Positions 1 through 10,082 of a stretch of DNA of 10,082 bases are shown here, one piece after another (within the stretch, counting starts at the first letter, position 1; the number at the start of each line of letters is the position of its first letter). The stretch is taken from IMG/VR virus record IMGVR_UViG_2541047688_000002. The stretch is one strand, 5' to 3'. Source of the stretch: a virus. Lineage: Duplodnaviria; Heunggongvirae; Uroviricota; Caudoviricetes. Under the pieces are notes generated by a model. It did no database searches and was not told the DNA's origin. It worked only from the letters and a program-made list of their open reading frames with translations. The translations under genes were made by a program, and so were the position numbers.

Positions 1-905
1 GTCCACATGCCCGTGTTTTCACAGATCCACCGCCCGTTACTCTGGTCAAGCTCAGACTGATGGATCACACAGCCATGATGCTCACAAAGGTAGAAAACAC
101 TTTCTGGCTTATTCTTCTCCCACTTAAGACCGAAAGGCGAGGCATCATCGCCAAATTTCAGATACTGCTCCTCCCCACAGTGCGGACAGGGCACATAAAA
201 ACGCATGAAGTGTGCCGACTCGTTAGCGGCTTTTTCGATCTGGCAGGAGCCTTTGATTTTAGGCGTCGAGCCGCGAATGGATTTTGGCCATACAGAGCCC
301 TCAATACGTTTATCCCCCAGCAGGGTTGGCGAACCCTCTTTTTCAACATCCGGTTCGAACGAGGAAAGCTCGTCATAACAGACCACATCCACGGATTTTT
401 CACGGTAGTTTTTTGCTGCCGCACCACCCAGACACCAGAACCCCACACCGGAGGAAAAACGCTTCAGGGTGAGCGTATTATCGCGGTGTTTTCTTCCGAA
501 CCATGGAGCCAGCTCCAGCAATGCAGGAACATCCCTTATCGTTGGCTCAACATGAGATTTCATAAAATCTTCAGCAGCTGAGTCCGTGGGCTGAAAAAGA
601 AGGCTGTTGCGTGATTTATGCTCAATAAAATAAGCCTCCACTCCCAGCAACATCTTTGTATAACCAACACGGGCAGATTTAATCAGGTTAACCGTGCGAA
701 TCAGATCGTTGCCCATACAGTTCATGATGCCAACCTGAAACGGCAGTGTTTCCCATCGCCCCGGGGTATAAGACGACTCTTTAGGAAGGTAATAATGTTT
801 ATTGGCCCACTGAACTGTCGTCAGTGGAACAGGAATAATGAGAGATAAAAGCCCTGTAGCTATCGCACCGGCTGCATTAGCTGCCTTCTGCGCGTCTGAA
901 ATCAT
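1..905 (-). CDS. A: Terminase large subunit (lambda gpA-like), N-terminal ~301 codons; CDS continues past the window start
   Basis: Minus-strand frame reads continuously from ATG (revcomp of 903-905) to position 1: [13 protein letters not shown]...[27 protein letters not shown]...[35 protein letters not shown]. These match lambda gpA as recalled (e.g. [44 protein letters not shown]). The ATG lies 26 nt upstream of the Nu1 stop, the same overlap as in lambda. Absent from the ORF track because it runs off the window. Confidence 0.9.
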
Positions 906-1425
906 CGATCCACCCGCCCACGTTTTCACCGGCCTTAGCTGCAACATTGGAGGCTTTCGCGATTTCAGTTTTCACCACATCAAGGTGTGATGGTGAAATG
1001 TCCGGATATTTACGCTGTAATGTCAACGGCACACGCACAAGTATCCCCGAAATCTCCTGTGCCACACGTTGCAGAATGAAGGTAAACAGTTCAGTTTCCA
1101 GCACTACTCCGTCTTCACGGGCATTTTTCAGTTCCTGCGCATCTGCCTGCGCTTTTGTGAGCCGGTAGCGTTCATAGTCAATGGTGCCGGGTTGTAAATC
1201 TGACTCCGCTGCCGCACGCAAATCGTCCAGTTCTTTGCGGAGCTTTTCGTTTTCGATATCAGTTTCCCTCTGCGCATACCACTGAATTGCCATGGCAGTA
1301 TCAAATACAGATTCAATGCCCTTACTGCCTTTGGAGACGCAAGGGAGCCCCTGAGACTGCCAGCGTTCAATCGTCCGCGGGTCCACGTTGAAAATTTCGG
1401 CAAGCCTCTTTTTATTAACCTTCAT
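877..1425 (-). CDS. nu1: Terminase small subunit (lambda Nu1-like; nohD/nohB-type)
   Basis: ORF-track protein [29 protein letters not shown]...[29 protein letters not shown] closely parallels lambda Nu1 (MEVNKKQLADIFGASIRTIQNWQEQGMP...[28 protein letters not shown]). ATG at 1423-1425 (revcomp); sits between cos and gpA. Confidence 0.9.
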
Positions 1426-1625
1426 GAAAACAACCCATTATCAAATACAAGGCCCGACATGAAAACGCCAGAAAAAGGCATTTTCGGACACTTTCATGTC
1501 GGACCTTTACGGATGCAATATTAAAAAAAACAAAAAGTTATATTCGAGAAGTACCGACACGATTTTCCCTGAAAAATTTTCATAAATAGTGAAAAACCGC
1601 GAGGTCGCCGCCCCGTAACCTGTTG
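1426..1625 (-). other. cos DNA-packaging site: cosB (1426-1591), cosN 12-nt cohesive-end sequence (1592-1603), cosQ side (1604-1625)
   Basis: Revcomp of 1592-1603 is GGGCGGCGACCT, the lambda cohesive-end sequence. The adjacent minus-strand sequence GGGCGGCGACCTCGCGGTTTTTCACTATTTATGAAAATTTT matches the lambda left end as recalled. Revcomp of 1604-1612 is CAGGTTACG, as at the lambda right end. cosB holds inverted 11-bp repeats CCGACATGAAA (1454-1464) / TTTCATGTCGG (1493-1503) and an A-tract at 1524-1531, consistent with Nu1 R-sites and an IHF bend. Confidence 0.8.
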
Positions 1626-1761
1626 GATCGACGGAAAGGACCCGAAAACGAGAATAATTATCACTTACAGCAAGAATCGAATCTGATCTATTATGGTGCT
1701 TGCTATTATGTGCCGGCACAAGTGCGTCGTTTACCGTCATTTCACACAGAGGCATCATCAA

Positions 1762-2013
1762 ATGAAAATCAGAAATATTCTCGCTATCTCCCTTGCGACA
1801 TCATCCTTCAGTTGCCTGGCATTTAAATCCTCGCCCAATGTGCTACCAGGACCAACGAATCAACTAACTGCGGTAGAAAGTAAAATTATCGGACATTTTT
1901 ATGCCCCACACAGTACATTACCCGGAACAACCATCACAGGGACATGTGACGCCTCCCCCGTCCCGGGATGCACCTGTCCGTTTTGTACTATGCTGCGTAG
2001 CCAAAACCGATAA
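1762..2013 (+). CDS. Hypothetical small secreted protein (83 aa) with a Cys-rich C-terminus
   Basis: ATG at 1762 with AGAGG 10 nt upstream. N-terminus MKIRNILAISLATSSFSCLA looks like a signal peptide; C-terminus TGTCDASPVPGCTCPFC. Overlaps an alternative frame (1901-2074), so coding status is uncertain. Confidence 0.3.
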   Translation: MKIRNILAISLATSSFSCLAFKSSPNVLPGPTNQLTAVESKIIGHFYAPHSTLPGTTITGTCDASPVPGCTCPFCTMLRSQNR

Positions 2014-2074
2014 CATCCGCATTTACCTGGTATTCCATGATGAGTTCACGCAGCGACTGATAGAGGAAGGAAAG

Positions 2075-2254
2075 ATGGTTAGTAAAAGCAAGGCGCATTG
2101 CCGCCGCATGCTGCAGGCATTGCAACAGACGAGAGCAGGTATTTTTGACCAGTTGGAAAACTGCCAGCATACTTTGCCCGAGTATATCGCCATCTCATCG
2201 GAAACCAGTGCAACTCTTATTCATCGGGTTCCACCAGAGAAAAAGAAGAAATGA
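2075..2254 (+). CDS. Hypothetical 59-aa basic protein
   Basis: Strong SD GAGGAAGGAAAG immediately upstream of ATG 2075. Protein MVSKSKAHCRRMLQALQQTRAGIFDQLENCQHTLPEYIAISSETSATLIHRVPPEKKKK. Stop TGA overlaps the next ATG (ATGA at 2251-2254). Confidence 0.4.
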   Translation: MVSKSKAHCRRMLQALQQTRAGIFDQLENCQHTLPEYIAISSETSATLIHRVPPEKKKK

Positions 2255-2388
2255 ACAGTGAGGCGTTGTGTGGCATACAACGCCTTCTTCCATCATTCCT
2301 CGTCAGCCATGACAAAAATATAACCGCTGGCTCTTTCATTTTTCTCCTGCTTCCAGCCCCTCTCTACCTGGAAGCATCAAGGACGTGA
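2251..2388 (+). CDS. Hypothetical 45-aa hydrophobic peptide, translationally coupled to the upstream ORF
   Basis: ATG 2251-2253 overlaps the upstream stop (ATGA). Translation MNSEALCGIQRLLPSFLVSHDKNITAGSFIFLLLPAPLYLEASRT has a hydrophobic core. Below the ORF-track length cutoff. The 3' end overlaps the convergent lipoprotein gene by 12 nt. Confidence 0.3.
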   Translation: MNSEALCGIQRLLPSFLVSHDKNITAGSFIFLLLPAPLYLEASRT

Positions 2389-2703
2389 CGGCGTAAAGAT
2401 AAATTGTCTCTTCACTCCCTGACAGGGGCGATTCTTTTCAAATCGCCATTTCGCCATGGCCTTCACCACTTCATCACGAAACAAATTATGAGGCTCTGAG
2501 CGGAGAAAAACGATCCGTGTCACAGTCCCATCAGCACCAATATCGAACTTAACCTCAACCAGCCCCTTGATATAATTTGCTGCAGCATATTCCGGATATC
2601 GTGGATACACCGTCACTAATTGCCGGGGCTCATCAGCTTTTTGCTGCGAGCATCCCACTGCCAGGACAGATAACAGAAAAAGTAGTAAAAGGCGTCTTTT
2701 CAT
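2377..2703 (-). CDS. Prophage lipoprotein with a TonB C-terminal-domain fold (candidate TonB-CTD decoy); start at internal Met 19 of the track ORF
   Basis: ATG at 2701-2703 (revcomp) with AGGA 6 nt upstream. Signal peptide plus lipobox MKRRLLLLFLLSVLAVG|CSQQ (Ser at +2). Mature region YPRYPEYAAANYIKGLVEVKFDIGADGTVTRIVFLRSEPHNLFRDEVVKAMAKWRFE aligns with the E. coli TonB C-terminal domain as recalled ([54 protein letters not shown]). Confidence 0.75.
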   Translation of the reverse strand: MKRRLLLLFLLSVLAVGCSQQKADEPRQLVTVYPRYPEYAAANYIKGLVEVKFDIGADGTVTRIVFLRSEPHNLFRDEVVKAMAKWRFEKNRPCQGVKRQFIFTPSRP

Positions 2704-3183
2704 TTTTATTCCTACGGGTCTTATTCTGACAATATATCCTGTGTTCCAGACTGCCACATCACCACATCCTGTGCCATTATCTGACTCACATTACATACAT
2801 CGCATCGGGATACAGTAGTAGCACTTTCTGTAATACAGCTTCCTGTTTCTTCCACCATCGCACCGGGATAAACCCGCGAATCATTAACGCGGTAAAAACC
2901 CGGTGTGCATCGTTTTTAATTATTCCCGCACACTCACGCAGAAGGAATTCCCCGTCGGGCTACGGTCATGGTTAATGCGGGAATACGGCGACGATACAGC
3001 GCAGCTAAAAGGGTAATGGACGGATAGACCGGTTTATTTCATTCCACAGGATTCTGAGTGTCCCCAACTTCCTCCAATAGTCTGAGCCCACCTGTGTAGT
3101 TTTAATTTTCATCAATCCATTTAACTATCGTTTAATTGTTGTCACATAGGATTCTGCCGTTTTTAACAATGCAGGATAATAAG

Positions 3184-3477
3184 ATGAAAAAAATGTTGTT
3201 TTCTGCCGCTCTGGCAATGCTTATTACAGGATGTGCTCAACAGACGTTTACTGTTGGAAACAAACCTACAGCAGTAACACCAAAGGAAACCATCACCCAT
3301 CATTTCTTCGTTTCGGGAATTGGGCAGAAGAAAACTGTCGATGCAGCAAAAATTTGTGGTGGTGCAGAAAATGTTGTTAAAACAGAAACCCAGCAAACAT
3401 TCGTAAATGGATTGCTCGGTTTTATTACTTTAGGCATTTATACTCCGCTGGAAGCGCGTGTGTATTGCTCACAATAA
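3184..3477 (+). CDS. bor: Bor outer-membrane lipoprotein (serum-resistance lysogenic conversion protein)
   Basis: MKKMLFSAALAMLITGCAQQTFTVGNKPTAVTPKETITHHFFVSGIGQKKTVDAAKICGGAENVVKTETQQTFVNGLLGFITLGIYTPLEARVYCSQ is near-identical to lambda Bor as recalled. Lipobox LITGC; AGGA 7 nt upstream of ATG 3184. The track ORF begins further upstream at 3136. Confidence 0.9.
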   Translation: MKKMLFSAALAMLITGCAQQTFTVGNKPTAVTPKETITHHFFVSGIGQKKTVDAAKICGGAENVVKTETQQTFVNGLLGFITLGIYTPLEARVYCSQ

Positions 3478-3488
3478 TTGCATGAGTT

Positions 3489-3504
3489 GCCCATCGATAT
3501 GGGC
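3489..3504. other. Short palindrome GCCCATcgatATGGGC between the convergent bor and Rz 3' ends
   Basis: Perfect 6-bp stem with a 4-nt loop seen directly in the sequence; no adjacent T-tract, so terminator function is uncertain. Confidence 0.25.
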
Positions 3505-3508
3505 AGCT

Positions 3509-3970
3509 CTATCTGCACTGCTCATTAATATACTTCTGGGTTCCTTCCAGTTGTTTTTGCATAGTGATCAGCCTCTCTCTGAGGGTGAAATAATCCCGTT
3601 CAGCGGTGTCTGCCAGTCGGGGGGAGGCTGCATTATCCACGCCGGAGGCGGTGGTGGCTTCACGCACTGACTGACAGACTGCTTTGATGTGCAACCGACG
3701 ACGACCAGCGGCAACATCATCACGCAGAGCATCATTTTCAGCTTTCGCATCAGCTAACTCCTTCGTGTATTTTGCATCGAGCGCAGCAACATCACGCTGA
3801 CGCATCTGTATGTCAGTAATTGCCGCGTTCGCCAGCGTCAGTTCTCTGGCATTTTTGTCGCGCTGGGCTTTGTAGGTAATGGCGTTATCACGGTAATGAT
3901 TAACAGCCCATGACAGGCAGACGATGATGCAGATAACCAGAGCGGAGATAATCGCGGTTACTCTGTTCAT
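3509..3970 (-). CDS. Rz: Rz i-spanin (inner-membrane spanin subunit)
   Basis: [53 protein letters not shown]... matches lambda Rz as recalled. ATG (3968-3970 revcomp) overlaps the R stop as ATGA. The track ORF starts 4 codons earlier at a GTG. Confidence 0.9.
3568..3750 (-). CDS. Rz1: Rz1 o-spanin (outer-membrane lipoprotein) embedded in the +1 frame of Rz
   Basis: [60 protein letters not shown] has a lipobox VVGC and a proline-rich mature part; it matches lambda Rz1 as recalled and lies entirely inside Rz. Confidence 0.85.
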
Positions 3971-4464
3971 TGCTGACCCCACAAACAGATTTCACGCTCA
4001 ATCTCACGACGAGTCATGAGACCTTTCCATTGCTTACCGCCAGCATATGTCCAGCGACGTAGCTGATCACATGCGCCTTTGATATCGCCCTGGTTTATTT
4101 TGCGAAGAAGCGTCGATGTTCTGAAATTGCCAGCACCCACGTTGTAAACGAATGAGTAAAGAGCGCCGCGCATTGTTTCCGGTATATCGACTTTGATGTA
4201 CGGGTTAATTTGTCTGGCGACCGTGGCAAGGTCTTTATTCAGGAGGGCTTTGCATTCTGCTTTGGTATACGTTTTACCGAGCATGATGTCTTTTCCTGTA
4301 TGCCCGTGACATACAGTCCATACACCAACAATATCTTTGTATGGTATGTAGCTGACACCTTCCAGACCATCGTTACCACTTGGGCCAGTGATTAACACTG
4401 ATGCTATAGCAATTGCTCCGCCACCAATAGCAGCAGCAACGGCTTTTCGTAATGATGGAGGCAT
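3967..4464 (-). CDS. R: SAR endolysin (phage 21 R21-type lysozyme with an N-terminal signal-arrest-release domain)
   Basis: [44 protein letters not shown]... has a Gly/Ala-rich weakly hydrophobic N-terminal SAR segment followed by a lysozyme domain, matching phage 21 R as recalled. The start overlaps the S stop (TAATG). Confidence 0.9.
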
Positions 4465-4679
4465 TATTCACCTCTCGCAGCCTTGCGCTTATCTTCTTTA
4501 ATCTTGAAATAAAGGTTTGTCAGGTACGTCAGCAGGCCAAATACCAGGCTACCCAGCACACCTATTGCCGCCCACTGTGAGGGCGTGACTTTATCGAGCA
4601 ACTGTAAAAACCAGTACCCGGCACTACCTGCTGAGGTACCATAGGCGACACCCGTTGTTAACTTATCCATGGATTTCAT
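4464..4679 (-). CDS. S: Pinholin (phage 21 S21-type holin, class II, dual start)
   Basis: [71 protein letters not shown] has two transmembrane segments and a dual-start motif (Met1 and Met4), matching S21 as recalled. Confidence 0.9.
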
Positions 4680-4808
4680 AACCCCACCTCGCAGACAAAG
4701 CGGGTGTAAATTAAGGGGATACTACGTATCGCAATAAAGGCAGAAACGTAACAGATTCGGAGTCAGTGAATAACTCAGGTATTGGGTTATCAGCTAATAT
4801 CGAGACTC

Positions 4809-4842
4809 AAAAAATGGAAAAACCCGCTCGACGGCGGGTTTA
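4809..4842 (-). terminator. Putative intrinsic terminator (hairpin CCCGC-tcgacg-GCGGG flanked by an A-run and a T-run), stronger for the minus strand
   Basis: Stem 4823-4827 / 4834-4838. On the minus strand the stem is followed by UUUCCAUUUUUUG (revcomp of 4805-4820); on the plus strand only TTTA follows. Lies upstream of S on the late strand. Confidence 0.45.
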
Positions 4843-5267
4843 AGCTGTGTGACGAAGTAACCACTCTTAACAGCATAACCAATTTTTTACGTACGTAAAC
4901 TACTAAATGATATTTGTGAGAATGCCACCGAGTGTTCAAAACACCACCACAAATGCATAAGAAAACTTCAACAAATAACCAGTTAATAATTTCCGATGTT
5001 ATTTTTAGTTTGTTTAAATTAAGCTAAAGAATTATAGAGCACTTATAAATAAGTGCCATTAATATAAATTAGCTAATAGATTTATTTTTGTTCAGACAAG
5101 AGCCATGAATAGGATTAGATAGAAAAGGTTCAGATAAAAATAGAGATCTACTTCACAAATTAAATGAGAAACTAAAACTTACATCTTGAAATAATCACAT
5201 TGATTAGATGAATATTTATCGCGCAGTGACATCATTTTTTAATAAAAGTTCAAAAAAAGGGCGTACA

Positions 5268-6350
5268 ATGAAAAAATTAACAGTGGCAATTTCTGCTGTA
5301 GCTGCATCAGTACTGATGGCGATGTCTGCTCAGGCAGCTGAAATTTATAATAAAGACAGTAACAAGCTGGATCTATACGGGAAAGTTAATGCCAAGCACT
5401 ACTTCTCCTCTAATGATGCAGATGATGGTGATACTACTTATGCCCGTCTTGGCTTCAAAGGTGAAACCCAAATCAACGATCAACTGACTGGTTTCGGTCA
5501 GTGGGAATATGAATTCAAAGGCAACCGTGCTGAATCTCAAGGTTCTTCCAAAGACAAAACCCGTCTTGCATTTGCAGGCCTGAAATTTGGTGATTACGGC
5601 TCAATCGATTACGGCCGTAACTACGGTGTAGCATACGACATCGGTGCGTGGACTGACGTTCTGCCAGAATTCGGTGGTGATACCTGGACCCAAACAGATG
5701 TGTTCATGACTGGTCGCACTACTGGTGTTGCAACTTATCGTAACAACGACTTCTTTGGTCTGGTCGATGGCCTGAACTTTGCTGCTCAGTATCAGGGTAA
5801 AAATGACCGCACTGACGTAACTGAAGCCAATGGTGATGGTTTCGGTTTCTCCACTACTTATGAGTATGAAGGATTCGGCGTGGGTGCAACCTATGCTAAA
5901 TCAGATCGCACTGACGGTCAGGTCGCCTATGGTAAGAGCAAATTCAATGCCTCCGGCAAAAATGCGGAAGTATGGGCTGCAGGCCTGAAATATGATGCGA
6001 ACAATATCTATCTGGCTACCACATATTCTGAAACTCAGAATATGACCGTTTTTGGTAATAACCATATTGCAAACAAAGCACAAAACTTTGAAGCAGTAGC
6101 ACAATATCAGTTTGACTTCGGTCTGCGTCCATCTGTTGCTTACCTTCAGTCAAAAGGTAAAGACCTTGGTGTTCATGGTGACCGAGACTTAGTCAAGTAT
6201 GTCGATGTCGGTGCTACTTACTACTTTAATAAAAACATGTCCACTTTTGTTGATTACAAAATCAACTTAATTGACGATAGTAAGTTTACCAAAACAGCTG
6301 GTATTGATACCGACGACATCGTCGCTGTAGGTCTGGTTTATCAGTTCTAA
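5268..6350 (+). CDS. nmpC: General diffusion porin of the OmpC/OmpF/PhoE family, prophage-encoded (NmpC / Lc-type)
   Basis: Signal peptide [23 protein letters not shown]|AEIYNK; porin hallmarks ([17 protein letters not shown]..., C-terminal VAVGLVYQF ending in Phe). Position between Q and S matches nmpC in DLP12 and lc in PA-2. The track ORF begins at 5208, but 5268 gives a proper signal peptide and an AAGGG SD. Confidence 0.9.
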
Positions 6351-6361
6351 TCTGACTTACG

Positions 6362-6401
6362 AAAAAGATATGTTGCGGGAGGCTTTGCCTCCGCAACATA
6401 T
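6362..6401 (-). terminator. Putative tR'-like intrinsic terminator for the late (minus-strand) transcript
   Basis: Imperfect 14-15-bp inverted repeat ATATGTTGCGGGAGG / CCTCCGCAACATAT (6368-6401). On the minus strand it is followed by CUUUUUCG (revcomp of 6360-6367). It ends about 180 nt downstream of the Q stop, comparable to the lambda pR'-tR' distance. Confidence 0.5.
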
Positions 6402-6538
6402 AAGTGGAGCCCTCAAGCCACTTCCTTTAGAAGCACTACCTTGCTTCTTACTATATAAACCTTCTGTTATATATTACCCTTTATTTTGGGGGCGTTTCCA
6501 CGCCCCATTTTTAATAACTTTTAGTAAACAATTGCATA
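6402..6538 (-). promoter_or_regulatory. Predicted late promoter pR' / qut region downstream of Q (exact -35/-10 not resolved)
   Basis: Positional inference from lambdoid late-operon architecture (Q, then pR'/qut, then tR'). AT-rich with several TATAAT-like hexamers on the minus strand (TATTAA, TAATAT, TATAGT); no confident -35/-10 pairing could be made by eye. Confidence 0.35.
6489..6512 (+). terminator. Putative intrinsic terminator for the porin transcript
   Basis: GGGGCGT-ttcc-ACGCCCC, a 7-bp GC-rich stem (6489-6506), followed by ATTTTT on the plus strand; about 140 nt downstream of the porin stop. Confidence 0.5.
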
Positions 6539-6922
6539 TCAATTAGAATTATTAGCAACGATATCCATATCTAACCGGATATCTAATGCCATTAACATCC
6601 CTTCAATTATGCCCTCAGCCTTCTGTAACCTTTTCCCGATATAACCATCCGAGCAGCAATGCTTACTTGCCAGTGACATGAATGTCATACCACATACATA
6701 ATAATCTACTAATAAATCGTGTAAATCGCTGTTGTTCTTTTTCAGACGGGCCATGCACCCGCAAATGATCATCGCGTCATCGTCACAACATTGCGGGCGA
6801 GATTTTACTTTTGAAGGAATTAATCCCTTAAAACCGGCGGCAATGGACGACCAGGTCACATCTTCATGATTATTAGCCGCCCACGCCCCCCAACGCTCAA
6901 GAACCATCTGAATATCACGCAT
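6539..6922 (-). CDS. Q: Late-gene antiterminator Q (QuuD / phage 21-82 type)
   Basis: [62 protein letters not shown]... matches DLP12 QuuD as recalled, with a Cys-rich zinc-binding region. ATG at 6920-6922 (revcomp); the track start 5 codons upstream is a TTG. Confidence 0.85.
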
Positions 6923-7007
6923 CAACTTACTCCACAAAAATCAGACCAGAACGCCAATTACAAGCAAAAATCAACAAAACAGTATTAGTTGATTGTTATC
7001 TCTGACT

Positions 7008-7148
7008 TCATACTCCTGTTCCTGTCAGGGTTTTGGCGTAATTCTTCAGTATTCGGTAATCGGTCAAAACAGAACCGAGGAAACGATATAAGCGCAGACG
7101 CCCCCAGCGGTGGCGAAGAAGTTCTGCCATATTAAACTCAAACATCAT
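7008..7148 (-). CDS. ylcG: YlcG-like small protein (46 aa) of the lambdoid nin region
   Basis: Translation MMFEFNMAELLRHRWGRLRLYRFLGSVLTDYRILKNYAKTLTGTGV matches DLP12 YlcG as recalled; its start overlaps the rusA stop. Below the ORF-track length cutoff. Confidence 0.6.
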   Translation of the reverse strand: MMFEFNMAELLRHRWGRLRLYRFLGSVLTDYRILKNYAKTLTGTGV

Positions 7149-7196
7149 TCATTCCCCATTTCGGTGATGGTCAGTTCCAGCCTCCCACCTTTGGTA
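7145..7196 (-). pseudogene. rusA: 3' remnant of rusA (Holliday-junction resolvase), last 16 codons only, truncated by IS911
   Basis: Minus-strand translation immediately left of the IS911 end is TKGGRLELTITEMGNE-stop, matching the RusA C-terminus as recalled. The rest of the gene is not found on the other side of the IS. Confidence 0.6.
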
Positions 7197-7232
7197 TGAA
7201 GTGGTTTACTGAATTTGGCCACCTGAACAGAG
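7197..7232 (+). repeat. IS911 left terminal inverted repeat (IRL)
   Basis: Begins TGAAGTGG; pairs with the right end at 8411-8446. Confidence 0.8.
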
Positions 7233-7268
7233 GTGATATGCTCACCTCAGAACAACACAGGTGCCATA

Positions 7269-8446
<1,178 letters not shown>

Positions 8447-8663
8447 CAACGCCGTTAAGCACATAGCTAACGCAAAACAACAGGATGTAATACATCCAGT
8501 AATGAGGAAGGATTTCTGGACTATGCAGGTTTATCCATTCTTTTACGCTTACCGGCATAACAATAATCAATATGATCAGGATGATTAGCATATGAATCAA
8601 CTGTTTAAGTGTCATTCCTTGCAGGAAAAAATGCATTAGTTCCTGCCACCATGAGTTGTTCAT
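8447..8663 (-). pseudogene. 5' portion (about 72 codons) of a small membrane-protein gene, apparently truncated by the IS911 right end
   Basis: MNNSWWQELMHFFLQGMTLKQLIHMLIILIILIIVMPVSVKEWINLHSPEILPHYWMYYILLFCVSYVLNGVVKW has two hydrophobic segments. The track ORF (8292-8663) continues into IS911 only by chance. Weak RBS. Confidence 0.3.
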
Positions 8664-8806
8664 CGGCGTTTCTCTTTTGCTCTCTGTAGGGGTGAATAGA
8701 GTTTATCCGATTTCTCGTTGTAGGGGTACACGAGAACCACCGAGCCTGATGTGGTTAAAAGACAGGCACAATCTTTACTACCGCAATCCACTATTTAAGG
8801 TGATAT

Positions 8807-8893
8807 ATGGAAGAAGAATTTGAAGAGTTCGAAGAGCATCCTCAAGATGTGATGGAACAATACCAGGACTATCCGTATGACTACGACTATTGA
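8807..8893 (+). CDS. Hypothetical 28-aa highly acidic, aromatic-rich peptide
   Basis: Strong SD AAGGTG 5 nt upstream of ATG 8807. Translation MEEEFEEFEEHPQDVMEQYQDYPYDYDY. Overlaps the start of the next ORF by 17 nt. Below the ORF-track cutoff. Confidence 0.35.
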   Translation: MEEEFEEFEEHPQDVMEQYQDYPYDYDY

Positions 8894-9077
8894 TACAAAT
8901 CAATGGTGTGGACAATTCAAACGATGCAATGGATGCAAGCTGCAATCGGAATGCATGGTTAAGCCTGAAGAAATGTTTCCTGTAATGGAAGATGGGAAAT
9001 ATGTCGATAAATGGGCAATACGAACGACGGCAATGATTGCCAGAGAACTTGGTAAACAGAACAACAAAGCTGCCTGA
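8877..9077 (+). CDS. Hypothetical 66-aa Cys-rich protein (possible zinc-ribbon)
   Basis: MTTTIDTNQWCGQFKRCNGCKLQSECMVKPEEMFPVMEDGKYVDKWAIRTTAMIARELGKQNNKAA contains C-x5-C-x2-C-x5-C. The start lies inside the upstream acidic-peptide ORF, suggesting coupling. Confidence 0.45.
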   Translation: MTTTIDTNQWCGQFKRCNGCKLQSECMVKPEEMFPVMEDGKYVDKWAIRTTAMIARELGKQNNKAA

Positions 9078-9213
9078 TAGTGGCCTTTATTTTTGGCATA
9101 AATAACAGAATAAACACTGCACTGTGTATTCATTCCAACGAGTGAATACACGGAGCAATGTCGCTCGTAACTAAACAGGAGCCGACTTGTTCTGATTATT
9201 GGAAATCTTCTTT

Positions 9214-9239
9214 GCCCTCCAGTGTGAGGGCGATTTTTT
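9214..9239 (+). terminator. Intrinsic terminator / attenuator hairpin
   Basis: GCCCTC-cagtgt-GAGGGC (9214-9231) followed by GA then TTTTTT (9234-9239). Confidence 0.5.
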
Positions 9240-9259
9240 ATCTATGAGGATATGAATAG

Positions 9260-9628
9260 ATGTCAAACATCAAAAAATACATCATTGATTACGACTGGAA
9301 AGCATCAATAGAAATTGAAATTGACCATGACGTAATGACAGAGGAAAAACTTCACCAGATTAATAATTTCTGGTCAGACTCTGAATACCGACTCAATAAA
9401 CACGGCTCTGTATTAAATGCTGTATTAATCATGCTGGCGCAACATGCTCTGCTTATAGCAATTTCAAGCGACTTAAATGCATATGGTGTTGTGTGTGAGT
9501 TCGACTGGAATGATGGAAATGGTCAGGAAGGATGGCCTCCAATGGATGGTAGTGAAGGAATAAGAATTACCGATATCGATACATCAGGAATATTTGATTC
9601 AGATGATATGACTATCAAGGCCGCCTGA
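9260..9628 (+). CDS. Hypothetical 122-aa strongly acidic protein
   Basis: GAGGA 9 nt upstream of ATG 9260. About 22 Asp/Glu against about 8 Lys/Arg, with a C-terminal region rich in D/G/S (DWNDGNGQEGWPPMDGSEGIRITDIDTSGIFDSDDM). No family recognised from memory. Confidence 0.45.
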   Translation: MSNIKKYIIDYDWKASIEIEIDHDVMTEEKLHQINNFWSDSEYRLNKHGSVLNAVLIMLAQHALLIAISSDLNAYGVVCEFDWNDGNGQEGWPPMDGSEGIRITDIDTSGIFDSDDMTIKAA

Positions 9629-9662
9629 GCGCGGCGTTACCGCATACCAATTACGCTTCACT

Positions 9663-10082
<420 letters not shown>

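Follow-up and report, generated by a model that had tools for sequence, protein, structure and literature searches.

The stretch of DNA analysed here (10,082 nucleotides, hereafter the window) carries near its first position a cos site and two adjoining terminase genes, which raises the question of whose packaging specificity this module has and whether the element that carries it could still be packaged. An earlier note, made from the sequence alone, had described a lambda-type cos site at a prophage end that looks packaging-competent. We put the probability at about 0.9 that window 1–1643 (minus strand) instead belongs to a lambdoid prophage resembling phage 21 and forms its packaging module, apparently competent in cis and in trans for phage 21 specificity only, while the prophage itself is grounded. 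The module comprises cosQ, cosN, I2 and a 21-type cosB, followed by terminase gene 1 and, from terminase gene 2, the half that encodes the ATPase domain, all on the minus strand.

A cos site of the phage 21 type

The 12-nt cohesive end GGGCGGCGACCT (1613–1602, minus strand) has one exact match in the window and equals both bases 1–12 of phage 21 and the lambda end (12/12), as the earlier note had reported. The CG nick dinucleotides flanking it complete cosN (CGGGGCGGCGACCTCG, 1615–1600, minus strand), which is identical in phage 21 and lambda, and at the conserved spacing from cosN lies the cosQ heptamer GGGTCCT (1637–1643, minus strand), the packaging-termination subsite, whose sequence and spacing are those of the annotated phage 21 cosQ (OL657228, 42902–42908) and of lambda. 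CosQ falls just beyond the interval 1–1625 considered in the earlier note. The spacer I2 between cosN and cosB (1565–1601, minus strand) is 100% identical to phage 21 and agrees with lambda at 30 of 37 positions.

Only these parts, i.e. the cohesive end, the cosQ–cosN flank and I2, are close to lambda. The claim that cosN and cosB match lambda closely therefore holds for the former and fails for cosB (1448–1564, minus strand), in which R3 agrees with lambda at 11 of 16 positions and the following 41 nt at 24. Coordinates within cosB were carried over from the phage 21 annotation through a 100%-identical alignment and place R3 at 1564–1549, the IHF site I1 (TAACTTTTTGTTT) at 1540–1528, an inverted R2 at 1507–1492 and R1 at 1464–1448 (all given for the minus strand). 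The R-box core CRTGTCGG occurs three times in the whole window, each time within cosB and with the middle copy inverted (1554–1561, minus; 1495–1502, plus; 1454–1461, minus), whereas lambda has CGTTTCC at the corresponding places. Three R boxes with R2 inverted, an IHF site between R3 and R2, and a small terminase gene directly downstream (start at 1425) make up a complex cosB.

Against phage 21 the agreement is complete from cosQ to the gene 1 start (100% identity). There are no mismatches to OL657228 over window 1349–1763, which spans all annotated cos subsites and the gene 1 ribosome-binding site, and identity from cosN into gene 2 is 99.8% across 1613 nt. Judged by its bases, the cis-acting site is thus sequence-perfect for an experimentally characterised terminase. 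In phage 21 the cut is defined by the ends of the genome, and from the 100% identity of the two cos sites terminase would be expected to cleave at cosN here as well and generate cohesive ends.

The small terminase subunit and packaging specificity

Gene 1, the homologue of lambda Nu1, is complete (877–1425, minus strand; 182 aa; Pfam Phage_Nu1, E = 3.6e-82), in agreement with the earlier note. Plus-strand open reading frames inside 1–1425 (e.g. 60–581) run antisense to the terminase genes and were regarded as spurious. The gene 1 product, gp1, is identical to phage 21 gp1 at 181 of 182 residues, the sole change being A30V, which lies in the wing region of the DNA-binding domain, adjoining the recognition helix. 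Its residues 1–54 likewise match PDB 7lwr, a 54-residue terminase small-subunit chain with Ala at position 30, except at that position. Lambda carries Leu at the aligned position, suggesting that A30V would be tolerated.

All seven distinct phage genomes matched across position 30 (phage 21, PhiR63_2, PhiR57_1, Lambda_4C10, ev017, 1W and 3W) each show a single difference from the window protein, at a residue that is A30 in phage 21 and that we infer to be A30 in the other six from where the partial matches start. With no V30 among them, the V30 allele appears to be known from prophages only. The exact window gp1 is present in 399 blocks of the collection. Of the ten places shown, nine have it followed by an intact 642-aa gp2, and the remaining one, L016, has a gp2 split in the gene calls into open reading frames of 488 and 157 aa. 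The W, portal, protease and major capsid genes are present in all ten of these places, and the decoration-protein gene is called short in one of them (L009, 74 aa versus 115).

From published lambda and phage 21 work, transferred by sequence identity, gp1 dimers would bind the R3, R2 and R1 boxes of cosB and IHF would bend the DNA at I1. This would anchor gp2, which would nick cosN 12 nt apart, and terminase would translocate the DNA in the direction of genes 1 and 2 and the head genes, stopping at the next cosQ plus cosN. Packaging starts at cosN plus cosB and ends at the next cosQ plus cosN, with I2 needed for efficient termination (PMC4669245). Neither the lambda nor the phage 21 terminase packages the other's chromosomes (PMC4669245), so any helper must have gp1 and cosB of the 21 type.

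The R boxes and spacers of cosB and the DNA-binding domain of gp1 indicate phage 21 packaging specificity for the window. Lambda specificity, with a cos/Nu1 module that any lambda-type helper could use for packaging or mobilisation, has next to no probability in our estimation. The cohesive end, cosQ and cosN flanks are indeed identical or nearly so to lambda, the order cos–small subunit–large subunit is lambda's, and a lambda terminase arriving from upstream could still cut here because termination at a downstream cos is independent of cosB type (PMC4669245). Initiation, however, fails for lambda and 21 terminases on each other's cos (PMC4669245), the R boxes lack the lambda motif, and gp1 is only 52.8% identical to Nu1. 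A true lambda-type copy looks different, with the NohD of DLP12 98% identical to Nu1 and accompanied by lambda R boxes. The sequence itself thus already contradicts lambda specificity.

The large terminase subunit and the assembly gap

Gene 2, the homologue of lambda A, is represented in the window by its 5′ 47% (1–905, minus strand; codons 1–301). The frame runs from 905 to 1 with no stop, its 301 residues are identical to phage 21 gp2 (71.8% identity to lambda in the N-terminal half), and it contains the GpA_ATPase domain (PF05876, residues 46–293, E = 1.3e-57) with a Walker A-like KSARVGYTK at residues 76–84. The N-terminus of gpA is hence uninterrupted, as had been noted, and what cuts the gene is a gap rather than a mutation. 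The window is the reverse complement of scaffold KE698919.1, in which a run of 95 Ns follows position 1, and cos lies mid-prophage in integrated relatives; the ‘prophage end’ of the earlier note is in fact the edge of an assembly gap.

The earlier note had proposed looking past this edge for complete gpA and head genes. On KE698919.1, gp2 codons 324–642 are open to the stop and include PF20454 in the part where a C-terminal nuclease domain would lie, while 64 nt are hidden by the N gap and a second N run in source assembly GCA_000456205.1 hides the head genes past gpW codon 36. In the sister chromosome OZ039684.1, which has the same IS architecture and 3 mismatches in the 10,082 nt, gp2 is 642 aa long and is followed by gpW and the start of the portal gene, where the 10-kb flank viewed ends. 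Both terminase genes therefore look intact.

The three differences from the sister, at window 1327, 1337 and 1348, all fall within 22 nt, where the window has an allele common in other prophages and the sister carries the A30 allele; the ten places shown for the window gp1 accordingly belong to other prophages and not to the sister. After the gap the source and sister differ at 9 of 1053 nt (0.85%), a jump in divergence from which scaffold KE698919.1 may join copies from two prophages. The window is bounded on one side by the 95-N gap and on the other by a scaffold end inside an IS, and what is seen could in part be an artefact of a short-read draft, with two paralogous prophage copies assembled into a consensus or chimera over the terminase stretch, whose intactness might then not be that of a single locus. 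We consider this improbable but worth keeping in mind, as the complete sister chromosome has the same junctions and matches the cos region and the rest of the 10 kb exactly or almost so, and a gene-conversion patch would look alike. Moreover, both candidate alleles encode full-length proteins, so that intactness of the module would barely be affected.

An intact right arm and a deleted early region

The right arm (1644–4680, minus strand), defined from Pfam matches and the annotation of relatives, is colinear with phage 21 and runs into cosQ; window 1614–4680 aligns with OL657228 39865–42931 at 98.2% identity over 3067 nt with no gaps. It includes S (4679–4464), R (4464–3967), Rz/Rz1 (3982–3509) and a TonB_C-like gene (2757–2377), all on the minus strand, and bor/iss on the opposite strand (3136–3477). 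Small open reading frames are also found in this arm. Together with a Q that matches Phage_antitermQ (Pfam, E = 6.7e-54), this bears out the earlier description of an intact Q-lysis cassette. A promoter and terminator scan gave fewer promoter-like sites than shuffled controls, with no evident promoter for Q and, ahead of S, a late promoter and a terminator that are no more than tentative; the ‘terminators’ flagged at cosN and R1 were treated as artefacts of symmetry.

The early side is disrupted by an IS, as the earlier note had stated. Mapping onto the undeleted relative PE144 places a complete ISEc52 (1250 bp; 7197–8446, plus strand) at a deletion of about 7.8 kb, with window 7196 corresponding to PE144 (L002) position 20001 and window 8446 to position 12151. 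The flanks of this copy, GTA and CAA, do not form a target duplication, and a second, partial and inverted ISEc52 copy occupies 9663–10082. The genes lost with the deletion are N, cI (the repressor), cro, cII, O, P and the nin genes, and the replication origin inside O was presumably lost with them. With its early control and replication genes deleted, the element, on its gene content, cannot be induced or replicate. Since O, P and the origin are lost, no concatemers would form, and the element has one copy of cos.

Distribution of the module and its maintenance

Relatives of the window prophage sit in icd, a locus described as the phage 21 attachment site (PMC12803456). Among these relatives, PE144 and Nissle 1917 have full sets of head and tail genes, and it is on these two, rather than on the window's own lineage, that head and tail completeness rests. 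The window architecture in one piece was not found in complete RefSeq E. coli genomes. The cos21 region occurs in roughly 630 of the 5426 complete E. coli genomes, which makes it a common module, and one that recombines. The SieB′–IS junction, whose fusion open reading frame led to the source scaffold and the sister chromosome, is shared by just three contigs in the collection, and the two genomes that share the deletion are 99.97% identical; the intact late half most likely reflects a recent deletion.

We also considered that the module is kept because it is used, as a standing packaging and late-gene resource that serves cross-packaging with a co-resident prophage of the same specificity, a cos-island helper function, or in situ cos cutting with packaging of the neighbouring chromosome. 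Three icd prophage lineages (the source strain with its sister, Nissle 1917 and PE144) have an intact late region despite different ISEc52 lesions, and close relatives hold two to five matching places per chromosome. The 22-nt patch of three SNPs and the assembly gaps that begin in gene 2 also hint that the genome contains the module twice. PICIs of strains such as CFT073, moreover, use a lambda-like cosQ/cosN together with a helper small subunit (PMC9026076). Use of the module nonetheless has a low probability in our view, as the early control region around and including N, cI and cro is gone and Q has no evident promoter, leaving no route of expression, and with one cos and no replication nothing would terminate a packaging run. 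The rarity of the deletion and the near-identity of the genomes sharing it imply that recency alone explains the intactness. In addition, Bury et al. report, on data not shown, that neither antibiotic nor heat induced the Nissle prophages (PMC5987069). The same study describes a Nissle ‘prophage 3’, a 39.8-kb non-inducible lambdoid prophage, which fits the icd prophage and may be the same element; it is not relied on here. A literature search for reports of phage deletion in engineered Nissle found nothing specific.

Prospects for mobilisation

Taken as a claim about the module, packaging competence is supported, with a sequence-perfect cos and two terminase genes that look intact; as a claim about the element it is not, given the loss of induction and replication genes and the single cos. 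Mobilisation by a helper lambdoid phage, also suggested earlier, would be restricted to helpers of the 21 type, and the element, with a single cos and no concatemers, is unlikely to be packaged as a whole. Helper packaging of passive prophages ran between two tandem cos sites (PMC4669245). A further suggestion, that the terminase may act on other cos-bearing DNA, would apply only if the late operon were switched on; with the early promoters lost, another phage would have to provide a Q that is compatible.

Helper packaging of the whole element is less plausible than recombination with incoming phages. Two roles are realistic. By recombination the element could pass a working 21-type module of packaging and late genes to lambdoid phages that enter or already share the cell, and it could provide late proteins where a compatible Q acts in trans. 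Grounded copies such as this one may hence plausibly hand functional packaging genes on to new hybrid phages.

There is a slim chance that the grounded prophage is not inert, and that a co-resident or incoming phage with a compatible Q activates cos21 and terminase, with in situ cutting or with supply of, or competition for, terminase. If so, the late genes and adjacent chromosome could be packaged one-directionally after an in situ cut, in a cos-phage analogue of lateral transduction, or else the element could share 21-specific terminase with, or compete for it against, another prophage or an island with a cos site in that cell. Such activation would explain an intact late half across several independently ISEc52-damaged lineages.

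The preferred reading, a phage 21 packaging module in a grounded prophage, is ordinary, well-studied and already understood biology, and beyond its correct annotation the module matters little. The annotation should be corrected in three respects. Its packaging specificity is that of phage 21, not lambda, which decides the helper phages, cosmids and packaging extracts that could be used; the apparent truncation of the large terminase is an assembly gap; and with the immunity and replication genes gone, an intact cos does not confer mobility.

Comparison with known systems

The closest known system is the cos site and terminase genes 1 and 2 of phage 21 (OL657228, M81255, X02501; Feiss laboratory). 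CosQ, cosN, I2, R3, I1, R2, R1 and the gene 1 ribosome-binding site are base-for-base identical, and the likeness extends to both terminase proteins and the lysis-to-cos arm. Unlike phage 21, the window carries V30 in gp1, sits in a deleted, non-inducible prophage, and has a Q, a late-promoter region and a porin gene upstream of S of the DLP12 type in place of the Q21/tRNA region. Lambda shares the architecture, the 12-nt cohesive end, cosQ and much of the N-terminal half of gpA, and the mechanism (small subunit on R boxes, IHF bend, nicking by the large subunit) is taken to be the same, but the R-box sequence of cosB and the small subunit differ and neither terminase initiates packaging on the other's cos.

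The cryptic prophage DLP12 of E. coli K-12 (cos, nohD, aaaD′) is likewise a grounded lambdoid element that keeps cos and a full-length small terminase gene, and rusA-ylcG-quuD-porin-essD-rrrD-rzpD-bor is common to both at 91–97% identity. In contrast to the window, DLP12 has a lambda-type cosB with its Nu1-like NohD, its large terminase is a pseudogene of roughly 100 codons running into tfaD, it has lost its head and tail genes, and IS5 interrupts its porin gene; the window element has a large subunit, and its relatives have head and tail genes. A cosmid or vector origin was rejected, since cosB is of the 21 type and the context is that of a chromosomal prophage.

The cos-rpp modules of PICIs (e.g. 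EcCICFT073) resemble the window in placing a lambda-like cosQ/cosN in a non-autonomous, helper-dependent chromosomal element (PMC9026076). Gram-negative PICIs, however, lack R2, I1 and R1, carry rpp instead of small and large terminase genes, and excise and replicate on induction (PMC9026076). A PICI origin was rejected for the window, which has no rpp; its cosB is complete and of the complex kind, its terminase genes are true members of the Phage_Nu1 and GpA families, and its replication genes are deleted.

The module has phage 21 packaging specificity

When window positions 1-1700 were compared by megablast with the phage collection, the matches were phage 21 (OL657228, M81255, X02501) and several isolated relatives, at 99.6-99.8% identity. 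From 1349 to 1763 every base is identical to phage 21, across cosQ, cosN, the spacer I2, the entire cosB and the first 77 nt of gene 1, which encodes the small terminase subunit (gp1, homologue of lambda Nu1). Carrying the annotation of the phage 21 record over to the window places cosQ (GGGTCCT) at 1643-1637 (minus strand) and, within cosB, R3 at 1564-1549 (minus), the IHF site I1 at 1540-1528 (minus), the inverted R2 at 1507-1492 and R1 at 1464-1448 (minus). The cohesive-end 12-mer GGGCGGCGACCT (1613-1602, minus), within CGGGGCGGCGACCTCG, occurs once in the window. On the same strand the 37-nt I2 separates the cohesive end from cosB, and a ribosome-binding site lies between cosB and a 182-codon ORF. 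The R-box core CRTGTCGG is present in three copies, all within cosB, the middle one inverted. These cos and terminase features are real, far beyond chance.

The earlier note had cosB matching lambda closely, which is wrong. Although the cohesive end agrees with lambda at 12/12 positions and I2 at 30/37, R3 agrees at 11/16 and the following 41 nt at 24/41, and the R boxes read C(A/G)TGTCGG where lambda has CGTTTCC. The proteins divide in the same way: gp1 is identical to phage 21 gp1 at 181/182 residues and 52.8% identical to Nu1, while the N-terminus of the large subunit (gp2, homologue of lambda gpA) is identical to that of phage 21 gp2 and 71.8% identical to gpA. Every testable sequence-level defining feature of a lambda-like complex cos with phage 21 specificity is present, and the lambda-specificity features are absent from the module. 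By its sequence, the packaging module is that of phage 21 and belongs, within the lambda-like complex cos class, to the phage 21 specificity group. The distinction is a functional one: packaging starts at cosN plus cosB and ends at cosQ plus cosN, termination at the downstream cos is independent of cosB type, and the lambda and 21 specificities reside in the TerS-cosB interaction (Feiss et al., PMC4669245). At a coverage of at least 80%, the cos21 region (211-nt query) was found in 630 of 5426 complete E. coli genomes and the 1.7-kb module in 692. The finding falls within textbook lambdoid biology and is already known.

Terminase genes and the assembly gap

The 182-codon small terminase ORF occupies 1425-877 (minus; Pfam Phage_Nu1, E=3.6e-82). 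Its end is overlapped by the large terminase frame, open from 905 to window position 1 (minus), with the gpA ATPase domain at residues 46-293 (Pfam, E=1.3e-57) and a Walker A-like KSARVGYTK at residues 76-84. Reverse-complemented, the window equals exactly the final 10,082 bases of scaffold KE698919.1 (GCA_000456205.1); position 1 adjoins a run of 95 N (locus L007, 10083-10177), and position 10082 falls at the end of the scaffold, within an ISEc52 copy. Both edges of the window are artefacts of assembly, and what had been read as the prophage end is the edge of a gap. Beyond it the scaffold resumes, at a codon boundary, 64 nt further along the sister chromosome OZ039684.1, and gene 2 continues open for 319 codons to its stop, followed by the first 36 codons of gpW, which is cut by a second N run (L007, 11231-11791). 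The sister chromosome, with three mismatches over 10,082 nt and the same IS junctions, has a gp2 of 642 aa followed by gpW and the portal gene. The claims of an intact cosN, gene 1 and 5' portion of gene 2 hold, and no frameshift or truncation was seen in gene 2 as far as its stop; its appearance as an N-terminus only is an artefact of the assembly, in which 64 nt of the gene lie unsequenced.

The three differences from the sister (1327, 1337 and 1348) fall within 22 nt, in codons 26-33 of gene 1, and comprise two synonymous changes and A30V, matching the allele of many other prophage types. Alanine is found at position 30 in phage 21, the sister genome, Nissle 1917, PE144 and the 54-residue terminase small-subunit chain of PDB 7lwr, which equals window gp1 at all other positions; the aligned lambda residue is Leu. 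Phage matches spanning this position, from seven distinct genomes (phage 21, PhiR63_2, PhiR57_1, Lambda_4C10, ev017, 1W and 3W), are each one residue off window gp1. Those starting at residue 34 (4A7, D2) are 100% identical to it, which puts the difference N-terminal to residue 34 and presumably at position 30. V30 is common all the same: the protein with this residue is present in 399 blocks of the protein collection and in no fewer than four distinct prophage backgrounds. Of ten such loci inspected, nine have gp2 next as an intact protein of 642 aa, and in the tenth, L016, gp2 is split between two called ORFs (488 and 157 aa). W, portal, protease and major capsid genes are present in all ten; in L009 the decoration-protein gene is called at 74 aa instead of 115. 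A30V is probably neutral.

The terminase genes of many prophages differ just in how a small set of polymorphic sites is reshuffled, and the 22-nt patch is either gene conversion or a collapsed-repeat consensus. Like the assembly gaps that start in gene 2, the patch is a hint that this genome carries the module twice. Past the gap the source differs from the sister at 9 of 1053 nt, and this jump in divergence, taken with the patch, points to a second prophage with the same module, either as the donor in a gene conversion or as a copy collapsed with this one in the assembly.

Loss of the early region

Mapped on the undeleted PE144 prophage, window 1-7196 is colinear from gene 2 as far as the final 52 nt of rusA. 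There follow a complete ISEc52 of 1250 bp (7197-8446), then sieB', ral and the DUF2528 gene (8446-9665), and a second, inverted and partial ISEc52 (9663-10082), inserted between cIII and DUF2528, that runs into the scaffold end. About 7.8 kb is gone between rusA' and sieB' (PE144 locus L002, 12152-20000), where PE144 carries a LexA-family repressor, cro-like and CII regulators, O and P replication genes, ren and nin genes, and where N and the early promoters presumably also lay. The flanks of the first ISEc52 show no target duplication, consistent with an IS-adjacent deletion. At its edge, ORF 8292-8663 (minus, 123 aa) joins the first 72 sieB codons to another 51 that are read from the end of ISEc52; in a large collection the fusion is found in three contigs only, two from genomes and one from a metagenome, and serves as a lineage marker for the deletion.

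PE144 and Nissle 1917, the nearest relatives among complete RefSeq genomes, carry the prophage in icd with full head and tail gene sets except a tail-fibre fragment. ISEc52 has struck this icd family at different sites in different strains: in Nissle 1917 at a deletion from int' to just before sieB (L019, 10669-11838), and in PE144 between the TonB-like gene and cos (L002, 24891-26140), a copy absent from the window. In the sister genome the second ISEc52 copy is itself split by an IS21-family element (L006, 5750-7719). In strain NC101 a lambdoid prophage at icd encodes, at the cI 3' end, the sRNA svsR, which limits infection by other phages (PMC12803456); if the present prophage belongs to that family, this locus would be lost in the deletion.

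The late side

The earlier note was right to contrast the intact late side with an early side damaged by IS elements. Q (Pfam Phage_antitermQ), the OmpC-like porin, S, R, Rz/Rz1, bor/iss and a TonB_C-like gene are whole, and from S to the right cohesive end the window matches phage 21 gap-free at 98.2% identity. Q and the lysis genes are separated by the intact OmpC/NmpC-like porin gene (5208-6350, plus; Porin_1, E=2e-151), which is encoded on the opposite strand. As in phage 21, the interval from the lysis genes to cos contains two cargo genes, for a Bor/Iss serum-resistance lipoprotein (3136-3477, plus; iss in relatives) and a small protein with a TonB C-terminal domain (2377-2757, minus). 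Just upstream of the holin gene, consensus matches give a candidate promoter (5059-5031, minus) and, about 190 nt on, a strong terminator-like hairpin (4841-4820, minus); tentatively, this would look like a Q-dependent late promoter and terminator, with the porin gene between them and Q.

Between cosQ and the TonB-like gene, the stretch 1762-2013 of a plus-strand ORF (1693-2013) begins like a signal peptide (MKIRNILAISLATSSFSCLAF...) and ends in a Cys-rich tail. Pfam gave no match, and no such ORF is annotated in phage 21, whose small ORFs here lie on the other strand; gene callers call instead an overlapping 117-aa ORF (1901-2254).

Packaging competence and comparison with known elements

The cos site matches phage 21's own in quality and, being identical to it, should be recognised and cut by a 21-specific terminase. 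Of the earlier proposal of a packaging-competent element mobilised by a helper, competence in cis is very likely, and both terminase genes appear intact in the trans sense, allowing for the unsequenced 64 nt and A30V. A helper must, however, have 21 specificity, and mobilisation of the whole element is unlikely. With the repressor, the cro- and CII-type regulators, O and P gone, and presumably N, the early promoters and the origin as well, the element cannot be induced or make concatemers. Q has no evident promoter, and the late operon, since it includes the lysis genes, would normally have to be silent; a promoter and terminator scan gave just the tentative pair upstream of S. Moreover, a packaging run from the single cos has no second cos to end at; helper-packaging experiments used tandem prophages because a second cos is needed to end the run (PMC4669245). 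Most plausibly the module ends up in other lambdoid phages by recombination, which the data fit.

A PICI-type cos-rpp module was rejected for this element. The nearest grounded-prophage comparator is DLP12 of K-12, whose rusA-ylcG-quuD-porin-lysis-bor block is 91-97% identical to the element. DLP12, however, has a lambda-type cosB and a NohD 98% identical to Nu1, its large terminase gene is reduced to a stub of some 100 codons, and its nmpC, the homologue of the intact porin gene in the window, is split by IS5. The element is a much less decayed relative, and its packaging specificity is the other one.

What the first reader, a model, noticed from the sequence alone, without database searches (positions are those of the whole stretch)
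1762..2388. Three small coupled ORFs between cos and the lipoprotein gene: uncharacterised moron operon
On the plus strand, opposite to the late genes, sit a putative secreted Cys-rich 83-aa protein, a 59-aa basic protein with a very strong SD, and a 45-aa hydrophobic peptide. The last two are coupled by an ATGA stop/start overlap at 2251-2254. The operon converges on the TonB-CTD lipoprotein gene with a 12-nt overlap. The cos-proximal end of lambdoid late regions is a known hotspot for accessory cargo; a small basic protein plus a hydrophobic peptide could be a regulator/effector or toxin-like pair. None is recognisable to me.
Basis: seen in the sequence. Interest (0 to 1): 0.5.

Follow-up and report, generated by a model that had tools for sequence, protein, structure and literature searches.

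The report
One real secreted-protein gene, two doubtful ORFs
Of the three small reading frames next to the packaging site of this phage-21-type E. coli prophage, only the first is a demonstrably real gene, for a small exported four-cysteine protein of unknown function that reference annotations miss; the other two lie in a stretch of DNA with no relatives elsewhere and no sign of selection.

Summary
The window is a phage-21-type lambdoid prophage (100% identical to the right end of phage 21, and to CFT073 and Nissle 1917). The three plus-strand ORFs exist as described, except that ORF B starts at 2075.

ORF A (1762-2013) is a genuine gene.
- Homologs of 76-85 aa occur across Enterobacterales.
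- dN/dS is 0.1-0.28 with saturated dS.
- The Shine-Dalgarno site is conserved, and homology stops at or within 10 nt of its stop codon.
- It has a Sec signal peptide with an invariant Ala20|Phe21 site and four invariant cysteines (C-x7-C-x-C-x2-C).
- It moves as a single-gene cassette among prophage cos-proximal slots, Klebsiella conjugative plasmids, Salmonella islands and chromosomes.
- It has no Pfam, NCBIfam, PHROG or PDB match, and is unannotated in phage 21, in RefSeq CFT073 and on the listed Klebsiella plasmids.

ORFs B and C lie in a 363-bp segment (2014-2376) found only in near-identical E. coli copies (at least 96% identity). They never accompany ORF A or the TonB gene elsewhere. B carries two independent frameshifts, and its substitutions look neutral. 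The antisense ORF that RefSeq and the phage 21 annotators call (1988-2170, minus strand) has a nonsense allele in 53 of 156 copies.

The "three-gene operon / toxin-like pair" reading is not supported. The "uncharacterised moron" reading holds for ORF A alone.

The parts
1637..1643 (-). cosQ (GGGTCCT on the late strand). The right end of the phage 21 genome maps to window 1614.
   Evidence: Phage 21 annotation OL657228 mapped onto the window; conserved with lambda and other lambdoid loci.
1644..1662 (.). Fur-box-like AT-rich palindrome next to cosQ (GAAAACGAGAATAATTATC). It lies about 100 nt upstream of ORF A. It may be a cos element or an operator; this is unresolved.
   Evidence: Matches the Fur consensus at 15 of 19 positions, the only such hit in the 10-kb window. 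Better copies sit at the same place in L008, L021 and lambda.
1748..1752 (+). Shine-Dalgarno site of ORF A (AGAGG, 9 nt before the ATG).
   Evidence: A purine-rich GGAG/GAGG/AAGG box followed by an ATCATCA[AG]ATGAAA-like stretch (exact in five of the eight loci compared).
1762..2013 (+). ORF A: the real gene. 83-aa pre-protein of an uncharacterised Enterobacterales family of small exported Cys4 proteins.
   Evidence: Homologs at 27-77% identity, 76-85 aa. dN/dS 0.10-0.28. Intact in 71 of 71 IMG/VR copies. Only 2 of 1223 complete E. coli genomes carry the C-run frameshift.
1762..1821 (+). Sec-type signal peptide (MKIRNILAISLATSSFSCLA). Predicted signal peptidase I cleavage between Ala20 and Phe21.
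   Evidence: Ala20 and Phe21 are invariant in 27 family members, and the n-region and h-region pattern is conserved. The cleavage site is inferred from the -3/-1 rule, not tested.
1945..1986 (+). Invariant four-cysteine motif C62-x7-C70-x-C72-x2-C75 (GTCDASPVPGCTCPFC). The CPFC sequence sits at the start of a predicted helix.
   Evidence: Invariant columns in alignment A3. Helix 73-81 in the low-confidence AF2 model.
2014..2376 (.). Orphan spacer between the convergent ORF A and TonB-CTD genes. It is specific to phage-21-type E. coli elements and contains ORFs B and C and the antisense ORFs.
   Evidence: No DNA or protein similarity outside copies of at least 96% identity.
2075..2254 (+). ORF B, 59 aa (SD-like GAGGAAGGA at 2063-2071). 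Not supported as a conserved gene.
   Evidence: 8 nonsynonymous to 2 synonymous variants, plus two independent 1-bp indels. The frameshift allele is in 17 of 1188 complete genomes. Only self-derived PHROG 4843 matches.
2251..2388 (+). ORF C, 45 aa. Not supported as a gene. Its first codons run through a 12-bp hairpin and its last 12 nt overlap the TonB gene.
   Evidence: No homologs or families. 7 nonsynonymous to 4 synonymous variants. Hairpin.
2261..2285 (+). Stable hairpin (AGGCGTTGTGTG / CATACAACGCCT) 6 nt after the ORF B stop. Candidate 3' end of the ORF A transcript, but the U-tract is weak.
   Evidence: MFE -19.8 kcal/mol, z = -3.1. Inverted repeat I3. Not picked up by the terminator scan.
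1988..2170 (-). Antisense 60-aa ORF annotated by RefSeq PGAP (WP_000881610) and as CPT_21_75 in phage 21. Probably a mis-call.
   Evidence: Annotations. Nonsense allele (2035 C>A) in 53 of 156 copies, 0 synonymous to 9 nonsynonymous variants, and a frameshift. Its good codon-usage score explains why gene callers pick it.
2217..2339 (-). Antisense 40-aa ORF annotated as CPT_21_74. No support.
   Evidence: Annotation. Nonsense and frameshift alleles. No family hits.
2377..2703 (-). TonB C-terminal-domain lipoprotein gene (flanking gene, convergent with ORF A).
   Evidence: Pfam TonB_C E = 1e-12 and NCBIfam. pN/pS about 0.16 for variants seen in at least 2 loci. O157 homologs at 74% identity cover the CDS only.

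Best explanation
The interval is not a three-gene operon. It has two parts.

(1) ORF A, an autonomous single-gene moron (1762-2013, plus strand, opposite to the late genes).
- It encodes an 83-aa precursor with a Sec signal peptide.
- Inferred steps: export to the periplasm, cleavage at Ala20|Phe21, and release of a protein of about 63 aa. Its four invariant cysteines (C-x7-C-x-C-x2-C, with a CxxC at a helix start) either form two disulfides or hold a metal ion.
- Because it sits on the anti-late strand like bor, I infer it is expressed from its own promoter in the lysogen and acts in the cell envelope as a lysogenic-conversion factor. Its target is unknown.
- The gene travels alone between prophage cos-proximal slots, conjugative plasmids, genomic islands and chromosomes of Enterobacterales.

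(2) A 363-bp spacer with no relatives elsewhere (2014-2376), between ORF A and the convergent TonB-CTD lipoprotein gene.
- ORFs B and C on the plus strand, and the annotated ORFs on the minus strand, are open by chance or as antisense shadows of each other.
- None is under detectable selection.
- The hairpin at 2261-2285 may mark the 3' end of the ORF A transcript.

Shown: ORF A's conservation, its purifying selection, its motif, its mobility as a single gene, and the lack of any relative for B and C. Inferred: export, cleavage, disulfide or metal chemistry, expression in the lysogen, and the non-functionality of B and C.
For: Identity of the locus: 100% identical to phage 21, CFT073 and Nissle 1917. 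The region is present in 1223 of 5426 complete E. coli genomes.

ORF A:
- 115 profile hits, almost all 76-85 aa, in Escherichia, Salmonella, Citrobacter, Klebsiella, Enterobacter, Serratia, Pantoea, Dickeya, Erwinia, Buttiauxella and others.
- Invariant A20, F21, C62, C70, C72, C75.
- Pairwise dN/dS 0.10-0.28 with saturated dS.
- Conserved Shine-Dalgarno site.
- DNA homology to Salmonella starts 8 nt before the ATG and ends at the stop codon; in C. koseri and the other E. coli prophages it ends within 10 nt of the stop.
- No conserved neighbour across about eleven contexts.
- Present on 73 plasmids, 63 of them conjugative.

B and C:
- No relative in species-representative genomes.
- Only copies of at least 96% identity in E. 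coli genomes, phages, plasmids, IMG/VR and metagenomes.
- O157 TonB homologs lack the spacer.
- B has a 1-bp insertion in one lineage and a 1-bp deletion in another, with 8 nonsynonymous to 2 synonymous variants.
- C has 7 nonsynonymous to 4 synonymous variants.
- The antisense 60-aa ORF is nonsense in 53 of 156 copies.
- No Pfam, NCBIfam or PADLOC hits and no Rfam hit.
Against: - B is intact in about 96-98% of copies. It has a well-placed strong Shine-Dalgarno site, sits 62 nt downstream of ORF A with no predicted terminator between them, and is followed by a hairpin. That layout would also fit a two-gene A-B transcript.
- The copies are so similar (at most 3% divergence, about 10 variable sites per ORF) that pN/pS for B (about 0.66) and C (about 0.5) cannot be distinguished from either neutrality or moderate constraint.
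- No expression data were available.
- No promoter for ORF A was identified.
- The structure model is of low confidence (pLDDT 42 and 58), so the fold and the cysteine chemistry are guesses.
- ORF A's own codon usage is atypical, so codon statistics cannot rule B or C in or out.
Confidence: 0.7

Rival explanations
1. One reading: A, B and C (or at least A and B) form a lysogen-expressed moron operon. B and C would be young, lineage-restricted small proteins, translationally coupled through the ATGA overlap, acting as a regulator/effector or toxin-like pair.
For: Strong Shine-Dalgarno site before B and an ATGA stop/start overlap. No terminator predicted between A and B. B is intact in 68 of 71 IMG/VR copies and about 98.6% of complete-genome copies, and C is intact in all 71. 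B is better preserved than its antisense rival.
Against: No homolog of B or C anywhere outside near-clonal copies. ORF A homologs never carry them. Two independent frameshifts in B and a neutral-looking 8 nonsynonymous to 2 synonymous variants. ORF C starts 9 nt before a 12-bp hairpin, has no good Shine-Dalgarno site and no transmembrane-length hydrophobic stretch. No toxin-antitoxin or defence hits.
Confidence: 0.15
2. The database annotation is right: the real genes are on the late (minus) strand, namely the 60-aa ORF at 1988-2170 and the 40-aa ORF at 2217-2339. They would be expressed as the tail of the late operon after the TonB gene.
For: Called by PGAP (WP_000881610) and by the phage 21 annotators. 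The 60-aa ORF has a codon-usage score typical of true genes (0.34 against a true-frame mean of 0.29). PHROG 3744 exists for it.
Against: The 60-aa ORF has a premature stop in 53 of 156 copies, 0 synonymous to 9 nonsynonymous variants, and a frameshift lineage. The 40-aa ORF has nonsense and frameshift alleles. The 60-aa ORF overlaps the conserved 3' end of ORF A by 26 nt. It has no homologs outside near-identical copies, and the PHROG is built from those same copies.
Confidence: 0.05
3. The 2014-2376 segment is functional as RNA rather than protein. It could be a long 3' UTR or 3'-UTR-derived small RNA of ORF A ending at the 2261-2285 hairpin, or an antisense RNA to the late transcript that crosses cos.
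For: A stable hairpin with z = -3.1. Convergent gene arrangement. Prophage-encoded small RNAs are known in this prophage family, for example svsR in NC-SV of strain NC101, which carries this region at 99.9% identity.
Against: No Rfam match. svsR maps to cI, not here. The hairpin lacks a proper U-tract. No covariation can be assessed because the copies are near-identical.
Confidence: 0.1

Closest known systems
Lambda bor / iss-type lysogenic-conversion morons
   Same: A small exported envelope protein encoded in the late region between the lysis genes and cos, on the strand opposite the late operon. ORF A is directly adjacent to a bor homolog in Salmonella islands and about 1.2 kb from iss/bor in this window.
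   Different: No sequence similarity and no PF06291 hit. ORF A has no conserved lipobox: Cys18 is not conserved and the invariant site is Ala|Phe. Function is untested.
YlcI/YnfO (DUF3950) cos-proximal small ORF of lambda, DLP12, Qin and O157 prophages
   Same: Occupies the same slot in the same orientation, just inside cosQ. In TA464-type prophages both genes are present in tandem.
   Different: YlcI has no signal peptide or cysteine motif, and there is no similarity between the two.
Small Sec-exported disulfide-rich peptides on mobile elements, such as the heat-stable enterotoxin STb precursor (recalled from memory; a lead only)
   Same: Architecture: a precursor of 70-85 aa, a cleavable signal peptide, a mature peptide with four cysteines, carried by mobile DNA of Enterobacteriaceae.
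   Different: No detectable sequence or profile similarity in any library searched. As I recall it, the cysteine spacing differs. No toxin activity has been shown. Many family members are chromosomal in plant-associated and environmental genera.
Type I toxin / small hydrophobic toxic peptides
   Same: Small size, and a position next to another small ORF.
   Different: No hydrophobic stretch of transmembrane length, no family hit, no conservation.

Membership tests
Unnamed Enterobacterales family of small exported Cys4 proteins (e.g. UniRef A0A743PHQ3, S4YKY9; all annotated 'hypothetical') | Length of about 76-85 aa with full-length alignment to family members | tested here: met
   ORF A is 83 aa. 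Profile hits cover residues 1-83 with E-values down to 1e-33.
Unnamed Enterobacterales family of small exported Cys4 proteins | N-terminal signal peptide ending in an invariant Ala-Phe | tested here: met
   A20 and F21 are invariant in 27 sequences. Actual cleavage was not tested.
Unnamed Enterobacterales family of small exported Cys4 proteins | C-terminal motif G-x-C-x7-C-x-C-x2-C-x2-L-R with four invariant cysteines | tested here: met
   C62, C70, C72 and C75 are invariant; G60, L78 and R79 are at least 90% conserved.
Unnamed Enterobacterales family of small exported Cys4 proteins | Evolves under purifying selection as a protein | tested here: met
   dN/dS 0.10-0.28 in all pairs where dS could be estimated.
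Lambda Bor-like lipoproteins (PF06291) | Match to the Bor profile, and a lipobox | tested here: not met
   No Pfam hit for ORF A at E <= 1. There is no conserved lipobox cysteine.
Conserved operon / translationally coupled gene pair (A-B-C) | Stop/start overlap between B and C | tested here: met
   ATGA at 2251-2254.
Conserved operon / translationally coupled gene pair (A-B-C) | Partners co-occur in related loci | tested here: not met
   B and C are absent from every diverged ORF A locus and from diverged TonB loci.
Conserved operon / translationally coupled gene pair (A-B-C) | Reading frames of B and C preserved with synonymous-biased change | tested here: inconclusive
   B: 8 nonsynonymous to 2 synonymous variants plus two frameshifts. 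C: 7 nonsynonymous to 4 synonymous, with a 1-bp insertion in one of 156 copies. There are only about 10 variable sites in each.
Toxin-antitoxin or anti-phage defence systems (PADLOC) | Match of any ORF to a known defence or toxin-antitoxin protein model | tested here: not met
   No hits for A, B, C or the antisense ORFs at E <= 1.
Intrinsic terminator | GC-rich hairpin immediately followed by a U-tract | tested here: inconclusive
   A 12-bp hairpin at 2261-2285, z = -3.1, but it is followed by UCUUCCAUCAUU and was not called by the terminator scan.
Known RNA families (Rfam 15) | Covariance-model match | tested here: not met
   No match at E <= 1 anywhere in the window.

The most novel reading that the evidence does not exclude
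ORF A would be the founding example of a previously undescribed class of periplasmic mini-proteins: about 60 aa, four invariant cysteines, a CxxC at a helix start. The class would be spread as a single-gene cassette by lambdoid phages, conjugative Klebsiella plasmids and Salmonella islands. It would alter envelope redox or metal handling, or surface resistance traits; in some contexts it sits beside bor/iss, TraT and omptin genes, and in others beside metal-uptake and Fur-family genes. A secondary, less likely novelty is that ORF B is a recently born phage-21-lineage gene.
Probability: 0.25. Interest if true: 0.6.

Novelty: new member of a known kind. Interest (0 to 1): 0.35.

Why it matters
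- Prevalence. The ORF A region is in about 22% of complete E. coli genomes, including the uropathogen CFT073, ST131 strains, the adherent-invasive strain NC101, neonatal-meningitis and avian-pathogenic strains, and the probiotic Nissle 1917. It is also in classical phage 21 and on large conjugative Klebsiella plasmids.
- Annotation. The reference annotations examined skip it: phage 21, RefSeq CFT073 and all 26 Klebsiella and Enterobacter plasmid records listed. Several of them instead call an antisense ORF that is a nonsense allele in a third of copies. Correcting this adds a real, exported, mobile small protein to the list of lysogenic-conversion candidates and removes spurious ones.
- Function. 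A four-cysteine periplasmic mini-protein that repeatedly travels next to serum-resistance and outer-membrane genes is a reasonable target for virulence or phage-resistance phenotyping.
- The other two ORFs. The negative result saves effort on a 'toxin pair' that the comparative data do not support.

Tried and rejected
- svsR small RNA. The NC-SV prophage of strain NC101 is the same prophage family and carries this region at 99.9% identity, but svsR maps to the 3' end of cI. Not relevant here.
- Rfam scan of the whole window at E <= 1: nothing.
- Codon-usage log-odds test. ORF A, the true gene, scores like non-coding sequence, and the probably spurious antisense 60-aa ORF scores like a gene. 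The test does not discriminate for morons.
- Structure. AF2 with 11 and with 27 sequences gave pLDDT 42 and 58. Foldseek against PDB gave 0 hits. A profile search against PDB sequences gave 0 hits. The afdb50 library was unavailable.
- The spacer as a decayed gene. tblastx and blastn of 2014-2376 against all fetched loci, lambda and the O157 TonB locus found nothing significant. The plasmid collection held only identical E. coli copies.
- Search for diverged copies of ORF B. None in genome contigs; only copies of 88-100% protein identity in viral contigs and metagenome contigs.
- Fur box as the ORF A regulator. The palindrome is conserved with cosQ even in lambda, which lacks ORF A, and is absent upstream of non-phage ORF A homologs. 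It cannot be assigned to ORF A.
- C5-run phase variation of ORF A. Protein databases contain ORF A fusions created by a frameshift, but only 2 of 1223 complete genomes carry the deletion. These are probably rare mutations or sequencing errors.
- Literature searches for the peptide sequences and the WP accessions: no papers.
- The 117-aa ORF at 1901-2254 annotated in PhiR63_2. Its N-terminal half is an out-of-frame overlap of the conserved ORF A frame, so it is rejected.
Full report
**What the window is.**
Bases 1400-3000 are 100% identical to E. coli CFT073, Nissle 1917 and many other ExPEC chromosomes, and to the right end of phage 21. Mapping the phage 21 and RefSeq annotations gives the layout below. 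The minus strand is the late-gene strand.
- Nu1 (terminase small subunit): 877-1425 (-).
- cos: the phage 21 genome end maps to 1614, and cosQ is at 1637-1643.
- The finding: 1762-2388.
- TonB C-terminal-domain lipoprotein gene: 2377-2703 (-).
- bor/iss: 3184-3477 (+).
- Rz, R and S lysis genes (-).

**The observation.**
All three plus-strand ORFs exist.
- ORF A is 1762-2013 (83 aa), B is 2075-2254 (59 aa) and C is 2251-2388 (45 aa).
- GAGGAAGGA lies 3 nt upstream of the B start codon.
- The ATGA overlap at 2251-2254 and the 12-nt overlap of C with the TonB gene are both real.
- Annotators disagree about this stretch. PGAP and the phage 21 curators call minus-strand ORFs at 1988-2170 (60 aa) and 2217-2339 (40 aa). 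PhiR63_2 calls a 117-aa plus-strand ORF at 1901-2254. None of the three annotations inspected in detail (phage 21, RefSeq CFT073, PhiR63_2) calls ORF A.

**ORF A is a real gene.**
- A protein search found homologs of 82-84 aa at 60-77% identity in Salmonella enterica subsp. salamae and indica, Citrobacter koseri and other E. coli prophages.
- Profile searches extended the family to Klebsiella, Enterobacter, Serratia, Pantoea, Dickeya, Erwinia, Rahnella, Phytobacter, Buttiauxella and others. There were 29 representatives in the HMMER search and 115 proteins in the profile search. Nearly all are 76-85 aa and all are named 'hypothetical'.
- In a 27-sequence alignment the invariant residues are Ala20, Phe21, Cys62, Cys70, Cys72 and Cys75.
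- The family therefore has a classical Sec signal peptide (basic n-region, hydrophobic core, A-x-A-like site before Phe21), a variable linker, a conserved helix (ES.I...FY) and a C-terminal GTCxAxPVxGCxCPFCxxLR motif.
- Nei-Gojobori dN/dS between eight loci is 0.10-0.28 wherever dS can be estimated; elsewhere dS is saturated.
- The Shine-Dalgarno site is conserved, and an ATCATCA[AG]ATGAAA-like start context is exact in five of the eight loci.
- DNA similarity to the Salmonella locus starts 8 nt before the ATG and ends at the stop codon. In C. koseri and the other E. coli prophages it ends within 10 nt of the stop.
- ORF A is intact in 71 of 71 IMG/VR copies. A 1-nt deletion in its C5 run is present in only 2 of 1223 complete E. 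coli genomes.
- There is no Pfam, NCBIfam, PHROG, PADLOC or PDB-sequence match.
- AlphaFold models are of low confidence (pLDDT 42 and 58), predicting only helices at 33-47 and 73-81. Foldseek against PDB found nothing.

**ORF A is a stand-alone cassette.** Its contexts are listed here.
- Phage-21-type prophages (this window).
- Other E. coli lambdoid prophages, as Nu1-cos-ORF A followed by a 44-aa lipoprotein ORF and a YlcI/DUF3950 gene, or by a DUF1398 gene.
- Salmonella islands, as PPC-domain gene - ORF A - bor - omptin, next to NEL or SET effector genes.
- A more distant Salmonella paralog lying after TraT and DUF1090 genes.
- C. koseri, between an acyltransferase gene and icd.
- Serratia and Dickeya, divergent from ABC transporter operons.
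- IncF-type conjugative Klebsiella plasmids near Fur-family and CobW genes. It is on 73 plasmids in all; 64 carry copies at 60-80% identity, and the gene is unannotated in all 26 Klebsiella and Enterobacter records listed.
- Buttiauxella prophage and chromosome.
- No neighbour is conserved, so ORF A needs no partner encoded nearby.

**ORFs B and C.**
- The 363 bp between ORF A and the TonB gene (2014-2376) occur only in copies of at least 96% identity. This holds for E. coli genomes (1218-1223 of 5426), eight phage records, five E. coli plasmid-labelled records, 72 IMG/VR loci and 80 metagenome loci.
- The scan of species-representative genomes found no relative of B. The 5.8-billion-protein search found only near-identical or frameshifted versions.
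- O157-type TonB homologs (74% identity) share only the TonB coding sequence and are followed by a YlcI gene instead.
- tblastx of the spacer against all other loci gave nothing.
- Pooling 156 copies gives the variant counts below.
  - B: 2 synonymous and 8 nonsynonymous variants, plus a 1-bp insertion at 2089-2091 (4 loci; 17 of 1188 complete genomes) and an independent 1-bp deletion at 2240.
  - C: 4 synonymous and 7 nonsynonymous variants, plus a 1-bp insertion in a single copy.
  - Antisense 60-aa ORF: 0 synonymous and 9 nonsynonymous variants, a nonsense allele in 53 of 156 copies, and the frameshift.
  - Antisense 40-aa ORF: nonsense and frameshift alleles.
- Using only variants seen in at least 2 loci, pN/pS is about 0.16 for TonB, 0.33 for ORF A, 0.5 for C and 0.66 for B.
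- The sample is shallow, so B and C are unsupported rather than disproved. The annotated antisense 60-aa ORF is effectively refuted as a conserved gene.
- B and the antisense 60-aa ORF overlap with codon position 2 opposite position 2. From general knowledge this is the register that favours shadow ORFs, so two long ORFs here do not double the evidence.
- ORF C begins 9 nt before a 12-bp hairpin (2261-2285, z = -3.1). It has no convincing Shine-Dalgarno site and no hydrophobic segment of transmembrane length.

**Mechanism proposed.**
- ORF A is a moron of the bor type. It is probably transcribed from the anti-late strand in lysogens (inferred from its orientation). Its product would be exported by Sec, cleaved at Ala20|Phe21, and folded in the periplasm around four invariant cysteines, either as two disulfides or as a metal site (CxxC at a helix N-terminus).
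- Its target is unknown. Recurrent neighbours hint either at surface-resistance traits (bor/iss, TraT, omptin) or at metal handling (Fur-family and CobW genes, FecCD- and Nik/Opp-type transporters). Neither hint is consistent across contexts.
- The spacer most likely serves as the 3' untranslated region and end of the ORF A transcript, and as a buffer between convergent genes.

**Comparison with known systems and novelty.**
- The closest known kinds are the lambda bor/lom morons and the YlcI cos-proximal ORF (same slot and orientation, no homology).
- From memory only, small Sec-exported disulfide peptides such as the STb precursor have a similar architecture, but there is no detectable similarity.
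- The gene belongs to a database-visible but undescribed family, so I rate it a new member of a known kind (a phage moron). The practical consequence is an annotation correction.

**Verdict.**
ORF A is real, is an uncharacterised moron, and is secreted by prediction. The three-gene operon and the toxin-like pair are not supported.

Noticed in passing
window 1644-1662; L008 about 5861-5879; L021; lambda right end (L110 about 2150-2170, minus strand): An AT-rich palindrome resembling a Fur box (consensus-like TGATAATAATTATCA) sits immediately next to cosQ in phage 21, lambda and other lambdoid prophages, whichever moron follows. In this window it matches the Fur consensus at 15 of 19 positions, the only such hit in 10 kb. 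It could be a cos element or an iron-responsive operator for the cos-proximal moron.
   Followed up: partly
L005, L015, L017, about 100-120 nt after the ORF A homolog's stop codon: In the Salmonella islands a near-perfect palindrome, AAATGATAAAAATTATCATT (Fur-box-like), lies between the ORF A homolog and bor.
   Followed up: no
window 1988-2170 (-): The RefSeq PGAP protein WP_000881610/WP_000881608 and phage 21 CPT_21_75 (PHROG 3744) correspond to an antisense ORF that has a nonsense allele in about a third of copies. It overlaps the 3' end of the conserved but unannotated ORF A and is probably a systematic mis-annotation.
   Followed up: yes
window 1507-1761 (-): An 84-aa ORF annotated in phage PhiR63_2, with a partial match to PHROG 11159, runs straight across cosN and cosQ. 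It is probably a spurious call on conserved cos DNA.
   Followed up: no
proteins P0047, P0051: Two long, N/S/T-rich, eukaryote-like proteins from metagenomes carry 4-5 tandem repeats of P[IL]PGCNCPKCT.LRN. This closely resembles ORF A's C-terminal PVPGCxCPFCTMLRS motif, suggesting that the CxCxxC unit is an independent mini-module.
   Followed up: no
L008 6345-6479 (+): TA464-type prophages have a 44-aa lipoprotein-like ORF (MKYFALISALLLSAC...) between the ORF A homolog and the YlcI-like gene. It was not called in the source annotation.
   Followed up: no
window 2377-2703 (-) and L095 2484-2810: The TonB C-terminal-domain lipoprotein has a 74%-identical counterpart in O157-type prophages in the same slot but with different flanks. 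PHROGs files it under 'Rz-like spanin', which looks like a mislabel, since the match is to TonB_C.
   Followed up: partly
window 1709-1720: A perfect 12-bp palindrome, TGTGCCGGCACA, lies about 45 nt upstream of the ORF A start. TA464-type prophages have a different palindrome (GTTACGTGTTAACGTAAC) at the equivalent position. These are possible operator sites.
   Followed up: no
L004 6046-6300: In Citrobacter koseri the ORF A homolog lies right next to icd, the phage 21/e14 attachment gene, with no other phage genes called within 6 kb. It may be a remnant left by a decayed prophage.
   Followed up: no

What the first reader, a model, noticed from the sequence alone, without database searches (positions are those of the whole stretch)
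2377..2703. Prophage moron encoding a lipid-anchored TonB C-terminal domain: candidate TonB decoy for superinfection exclusion or colicin immunity
The 108-aa product has a lipoprotein signal peptide (LAVG|C, Ser at +2, so probably outer-membrane sorted). Its mature part is essentially only a TonB C-terminal domain: the YP motif and the blocks VKFD..DG and N.F..EV..AM..WR.E line up with E. coli TonB residues ~160-225. It lacks TonB's N-terminal membrane anchor and proline-rich spacer, so it cannot transduce energy but could still bind TonB boxes of outer-membrane transporters (FhuA, BtuB, FepA, Cir and others). Soluble periplasmic TonB C-terminal fragments are known to inhibit TonB-dependent transport and to protect against phi80/T1-type phages and group B colicins. 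A prophage-encoded tethered version next to cos, beside bor and the porin moron, fits a superinfection-exclusion or envelope-remodelling function. It is mechanistically distinct from the known FhuA-blocking lipoproteins Cor and Llp. I cannot tell from memory whether this family has been characterised.
Basis: partly seen in the sequence, partly recalled or inferred. Interest (0 to 1): 0.8.

Follow-up and report, generated by a model that had tools for sequence, protein, structure and literature searches.

The report
Phage-borne lipid-anchored TonB end domain
A phage 21-type prophage of E. coli encodes a small outer-membrane lipoprotein made of little more than the tip of the energy-coupling protein TonB; the gene is real, conserved and very common, already labelled 'TonB family protein', and probably jams TonB-dependent entry routes, but nobody appears to have tested that.

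Summary
Window 2377-2703 (minus strand) encodes a 108-aa protein with a lipoprotein signal peptide (LAVG|C18, Ser +2) and one TonB C-terminal domain. Evidence: Pfam E=7e-13; 41% gapless identity to E. coli TonB 150-230; AlphaFold model 1.0 A from TonB in the BtuB:TonB complex.

It is not new as an object. It is 100% identical to phage 21 CPT_21_73 ('TonB C-terminal domain protein'). It occurs in 1617 of 5426 complete E. coli genomes as 'TonB family protein'.

It is under purifying selection (dN/dS 0.12). Every phage-borne copy examined has a lipobox. In 80 of 80 E. coli-type viral contigs, and in most of 25 diverse others, it sits after the lysis genes and before the terminase, in late-operon orientation.

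A secreted (non-lipidated) relative in Serratia sits upstream of, and co-oriented with, a colicin immunity gene in three different genomic settings.

No functional study turned up in ten full-text searches.

Best explanation (0.45): an energy-uncoupled decoy that binds Ton boxes and blocks TonB-dependent import. The decoy idea is plausible and testable but unproven. Expression in lysogens is unshown, and constant blocking would cost iron uptake. Interest is moderate to high. I rate it a new variant of a known kind.

The parts
2377..2703 (-). CDS of the 108-aa TonB_C-only lipoprotein (stop codon 2377-2379).
   Evidence: Annotated WP_000830178.1 'TonB family protein' in CFT073. 100% identical to phage 21 CPT_21_73.
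2650..2703 (-). Signal peptide and lipobox (residues 1-18: MKRRLLLLFLLSVLAVG|C). Cys18 is the predicted lipidation site and Ser19 the +2 residue.
   Evidence: Read from the sequence. Cys18 is invariant in A1 and A4. All phage-borne relatives have a lipobox. Lipidation itself was not tested.
2629..2649 (-). Short tether (residues 19-25, SQQKADE) between the lipid anchor and the folded domain.
   Evidence: pLDDT is below 50 for residues 16-21 and rises to about 95 from residue 31.
2392..2628 (-). TonB C-terminal domain (residues 26-104), including the YP motif (Y36-P37) and the C-terminal edge strand 94-103.
   Evidence: Pfam TonB_C covers residues 33-99. BLASTP to TonB 150-230. AlphaFold pLDDT 86. 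Foldseek hits 2gsk_B (rmsd 1.0 A) and 2grx_C (0.9 A).
2710..2713 (-). Shine-Dalgarno AGGA, ending 6 nt before the ATG.
   Evidence: A ribosome-binding site is also annotated at the equivalent position in phage 21.
2719..2734 (-). Motif ATTGTCAGAATAAGAC. It is conserved between the two E. coli alleles inside otherwise diverged upstream DNA and reads as an extended -10 (TGnCAGAAT; TGnTAGAAT in allele B). Candidate own promoter, unproven.
   Evidence: The standard sigma-70 scan finds nothing on this strand.
2835..3006 (-). Conserved lambdoid backbone element upstream of the gene. It is not part of the gene's own unit and marks the left edge of the variable slot.
   Evidence: Found in 437 phage records, including lambda/DE3 and 933W, which lack the TonB_C gene. 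It is more conserved between alleles than the CDS.
3509..3970 (-). Rz (i-spanin) with embedded Rz1 (o-spanin, 3568-3750). This is the end of the lysis cassette (S 4464-4679, R 3967-4464), upstream and co-oriented.
3184..3477 (+). iss/bor lipoprotein gene, on the opposite strand, between Rz and the TonB_C gene.
   Evidence: A bor-like sequence is present in only 13 of 36 allele-A viral contigs.
877..1425 (-). Terminase small subunit (Nu1, phage 21 type). It is the next late gene downstream, with cos in between (about window 1613).

Best explanation
[quoted passage not shown] An 8-residue tether holds a complete TonB C-terminal domain there.

The domain keeps the fold, the YP motif, the aromatic core and the free edge strand that TonB uses to capture the 'Ton box' strand of outer-membrane transporters and of group-B bacteriocins. 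It has no membrane anchor, no spacer and no link to ExbB/ExbD, so it can bind but cannot pull.

I propose it acts as a competitive, energy-uncoupled decoy. It would occupy Ton boxes at the periplasmic face of the outer membrane. That would lower TonB-dependent entry of colicins, microcins and phages, and unavoidably some siderophore and B12 uptake.

It is transcribed at least with the late operon, because it lies between Rz and cos in late orientation. It may also have a weak promoter of its own.

Shown here: the gene, the lipobox, the domain, the fold, purifying selection, the genomic slot and the prevalence. Inferred: outer-membrane location, Ton-box binding, the inhibitory effect, and the timing of expression.
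For: - Domain and fold. The model matches TonB as seen bound to BtuB and FhuA (rmsd 0.9-1.0 A, target-normalised TM-score 0.91-0.92).
- TonB's aromatic residues Y163, F180, F202, W213, Y215 and F230 are all kept, as Y36, F53, F75, W86, F88 and F103.
- It is not a remnant. dN/dS is 0.12 between two alleles whose synonymous sites are near saturation. The core evolves about 4 times more slowly at non-synonymous sites than the N-arm and C-terminal strand (dN 0.083 against 0.30-0.31). In TonB those two regions contact the Ton box (my knowledge of the 2GSK and 2GRX papers).
- The lipobox Cys is invariant, and every phage-borne relative is a lipoprotein.
- Precedent: periplasmic TonB fragments inhibit TonB-dependent transport, and TonB is scarce relative to its transporters.
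- Independent context: Serratia relatives with a Sec signal lie directly upstream of, and co-oriented with, a colicin E1-type immunity gene that converges on a pore-forming colicin. This holds in three different flanks: chromosome, plasmid-like contig and conjugative plasmid. That colicin carries a Ton-box-like DSMTVTG near its N-terminus.
- Prevalence: 1617 of 5426 complete E. coli genomes, and 1612 of them hold at least 80% of the gene.
Against: - No binding, phenotype or expression data exist, and I found no paper on it.
- The gene is common in ExPEC strains (CFT073, UTI89, Nissle 1917). As far as I know these depend on TonB-dependent iron uptake, so strong constitutive inhibition in lysogens would be costly.
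- No convincing sigma-70 promoter is present. Late-operon orientation suggests expression mainly during lytic growth, where the benefit of a decoy is less obvious.
- TonB residues implicated in transporter contact (R158, Q160, R166) are replaced here by T31, Y33 and Y39.
- The Serratia colicin's N-terminal region is homologous to the TolA-binding segment of colicin A. It may therefore be Tol-dependent, which weakens that line of support. The association is also a single cassette lineage.
- PADLOC has no model for the protein.
- Whether an N-terminal tether of about 8 residues allows the bound orientation was not modelled.
Confidence: 0.45

Rival explanations
1. It interferes with the TonB system by binding the host's own TonB C-terminal domain or the ExbD periplasmic domain. 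This would form dead heterodimers held at the outer membrane, rather than occupying Ton boxes. TonB is far scarcer than its transporters, so this would need much less protein.
For: TonB is limiting relative to its transporters (PMC9841981). The Postle-lab preprint raises, and sets out to test, whether the inhibition by periplasmic TonB fragments acts on the ExbD-TonB interaction rather than on the transporters. TonB CTD fragments crystallise as dimers (1u07, 1qxx and 1ihr appear among the hits). The protein is 41% identical to the host domain.
Against: No direct evidence. The AlphaFold model matches the monomeric, transporter-bound form best (2gsk_B and 2grx_C), not the intertwined dimer (1qxx, rmsd 18 A). 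The predicted phenotype is the same as for the main explanation, so sequence analysis cannot separate the two.
Confidence: 0.12
2. It is a late-lytic envelope protein with no role in exclusion. For example, it might bind peptidoglycan or an outer-membrane partner, tuning envelope integrity, spanin action or progeny release.
For: The gene is always co-oriented and directly after the lysis cassette. This holds in 80 of 80 E. coli-type viral contigs. In 25 diverse representative loci, the three nearest upstream ORFs gave 19 endolysin-family matches from three unrelated families (GH19 10, phage lysozyme 5, GH108 4), plus diverse holins and spanins. PHROG 1267, to which it belongs (E=5e-43), is labelled 'Rz-like spanin'. 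TonB's C-terminal domain has been reported to bind peptidoglycan (my recollection, not checked here).
Against: The window already has a complete Rz/Rz1 pair. As far as I know, S, R, Rz and Rz1 suffice for phage 21 lysis. The same slot holds unrelated cargo (bor/iss, Ivy, DNA pol III theta, DUF2560) and many related phages lack the gene, as expected of an accessory hot-spot. An intergenic gap of 100-500 nt always precedes the gene. Relatives also occur outside phages, on chromosomes and plasmids.
Confidence: 0.15
3. It is a binding module re-used for a positive function. It might dock a specific ligand or transporter to help the lysogen, as the TonB homologue FusB binds its ferredoxin substrate. 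It might also contribute to serum or host survival alongside Iss.
For: FusB's C-terminal domain is among the closest structural matches, and it binds a substrate directly (7zc8 and 9hi3). The gene lies next to iss and a porin gene in a prophage that also carries sitABCD.
Against: Without an energy-coupling part it cannot drive import. No partner gene travels with it in phages. The idea is purely speculative.
Confidence: 0.08
4. It is an inert leftover of a captured tonB 3' end.
For: Old annotations call it 'partial' or 'truncated tonB-like'.
Against: dN/dS is 0.12 with saturated synonymous sites. A lipoprotein signal peptide was added and is conserved. 1612 of the 1617 E. coli genomes that carry it hold at least 80% of the gene. 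The family spans Escherichia, Klebsiella, Rahnella, Serratia, Erwinia, Enterobacter and Raoultella.
Confidence: 0.03

Closest known systems
E. coli TonB C-terminal domain (residues ~150-239; PDB 1U07, 1XX3, 2GSK, 2GRX)
   Same: 41% identity with no gaps over 81 residues. Same alpha/beta fold, YP motif, aromatic core and C-terminal edge strand.
   Different: No N-terminal transmembrane anchor, no proline-rich spacer and no coupling to ExbB/ExbD. It carries a lipoprotein signal instead. It ends at the equivalent of TonB residue 235. R158, Q160 and R166 are replaced.
Engineered periplasmic TonB fragments (Howard, Herrmann, Stratilo and Braun 2001)
   Same: A TonB C-terminal part exported without its anchor. 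Such constructs inhibit TonB-dependent transport (as cited).
   Different: Those fragments are laboratory constructs, soluble, 118-207 residues long and over-expressed. This protein is natural, about 90 residues when mature, lipid-tethered to the outer membrane, and of unknown expression level. According to my memory of that paper, not checked here, the shortest fragments were less effective.
Cor (phi80, N15, HK022, mEp167) and Llp (T5) receptor-blocking lipoproteins
   Same: Small phage-encoded outer-membrane lipoproteins, proposed or shown to block entry through a TonB-dependent transporter (the bioRxiv Llp paper listed; my knowledge for Cor).
   Different: No sequence relationship: Pfam at E<=1 finds only TonB_C. 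Cor and Llp target FhuA itself and exclude the phage's own kind. This protein would act on the energy-coupling step and on many transporters. Phage 21's J tip is lambda-J-like, so self-exclusion is unlikely.
Serratia colicin-cassette TonB_C proteins (P0185, P0187; WP_165366317.1)
   Same: Same family (about 30% identity; TonB_C only; 119 aa). They are accessory genes on mobile DNA.
   Different: They have a Sec-type signal with no lipobox, so they are predicted to be soluble in the periplasm. They are linked to an immunity gene and a colicin, not to a phage lysis cassette. They are also uncharacterised.
Bor/Iss, the neighbouring lambdoid accessory lipoprotein
   Same: An outer-membrane lipoprotein gene in the same Rz-to-cos slot.
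   Different: Unrelated sequence, opposite strand, and a known serum-resistance role. Bor/iss is absent from most TonB_C-carrying contigs.

Membership tests
TonB_C domain family (Pfam PF03544 / TIGR01352) | HMM score above the curated cut-off | tested here: met
   PF03544 scores 49.2 bits against 24.6. TIGR01352 scores 47.4 against 27.1.
TonB_C domain family (Pfam PF03544 / TIGR01352) | alpha-beta-beta-alpha-beta fold with the conserved YP motif | tested here: met
   AlphaFold pLDDT 86.2, elements H38-42, E47-55, E61-70, H76-83, E94-103. Foldseek gives 1u07, 2gsk_B and 2grx_C at rmsd 0.9-1.3 A. Y36-P37 align to Y163-P164.
TonB energy transducer (NCBIfam PRK10819 equivalogs) | Full-length match above the equivalog cut-off | tested here: not met
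   Best score is 69.2 bits against a cut-off of 315. Only the last ~85 positions of the profile match.
TonB energy transducer (NCBIfam PRK10819 equivalogs) | N-terminal transmembrane anchor that couples to ExbB/ExbD, and a proline-rich spacer | tested here: not met
   The protein has 108 aa. Residues 1-18 are a lipoprotein signal peptide, followed at once by the C-terminal domain.
Bacterial lipoproteins (lipobox, signal peptidase II substrates) | Positive n-region, hydrophobic core, lipobox ending in Cys, and the Cys conserved | tested here: met
   MKRR / LLLLFLLSVLAV / A-V-G-C18. The Cys is invariant in A1 and A4 and in all distinct phage-borne proteins.
Bacterial lipoproteins (lipobox, signal peptidase II substrates) | Actual acylation and outer-membrane sorting | not testable with these tools
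   Ser at +2 predicts Lol-dependent outer-membrane sorting under the E. coli +2 rule (established knowledge). Globomycin and fractionation experiments are needed.
Cor/Llp-type superinfection-exclusion lipoproteins | Sequence homology to Cor or Llp | tested here: not met
   Pfam at E<=1 gives only TonB_C. None of the six PHROG hits at E<=1 carries a Cor, Llp or superinfection-exclusion label.
Cor/Llp-type superinfection-exclusion lipoproteins | Blocks infection through a defined receptor when expressed | not testable with these tools
   Needs plating assays.
Spanins (PHROG 1267 label 'Rz-like spanin') | Membership of the PHROG | tested here: met
   E=5e-43 over the full length.
Spanins (PHROG 1267 label 'Rz-like spanin') | o-spanin anatomy: a short proline-rich mature lipoprotein paired with or embedded in an i-spanin gene | tested here: not met
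   The mature part is a globular TonB_C domain. A genuine Rz (3509-3970) and Rz1 (3568-3750) pair is already present. The label is most likely an annotation error.
Moron (independent accessory unit in a phage genome) | Present or absent among otherwise related phages | tested here: met
   Only 15 phage records hold the protein, while 437 hold the adjacent backbone element. Two alleles combine with different terminase types.
Moron (independent accessory unit in a phage genome) | Own promoter and terminator | tested here: inconclusive
   The consensus scan gives no hit on this strand. An extended -10-like motif is conserved between alleles, and promoter-like sites occur in 11 of 14 loci with a defined start (about 4 expected). 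A 9-bp hairpin at 2261-2285 lacks an adjacent T-run.

The most novel reading that the evidence does not exclude
Temperate phages of Enterobacterales carry a natural dominant-negative TonB domain tethered under the outer membrane. A Serratia bacteriocin cassette carries a soluble form. Both would act as a general lock on the TonB-dependent gateway. This would be an import-level immunity against bacteriocins and phages that works on the energy-coupling step rather than on any single receptor. In the phage 21 lineage it travels with sitABCD, a TonB-independent iron/manganese importer, which could offset the cost.
Probability: 0.35. Interest if true: 0.8.

Novelty: new variant of a known kind. Interest (0 to 1): 0.6.

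Why it matters
If the decoy idea holds, about 30% of complete E. coli genomes carry a switch that can dampen every TonB-dependent route at once. These include model ExPEC and probiotic strains (CFT073, UTI89, Nissle 1917, ATCC 25922) and O157:H7.

That would bear on several practical questions:
- phage-therapy host range, since many therapeutic phages use TonB-dependent receptors;
- sensitivity to colicins and microcins in the gut;
- uptake of siderophore-conjugated ('Trojan horse') antibiotics;
- iron acquisition during infection.

It would also add a new principle to superinfection exclusion: mimicry of the host's energy transducer. It would give a natural starting point for TonB inhibitors.

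The test is simple. It needs one small gene, standard phages and colicins, and a classical phage (21) that already carries the gene.

Tried and rejected
- A first AlphaFold run on a 7-sequence alignment gave pLDDT 58.9 and was discarded. A 27-sequence alignment gave 86.2.
- The search for related loci with the broad alignment A3 failed because no stretch was conserved enough.
- The single genome-contig scan returned only 5 loci, too few for statistics.
- PADLOC gave no hit. Rfam gave no hit in the window. BFVD had no viral structure with this fold at E<=0.001.
- Ten full-text searches found no paper on this protein. Howard et al. 2001 is not held, so its content is cited second-hand.
- The spanin reading (PHROG label) was rejected because Rz and Rz1 are present.
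- I first took the highly conserved 170 bp upstream (2835-3006) for a regulatory part of the gene or a structured RNA (fold z=-2.1). I rejected this because the element is a lambdoid backbone sequence, also found in lambda and 933W, which lack the gene.
- I first read the Serratia colicin as a clean TonB-dependent (group B) colicin because of DSMTVTG. I partly withdrew this because residues 56-107 are homologous to colicin A's TolA-binding segment, and the motif sits where colicin A has its TolB box.
- Co-occurrence with sitABCD: all 7 phage records with allele A carry sit, but about 19 sit-positive lambdoid records lack the gene and allele-B phages lack sit. The link is confounded by shared ancestry.
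- Self-exclusion was rejected as unlikely because phage 21's J tip is lambda-J-like. Its receptor was not determined.
- GC content does not distinguish the gene from its flanks.
Full report
**1. Observation**

The ORF is real and lies on the minus strand, from ATG at 2703 to the stop at 2377-2379, encoding 108 aa. An AGGA ribosome-binding site sits at 2710-2713. The N-terminus (MKRR, a 12-residue hydrophobic run, then A-V-G-C18-S) is a textbook lipoprotein signal with a non-Asp +2 residue.

The remainder is a TonB C-terminal domain:
- Pfam TonB_C E=7.3e-13, 49.2 bits against a 24.6 cut-off.
- TIGR01352 47.4 bits against 27.1, with the best NCBIfam hits being the C-terminal ~85 positions of the enterobacterial TonB equivalogs.
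- BLASTP against E. coli TonB gives 41% identity with no gaps, residues 23-103 against 150-230, E=7e-20.
- PDB TonB chains score E~1e-14.

**2. What the locus is**

Window 1-7196 is 99.9% identical to a prophage of CFT073, Nissle 1917 and many other strains. In CFT073 this prophage is a phage 21-like element whose far end abuts a partial, duplicated isocitrate dehydrogenase (icd) fragment and which carries sitABCD.

The protein is 100% identical to CPT_21_73 of classical phage 21, annotated 'TonB C-terminal domain protein'. The gene is found in 1617 of 5426 complete E. coli genomes, and in every hit listed it is annotated 'TonB family protein'. About 1200 genomes carry this allele, and about 390 carry a second allele (72% aa identity) typical of O157:H7 and Stx1 phages.

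So the object is well known to annotators. Older records call it a 'partial tonB-like membrane protein'.

**3. Structure**

With a 27-sequence family alignment, AlphaFold gives mean pLDDT 86.2, with 79 residues at or above 90. The topology is helix 38-42, strands 47-55 and 61-70, helix 76-83, strand 94-103.

Foldseek places the model on E. coli TonB-CTD. The match to TonB as seen bound to BtuB (2gsk_B) has rmsd 1.0 A over 79 columns and a target-normalised TM-score of 0.92. The match to TonB bound to FhuA (2grx_C) has rmsd 0.9 A.

TonB's aromatic core (Y163, F180, F202, W213, Y215, F230) is conserved, and the C-terminal edge strand is present. Residues R158, Q160 and R166 of TonB are replaced by T31, Y33 and Y39.

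The lipid-bearing Cys is only 8 residues from the equivalent of TonB P153. The domain would therefore be held within a few nanometres of the outer membrane's inner face. This last point is inference and was not modelled.

**4. Is it functional?**

- Between the two E. coli alleles dN/dS is 0.12, with dS about 1.5.
- The core (residues 39-90) has dN 0.083. The N-arm (19-38) and the C-terminal strand region (91-108) have dN 0.30-0.31.
- Change is therefore concentrated in the two segments that contact the Ton box in TonB. This is consistent with a tuned binding surface, but it is not evidence of positive selection.
- The lipobox Cys is invariant.
- An exhaustive profile search finds many 100-130 aa TonB_C-only relatives with signal peptides.

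**5. Genomic slot**

In 80 of 80 IMG/VR contigs with the E. coli alleles, the gene lies between Rz (upstream, same strand) and the small terminase gene. Allele A goes with the phage 21 Nu1 type. Allele B goes mostly with HNH plus an HK97-type terminase.

A second scan found 48 more diverged phage copies, all with lipoboxes. In 25 representative loci, the three nearest upstream co-oriented ORFs gave:
- 19 matches to three unrelated endolysin families (GH19 10, phage lysozyme 5, GH108 4);
- 13 matches to five holin families;
- 8 matches to spanin-like families.

Downstream lie diverse small terminases, HNH endonucleases and other cargo such as Ivy and DNA polymerase III theta. A Klebsiella phage and a Rahnella prophage show the same order.

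This is the classical accessory-gene slot of lambdoid phages, and it is in late-operon orientation.

Homology between the two alleles extends 300 bp upstream. However, the distal 170 bp (2835-3006) is a backbone element shared with 437 phage records, including lambda and 933W, which lack the gene. The gene's own upstream region is therefore only about 130 bp.

That region holds one motif conserved between alleles, ATTGTyAGAATAAGAC, which reads as an extended -10. The standard promoter scan finds nothing on this strand. Whether the gene is expressed in lysogens is therefore open.

**6. Relatives outside phages**

Family members also occur as orphan genes:
- on chromosomes of Erwinia, Enterobacter, Raoultella and Serratia;
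- on Klebsiella plasmids.

The most informative case is in Serratia. A 119-aa TonB_C-only protein with a Sec-type signal, and so predicted to be soluble in the periplasm, lies 68 bp upstream of a colicin E1-type immunity gene and is co-oriented with it. That immunity gene converges on a pore-forming colicin. The three-gene set appears with three different left flanks: chromosome, plasmid-like contig and a conjugative plasmid. This looks like the Howard et al. experiment occurring in nature, placed where an extra immunity function would sit.

Two caveats apply:
- The colicin has a Ton-box-like DSMTVTG near its N-terminus, but residues 56-107 are homologous to colicin A's TolA-binding segment. 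The motif occupies the place of colicin A's TolB box. Its import route is therefore uncertain.
- A close relative of the TonB_C gene sits at the same chromosomal site without the colicin.

This line is supportive but not strong.

**7. Mechanism**

The protein would be a TonB tip that can dock on Ton boxes by strand addition but cannot transmit force, placed exactly where Ton boxes emerge.

Periplasmic TonB fragments inhibit the TonB system, and TonB is scarce relative to its transporters.

I add three qualifications:
- The target could be the Ton boxes of incoming bacteriocins rather than those of host transporters. It could also be TonB or ExbD themselves. These variants predict similar phenotypes but different costs.
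- The gene is common in ExPEC, which as far as I know rely on TonB-dependent iron uptake. Strong constitutive inhibition in lysogens is therefore unlikely. Expression is probably late, low or conditional.
- Phage 21's tail tip is lambda-J-like. The protein is thus unlikely to exclude its own phage and differs in logic from Cor and Llp.

The phage 21 lineage also carries sitABCD, which could compensate for lost iron uptake. That co-occurrence is confounded by ancestry.

**8. Known versus new**

The domain, the family name and the presence in phage 21 are known. The PHROG label 'Rz-like spanin' is almost certainly wrong.

I found no functional study in ten full-text searches, no PADLOC model and no similar fold in the viral structure library. 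Subscription-only literature was not searchable, so prior work cannot be excluded.

I rate it a new variant of a known kind: a phage outer-membrane lipoprotein acting on entry, but by mimicking the host's energy transducer. Interest is 0.6. The hypothesis is sharp, cheap to test and concerns a third of E. coli genomes, but nothing functional is shown yet.

Noticed in passing
window 7197-8446 and 9663-10082: An IS3-family element (ISEc52-like; ORFs 7233-7571 and 7598-8416) interrupts the prophage early-right region. A second copy in inverted orientation starts at 9663 and runs off the window (420-nt arms, 100% complementary, 1216 nt apart). Most genomes match only window 1-7196.
   Followed up: partly
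window 8447-9662: The 1.2-kb segment caught between the two inverted IS copies holds ORFs of 66 aa (8877-9077) and 122 aa (9260-9628) of unknown function. It was not examined.
   Followed up: no
window 2835-3006: A non-coding element of about 170 bp, more conserved between diverged prophages than the adjacent CDS. It is present in 437 phage records, including lambda/DE3 and 933W. It contains an 11-bp inverted repeat (TATTCCCGCA...TGCGGGAATA). Fold z-score is -2.1 and there is no Rfam hit. Function unknown.
   Followed up: partly
PHROG phrog_1267 (protein at window 2377-2703): The PHROG that contains this protein is labelled 'Rz-like spanin' in the lysis category. The members are TonB_C lipoproteins lying next to true spanins. 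The label looks like an annotation error that will propagate.
   Followed up: yes
L010 6783-8510, L011 6783-8447, L104 5783-7498: The Serratia pore-forming colicin looks like a chimera. It has a colicin A-like TolA-binding segment (residues 56-107) and a Ton-box-like DSMTVTG exactly where colicin A has its TolB box. Its pore domain is closest to colicin Ib and pyocin S5, and it pairs with an E1-type immunity protein. It may be bacteriocin 28b or a relative (from memory).
   Followed up: partly
L017 21967-24000 (phage 21); L018 16708-20151 (CFT073): Phage 21 and the CFT073 prophage carry sitABCD (a TonB-independent Fe/Mn importer) after the tail-fibre genes. All 7 phage records with this TonB_C allele have sit. 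In CFT073 sitA is annotated as frameshifted.
   Followed up: partly
window 5268-6350: A prophage-borne porin gene, annotated 'ompC' by PGAP (nmpC-like position), lies on the opposite strand between Q (6539-6922) and the holin gene.
   Followed up: no
P0041, P0071, P0085, P0120, P0185, P0187, P0188 (family members): Several non-E. coli relatives share a C-terminal tail ending G-x-[VL]-P-[FYS]-R(K) (for example GNGVPFR and LLPYR). The E. coli phage proteins lack it. Meaning unknown.
   Followed up: no
L013/L014 versus L010 (Serratia chromosome, after the Mpo1-like gene): The same chromosomal site holds a TonB_C gene followed by either the colicin and immunity pair or a SIR2-domain gene. This suggests a variable defence or competition island.
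   Followed up: no
window 2261-2285: A 9-bp-stem hairpin (AGGCGTTGT...ACAACGCCT) lies about 90 bp downstream of the TonB_C stop codon. It has no adjacent T-run on either strand and was not called as a terminator by the scan.
   Followed up: no
L022 5811-6317 and 7938-8294: In a Serratia marcescens chromosome, a divergent TonB_C lipoprotein (27% identity) lies 1.6 kb from a ferritin gene. This is possibly coincidental.
   Followed up: no

Follow-up and report, generated by a model that had tools for sequence, protein, structure and literature searches.

General porins encoded by prophages are known as NmpC in DLP12, Lc in phage PA-2 and the OmpD porins, all of which belong to the OmpC/OmpF/PhoE family and are encoded in reverse orientation between the late antiterminator gene Q and the lysis genes. 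Through such a porin the cell gains a general diffusion pore or exchanges one, and the surface loops met by phages and antibodies are altered. In phage lambda the bor gene lies directly after Rz, also on the opposite strand, and the lipoprotein Bor/Iss raises serum survival. The window of this study, a whole stretch of 10,082 nucleotides from IMG/VR virus record IMGVR_UViG_2541047688_000002, carries counterparts of both genes together with a third one, for a lipoprotein with a TonB C-terminal domain; among these three envelope genes, a known function belongs to the porin and Bor/Iss only. An earlier note, made from the sequence alone, had taken the three genes for one coordinated envelope module. 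The genes themselves were confirmed by profile matches for an OmpC-family porin, Bor/Iss and a TonB-domain lipoprotein, and their span (2377-6350) runs exactly from the stop codon of the TonB-domain gene to that of the porin gene. In our opinion, they are probably three cargo genes ("morons") coding for envelope proteins that were acquired independently of one another, each at an insertion slot of its own that is often used.

By its sequence, the region is the Q-lysis-cos part of a phage-21-like lambdoid prophage (Table 1). Positions 1-7196 of the window are 99.9-100% identical to the prophage of E. coli CFT073 and Nissle 1917, and bases 2200-6600 are 100% identical in CFT073, Nissle 1917 and ATCC 25922 as well as in the inducible phages ev017 and PhiR57_1. 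The porin, Bor/Iss and the TonB-domain lipoprotein are annotated already in the CFT073/Nissle 1917 prophage and in these two phages. Given the position of cosN, the TonB-domain block lies at the far right end of the virion DNA.

Table 1. Features of the Q-lysis-cos region, in window coordinates
Feature	Position	Strand	Evidence
Late antiterminator Q (QuuD type)	6539..6922	-	Pfam Phage_antitermQ 7.7e-54; RefSeq quuD
Terminator-like hairpin then T run, 3' of porin gene	6489..6506	+	
OmpC-family general porin (NmpC/Lc/OmpD type)	5268..6350	+	Pfam Porin_1 2.2e-151, full profile covered; NCBIfam porin OmpC 1.5e-156; RefSeq C_RS07310/c1560
Sigma-70 promoter-like site ATGGCA-17-TATAAT, 5' of S; candidate late promoter pR'	5031..5059	-	inferred only
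Terminator-like hairpin between candidate pR' and S; candidate tR'	4820..4841	-	
Phage-21-type class II holin/pinholin S	4464..4679	-	Pfam Phage_holin_2_1 2e-35; RefSeq essD
Endolysin, R21/RrrD type	3967..4464	-	Pfam Phage_lysozyme 1.3e-45; 100% identical to phage 21 R
Rz i-spanin	3509..3970	-	Pfam Phage_lysis 8.2e-54
Rz1 o-spanin, embedded in Rz	3568-3750	-	Rz1 2.9e-20
Bor/Iss outer-membrane lipoprotein	3184..3477	+	Pfam Lambda_Bor 1.7e-30; RefSeq iss C_RS07330/c1564
45-aa ORF just upstream of TonB-domain gene	2721..2858	-	annotated with RBS in phage 21
108-aa TonB-domain lipoprotein	2377..2703	-	Pfam TonB_C 1.1e-12; RefSeq C_RS07335/c1565
cosN cohesive-end sequence GGGCGGCGACCT	1602..1613	-	1 match, 0 expected
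Terminase small subunit Nu1, first gene after cos	877..1425	-	Pfam Phage_Nu1 3.6e-82

The porin reading frame opens at 5208, and the better start, which is also that of RefSeq, is the one reading MKKLTVAIS at 5268. The protein has a signal peptide of 23 residues followed by AE, the L3 motif PEFGGD and a C-terminal Phe, and among solved structures OmpC and OmpK36/37 match it best (about 1e-137). Its identity to DLP12 NmpC is 91%, the differences being concentrated at residues 181-232, which are probably surface loops. Its slot is the one used by the known prophage porins, with Q on one side, the lysis genes on the other and the reading direction reversed, and is flanked by terminator-like hairpins on both sides. 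A 43-nt block of the window (4818-4860) is found soon after Q in two porin-less phages (L013 and L085), in which Q has just 53% identity, and in two others (L010 and L066) it follows Q at a distance of 0.6-2.4 kb; the placement of this block near Q in porin-less phages suggests that the porin gene was inserted between Q and the candidate tR'. The gene is intact here, whereas in K-12 and in 434B it is interrupted by IS5. As for Bor/Iss, 90 of 97 residues (93%) are identical to lambda Bor, the lipobox (LITGC followed by A) is the same, and the seven substitutions all fall within the first 32 residues, that is, in the signal peptide and the mature N-terminus. The gene also has the position and orientation of lambda bor, while the protein is named Iss in RefSeq and has the Iss lipoproteins of ColV plasmids and chromosomes as relatives.

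The expression of the three genes could be followed in published RNA and proteome data of CFT073 at 37 C and 23 C (PMC12890032, Table S1), where c1544, c1560, c1564 and c1565 are the only proteins detected among the prophage genes listed, and no lysis, terminase, head or tail protein of the prophage is detected. The log2 fold changes (37/23 C) of RNA and protein are 6.45 and 2.67 for the porin c1560, 2.18 and 1.64 for Iss c1564, and 1.07 and 0.85 for the TonB family protein c1565, and the RNAs c1559-c1565 are all higher at 37 C, those of the neighbouring Q, S and R included (PMC12890032). NmpC c1560 is also present in the proteome of urine-grown CFT073, and the porin, expressed in the lysogen, is thermoregulated like K-12 nmpC. 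With three of the four detected proteins belonging to this locus, it is supported that the porin, Bor/Iss and the TonB-domain protein are all made in the uninduced lysogen, as the earlier note expected. On the minus strand, a search for a consensus-like promoter upstream of the TonB-domain gene found none, and no terminator-like site lies between Rz and this gene. Being small membrane proteins, S, R and Rz may simply escape proteomics, so the TonB-domain protein may come from low-level read-through of the lysis transcript.

That the three genes form a coordinated and co-selected module, which would jointly alter receptor availability and serum sensitivity, is suggested by their clustering within 4 kb, by the envelope nature of all three products, by the detection of their products in the uninduced lysogen with a rise at 37 C in both RNA and protein, and by the 100% identity of the trio across several hundred B2 ExPEC genomes. 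However, they make up three transcription units on two strands, with the lysis cassette of S, R and Rz/Rz1 between them. The description of all three as transcribed against the late operon holds for the porin and bor/iss, which are on the plus strand, and fails for the TonB-domain gene, as this shares the minus strand of the late genes Q, S, R, Rz/Rz1 and Nu1. The genes also assort independently. Among the 62 IMG/VR loci having the TonB-domain gene and enough flank, all three genes occur in 14, Bor and the TonB-domain gene in 26 and the TonB-domain gene alone in 22, and among 58 loci with an identical porin the three genes, porin with Bor, and porin alone account for 12, 13 and 33, so that about 21-23% of related carriers of one gene hold all three, counted in redundant isolate collections with no phylogenetic correction. 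The co-occurrence in related prophages that the module idea called for is thus largely missing. In phage 21, Bor and the TonB-domain gene occur without a porin, the TonB-domain gene is absent from many phages, such as 434B, ev207 and 2G7b with porin and Bor, and every sub-combination occurs save porin plus TonB-domain gene without Bor. Of 5988 matching records from complete E. coli genomes, only those down to about rank 300-400 keep the full arrangement, while the TonB-domain gene is present in 1225 of 5426 genomes. Moreover, the rise at 37 C extends to the RNAs of Q, S and R and may be a regional effect, and the 100% conservation is that of clonal descent. We therefore regard a co-selected module as improbable; where the three genes occur together, this reflects a single prophage lineage handed down in B2 ExPEC strains.

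The TonB-domain lipoprotein, on which no paper or experiment was found in the literature, begins with a signal peptide and a lipobox (LAVGC followed by Ser at +2), from which a tether some 8 residues long leads into an entire TonB C-terminal domain. Over residues 150-230 of E. coli TonB, for which structures are solved, it can be aligned with no gap and with 32 of 80 residues identical (40%, E about 1e-14), and the alpha-beta-beta-alpha-beta order of the TonB domain (150-239; PDB 1U07, 2GRX, 2GSK) is also predicted for it. The YP motif and the residues corresponding to TonB Y163, F180, G186, F202, W213 and F230 are retained, and R158, Q160 and R166 are replaced by T, Y and Y. An AF2 model is of low confidence, yet TonB C-terminal domains are still its top structural matches; the weak matches include TolA-III complexes with phage g3p and colicins. 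Unlike TonB, the phage protein is lipid-anchored through its N-terminal Cys and has no transmembrane anchor, no proline-rich spacer and no ExbBD-coupling region; it is therefore unable to transduce energy and does not count as a TonB. Its gene, to judge from the pattern of conservation, is a real gene under selection: dN/dS is 0.12 against a 72% allele (dS about 1.5), and the lipobox is kept in homologs of the 21 type, the Stx/JLK type, Klebsiella phages and others. In phage 21 the protein is 100% identical. In the window the gene is found on the late strand, with bor on one side and cos on the other, and this lysis-to-terminase slot carries it in lambda/21-like, JLK-2012/Stx-like, Klebsiella, HK97-like and Sodalis prophages, which are at least four backbones; phage 21, PhiR47_2, JLK-2012, a Klebsiella phage and a Sodalis prophage also have it on the late strand. 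The 45-aa ORF, for which a family search gave no match, shares the mobile block, whose right edge is at about 2865-2895 from alignment starts. Singleton homologs outside prophages are found by lacZ/lacI in Raoultella and Klebsiella and by ahpC in another lineage.

What the TonB-domain protein does can be read in several ways. Some phage records name the gene "partial tonB-like membrane protein" or "TonB fragment", and with only the last ~80 residues of TonB present it might be a decaying, functionless piece of host tonB; but a lipoprotein signal peptide has been gained and conserved over alleles of 38-72% identity, the ORF is intact in 1221 of the 1225 E. coli genomes carrying it, and the protein is seen by mass spectrometry, so that selection and expression data contradict this reading and make it hardly credible. 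It is also very improbable that the protein is a late lytic one, made from the pR' transcript together with S, R and Rz for lysis, as a spanin accessory, or for progeny protection rather than for lysogenic conversion. This would agree with its strand, its place always just after the lysis cassette, the absence of a consensus-like promoter of its own and of a terminator-like site after Rz, the rise of its RNA at 37 C with essD and rrrD, and the label "Rz-like spanin" of its PHROGs match phrog_1267. But the protein is present in the uninduced lysogen where structural, terminase and lysis proteins are undetected, the phage already has a complete Rz/Rz1 pair, and the protein has neither a C-terminal transmembrane segment nor a proline-rich short mature part; its sole non-lipid Cys is not conserved, and homologs exist in non-phage chromosomal contexts. 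These singletons argue for a general, perhaps housekeeping, envelope role, for instance as an outer-membrane tether to peptidoglycan or envelope proteins or as a binder of an unrelated periplasmic ligand; the folds of the TonB C-terminal domain and TolA domain III bind varied partners. We hold such a role, without TonB-box pairing, to be possible but less likely than not; against it, the whole TonB-box-pairing domain with its conserved aromatics is retained under purifying selection, and both sequence and fold are closest to true TonB domains, including those solved with BtuB and FhuA.

As a tentative proposal, the TonB-domain lipoprotein may instead be an outer-membrane-anchored TonB-box decoy, as its coverage of TonB 150-230 with the YP motif and conserved aromatics kept and the TM anchor and Pro-rich spacer absent might indicate. 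An intact TonB-box-pairing domain at the outer membrane, not energisable by ExbBD, would capture TonB boxes, either those of transporters in the outer membrane or those of group B colicins on their way in, and the TonB-dependent entry of phages, colicins and microcins could be dampened at some cost to siderophore uptake. Besides the chromosomal singletons, two points count against the decoy and for the general envelope role: a uropathogen reliant on TonB-driven iron uptake should pay dearly for an inhibitor of TonB, and the equivalents of R158, Q160 and R166 are altered. The native receptor of phage 21 is LamB, which is not TonB-dependent, and the protein would therefore not exclude phage 21 itself.

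Known systems offer two comparisons for the putative decoy. According to the summary in PMC9841981, Howard et al. (2001) saw TonB-dependent import inhibited when the periplasmic domain of TonB was overproduced; that fragment is likewise uncoupled from ExbBD, but it is artificial, overexpressed and soluble, whereas the phage protein is natural, lipid-anchored and at its native level. As a working analogy, Cor (phi80, N15, T1) and Llp (T5) are also small phage-encoded outer-membrane lipoproteins facing the periplasm, and they bring about superinfection exclusion by inactivating the TonB-dependent receptor FhuA from the periplasmic side. The likeness lies in the kind of protein and in its putative role; the Pfam and PHROGs matches of the TonB-domain protein were TonB_C, phrog_1267 and phrog_34172 only. 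Moreover, Cor and Llp act on one receptor each, whereas the putative decoy would address the TonB box common to many receptors or colicins.

The three envelope genes that the earlier note had read from the sequence, a general porin, a Bor lipoprotein and a TonB-domain lipoprotein, are indeed present, as profile matches, alignments and RefSeq annotation agree, the RefSeq names at the three genes being "porin OmpC", "increased serum survival lipoprotein Iss" and "TonB family protein". They occupy three separate slots in the late region of a lambdoid prophage: the porin gene lies in the Q-S interval, the Bor/Iss gene directly after Rz and the TonB-domain gene in the bor-cos interval, with the lysis cassette between. 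They form three transcription units on two strands, showing neither co-transcription nor a shared orientation. All three had been said to run against the late operon, which stands for the porin and Bor genes on the plus strand and has to be corrected for the TonB-domain gene, as it runs with the late genes in the window and in all related phages examined. The lambda cohesive-end sequence occurs once between this gene and Nu1, and hence the DNA from Rz to about position 1600 is the right end of virion DNA. There is nothing unusual in the arrangement, which is a textbook case of lambdoid cargo slots. As a whole it is already known, with annotation in E. coli CFT073, Nissle 1917 and ATCC 25922 as well as in the phages 21 and ev017. 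Positions 2200-6600 are 100% identical to these three E. coli genomes and many others, and also to the inducible phages ev017 and PhiR57_1, and positions 1-7196 match CFT073 and Nissle at 99.9%.

Features of the prophage region, with positions in the window
Feature	Position	Strand	Remark
Terminase small subunit Nu1	877-1425	-	late gene
Lambda cohesive-end sequence	1602-1613	-	GGGCGGCGACCT; 1 match vs 0 expected by chance
Unannotated 83-aa ORF	1762-2013	+	against late strand, adjoins cos
C_RS29640	1988-2170	-	RefSeq hypothetical (phrog_3744)
TonB-domain lipoprotein gene	2377-2703	-	c1565 in CFT073
Promoter-like site	2549-2576	+	inside TonB-domain gene, pointing to bor
Bor/Iss gene	3184-3477	+	c1564 in CFT073
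Rz	3509-3970	-	late gene
Rz1	3568-3750		embedded in Rz
Endolysin R	3967-4464	-	late gene
Holin S	4464-4679	-	phage-21-type
43-nt block	4818-4860	-	holds terminator-like hairpin; conserved in porin-less phages
Terminator-like hairpin upstream of S	4841-4820	-	strong
Promoter-like site upstream of S	5059-5031	-	candidate pR'
Porin gene	5268-6350	+	c1560 in CFT073
Hairpin and T run after Q	about 6396-6360	-	
Terminator after porin	6489-6506	+	
Late antiterminator gene Q	6539-6922	-	lambdoid prophage late gene
IS3-family (ISEc52-like) element	7197-8446		27-nt imperfect terminal inverted repeats
Truncated sieB	to 8663	-	between IS copies
ral	8877-9077	+	between IS copies
DUF2528 gene	9260-9628	+	between IS copies
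Inverted partial second IS copy	9663-10082, to window end		420 nt, 100% identical

The proposal that the three genes constitute a coordinated envelope-remodelling module finds no support in these separate slots and strands, nor in the gene content of related prophages. Phage 21 has Bor and, at 100% identity, the TonB-domain gene, but not the porin, tRNAs taking the place of the porin between the late promoter pR' and S, and PhiR47_2 likewise has Bor and the TonB-domain gene without the porin in its gene content. The Stx-type phages Lys8385Vzw and JLK-2012 have a 72% allele of the TonB-domain gene without Bor or porin, and many phages, including 434B, 2G7b, ev207, ev243 and mEp332, have porin and Bor without the TonB-domain gene; alignments of phages lacking this gene begin at window positions 2865-3130. 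The 62 IMG/VR loci that carry the TonB-domain gene and have at least 4.6 kb of upstream DNA comprise 14 with the full trio, 26 with Bor and the TonB-domain gene and 22 with the TonB-domain gene alone, and 58 loci with an identical porin and enough flank divide into 12 with the trio, 13 with porin and Bor and 33 with the porin alone. The counts come from redundant collections and ignore phylogeny; nearly every gene combination exists, and this qualitative result depends on neither redundancy nor phylogeny. The mixed combinations indicate that the three genes recombine independently, as expected under the mosaic model of lambdoid phages. The TonB-domain gene is present in 1225 of 5426 complete E. 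coli genomes (about 23%), and the full trio reaches down to about rank 300-400 of the 5988 records matching 2377-6350, a number estimated from an evenly spaced ranking of the matches and not from a direct count. Its carriers are mostly B2 ExPEC, e.g. Nissle, ST95, PMV-1 and CFT073. The trio is a marker of one prophage lineage, and the three genes are independent cargo.

Expression of the three genes in the lysogen, on which the earlier note also depended, is borne out by published data on CFT073. Of the genes listed for the identical prophage in this strain, only c1544 (a DUF1828 protein), c1560, c1564 and c1565 have protein values, obtained in uninduced cells, and Q, holin, endolysin, terminase, portal, capsid and tail have none (PMC12890032, Table S1), although for S and R this should be read with the caveat that proteomics readily misses small membrane proteins. 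The proteome supports all three as conversion-type proteins, the TonB-domain protein included despite its late-strand orientation, and NmpC (c1560) is also present in the proteome of urine-grown CFT073. At 37 versus 23 C, the log2 fold changes of c1560, c1564 and c1565 are 6.45, 2.18 and 1.07 for RNA and 2.67, 1.64 and 0.85 for protein (PMC12890032). The three proteins rise at 37 C, but the adjoining Q, S and R RNAs rise likewise: all RNAs from c1559 to c1565 (Q, porin, S, R, Iss and TonB-domain) are higher at 37 C with log2 fold changes of 1.1-6.5, and those of terminase and all later genes are unchanged (PMC12890032). A stretch of thermoregulated transcription seems to stop near cos. On the minus strand, neither a consensus-like promoter upstream of the TonB-domain gene nor a terminator between Rz and this gene was found. 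The region upstream of the porin is AT-rich (31-33% GC at 4751-5500), which would fit, speculatively, H-NS-type silencing.

The porin is matched by Pfam PF00267 Porin_1 over its whole profile (1-337 of 337; 504.5 bits, cut-off 23.7, 2.2e-151) and by the NCBIfam porin OmpC model with 521 bits (cut-off 484), and its translation has a Sec signal peptide, the PEFGGD motif of the L3 constriction loop and a C-terminal Phe (...VGLVYQF). Solved OmpC and OmpK36 resemble it at about 1e-137, and a trimeric 16-strand barrel conducting solutes is predicted on this basis. It is 91% identical to DLP12 NmpC, and nearly all the differences, including two indels, fall in residues 181-232 (window 5808-5963), which probably form surface loops, as expected under diversifying selection by phages or antibodies. 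With regard to its slot, the 43-nt block upstream of S stands shortly after Q in two porin-less loci (L013 and L085), where Q is just 53% identical; in two others (L010 and L066), with Q at 84-85% identity, its distance downstream of Q is 0.6-2.4 kb. Together with the hairpin and T run after Q and the terminator behind the porin, this suggests, short of proof, that the porin gene entered between Q and the block of late promoter and terminator (pR'/tR') and is insulated on both sides. There are two candidates for pR' itself. The conserved 43-nt terminator block favours the promoter-like site upstream of S together with the strong hairpin behind it, and a promoter directly after Q, paired with the hairpin and T run there, is less favoured; the 434B record has no pR' annotation. 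Porin-based self-exclusion, which assumed OmpC as the receptor of phage 21, was also considered and dropped, since the native receptor of this phage is LamB.

The Bor/Iss protein matches Pfam PF06291 Lambda_Bor with 105.4 bits (cut-off 25, 1.7e-30), has the lipobox LITGC followed by A, and is identical to lambda Bor at 90 of 97 residues (93%). Serum resistance is conferred by lambda Bor and by Iss, and for the window allele it is predicted from this homology. Within the TonB-domain gene, a promoter-like site of good strength on the opposite strand points to bor (TTAACC, then 16 nt and TATAAT, plus a TG upstream; 10 of 12 matches); it could be a promoter for antisense RNA, a distal bor promoter or a chance match.

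The third protein carries a TonB C-terminal domain. It matches Pfam TonB_C with 48.7 bits (cut-off 24.6, 1.1e-12) and TIGR01352 with 46.9 bits (cut-off 27.1), and aligns without gaps to residues 150-230 of E. coli TonB (1U07, 2GRX, 2GSK; E about 1e-14, 32 of 80 identical). The domain corresponds to TonB 150-235 and keeps Y163, P161/P164, F180, G186, F202, W213 and F230, with Y215 changed to F and R158, Q160 and R166 to T, Y and Y. An AF2 model from a 5-sequence alignment is of low confidence (pLDDT 59.5), and only its secondary-structure order, alpha-beta-beta-alpha-beta, and the Foldseek ranking obtained with it are used here, not any interface; in this ranking the C-terminal domains of TonB, including 2GSK and 2GRX, come out first. 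The NCBIfam TonB equivalogs match only at profile positions of about 150-240, with 44-69 bits against cut-offs of 265-448. Having neither the membrane anchor nor the proline-rich spacer of TonB in its 108 residues, and matching only the C-terminal third, the protein cannot be a TonB energy transducer. Instead its N-terminus, MKRRLLLLFLLSVLAVGC followed by SQQ, is a lipoprotein signal peptide, and the lipobox is kept in the 21-type (LAVGC followed by S), JLK/Stx-type (VMGC followed by T) and Klebsiella-phage (LLGC followed by S) forms and in more distant homologs. By the Lol sorting rule, lipoproteins without Asp at +2 are sorted to the outer membrane; with Ser at +2, and Asp at this position in none of the lipoprotein homologs compared, the protein is predicted to go there. 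The labels "partial tonB-like" and "TonB fragment" imply a decaying remnant, a reading we reject because the lipobox is conserved and the gene is under purifying selection (dN/dS 0.12 at a dS of about 1.5 against the 72% allele).

In at least five phage backbones (lambda/21-like, JLK-2012/Stx-like with HNH and terminase, a Klebsiella phage, an HK97-like contig and a Sodalis prophage) the gene separates the lysis cassette from the terminase genes and has the same orientation as both. Singleton homologs of 39-49% identity are also found in chromosomes outside prophages, in Klebsiella/Raoultella (L176-L179), in Erwinia (L182-L183) and at a further locus (L171); the Raoultella/Klebsiella ones sit between a lacZ/lacI pair and an alpha/beta-hydrolase gene, and in another lineage the homolog adjoins ahpC and a GST gene. 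One 418-nt contig assigned to "Modestobacter excelsi" (NZ_SJEX01000172.1) encodes residues 1-67 of the E. coli protein at 100% identity, and contamination of this actinobacterial assembly is most likely. PHROGs phrog_1267, which matches the protein, is labelled "Rz-like spanin" in the lysis category. The label is probably a positional mis-annotation, since a complete Rz/Rz1 pair is encoded elsewhere in the prophage and the protein shows no spanin features: its mature part is a folded 80-residue TonB_C domain, unlike the short proline-rich lipoprotein of an o-spanin, and it lacks the C-terminal hydrophobic segment of a u-spanin. A literature search found nothing relevant on a published function of, or paper on, the phage TonB-domain lipoprotein: it is an annotated but uncharacterised family. 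PADLOC gave no match for the porin, Bor/Iss, the TonB-domain protein or the truncated SieB.

Around this region the prophage copy is rearranged. The nin, replication and immunity genes lying between Q and sieB in CFT073 are missing, which makes the copy probably defective, and contiguous coverage of the window in any complete E. coli genome never exceeds 76%; the three envelope genes are intact. The N-terminus of the ORF next to cos, MKIRNILAISLATSSFSCLA, resembles a signal peptide and its C-terminus, TGTCDASPVPGCTCPFC, is rich in Cys; the 87 fetched loci carrying this ORF all have it intact. In the phage collection it occurs in only seven records (21, PhiR47_2, PhiR63_2, PhiR57_1, ev017 twice and Perceval), all of which also have the phage-21-type TonB-domain block. 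No family match was found for it, and its product could be a fourth secreted cargo protein. The hypothetical gene C_RS29640 may be no real gene, as it has in-frame stop codons in 22 fetched loci.

As for what the TonB-domain lipoprotein does, the mechanism we consider the likeliest, though only tentatively, is interference with TonB. A TonB domain that cannot be energised, anchored in the outer membrane at the end of a tether of about 8 residues, would be positioned where TonB boxes emerge into the periplasm; it might then capture TonB boxes, either those of TonB-dependent transporters or those of group B colicins on their way in, and thereby lower the entry of these colicins, of microcins and of phages that depend on TonB. 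A periplasmic TonB domain, when overproduced, inhibits TonB-dependent import (Howard et al. 2001, as described in PMC9841981). That the protein is a prophage-encoded TonB-box decoy giving the lysogen broad protection against such phages, colicins and microcins, whichever receptor they use, is less likely than not. Such a decoy would have an obvious cost to iron uptake in a uropathogen, the three residues R158, Q160 and R166 that are changed belong to the contact region, and phage 21 itself uses LamB as its receptor; the chromosomal homologs, moreover, suggest a general role in the envelope. The protein is the piece of this region worth a bench test: it is conserved, shows purifying selection and is produced in lysogenic cells. 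Were the interference real, it would matter for sensitivity to phages and colicins, for the uptake of siderophore antibiotics and for how uropathogenic and probiotic strains acquire iron.

Compared with known systems, two of the three proteins have a clear place. NmpC/Lc-type porins and Bor/Iss are textbook lysogenic-conversion genes. The window porin belongs to the NmpC/Lc group of prophage porins, lying between Q and S on the opposite strand and being found as protein in uninduced CFT073, and the window Bor belongs to the Bor/Iss family, its gene occupying the same position as lambda bor, after Rz on the opposite strand. The TonB-domain protein, to judge by its Pfam and PHROGs matches, which are TonB_C, phrog_1267 and phrog_34172 only, is a member of neither the Cor/Llp lipoproteins nor the artificial periplasmic TonB fragments, although it would work like them if like anything known. 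Cor and Llp represent a phage strategy in which a lipoprotein blocks a TonB-dependent receptor from the periplasmic side; they are receptor-specific, whereas a TonB-box decoy would be their generic counterpart.

Follow-up and report, generated by a model that had tools for sequence, protein, structure and literature searches.

We found, with high confidence, that the 1.2-kb segment at positions 8447-9662 of the window (the whole 10,082-nt stretch of viral DNA analyzed here, IMG/VR record IMGVR_UViG_2541047688_000002) is a remnant of the early-left (pL) operon of a decaying lambda-like Escherichia coli prophage, lying between two independent insertion sequence (IS) insertions. In a megablast search of 5,426 complete E. 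coli genomes, the segment was 100% identical to DNA of CFT073 and many other E. coli (e.g., ABU 83972), in which it is annotated as encoding super-infection exclusion protein B, an antirestriction Ral family protein, and a DUF2528 family protein. Additionally, positions 8684-9662 matched positions 33502-34480 of phage lambda (NC_001416) at 98.3% DNA identity, and this lambda stretch carries ea10, ral, and orf28. The CFT073 counterpart of the segment belongs to a lambdoid prophage, in which it is flanked by the N gene and the cIII-kil-gam-bet-exo genes, and positions 1-7196 of the window were 99.9% identical to CFT073 positions 1426356-1419161. The lambda-type prophage adjoins icd in related strains. 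Family assignments were obtained for all four ORFs of the segment with Pfam (Ral, DUF2528, and a partial SieB) and PHROG, which also covered orf28. Based on these matches, one strand of the segment carries the 5' third of sieB, and the other carries orf28, ral, PreS/LPR1 with the terminator tL2a, and ea10 (Table 1). No observation spoke against this identification. The biology of such a segment is already known: these are well-known lambda genes in a textbook part of lambda that has been scarred by insertion sequences.

The first-pass annotation, made from the letters and a list of ORFs, had described an inverted IS pair, a truncated membrane-protein gene, a highly acidic peptide overlapping the start of a Cys-rich protein, and an acidic 122-aa protein, and all of these positions and ORF assignments hold. 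It had also proposed a Pfam search of the segment proteins, which identified Ral (E 1.7e-48) and DUF2528 (E 1.8e-47), and a look for the segment in other genomes, where it was found free of flanking IS copies, without a single mismatch, in the prophages of CFT073 and many other E. coli. Homology to well-characterized families, which the same annotation had named as speaking against its interpretation, was indeed obtained.

Table 1. Features identified in and around the segment at positions 8447-9662 of the window.
Feature	Positions	Strand	Description
rusA 3' remnant (last 52 nt)	7145..7196	-	Left edge of the 9.2-kb deletion; CFT073 rusA annotated at 1418850-1419212
ISEc52 copy 1	7197..8446	+	IS3 family, IS911-like, 1250 bp; terminal inverted repeats, HTH_Tnp_1 and rve domains
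sieB'	8447..8663	-	First 72 codons of a 193-codon superinfection-exclusion gene; Pfam SieB, PHROG 1301
orf28	8807..8893	+	28-aa hyper-acidic ORF; strong Shine-Dalgarno (AAGGTGAT); protein identity with lambda
ral	8877..9077	+	Antirestriction (restriction-alleviation) protein Ral, 66 aa; Pfam PF11058
PreS/LPR1 putative small RNA	9153..9240	+	About 88 nt, 5' end approximate; identity with lambda
ea10	9260..9628	+	Ea10/DUF2528 protein, 122 aa, acidic; Pfam PF10800
ACT, 3-bp target site of ISEc52 copy 2	9660..9662	.	In the ea10-cIII spacer
ISEc52 copy 2, IRR-proximal 420 nt	9663..10082	- (inverted)	100% complementary to 8027-8446

The segment shares with the lambda region sieB-orf28-ral-tL2a(PreS)-ea10 its gene order, strands, intergenic small RNA and terminator, as well as the overlap of orf28 with the ral start, which is 17 nt and identical in both, and the DNA identity given above applies to everything in the segment from the sieB-orf28 spacer onward. 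In contrast to lambda, the window carries a sieB allele of the CFT073/ev017 type, with the lambda match starting only at position 8684; moreover, sieB stops after codon 72, pL, N, and everything rightward to rusA are deleted, and IS elements are present on both sides of the segment. Gene content is also shared with the CFT073-type lambdoid prophage of B2 E. coli (NC_004431, 1403-1427 kb; also phages ev017 and PhiR57_1). Nevertheless, the CFT073 prophage retains 9170 bp between rusA and sieB, including its own IS3-family element between ren and ninB, and its ea10-cIII spacer contains no IS. In the remainder of the window, accessory genes were found at positions 5208-6350, 3136-3477, and 2377-2757, among the prophage late genes. 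One of them, located between Q and the lysis cassette, encodes an OmpC/NmpC-type porin; the other two encode the Bor-family lipoprotein Iss (increased serum survival) and a small protein with a TonB C-terminal domain. All three have the same annotation in the CFT073 and Nissle-type prophages, and the porin, Iss/Bor, and TonB-like genes are part of the gene content shared with CFT073.

The truncated membrane-protein gene seen in the first pass corresponds to codons 1-72 of sieB. Its product was identical to the N-terminus of CFT073 SieB and matched Pfam SieB (PF14163) at profile positions 2-49 of 147 (E 9.6e-09) and PHROG 1301 at positions 1-72 of 193, and the frame reads on into the IS as a 123-aa fusion ORF (8292-8663). 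A complete SieB has about 190 aa including a C-terminal part; the window holds a gene fragment, which is very probably non-functional. SieB aborts superinfecting phages and is inhibited by Esc, a protein encoded in frame within sieB (PMC3224144, PMC10883804).

The Cys-rich 66-aa protein was identified as Ral. It matched PF11058 from end to end (residues 1-66 on profile positions 1-66; 162.5 bits, cut-off 25) as well as PHROG 1055 ('restriction alleviation ral'), bears the PGAP label 'antirestriction Ral family protein', and is identical to lambda Ral in 65 of the 66 residues, with T7 in place of the lambda K7. The protein contains four Cys in the motif CX5CX2CX5C and has a computed net charge of +2, and its gene is positioned between sieB and ea10, with the orf28 overlap, as in lambda and CFT073. 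Ral makes type IA enzymes (EcoKI, EcoBI) methylate unmodified DNA faster, so that phage DNA escapes restriction (PMC12707154). We infer that Ral of the window would likewise alleviate type IA restriction via enhanced de novo methylation. An anti-restriction function had been suspected in the first-pass annotation and was linked there to the acidic ORFs; for the segment as a whole this was right, but the function belongs to the Cys-rich, slightly basic 66-aa protein. Lar (RalR) of the Rac prophage, a functional analogue of Ral, is a small prophage protein that alleviates EcoKI restriction and enhances modification, whereas the protein encoded in the window is a true member of the Ral family.

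A Ral-based scan of GTDB species representatives mostly returned what looks like contamination with phage lambda DNA. Among the species-representative assemblies with a Ral of 97-98% identity were those of Pseudoxanthomonas, Nocardioides, Paenibacillus, Shewanella, Bradyrhizobium, and Enterococcus, and these foreign-species matches were often on contigs of about 48.4-48.5 kb or of very low coverage.

The orf28 protein was identical to that of lambda (lambdap47, 34271-34357) and matched PHROG 16060 (phrog_16060; E 7e-19). It was unchanged in 101 of the 107 fetched loci that hold an orf28-like ORF, and 8 of the 11 variable sites were at third codon positions (binomial P about 0.009). In Providencia, where Ral is 74% identical, orf28 is kept as MEEDIEEFDEHPDDDMRQYQDYPYEYDY, with conservative changes and with the overlap preserved. 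Judging by its sequence, orf28 looks like a real gene. In Kluyvera genomosp. 1, the ral homologue (locus positions 2437-2694) is split into ORFs of 50 and 22 aa, apparently by a frameshift, and orf28 is shortened to 23 aa, suggesting that the pair is decaying there. Ea10 was identical to lambda Ea10 at all 122 of 122 residues and scored 160.6 bits against PF10800 (cut-off 22). An AlphaFold model of Ea10 built from 74 homologues showed a compact alpha/beta domain with a pLDDT of 95.2. Computed net charge and pI were -12 and 4.05 for orf28 and -14 and 4.28 for Ea10; these values, together with the four Cys of Ral, agree with the first-pass description of two highly acidic ORFs (28 and 122 aa) and a Cys-rich one (66 aa).

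The spacer between ral and ea10 is 182 nt long, and positions 9078-9243 were 100% identical to lambda. In lambda, LPR1, renamed PreS, is an Hfq-bound small RNA of about 88 nt between ral and ea10 that terminates at its 3' end in tL2a of the pL operon. Produced in the lytic cycle, it pairs with dnaN mRNA on Hfq and raises dnaN translation, so that more beta clamp is available to replicate the phage DNA (Silverman et al., bioRxiv 10.1101/2024.10.31.621285). The corresponding stretch of the window likewise ends in tL2a, an intrinsic terminator with its stem at positions 9212-9233 and a T-run behind it; putative PreS/LPR1 and tL2a are both present in the spacer, where they had been overlooked in the first reading. 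A search of positions 7000-10082 against Rfam gave no match, including no hit to a PreS model. Just 3' of ral, an imperfect 22-nt inverted repeat (82%; 9114-9161) is 100% conserved with lambda, and its right arm overlaps the approximate PreS 5' end; this repeat may contribute to the processing or the structure of the ral 3' UTR or of a PreS precursor.

The flanking elements had been called IS911. The element has terminal inverted repeats of 27 nt (TGAAGTGG..., 78% identity), orfA with an HTH domain, orfB with an rve (DDE) domain, and a -1 frameshift motif, all of which are features of the IS3 family and of ISEc52; in copy 1, orfA begins at 7260, followed by the A6G motif at 7520-7526 and the end of orfB at 8416. 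The element matched PGAP-labelled ISEc52 copies at 100% identity and an IS911-labelled Shigella dysenteriae copy at 94.2%. Under the ISfinder naming convention, which we take to require at least about 95% DNA identity for a shared name, the element falls short of IS911 proper, and ISEc52 is the correct name. The earlier name was close, as the element shares with IS911 its length of 1250 bp, the TGAAGTGG termini, orfA and orfB with the A6G -1 frameshift site, the rve (DDE) domain, and a 3-bp target duplication, and departs from it in DNA identity, as measured on that IS911-labelled copy.

When the flanks of copy 1 were mapped onto CFT073, the left flank mapped to 1419161 inside rusA and the right flank to 1409990 inside sieB, in identical orientation, and no target-site duplication was found (GTA on the left, CAA on the right). 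These results indicate that copy 1 marks a deletion of 9170 bp in CFT073 coordinates. The deletion removed the 5' part of rusA, the nin genes, the IS element present in CFT073, ren, P, O, cII, cro, the repressor gene cI, N, and the 3' part of sieB. It could have arisen by recombination between two direct IS copies or by an IS-mediated adjacent deletion. Intermediates carrying junction 1 or junction 2 alone were not found in complete RefSeq E. coli genomes.

With pL and N deleted, the genes that remain are without the promoter and antiterminator that normally serve them. No plus-strand promoter was predicted in a promoter scan of the segment, and transcription would thus be possible only via read-through from copy 1. 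The transposase transcript of copy 1, which reads in the same direction, would run on into orf28-ral and, without N, would mostly end at tL2a, upstream of ea10. Such read-through could give some Ral and PreS and little Ea10, and this would be the expression state of the source strain as far as the sequence allows it to be predicted.

The inverted match between the end of copy 1 and the visible part of copy 2, 1216 nt apart, is far beyond chance. The window matched the end of scaffold KE698919.1 (GCA_000456205.1) at 100% identity, and only 420 nt of copy 2 are visible because the right end of the window is the scaffold end. The left end of the window is a scaffold gap (a run of N) inside the terminase large-subunit gene; therefore, the truncation of features at both window ends is a matter of assembly. 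The complete sibling chromosome OZ039684.1 differs from the window by 3 mismatches in 10082 positions and contains the whole inverted second copy, beyond which cIII-kil-gam-bet-exo follow, colinear with CFT073. Copy 2 is flanked there by ...CTTCACT and ACTCGAGGCG..., and CFT073, without the IS, reads ...CTTCACT CGAGGCG. ACT is therefore present on both sides of copy 2, the far side being visible in the sibling chromosome alone, and this duplication of its own indicates that copy 2 arrived alone, by simple insertion into the ea10-cIII spacer. In OZ039684.1, copy 2 is split at ISEc52 nt 70-75 by a 2129-bp IS21-family element (istA/istB). This nested element lies just past the right end of the window (positions 5692-7820 of the locus taken from OZ039684.1), has a 6-bp duplication, and parts the outer end of copy 2 from its transposase genes.

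Several other explanations of the IS pair were considered. The window stops exactly at the end of KE698919.1, within a repeat, as might be the case if the inverted second copy were an artefact of assembly at a draft scaffold end; however, the independent complete chromosome OZ039684.1 has the identical junction and the entire second copy, which rules the artefact out and leaves it virtually no probability. The first-pass annotation had taken the bracketed segment for a composite-transposon-like or invertible unit. Two identical IS arms in inverted orientation do bracket it, and the cargo does include an antirestriction gene, in line with a composite transposon that mobilizes an anti-restriction cassette in its 1.2-kb insert. 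This reading is extremely improbable in light of the outer flanks, which are unlike (GTA left of copy 1, ACT right of copy 2), of the ACT/ACT duplication by which copy 2 inserted alone, and of copy 1 being a deletion junction within the prophage. The cargo is, moreover, colinear with the prophage DNA on either side, and copy 2 of the sibling is interrupted by the IS21-type element 70 nt from its outer end. A composite transposon would be expected to show a single duplication around the whole unit and to occur in more than one genomic context; neither was found, and the IS-segment-IS unit was present in one prophage context only. The junction-specific SieB'-IS fusion ORF was present in 3 contigs of a large contig collection, all in one prophage context. 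None of the three junctions was present in the 5,426 complete RefSeq E. coli genomes, and an exact-junction scan of GTDB species representatives gave no match, as expected from a set in which E. coli has a single representative.

An invertible unit, in which recombination between the 1250-bp inverted repeats would switch the expression of ral/ea10 or sieB', has in its favor that inverted repeats of 1.25 kb are, in principle, good substrates for RecA and that the arms are 100% identical over the visible 420 nt. Yet both available assemblies are in one orientation, which is the ancestral one, colinear with CFT073 and lambda; no net inversion can have become fixed, given the intact ACT/ACT around copy 2; and the promoter scan revealed no promoter arrangement for an inversion to switch. 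The interrupted copy 2 of the sibling also cuts the uninterrupted homology to 1181 bp, without abolishing it. We consider a switch of this kind very improbable. Occasional RecA-mediated inversion may occur, but the sequence shows no sign of it and no promoter logic that it would serve. Both the composite transposon and the invertible unit were rejected on the basis of the flanks, the target duplications, and the complete sibling genome, and the earlier suggestion is left unsupported by the 3-bp duplication of copy 2, the deletion junction at copy 1, and the colinearity of the segment. Instead, the two ISEc52 copies arrived by separate events, and the bracketing, neither a transposon nor a switch, is a by-product of the way IS copies accumulated in this dead prophage.

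It is unlikely that orf28, Ea10, or both act as DNA mimics or counter host defences in another way, as had been suggested. Both proteins are strongly acidic for their size (net -12 in 28 aa and net -14 in 122 aa) and are conserved beside ral in the lambdoid early operon, and the confident fold of Ea10 is apparently an orphan. Apart from N, the pL genes are all dispensable for plaque formation, ea10, ral, orf28, and sieB among them (PMC10695390), which is often true of accessory and anti-defence genes. However, the acidic ORFs matched no antirestriction, DNA-mimic, or defence family in Pfam and PADLOC, a sequence search of the PDB revealed no solved relative, and the searchable literature yielded no report of a function for Ea10, DUF2528, or orf28. 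The structure prediction that had been proposed for the 122-aa protein yielded a confident fold that resembles no known DNA mimic: it is a compact alpha/beta domain, as opposed to an elongated helical mimic, and Foldseek searches with the model gave no hit in the PDB and, in BFVD, a single distant member of the family. Compared with mimics such as Ocr and ArdA, Ea10 thus has the strong negative charge and lacks similarity to any known example. With no sequence match for the acidic ORFs and no fold match for Ea10, net charge is what remains of the mimic idea, and strong negative charge is necessary for DNA mimicry but far from sufficient.

The significance of the segment as a remnant of the pL operon lies mainly in correct annotation. 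Ea10 and orf28 are two of the unexplained genes of lambda, and the window adds nothing new on either. The anti-restriction function resides in Ral and not in the acidic ORFs, and a seemingly empty spacer hosts a recently described small RNA, PreS. Additionally, an IS pair around a cargo need not be a transposon, and in this prophage the target duplications show two separate events.

Follow-up and report, generated by a model that had tools for sequence, protein, structure and literature searches.

A probable sieB promoter and sas antisense RNA region in a lambdoid prophage remnant, and the hairpin-plus-module unit that it carries

The sieB/esc switch of P22 and the locus in the window

In phage P22, translation of the sieB message is switched from SieB to Esc by the antisense RNA sas (PMC12197685, PMC7067206), Esc being a truncated form of SieB which neutralises SieB (Ranade and Poteete 1993, via PMC12197685, PMC7067206). 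The RNA is listed together with its sequence, as P22A-sas with a length of 127 nt, in a small-RNA sequencing study of P22 from 2026 (PMC13397905, Table 2), which disagrees with the length of 105 nt given in a review (PMC12197685). For P22, the sieB transcription start, the antisense function and the small RNA were shown by others (NC_002371.2, PMC12197685, PMC7067206, PMC13397905); the ends of sas and its origin, i.e., a promoter of its own or cutting from the pL transcript, are taken here from secondary sources. Moreover, the P22 genome record (NC_002371.2) annotates the start codon of sieB, the start of esc inside this gene and 24 codons further down, and the sieB promoter. As a whole, the sieB promoter and sas region of lambda- and P22-type phages is an already known element. 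The sieB promoter of lambda was reportedly identified by Ranade and Poteete through its homology to that of P22.

The region studied here, positions 8664–8806 of a viral DNA stretch of 10,082 nt (the window), is very likely the two-strand control region of the lambdoid superinfection-exclusion gene sieB, with the promoter PsieB on the bottom strand and sas on the top strand. Positions 8659–8785 of the plus strand align with the P22A-sas sequence (PMC13397905, Table 2), marking this stretch as a homolog of the P22 RNA. Phage ev017, which is identical to the window here, shows 96.1% identity to the P22 sas query over 127 nt, and the window and P22 are 95.3% identical over 170 nt. The 105-nt form of sas would end near 8763–8768 in window coordinates. 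The 9-mer TGTAGGGGT occurs twice exactly on the plus strand of the window, at 8685–8693 (copy 1) and 8719–8727 (copy 2), with 34 nt from start to start, and both copies are situated inside the stretch aligned to the 127-nt P22A-sas. As the original prediction had noted, this repeat pair is flanked by a minus-strand open reading frame starting at 8663 and by an acidic open reading frame of 28 codons starting at 8807. That prediction had suggested an operator pair, a structured leader RNA or a recombination site; the pair does belong to a regulatory element, but the main identity of the region had been missed, i.e., the divergent sieB promoter and start together with the main part of sas.

On the bottom strand, the feature "sieB RNA start site" of NC_002371.2 at 29727 falls on the final base of what corresponds to copy 1, and the promoter feature of this record spans the -10 element and copy 2. 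By this homology, the transcription start (+1) of sieB would be at 8693 on the minus strand. With its start on this final base of copy 1, the sieB mRNA would begin with ACCCCUACA, the complement of copy 1, as its nucleotides +1 to +9. The -10 hexamer TAAACT (8700–8705, minus strand) is located inside the promoter feature of the P22 record, 6–7 nt upstream of the start when this is placed by P22 homology. A -10-like hexamer is found 5–6 nt from copy 1 in every cassette type, in the form TAAACT, TAAAAT, TAATAT, TAATCT or TAGACT, and as TAACAT in the Rac prophage. Copy 2 covers -26 to -34 on the minus strand and hence the -35 region, for which the candidates are TACCCC at a spacing of 17 nt or the P22-annotated TGTACC (8725–8730) at 19 nt; a consensus scan does not call PsieB, which is too weak in this region.

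On the top strand, the 5′ end of sas at 8659 is located 2 nt past the sieB start codon (8661–8663, minus strand) and 68 nt short of the internal esc start codon (8589–8591, minus strand), both codons being transferred from the P22 annotation. An antisense RNA reaching beyond the sieB start and stopping short of the esc start has the geometry required for the SieB-to-Esc switch. The cis duplex of sas with the sieB mRNA comprises 35 bp with a calculated energy of -68.6 kcal/mol.

Taken together, the mechanism proposed for an intact phage would proceed as follows. The bottom strand would be read from PsieB, with copy 2 lying over the -35 region, the -10 element at 8700–8705 and the sieB start at 8693. 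When pL is active, as in an infecting or induced phage, the top strand would be transcribed across the region, giving rise to the small RNA sas. This RNA would be cut from the pL transcript; we infer processing because no sigma-70-like plus-strand promoter was found just upstream of 8659 (promoter scan of 8420–9300 and reading of the sequence) and because a prophage must not make sas. The first approximately 35 nt of sas (8659–8693) are complementary over their full length to the sieB 5′ UTR and start codon and would leave the internal esc start out of reach. Pairing would thereby block the synthesis of SieB while Esc, the inhibitor of SieB, would still be made, which is the mechanism published for P22. 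The remainder of sas may act as a conserved scaffold composed of a hairpin (hairpin 2, 8712–8736) and a module of 32 nt (8737–8768). The sequence of copy 1 is also displayed at the top of hairpin 2, and the sieB mRNA may nucleate with its 5′ end on the exposed GGGG loop there. Searches for further signals were negative: the scan of 8420–9300 revealed no intrinsic terminator in 8664–8806, hairpin 2 being followed by CCACCGAG and no U tract; the boxA of a nut site, CGCTCTTA, has no match with at most one mismatch between 8600 and 8800; and the covariance models of Rfam 15 gave no match anywhere in the window at E-values of up to 1.

The surroundings of the element in the window are those of a lambdoid early-left operon, with the plus strand running in the direction of pL. 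Positions 8443–9260 are 99.9–100% identical to E. coli lambdoid prophages (CFT073, 83972 and others) and to the phages ev017 and PhiR57_1, in which the genes sieB, ral and ea10 are annotated. The flanking genes in the window are sieB, orf28, ral and ea10, matching lambda and P22. Both orf28 (8807–8893, plus strand, an acidic peptide of 28 residues in the layout of lambda orf28) and ral (8877–9077, plus strand, overlapping orf28 by 17 nt as in lambda) are placed downstream in the pL direction. The gene sieB (8446–8663, minus strand), assigned by homology to intact sieB, is truncated and retains codons 1–72 only, its open reading frame continuing into an insertion sequence. This is an ISEc52-like element of the IS3 family at approximately 7197–8445, with transposase open reading frames on the plus strand, which is inserted in sieB after codon 72. 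Homology to intact sieB starts at 8443–8446, where ISEc52 begins, and an intact sieB/esc target is absent from the window. The DNA left of the insertion sequence, comprising late genes, an ompC-like porin and Q, is found at a different chromosomal locus in CFT073, and therefore the insertion sequence marks a rearrangement joining parts of two prophages. Furthermore, pL and N are absent upstream in the window. The sieB/sas element is probably an inactive remnant here, because ISEc52 cuts sieB at codon 72 and both pL and N are missing. A SieB search of genome contigs found a single locus only, and a scan of viral sequences anchored on Ral returned close relatives only.

Two further features are seen downstream of this region. 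At 9114–9169, downstream of ral, there is an inverted repeat with 22-nt arms that are 82% complementary and a 4-nt loop, directly followed by the boxA-like sequence CGCTCGTA; in HK629, HK446 and VT1-Sakai this block is joined straight to the 32-nt module, orf28 and ral being missing. At 9212–9243, just upstream of ea10, a terminator-like hairpin (8 bp, five of them G-C pairs) is followed by a T run and could be one of the terminators of the early-left operon.

Hairpin 2 and the matched copies of the motif

Two tandem mini-hairpins had originally been proposed, each presenting the 9-mer as a loop and framed by a short inverted repeat. The inverted repeats exist, with CTCT at 8682–8685 facing AGAG at 8698–8701 and TCTCG at 8713–8717 facing CGAGA at 8731–8735. 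The second of them belongs to a genuine, covarying hairpin, which has to be drawn differently. Hairpin 2 (8712–8736, plus strand) has a stem of 10 bp with one bulged U, 8712–8722 pairing with 8727–8736, and a GGGG tetraloop at 8723–8726. The UGUA of copy 2 pairs with UACA, and the loop consists of GGGG only; the 9-mer TGTAGGGGT is half upper stem and half loop and not a loop motif. Folded alone, 8710–8738 reaches an energy of -9.9 kcal/mol (z = -2.94), and one of 200 shuffles was as good.

Comparison with relatives supports hairpin 2 well. In an alignment of 35 two-copy cassettes, 92.6% of the cells can pair and five of the ten base pairs change on both sides; this covariation was exceeded by none of 500 shuffles, and controls with a slid register came nowhere near it. 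A covariance model built from the cassette sequences gave 88 matches in 100 sources, one of them being the window itself (8706–8770, plus strand). In the alignment produced by this model all ten pairs of hairpin 2 show double changes, an alignment that leans toward the structure because it was fitted to the model. Moreover, cells with G.U outnumber those with A.C by 81 to 28 over the whole stem and by 64 to 1 at the four inner pairs. This excess favours an RNA that is read on the plus strand.

The first hairpin did not stand up. The CTCT/AGAG structure has an energy of -4.7 kcal/mol (z = -0.6), the minimum-energy fold pairs these bases otherwise, and just 64–67% of the cells pair; in the register first drawn it stays at the level of the shuffle and slid controls, and an alternative register is marginal against them. 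It was rejected as a structure. A long-range pairing suggested by RNAalifold, GGGGU of copy 1 with ACC(A)CC, was set aside as well, being nearly invariant, with its sole covarying pair better explained by the register of hairpin 2. Likewise, the fold of the whole RNA (8659–8785) is as stable as its shuffles on either strand (z = -0.7 and -0.35). Of the structured leader RNA put forward in the original prediction, one covarying hairpin on the plus-strand RNA running into orf28 and ral remains.

The pattern of base pairing also bears on the proposal that the two 9-mers are direct-repeat sites in DNA for a protein regulating PsieB, as a pair of operator or activator sites. Their position is suggestive, one covering -26 to -34 and the other +1 to +9 of a promoter whose -35 element is poor, and the copies are matched in three lineages, as expected if one protein reads both. 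However, the palindrome at copy 2 keeps G.U and rarely A.C (in the numbers given above), which points to RNA and not to a pair of DNA half-sites. In addition, no candidate regulator tracks the type of motif: one and the same motif is found with N or immunity regions of the lambda, P22 and phi21 types and with varied cargo genes, and in phages of Escherichia, Salmonella, Klebsiella and Hafnia. Positive evidence for an operator pair was not obtained, and we consider such protein sites improbable.

Regarding chance, the 9-mer repeat alone is unexceptional. The window contains five exact 9-mer direct repeats spaced 10–40 nt apart against approximately 1.6 expected, a number that 11 of 200 shuffles reach, and with at most one mismatch the motif occurs three times against 1.5 expected. 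The repeat pair is to be regarded as a real feature because of its conservation in other sequences: both copies, 32–35 nt apart, are present in lambda, in P22, in Rac and in 45 distinct cassettes.

These cassettes were gathered from phage records, IMG/VR and metagenomes by anchoring on the conserved right-hand sequence. Those with two exactly repeated copies at a spacing of 32–35 nt, 45 distinct ones in all, fall into three motif types: CTGTAGGGGT in lambda, P22, HK629 and phages of Hafnia and Klebsiella; TGTTGGGGA in Salmonella F1055, Klebsiella Kp4884-1 and others; and TTTGACTGTGGAA as the third. A fourth type was not added by the metagenome scan. In all 45 cassettes both copies are of one type, and the DNA between the copies is homologous across the three types. 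Therefore the arrangement has one origin and the copies changed in concert. The match between the copies is probably under selection, judging from this pattern of sequence change. Part of the concerted change is explained by pairing within hairpin 2, because positions 4 and 9 of the motif form a pair over the GGGG loop, in which A4/U9 became U4/A9. Copy 1, which is without such a 3′ partner strand, made the same changes as copy 2. Where the copies match imperfectly outside Rac, the difference is mostly a C in copy 1 against a T in copy 2, a kind of change that would preserve G.U pairing of the mRNA 5′ end with hairpin 2. Among the differences between the copies in the core, six would be compatible with such pairing and three would not, a non-significant bias, which is only suggestive of pairing between the two. 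In K-12 Rac the copies read TGTAAGGGT and TGTAGGGGT and are 35 nt apart.

The concerted change has to be weighed against a neutral origin, in which the repeat is the relic of a short duplication of the 5′ arm and loop of the hairpin and was kept alike by ancestry or gene conversion. The 17-mers TTGCTCTCTGTAGGGGT and TTTCTCGTTGTAGGGGT are 82% alike, as after a duplication, cassettes with one copy and a single hairpin are common, and an exact 9-mer repeat at such a distance is not rare by chance. Nevertheless, three diverged lineages keep the copies matched while flanks and spacer have diverged, and repeats in direct orientation at a distance of 34 nt tend to be deleted and not homogenised, so that a neutral relic appears to be a poor explanation.

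A recombination site, also raised originally, is highly improbable. When phages are compared, their homology ends precisely at the left border of copy 1 (lambda versus P22 and the window) and also at the right border of the 32-nt module, as might be seen at a site-specific recombination or mosaic-junction site. However, homologous recombination inside a strongly conserved block is expected to leave such junctions at its borders, no recombinase is encoded nearby, and the repeats do not have the inverted-repeat architecture of a core-type site; nothing in the data supports this function.

Next to the antisense pairing published for P22, the matched copies might be explained by a second contact between the two RNAs. 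It is quite possible, although short of probable, that the sieB mRNA is recognised at its 5′ end by the top of hairpin 2 and that this accounts for the duplication of the 9-mer, much as in the antisense system of IS10. Nucleotides +1 to +9 of the sieB mRNA (ACCCCUACA) are complementary to 8719–8727 on hairpin 2, and the first 37 nt of the mRNA can pair at a second place, along the 5′ strand of the hairpin, with -27.6 kcal/mol, a value matched by 13 of 500 shuffles. This 5′ strand carries UUUCUC, matching the Shine-Dalgarno region of sieB. Docking of the mRNA 5′ end on the loop would explain why both copies change together across the phage lineages. Against it stand the number of independent motif lineages, three only, and the change from A4/U9 to U4/A9, which is explained by intra-hairpin pairing as well. 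Moreover, copy 1 is already perfectly and contiguously complementary to the mRNA and a second site is not obviously needed.

A variation of the copy 1 region is observed in three IMG/VR contigs (L113, L118 and L168). In place of copy 1 they have ATAAGGGGGT as the 3′ arm of a hairpin (CCCCCT...AGGGGG), and the leftward mRNA would thus begin with a 5′ stem-loop.

The 32-nt module and the genes facing pL

Directly after hairpin 2 follows the 32-nt module CCACCGAGCCTGATGTGGTTAAAAGACAGGCA (8737–8768, plus strand), which hardly varies among the phage and metagenome contigs that carry it, well over 100 in number, and occurs also without the 9-mer repeat. Its first 10 nt are identical in 158 of 165 copies. 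An internal stem formed by GCCUG (8744–8748) and CAGGC (8763–8767) pairs in 99.8% of the cells of the model-fitted alignment, and the module of Rac has a compensatory GCCCGG/CCGGGC stem. In the form without the repeat, the module is always preceded by a single hairpin with a variable stem, for which 51 different combinations of arms were counted; ahead of the module, 73% of 114 variants have a stem of 6 bp or more, compared to 19% of shuffles. Two IMG/VR contigs (L139 and L174) carry two hairpin-plus-module units each, approximately 0.8–1 kb apart, one of them a two-copy and the other a single-hairpin unit, which means that several counter-oriented genes can be so equipped in one phage.

The start of a counter-oriented gene always adjoins the hairpin-plus-module unit, with CAT and the anti-Shine-Dalgarno sequence TCCTT in register. 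These genes belong to more than 30 unrelated families and mostly encode proteins of 55–200 residues. Where only a single hairpin is present, the bottom-strand sequence is TGGTAT(N)CT, preceded at 16 nt by TTnACC, and this corresponds to an extended -10 promoter (TGGTATNCT), which the scan calls in one case (L188). The two-copy form lacks this -10 element and yet conserves the module; therefore the module must have some further role.

The association with counter-oriented genes also helps to judge the possibility that hairpin and module act in cis on the pL transcript, i.e., in its processing, stability or Rho-dependent termination (a tL1-like zone) or as a leader of orf28 and ral, the duplicated 9-mer being incidental. 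This would agree with the occurrence of hairpin and module without sieB, ahead of many different downstream sequences, with the stable P22 small RNA ending shortly past the module (PMC13397905), with the C/U-rich and G-poor stretch at 8668–8685 ahead of the hairpin, and with the SfV record, which labels the equivalent hairpin as a putative terminator. On the other hand, a U tract after the hairpin is missing and the terminator scan was negative here, the unit always abuts the start of the counter-oriented gene in the register described above, which indicates a relation with that gene, and the P22 genetics assign an antisense function to the RNA (PMC12197685, PMC7067206). A purely cis-acting signal is unlikely, albeit the least unlikely of the readings that compete with the antisense RNA.

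Returning to the antisense function, the matched 9-mers might constitute a specificity code, the top of hairpin 2 recognising the 5′ end of the counter-oriented mRNA, within a portable and uncatalogued cassette of promoter and antisense scaffold serving more than 30 unrelated genes. We regard this combined proposal as tentative and on the doubtful side. If the specificity code is true, the antisense RNA of each lineage would act only on its own kind of target, and the portable cassette, if true, would equip genes that are expressed from prophages and lie in reverse orientation within lambdoid early-left operons. Of 5426 complete E. coli genomes, 1044 contain the 97-nt core, and among the 30 records listed there is no annotated feature beneath it. 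Rfam holds no family for sas or the hairpin-plus-module unit. A literature search with the literal sequence resulted in a sole match, the P22 small-RNA study (PMC13397905), and neither the matching of the motif copies nor the portable unit of hairpin and module was found described in the accessible literature. Both rest on few independent lineages and deserve a look.

As a summary, the window itself matters little, being the known sieB/sas region in a disabled state. The comparative picture is more useful: sas is without an Rfam family, and the unit precedes dozens of unrelated small genes facing pL. If the unit generally silences prophage-expressed genes at the onset of lytic growth, it would mark accessory or defence genes and would offer a simple sequence handle to find them.

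Comparison with known systems

The closest described system is the sas RNA of P22 with its sieB/esc switch. The locus in the window shares 96% identity over the 127-nt RNA, the position between sieB and ral, and the antisense orientation to the sieB 5′ UTR and start codon that stops short of the esc start. It differs in that the copy in the window belongs to an E. coli prophage remnant in which sieB is cut after codon 72 and pL and N are absent, and therefore the switch cannot operate in the window.

A more distant relative is found in the Rac prophage of K-12, where a diverged whole cassette is situated upstream of sieB b1353 (L224, 3563–3660), including hairpin 2 and the compensatory stem of the module. 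This cassette is unannotated in K-12. The RNA KilS (b4833) of Rac was considered as an identity for the cassette and rejected, since it is a separate RNA which starts within the kilR leader, approximately 60 nt past the module. A KilS-like sequence, ATTGCTGTGTGTAGTC, follows the module in several other phages.

In the antisense system of IS10, the 5′ end of RNA-IN docks on the loop of RNA-OUT. Similarly, the sieB mRNA is complementary at its 5′ end to the uppermost part of a stable antisense-RNA hairpin, and the antisense RNA covers the ribosome-binding site. There is no relation in sequence, and the likeness to IS10 is a mechanistic analogy and not membership. Furthermore, the complementary sequence is present twice at the sieB locus, once contiguous and once on a separate hairpin.

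Finally, lambda carries in its orf28–sieB gap (34,380–34,480) both copies of the motif at 34 nt, the -10 element TAAACT and hairpin 2, and has the 32-nt module, orf28 and ral in common with the window almost base for base. It diverges fully to the left of copy 1, i.e., in the 5′ UTR and the N-terminus of sieB, where the window is of the P22/ev017 type.
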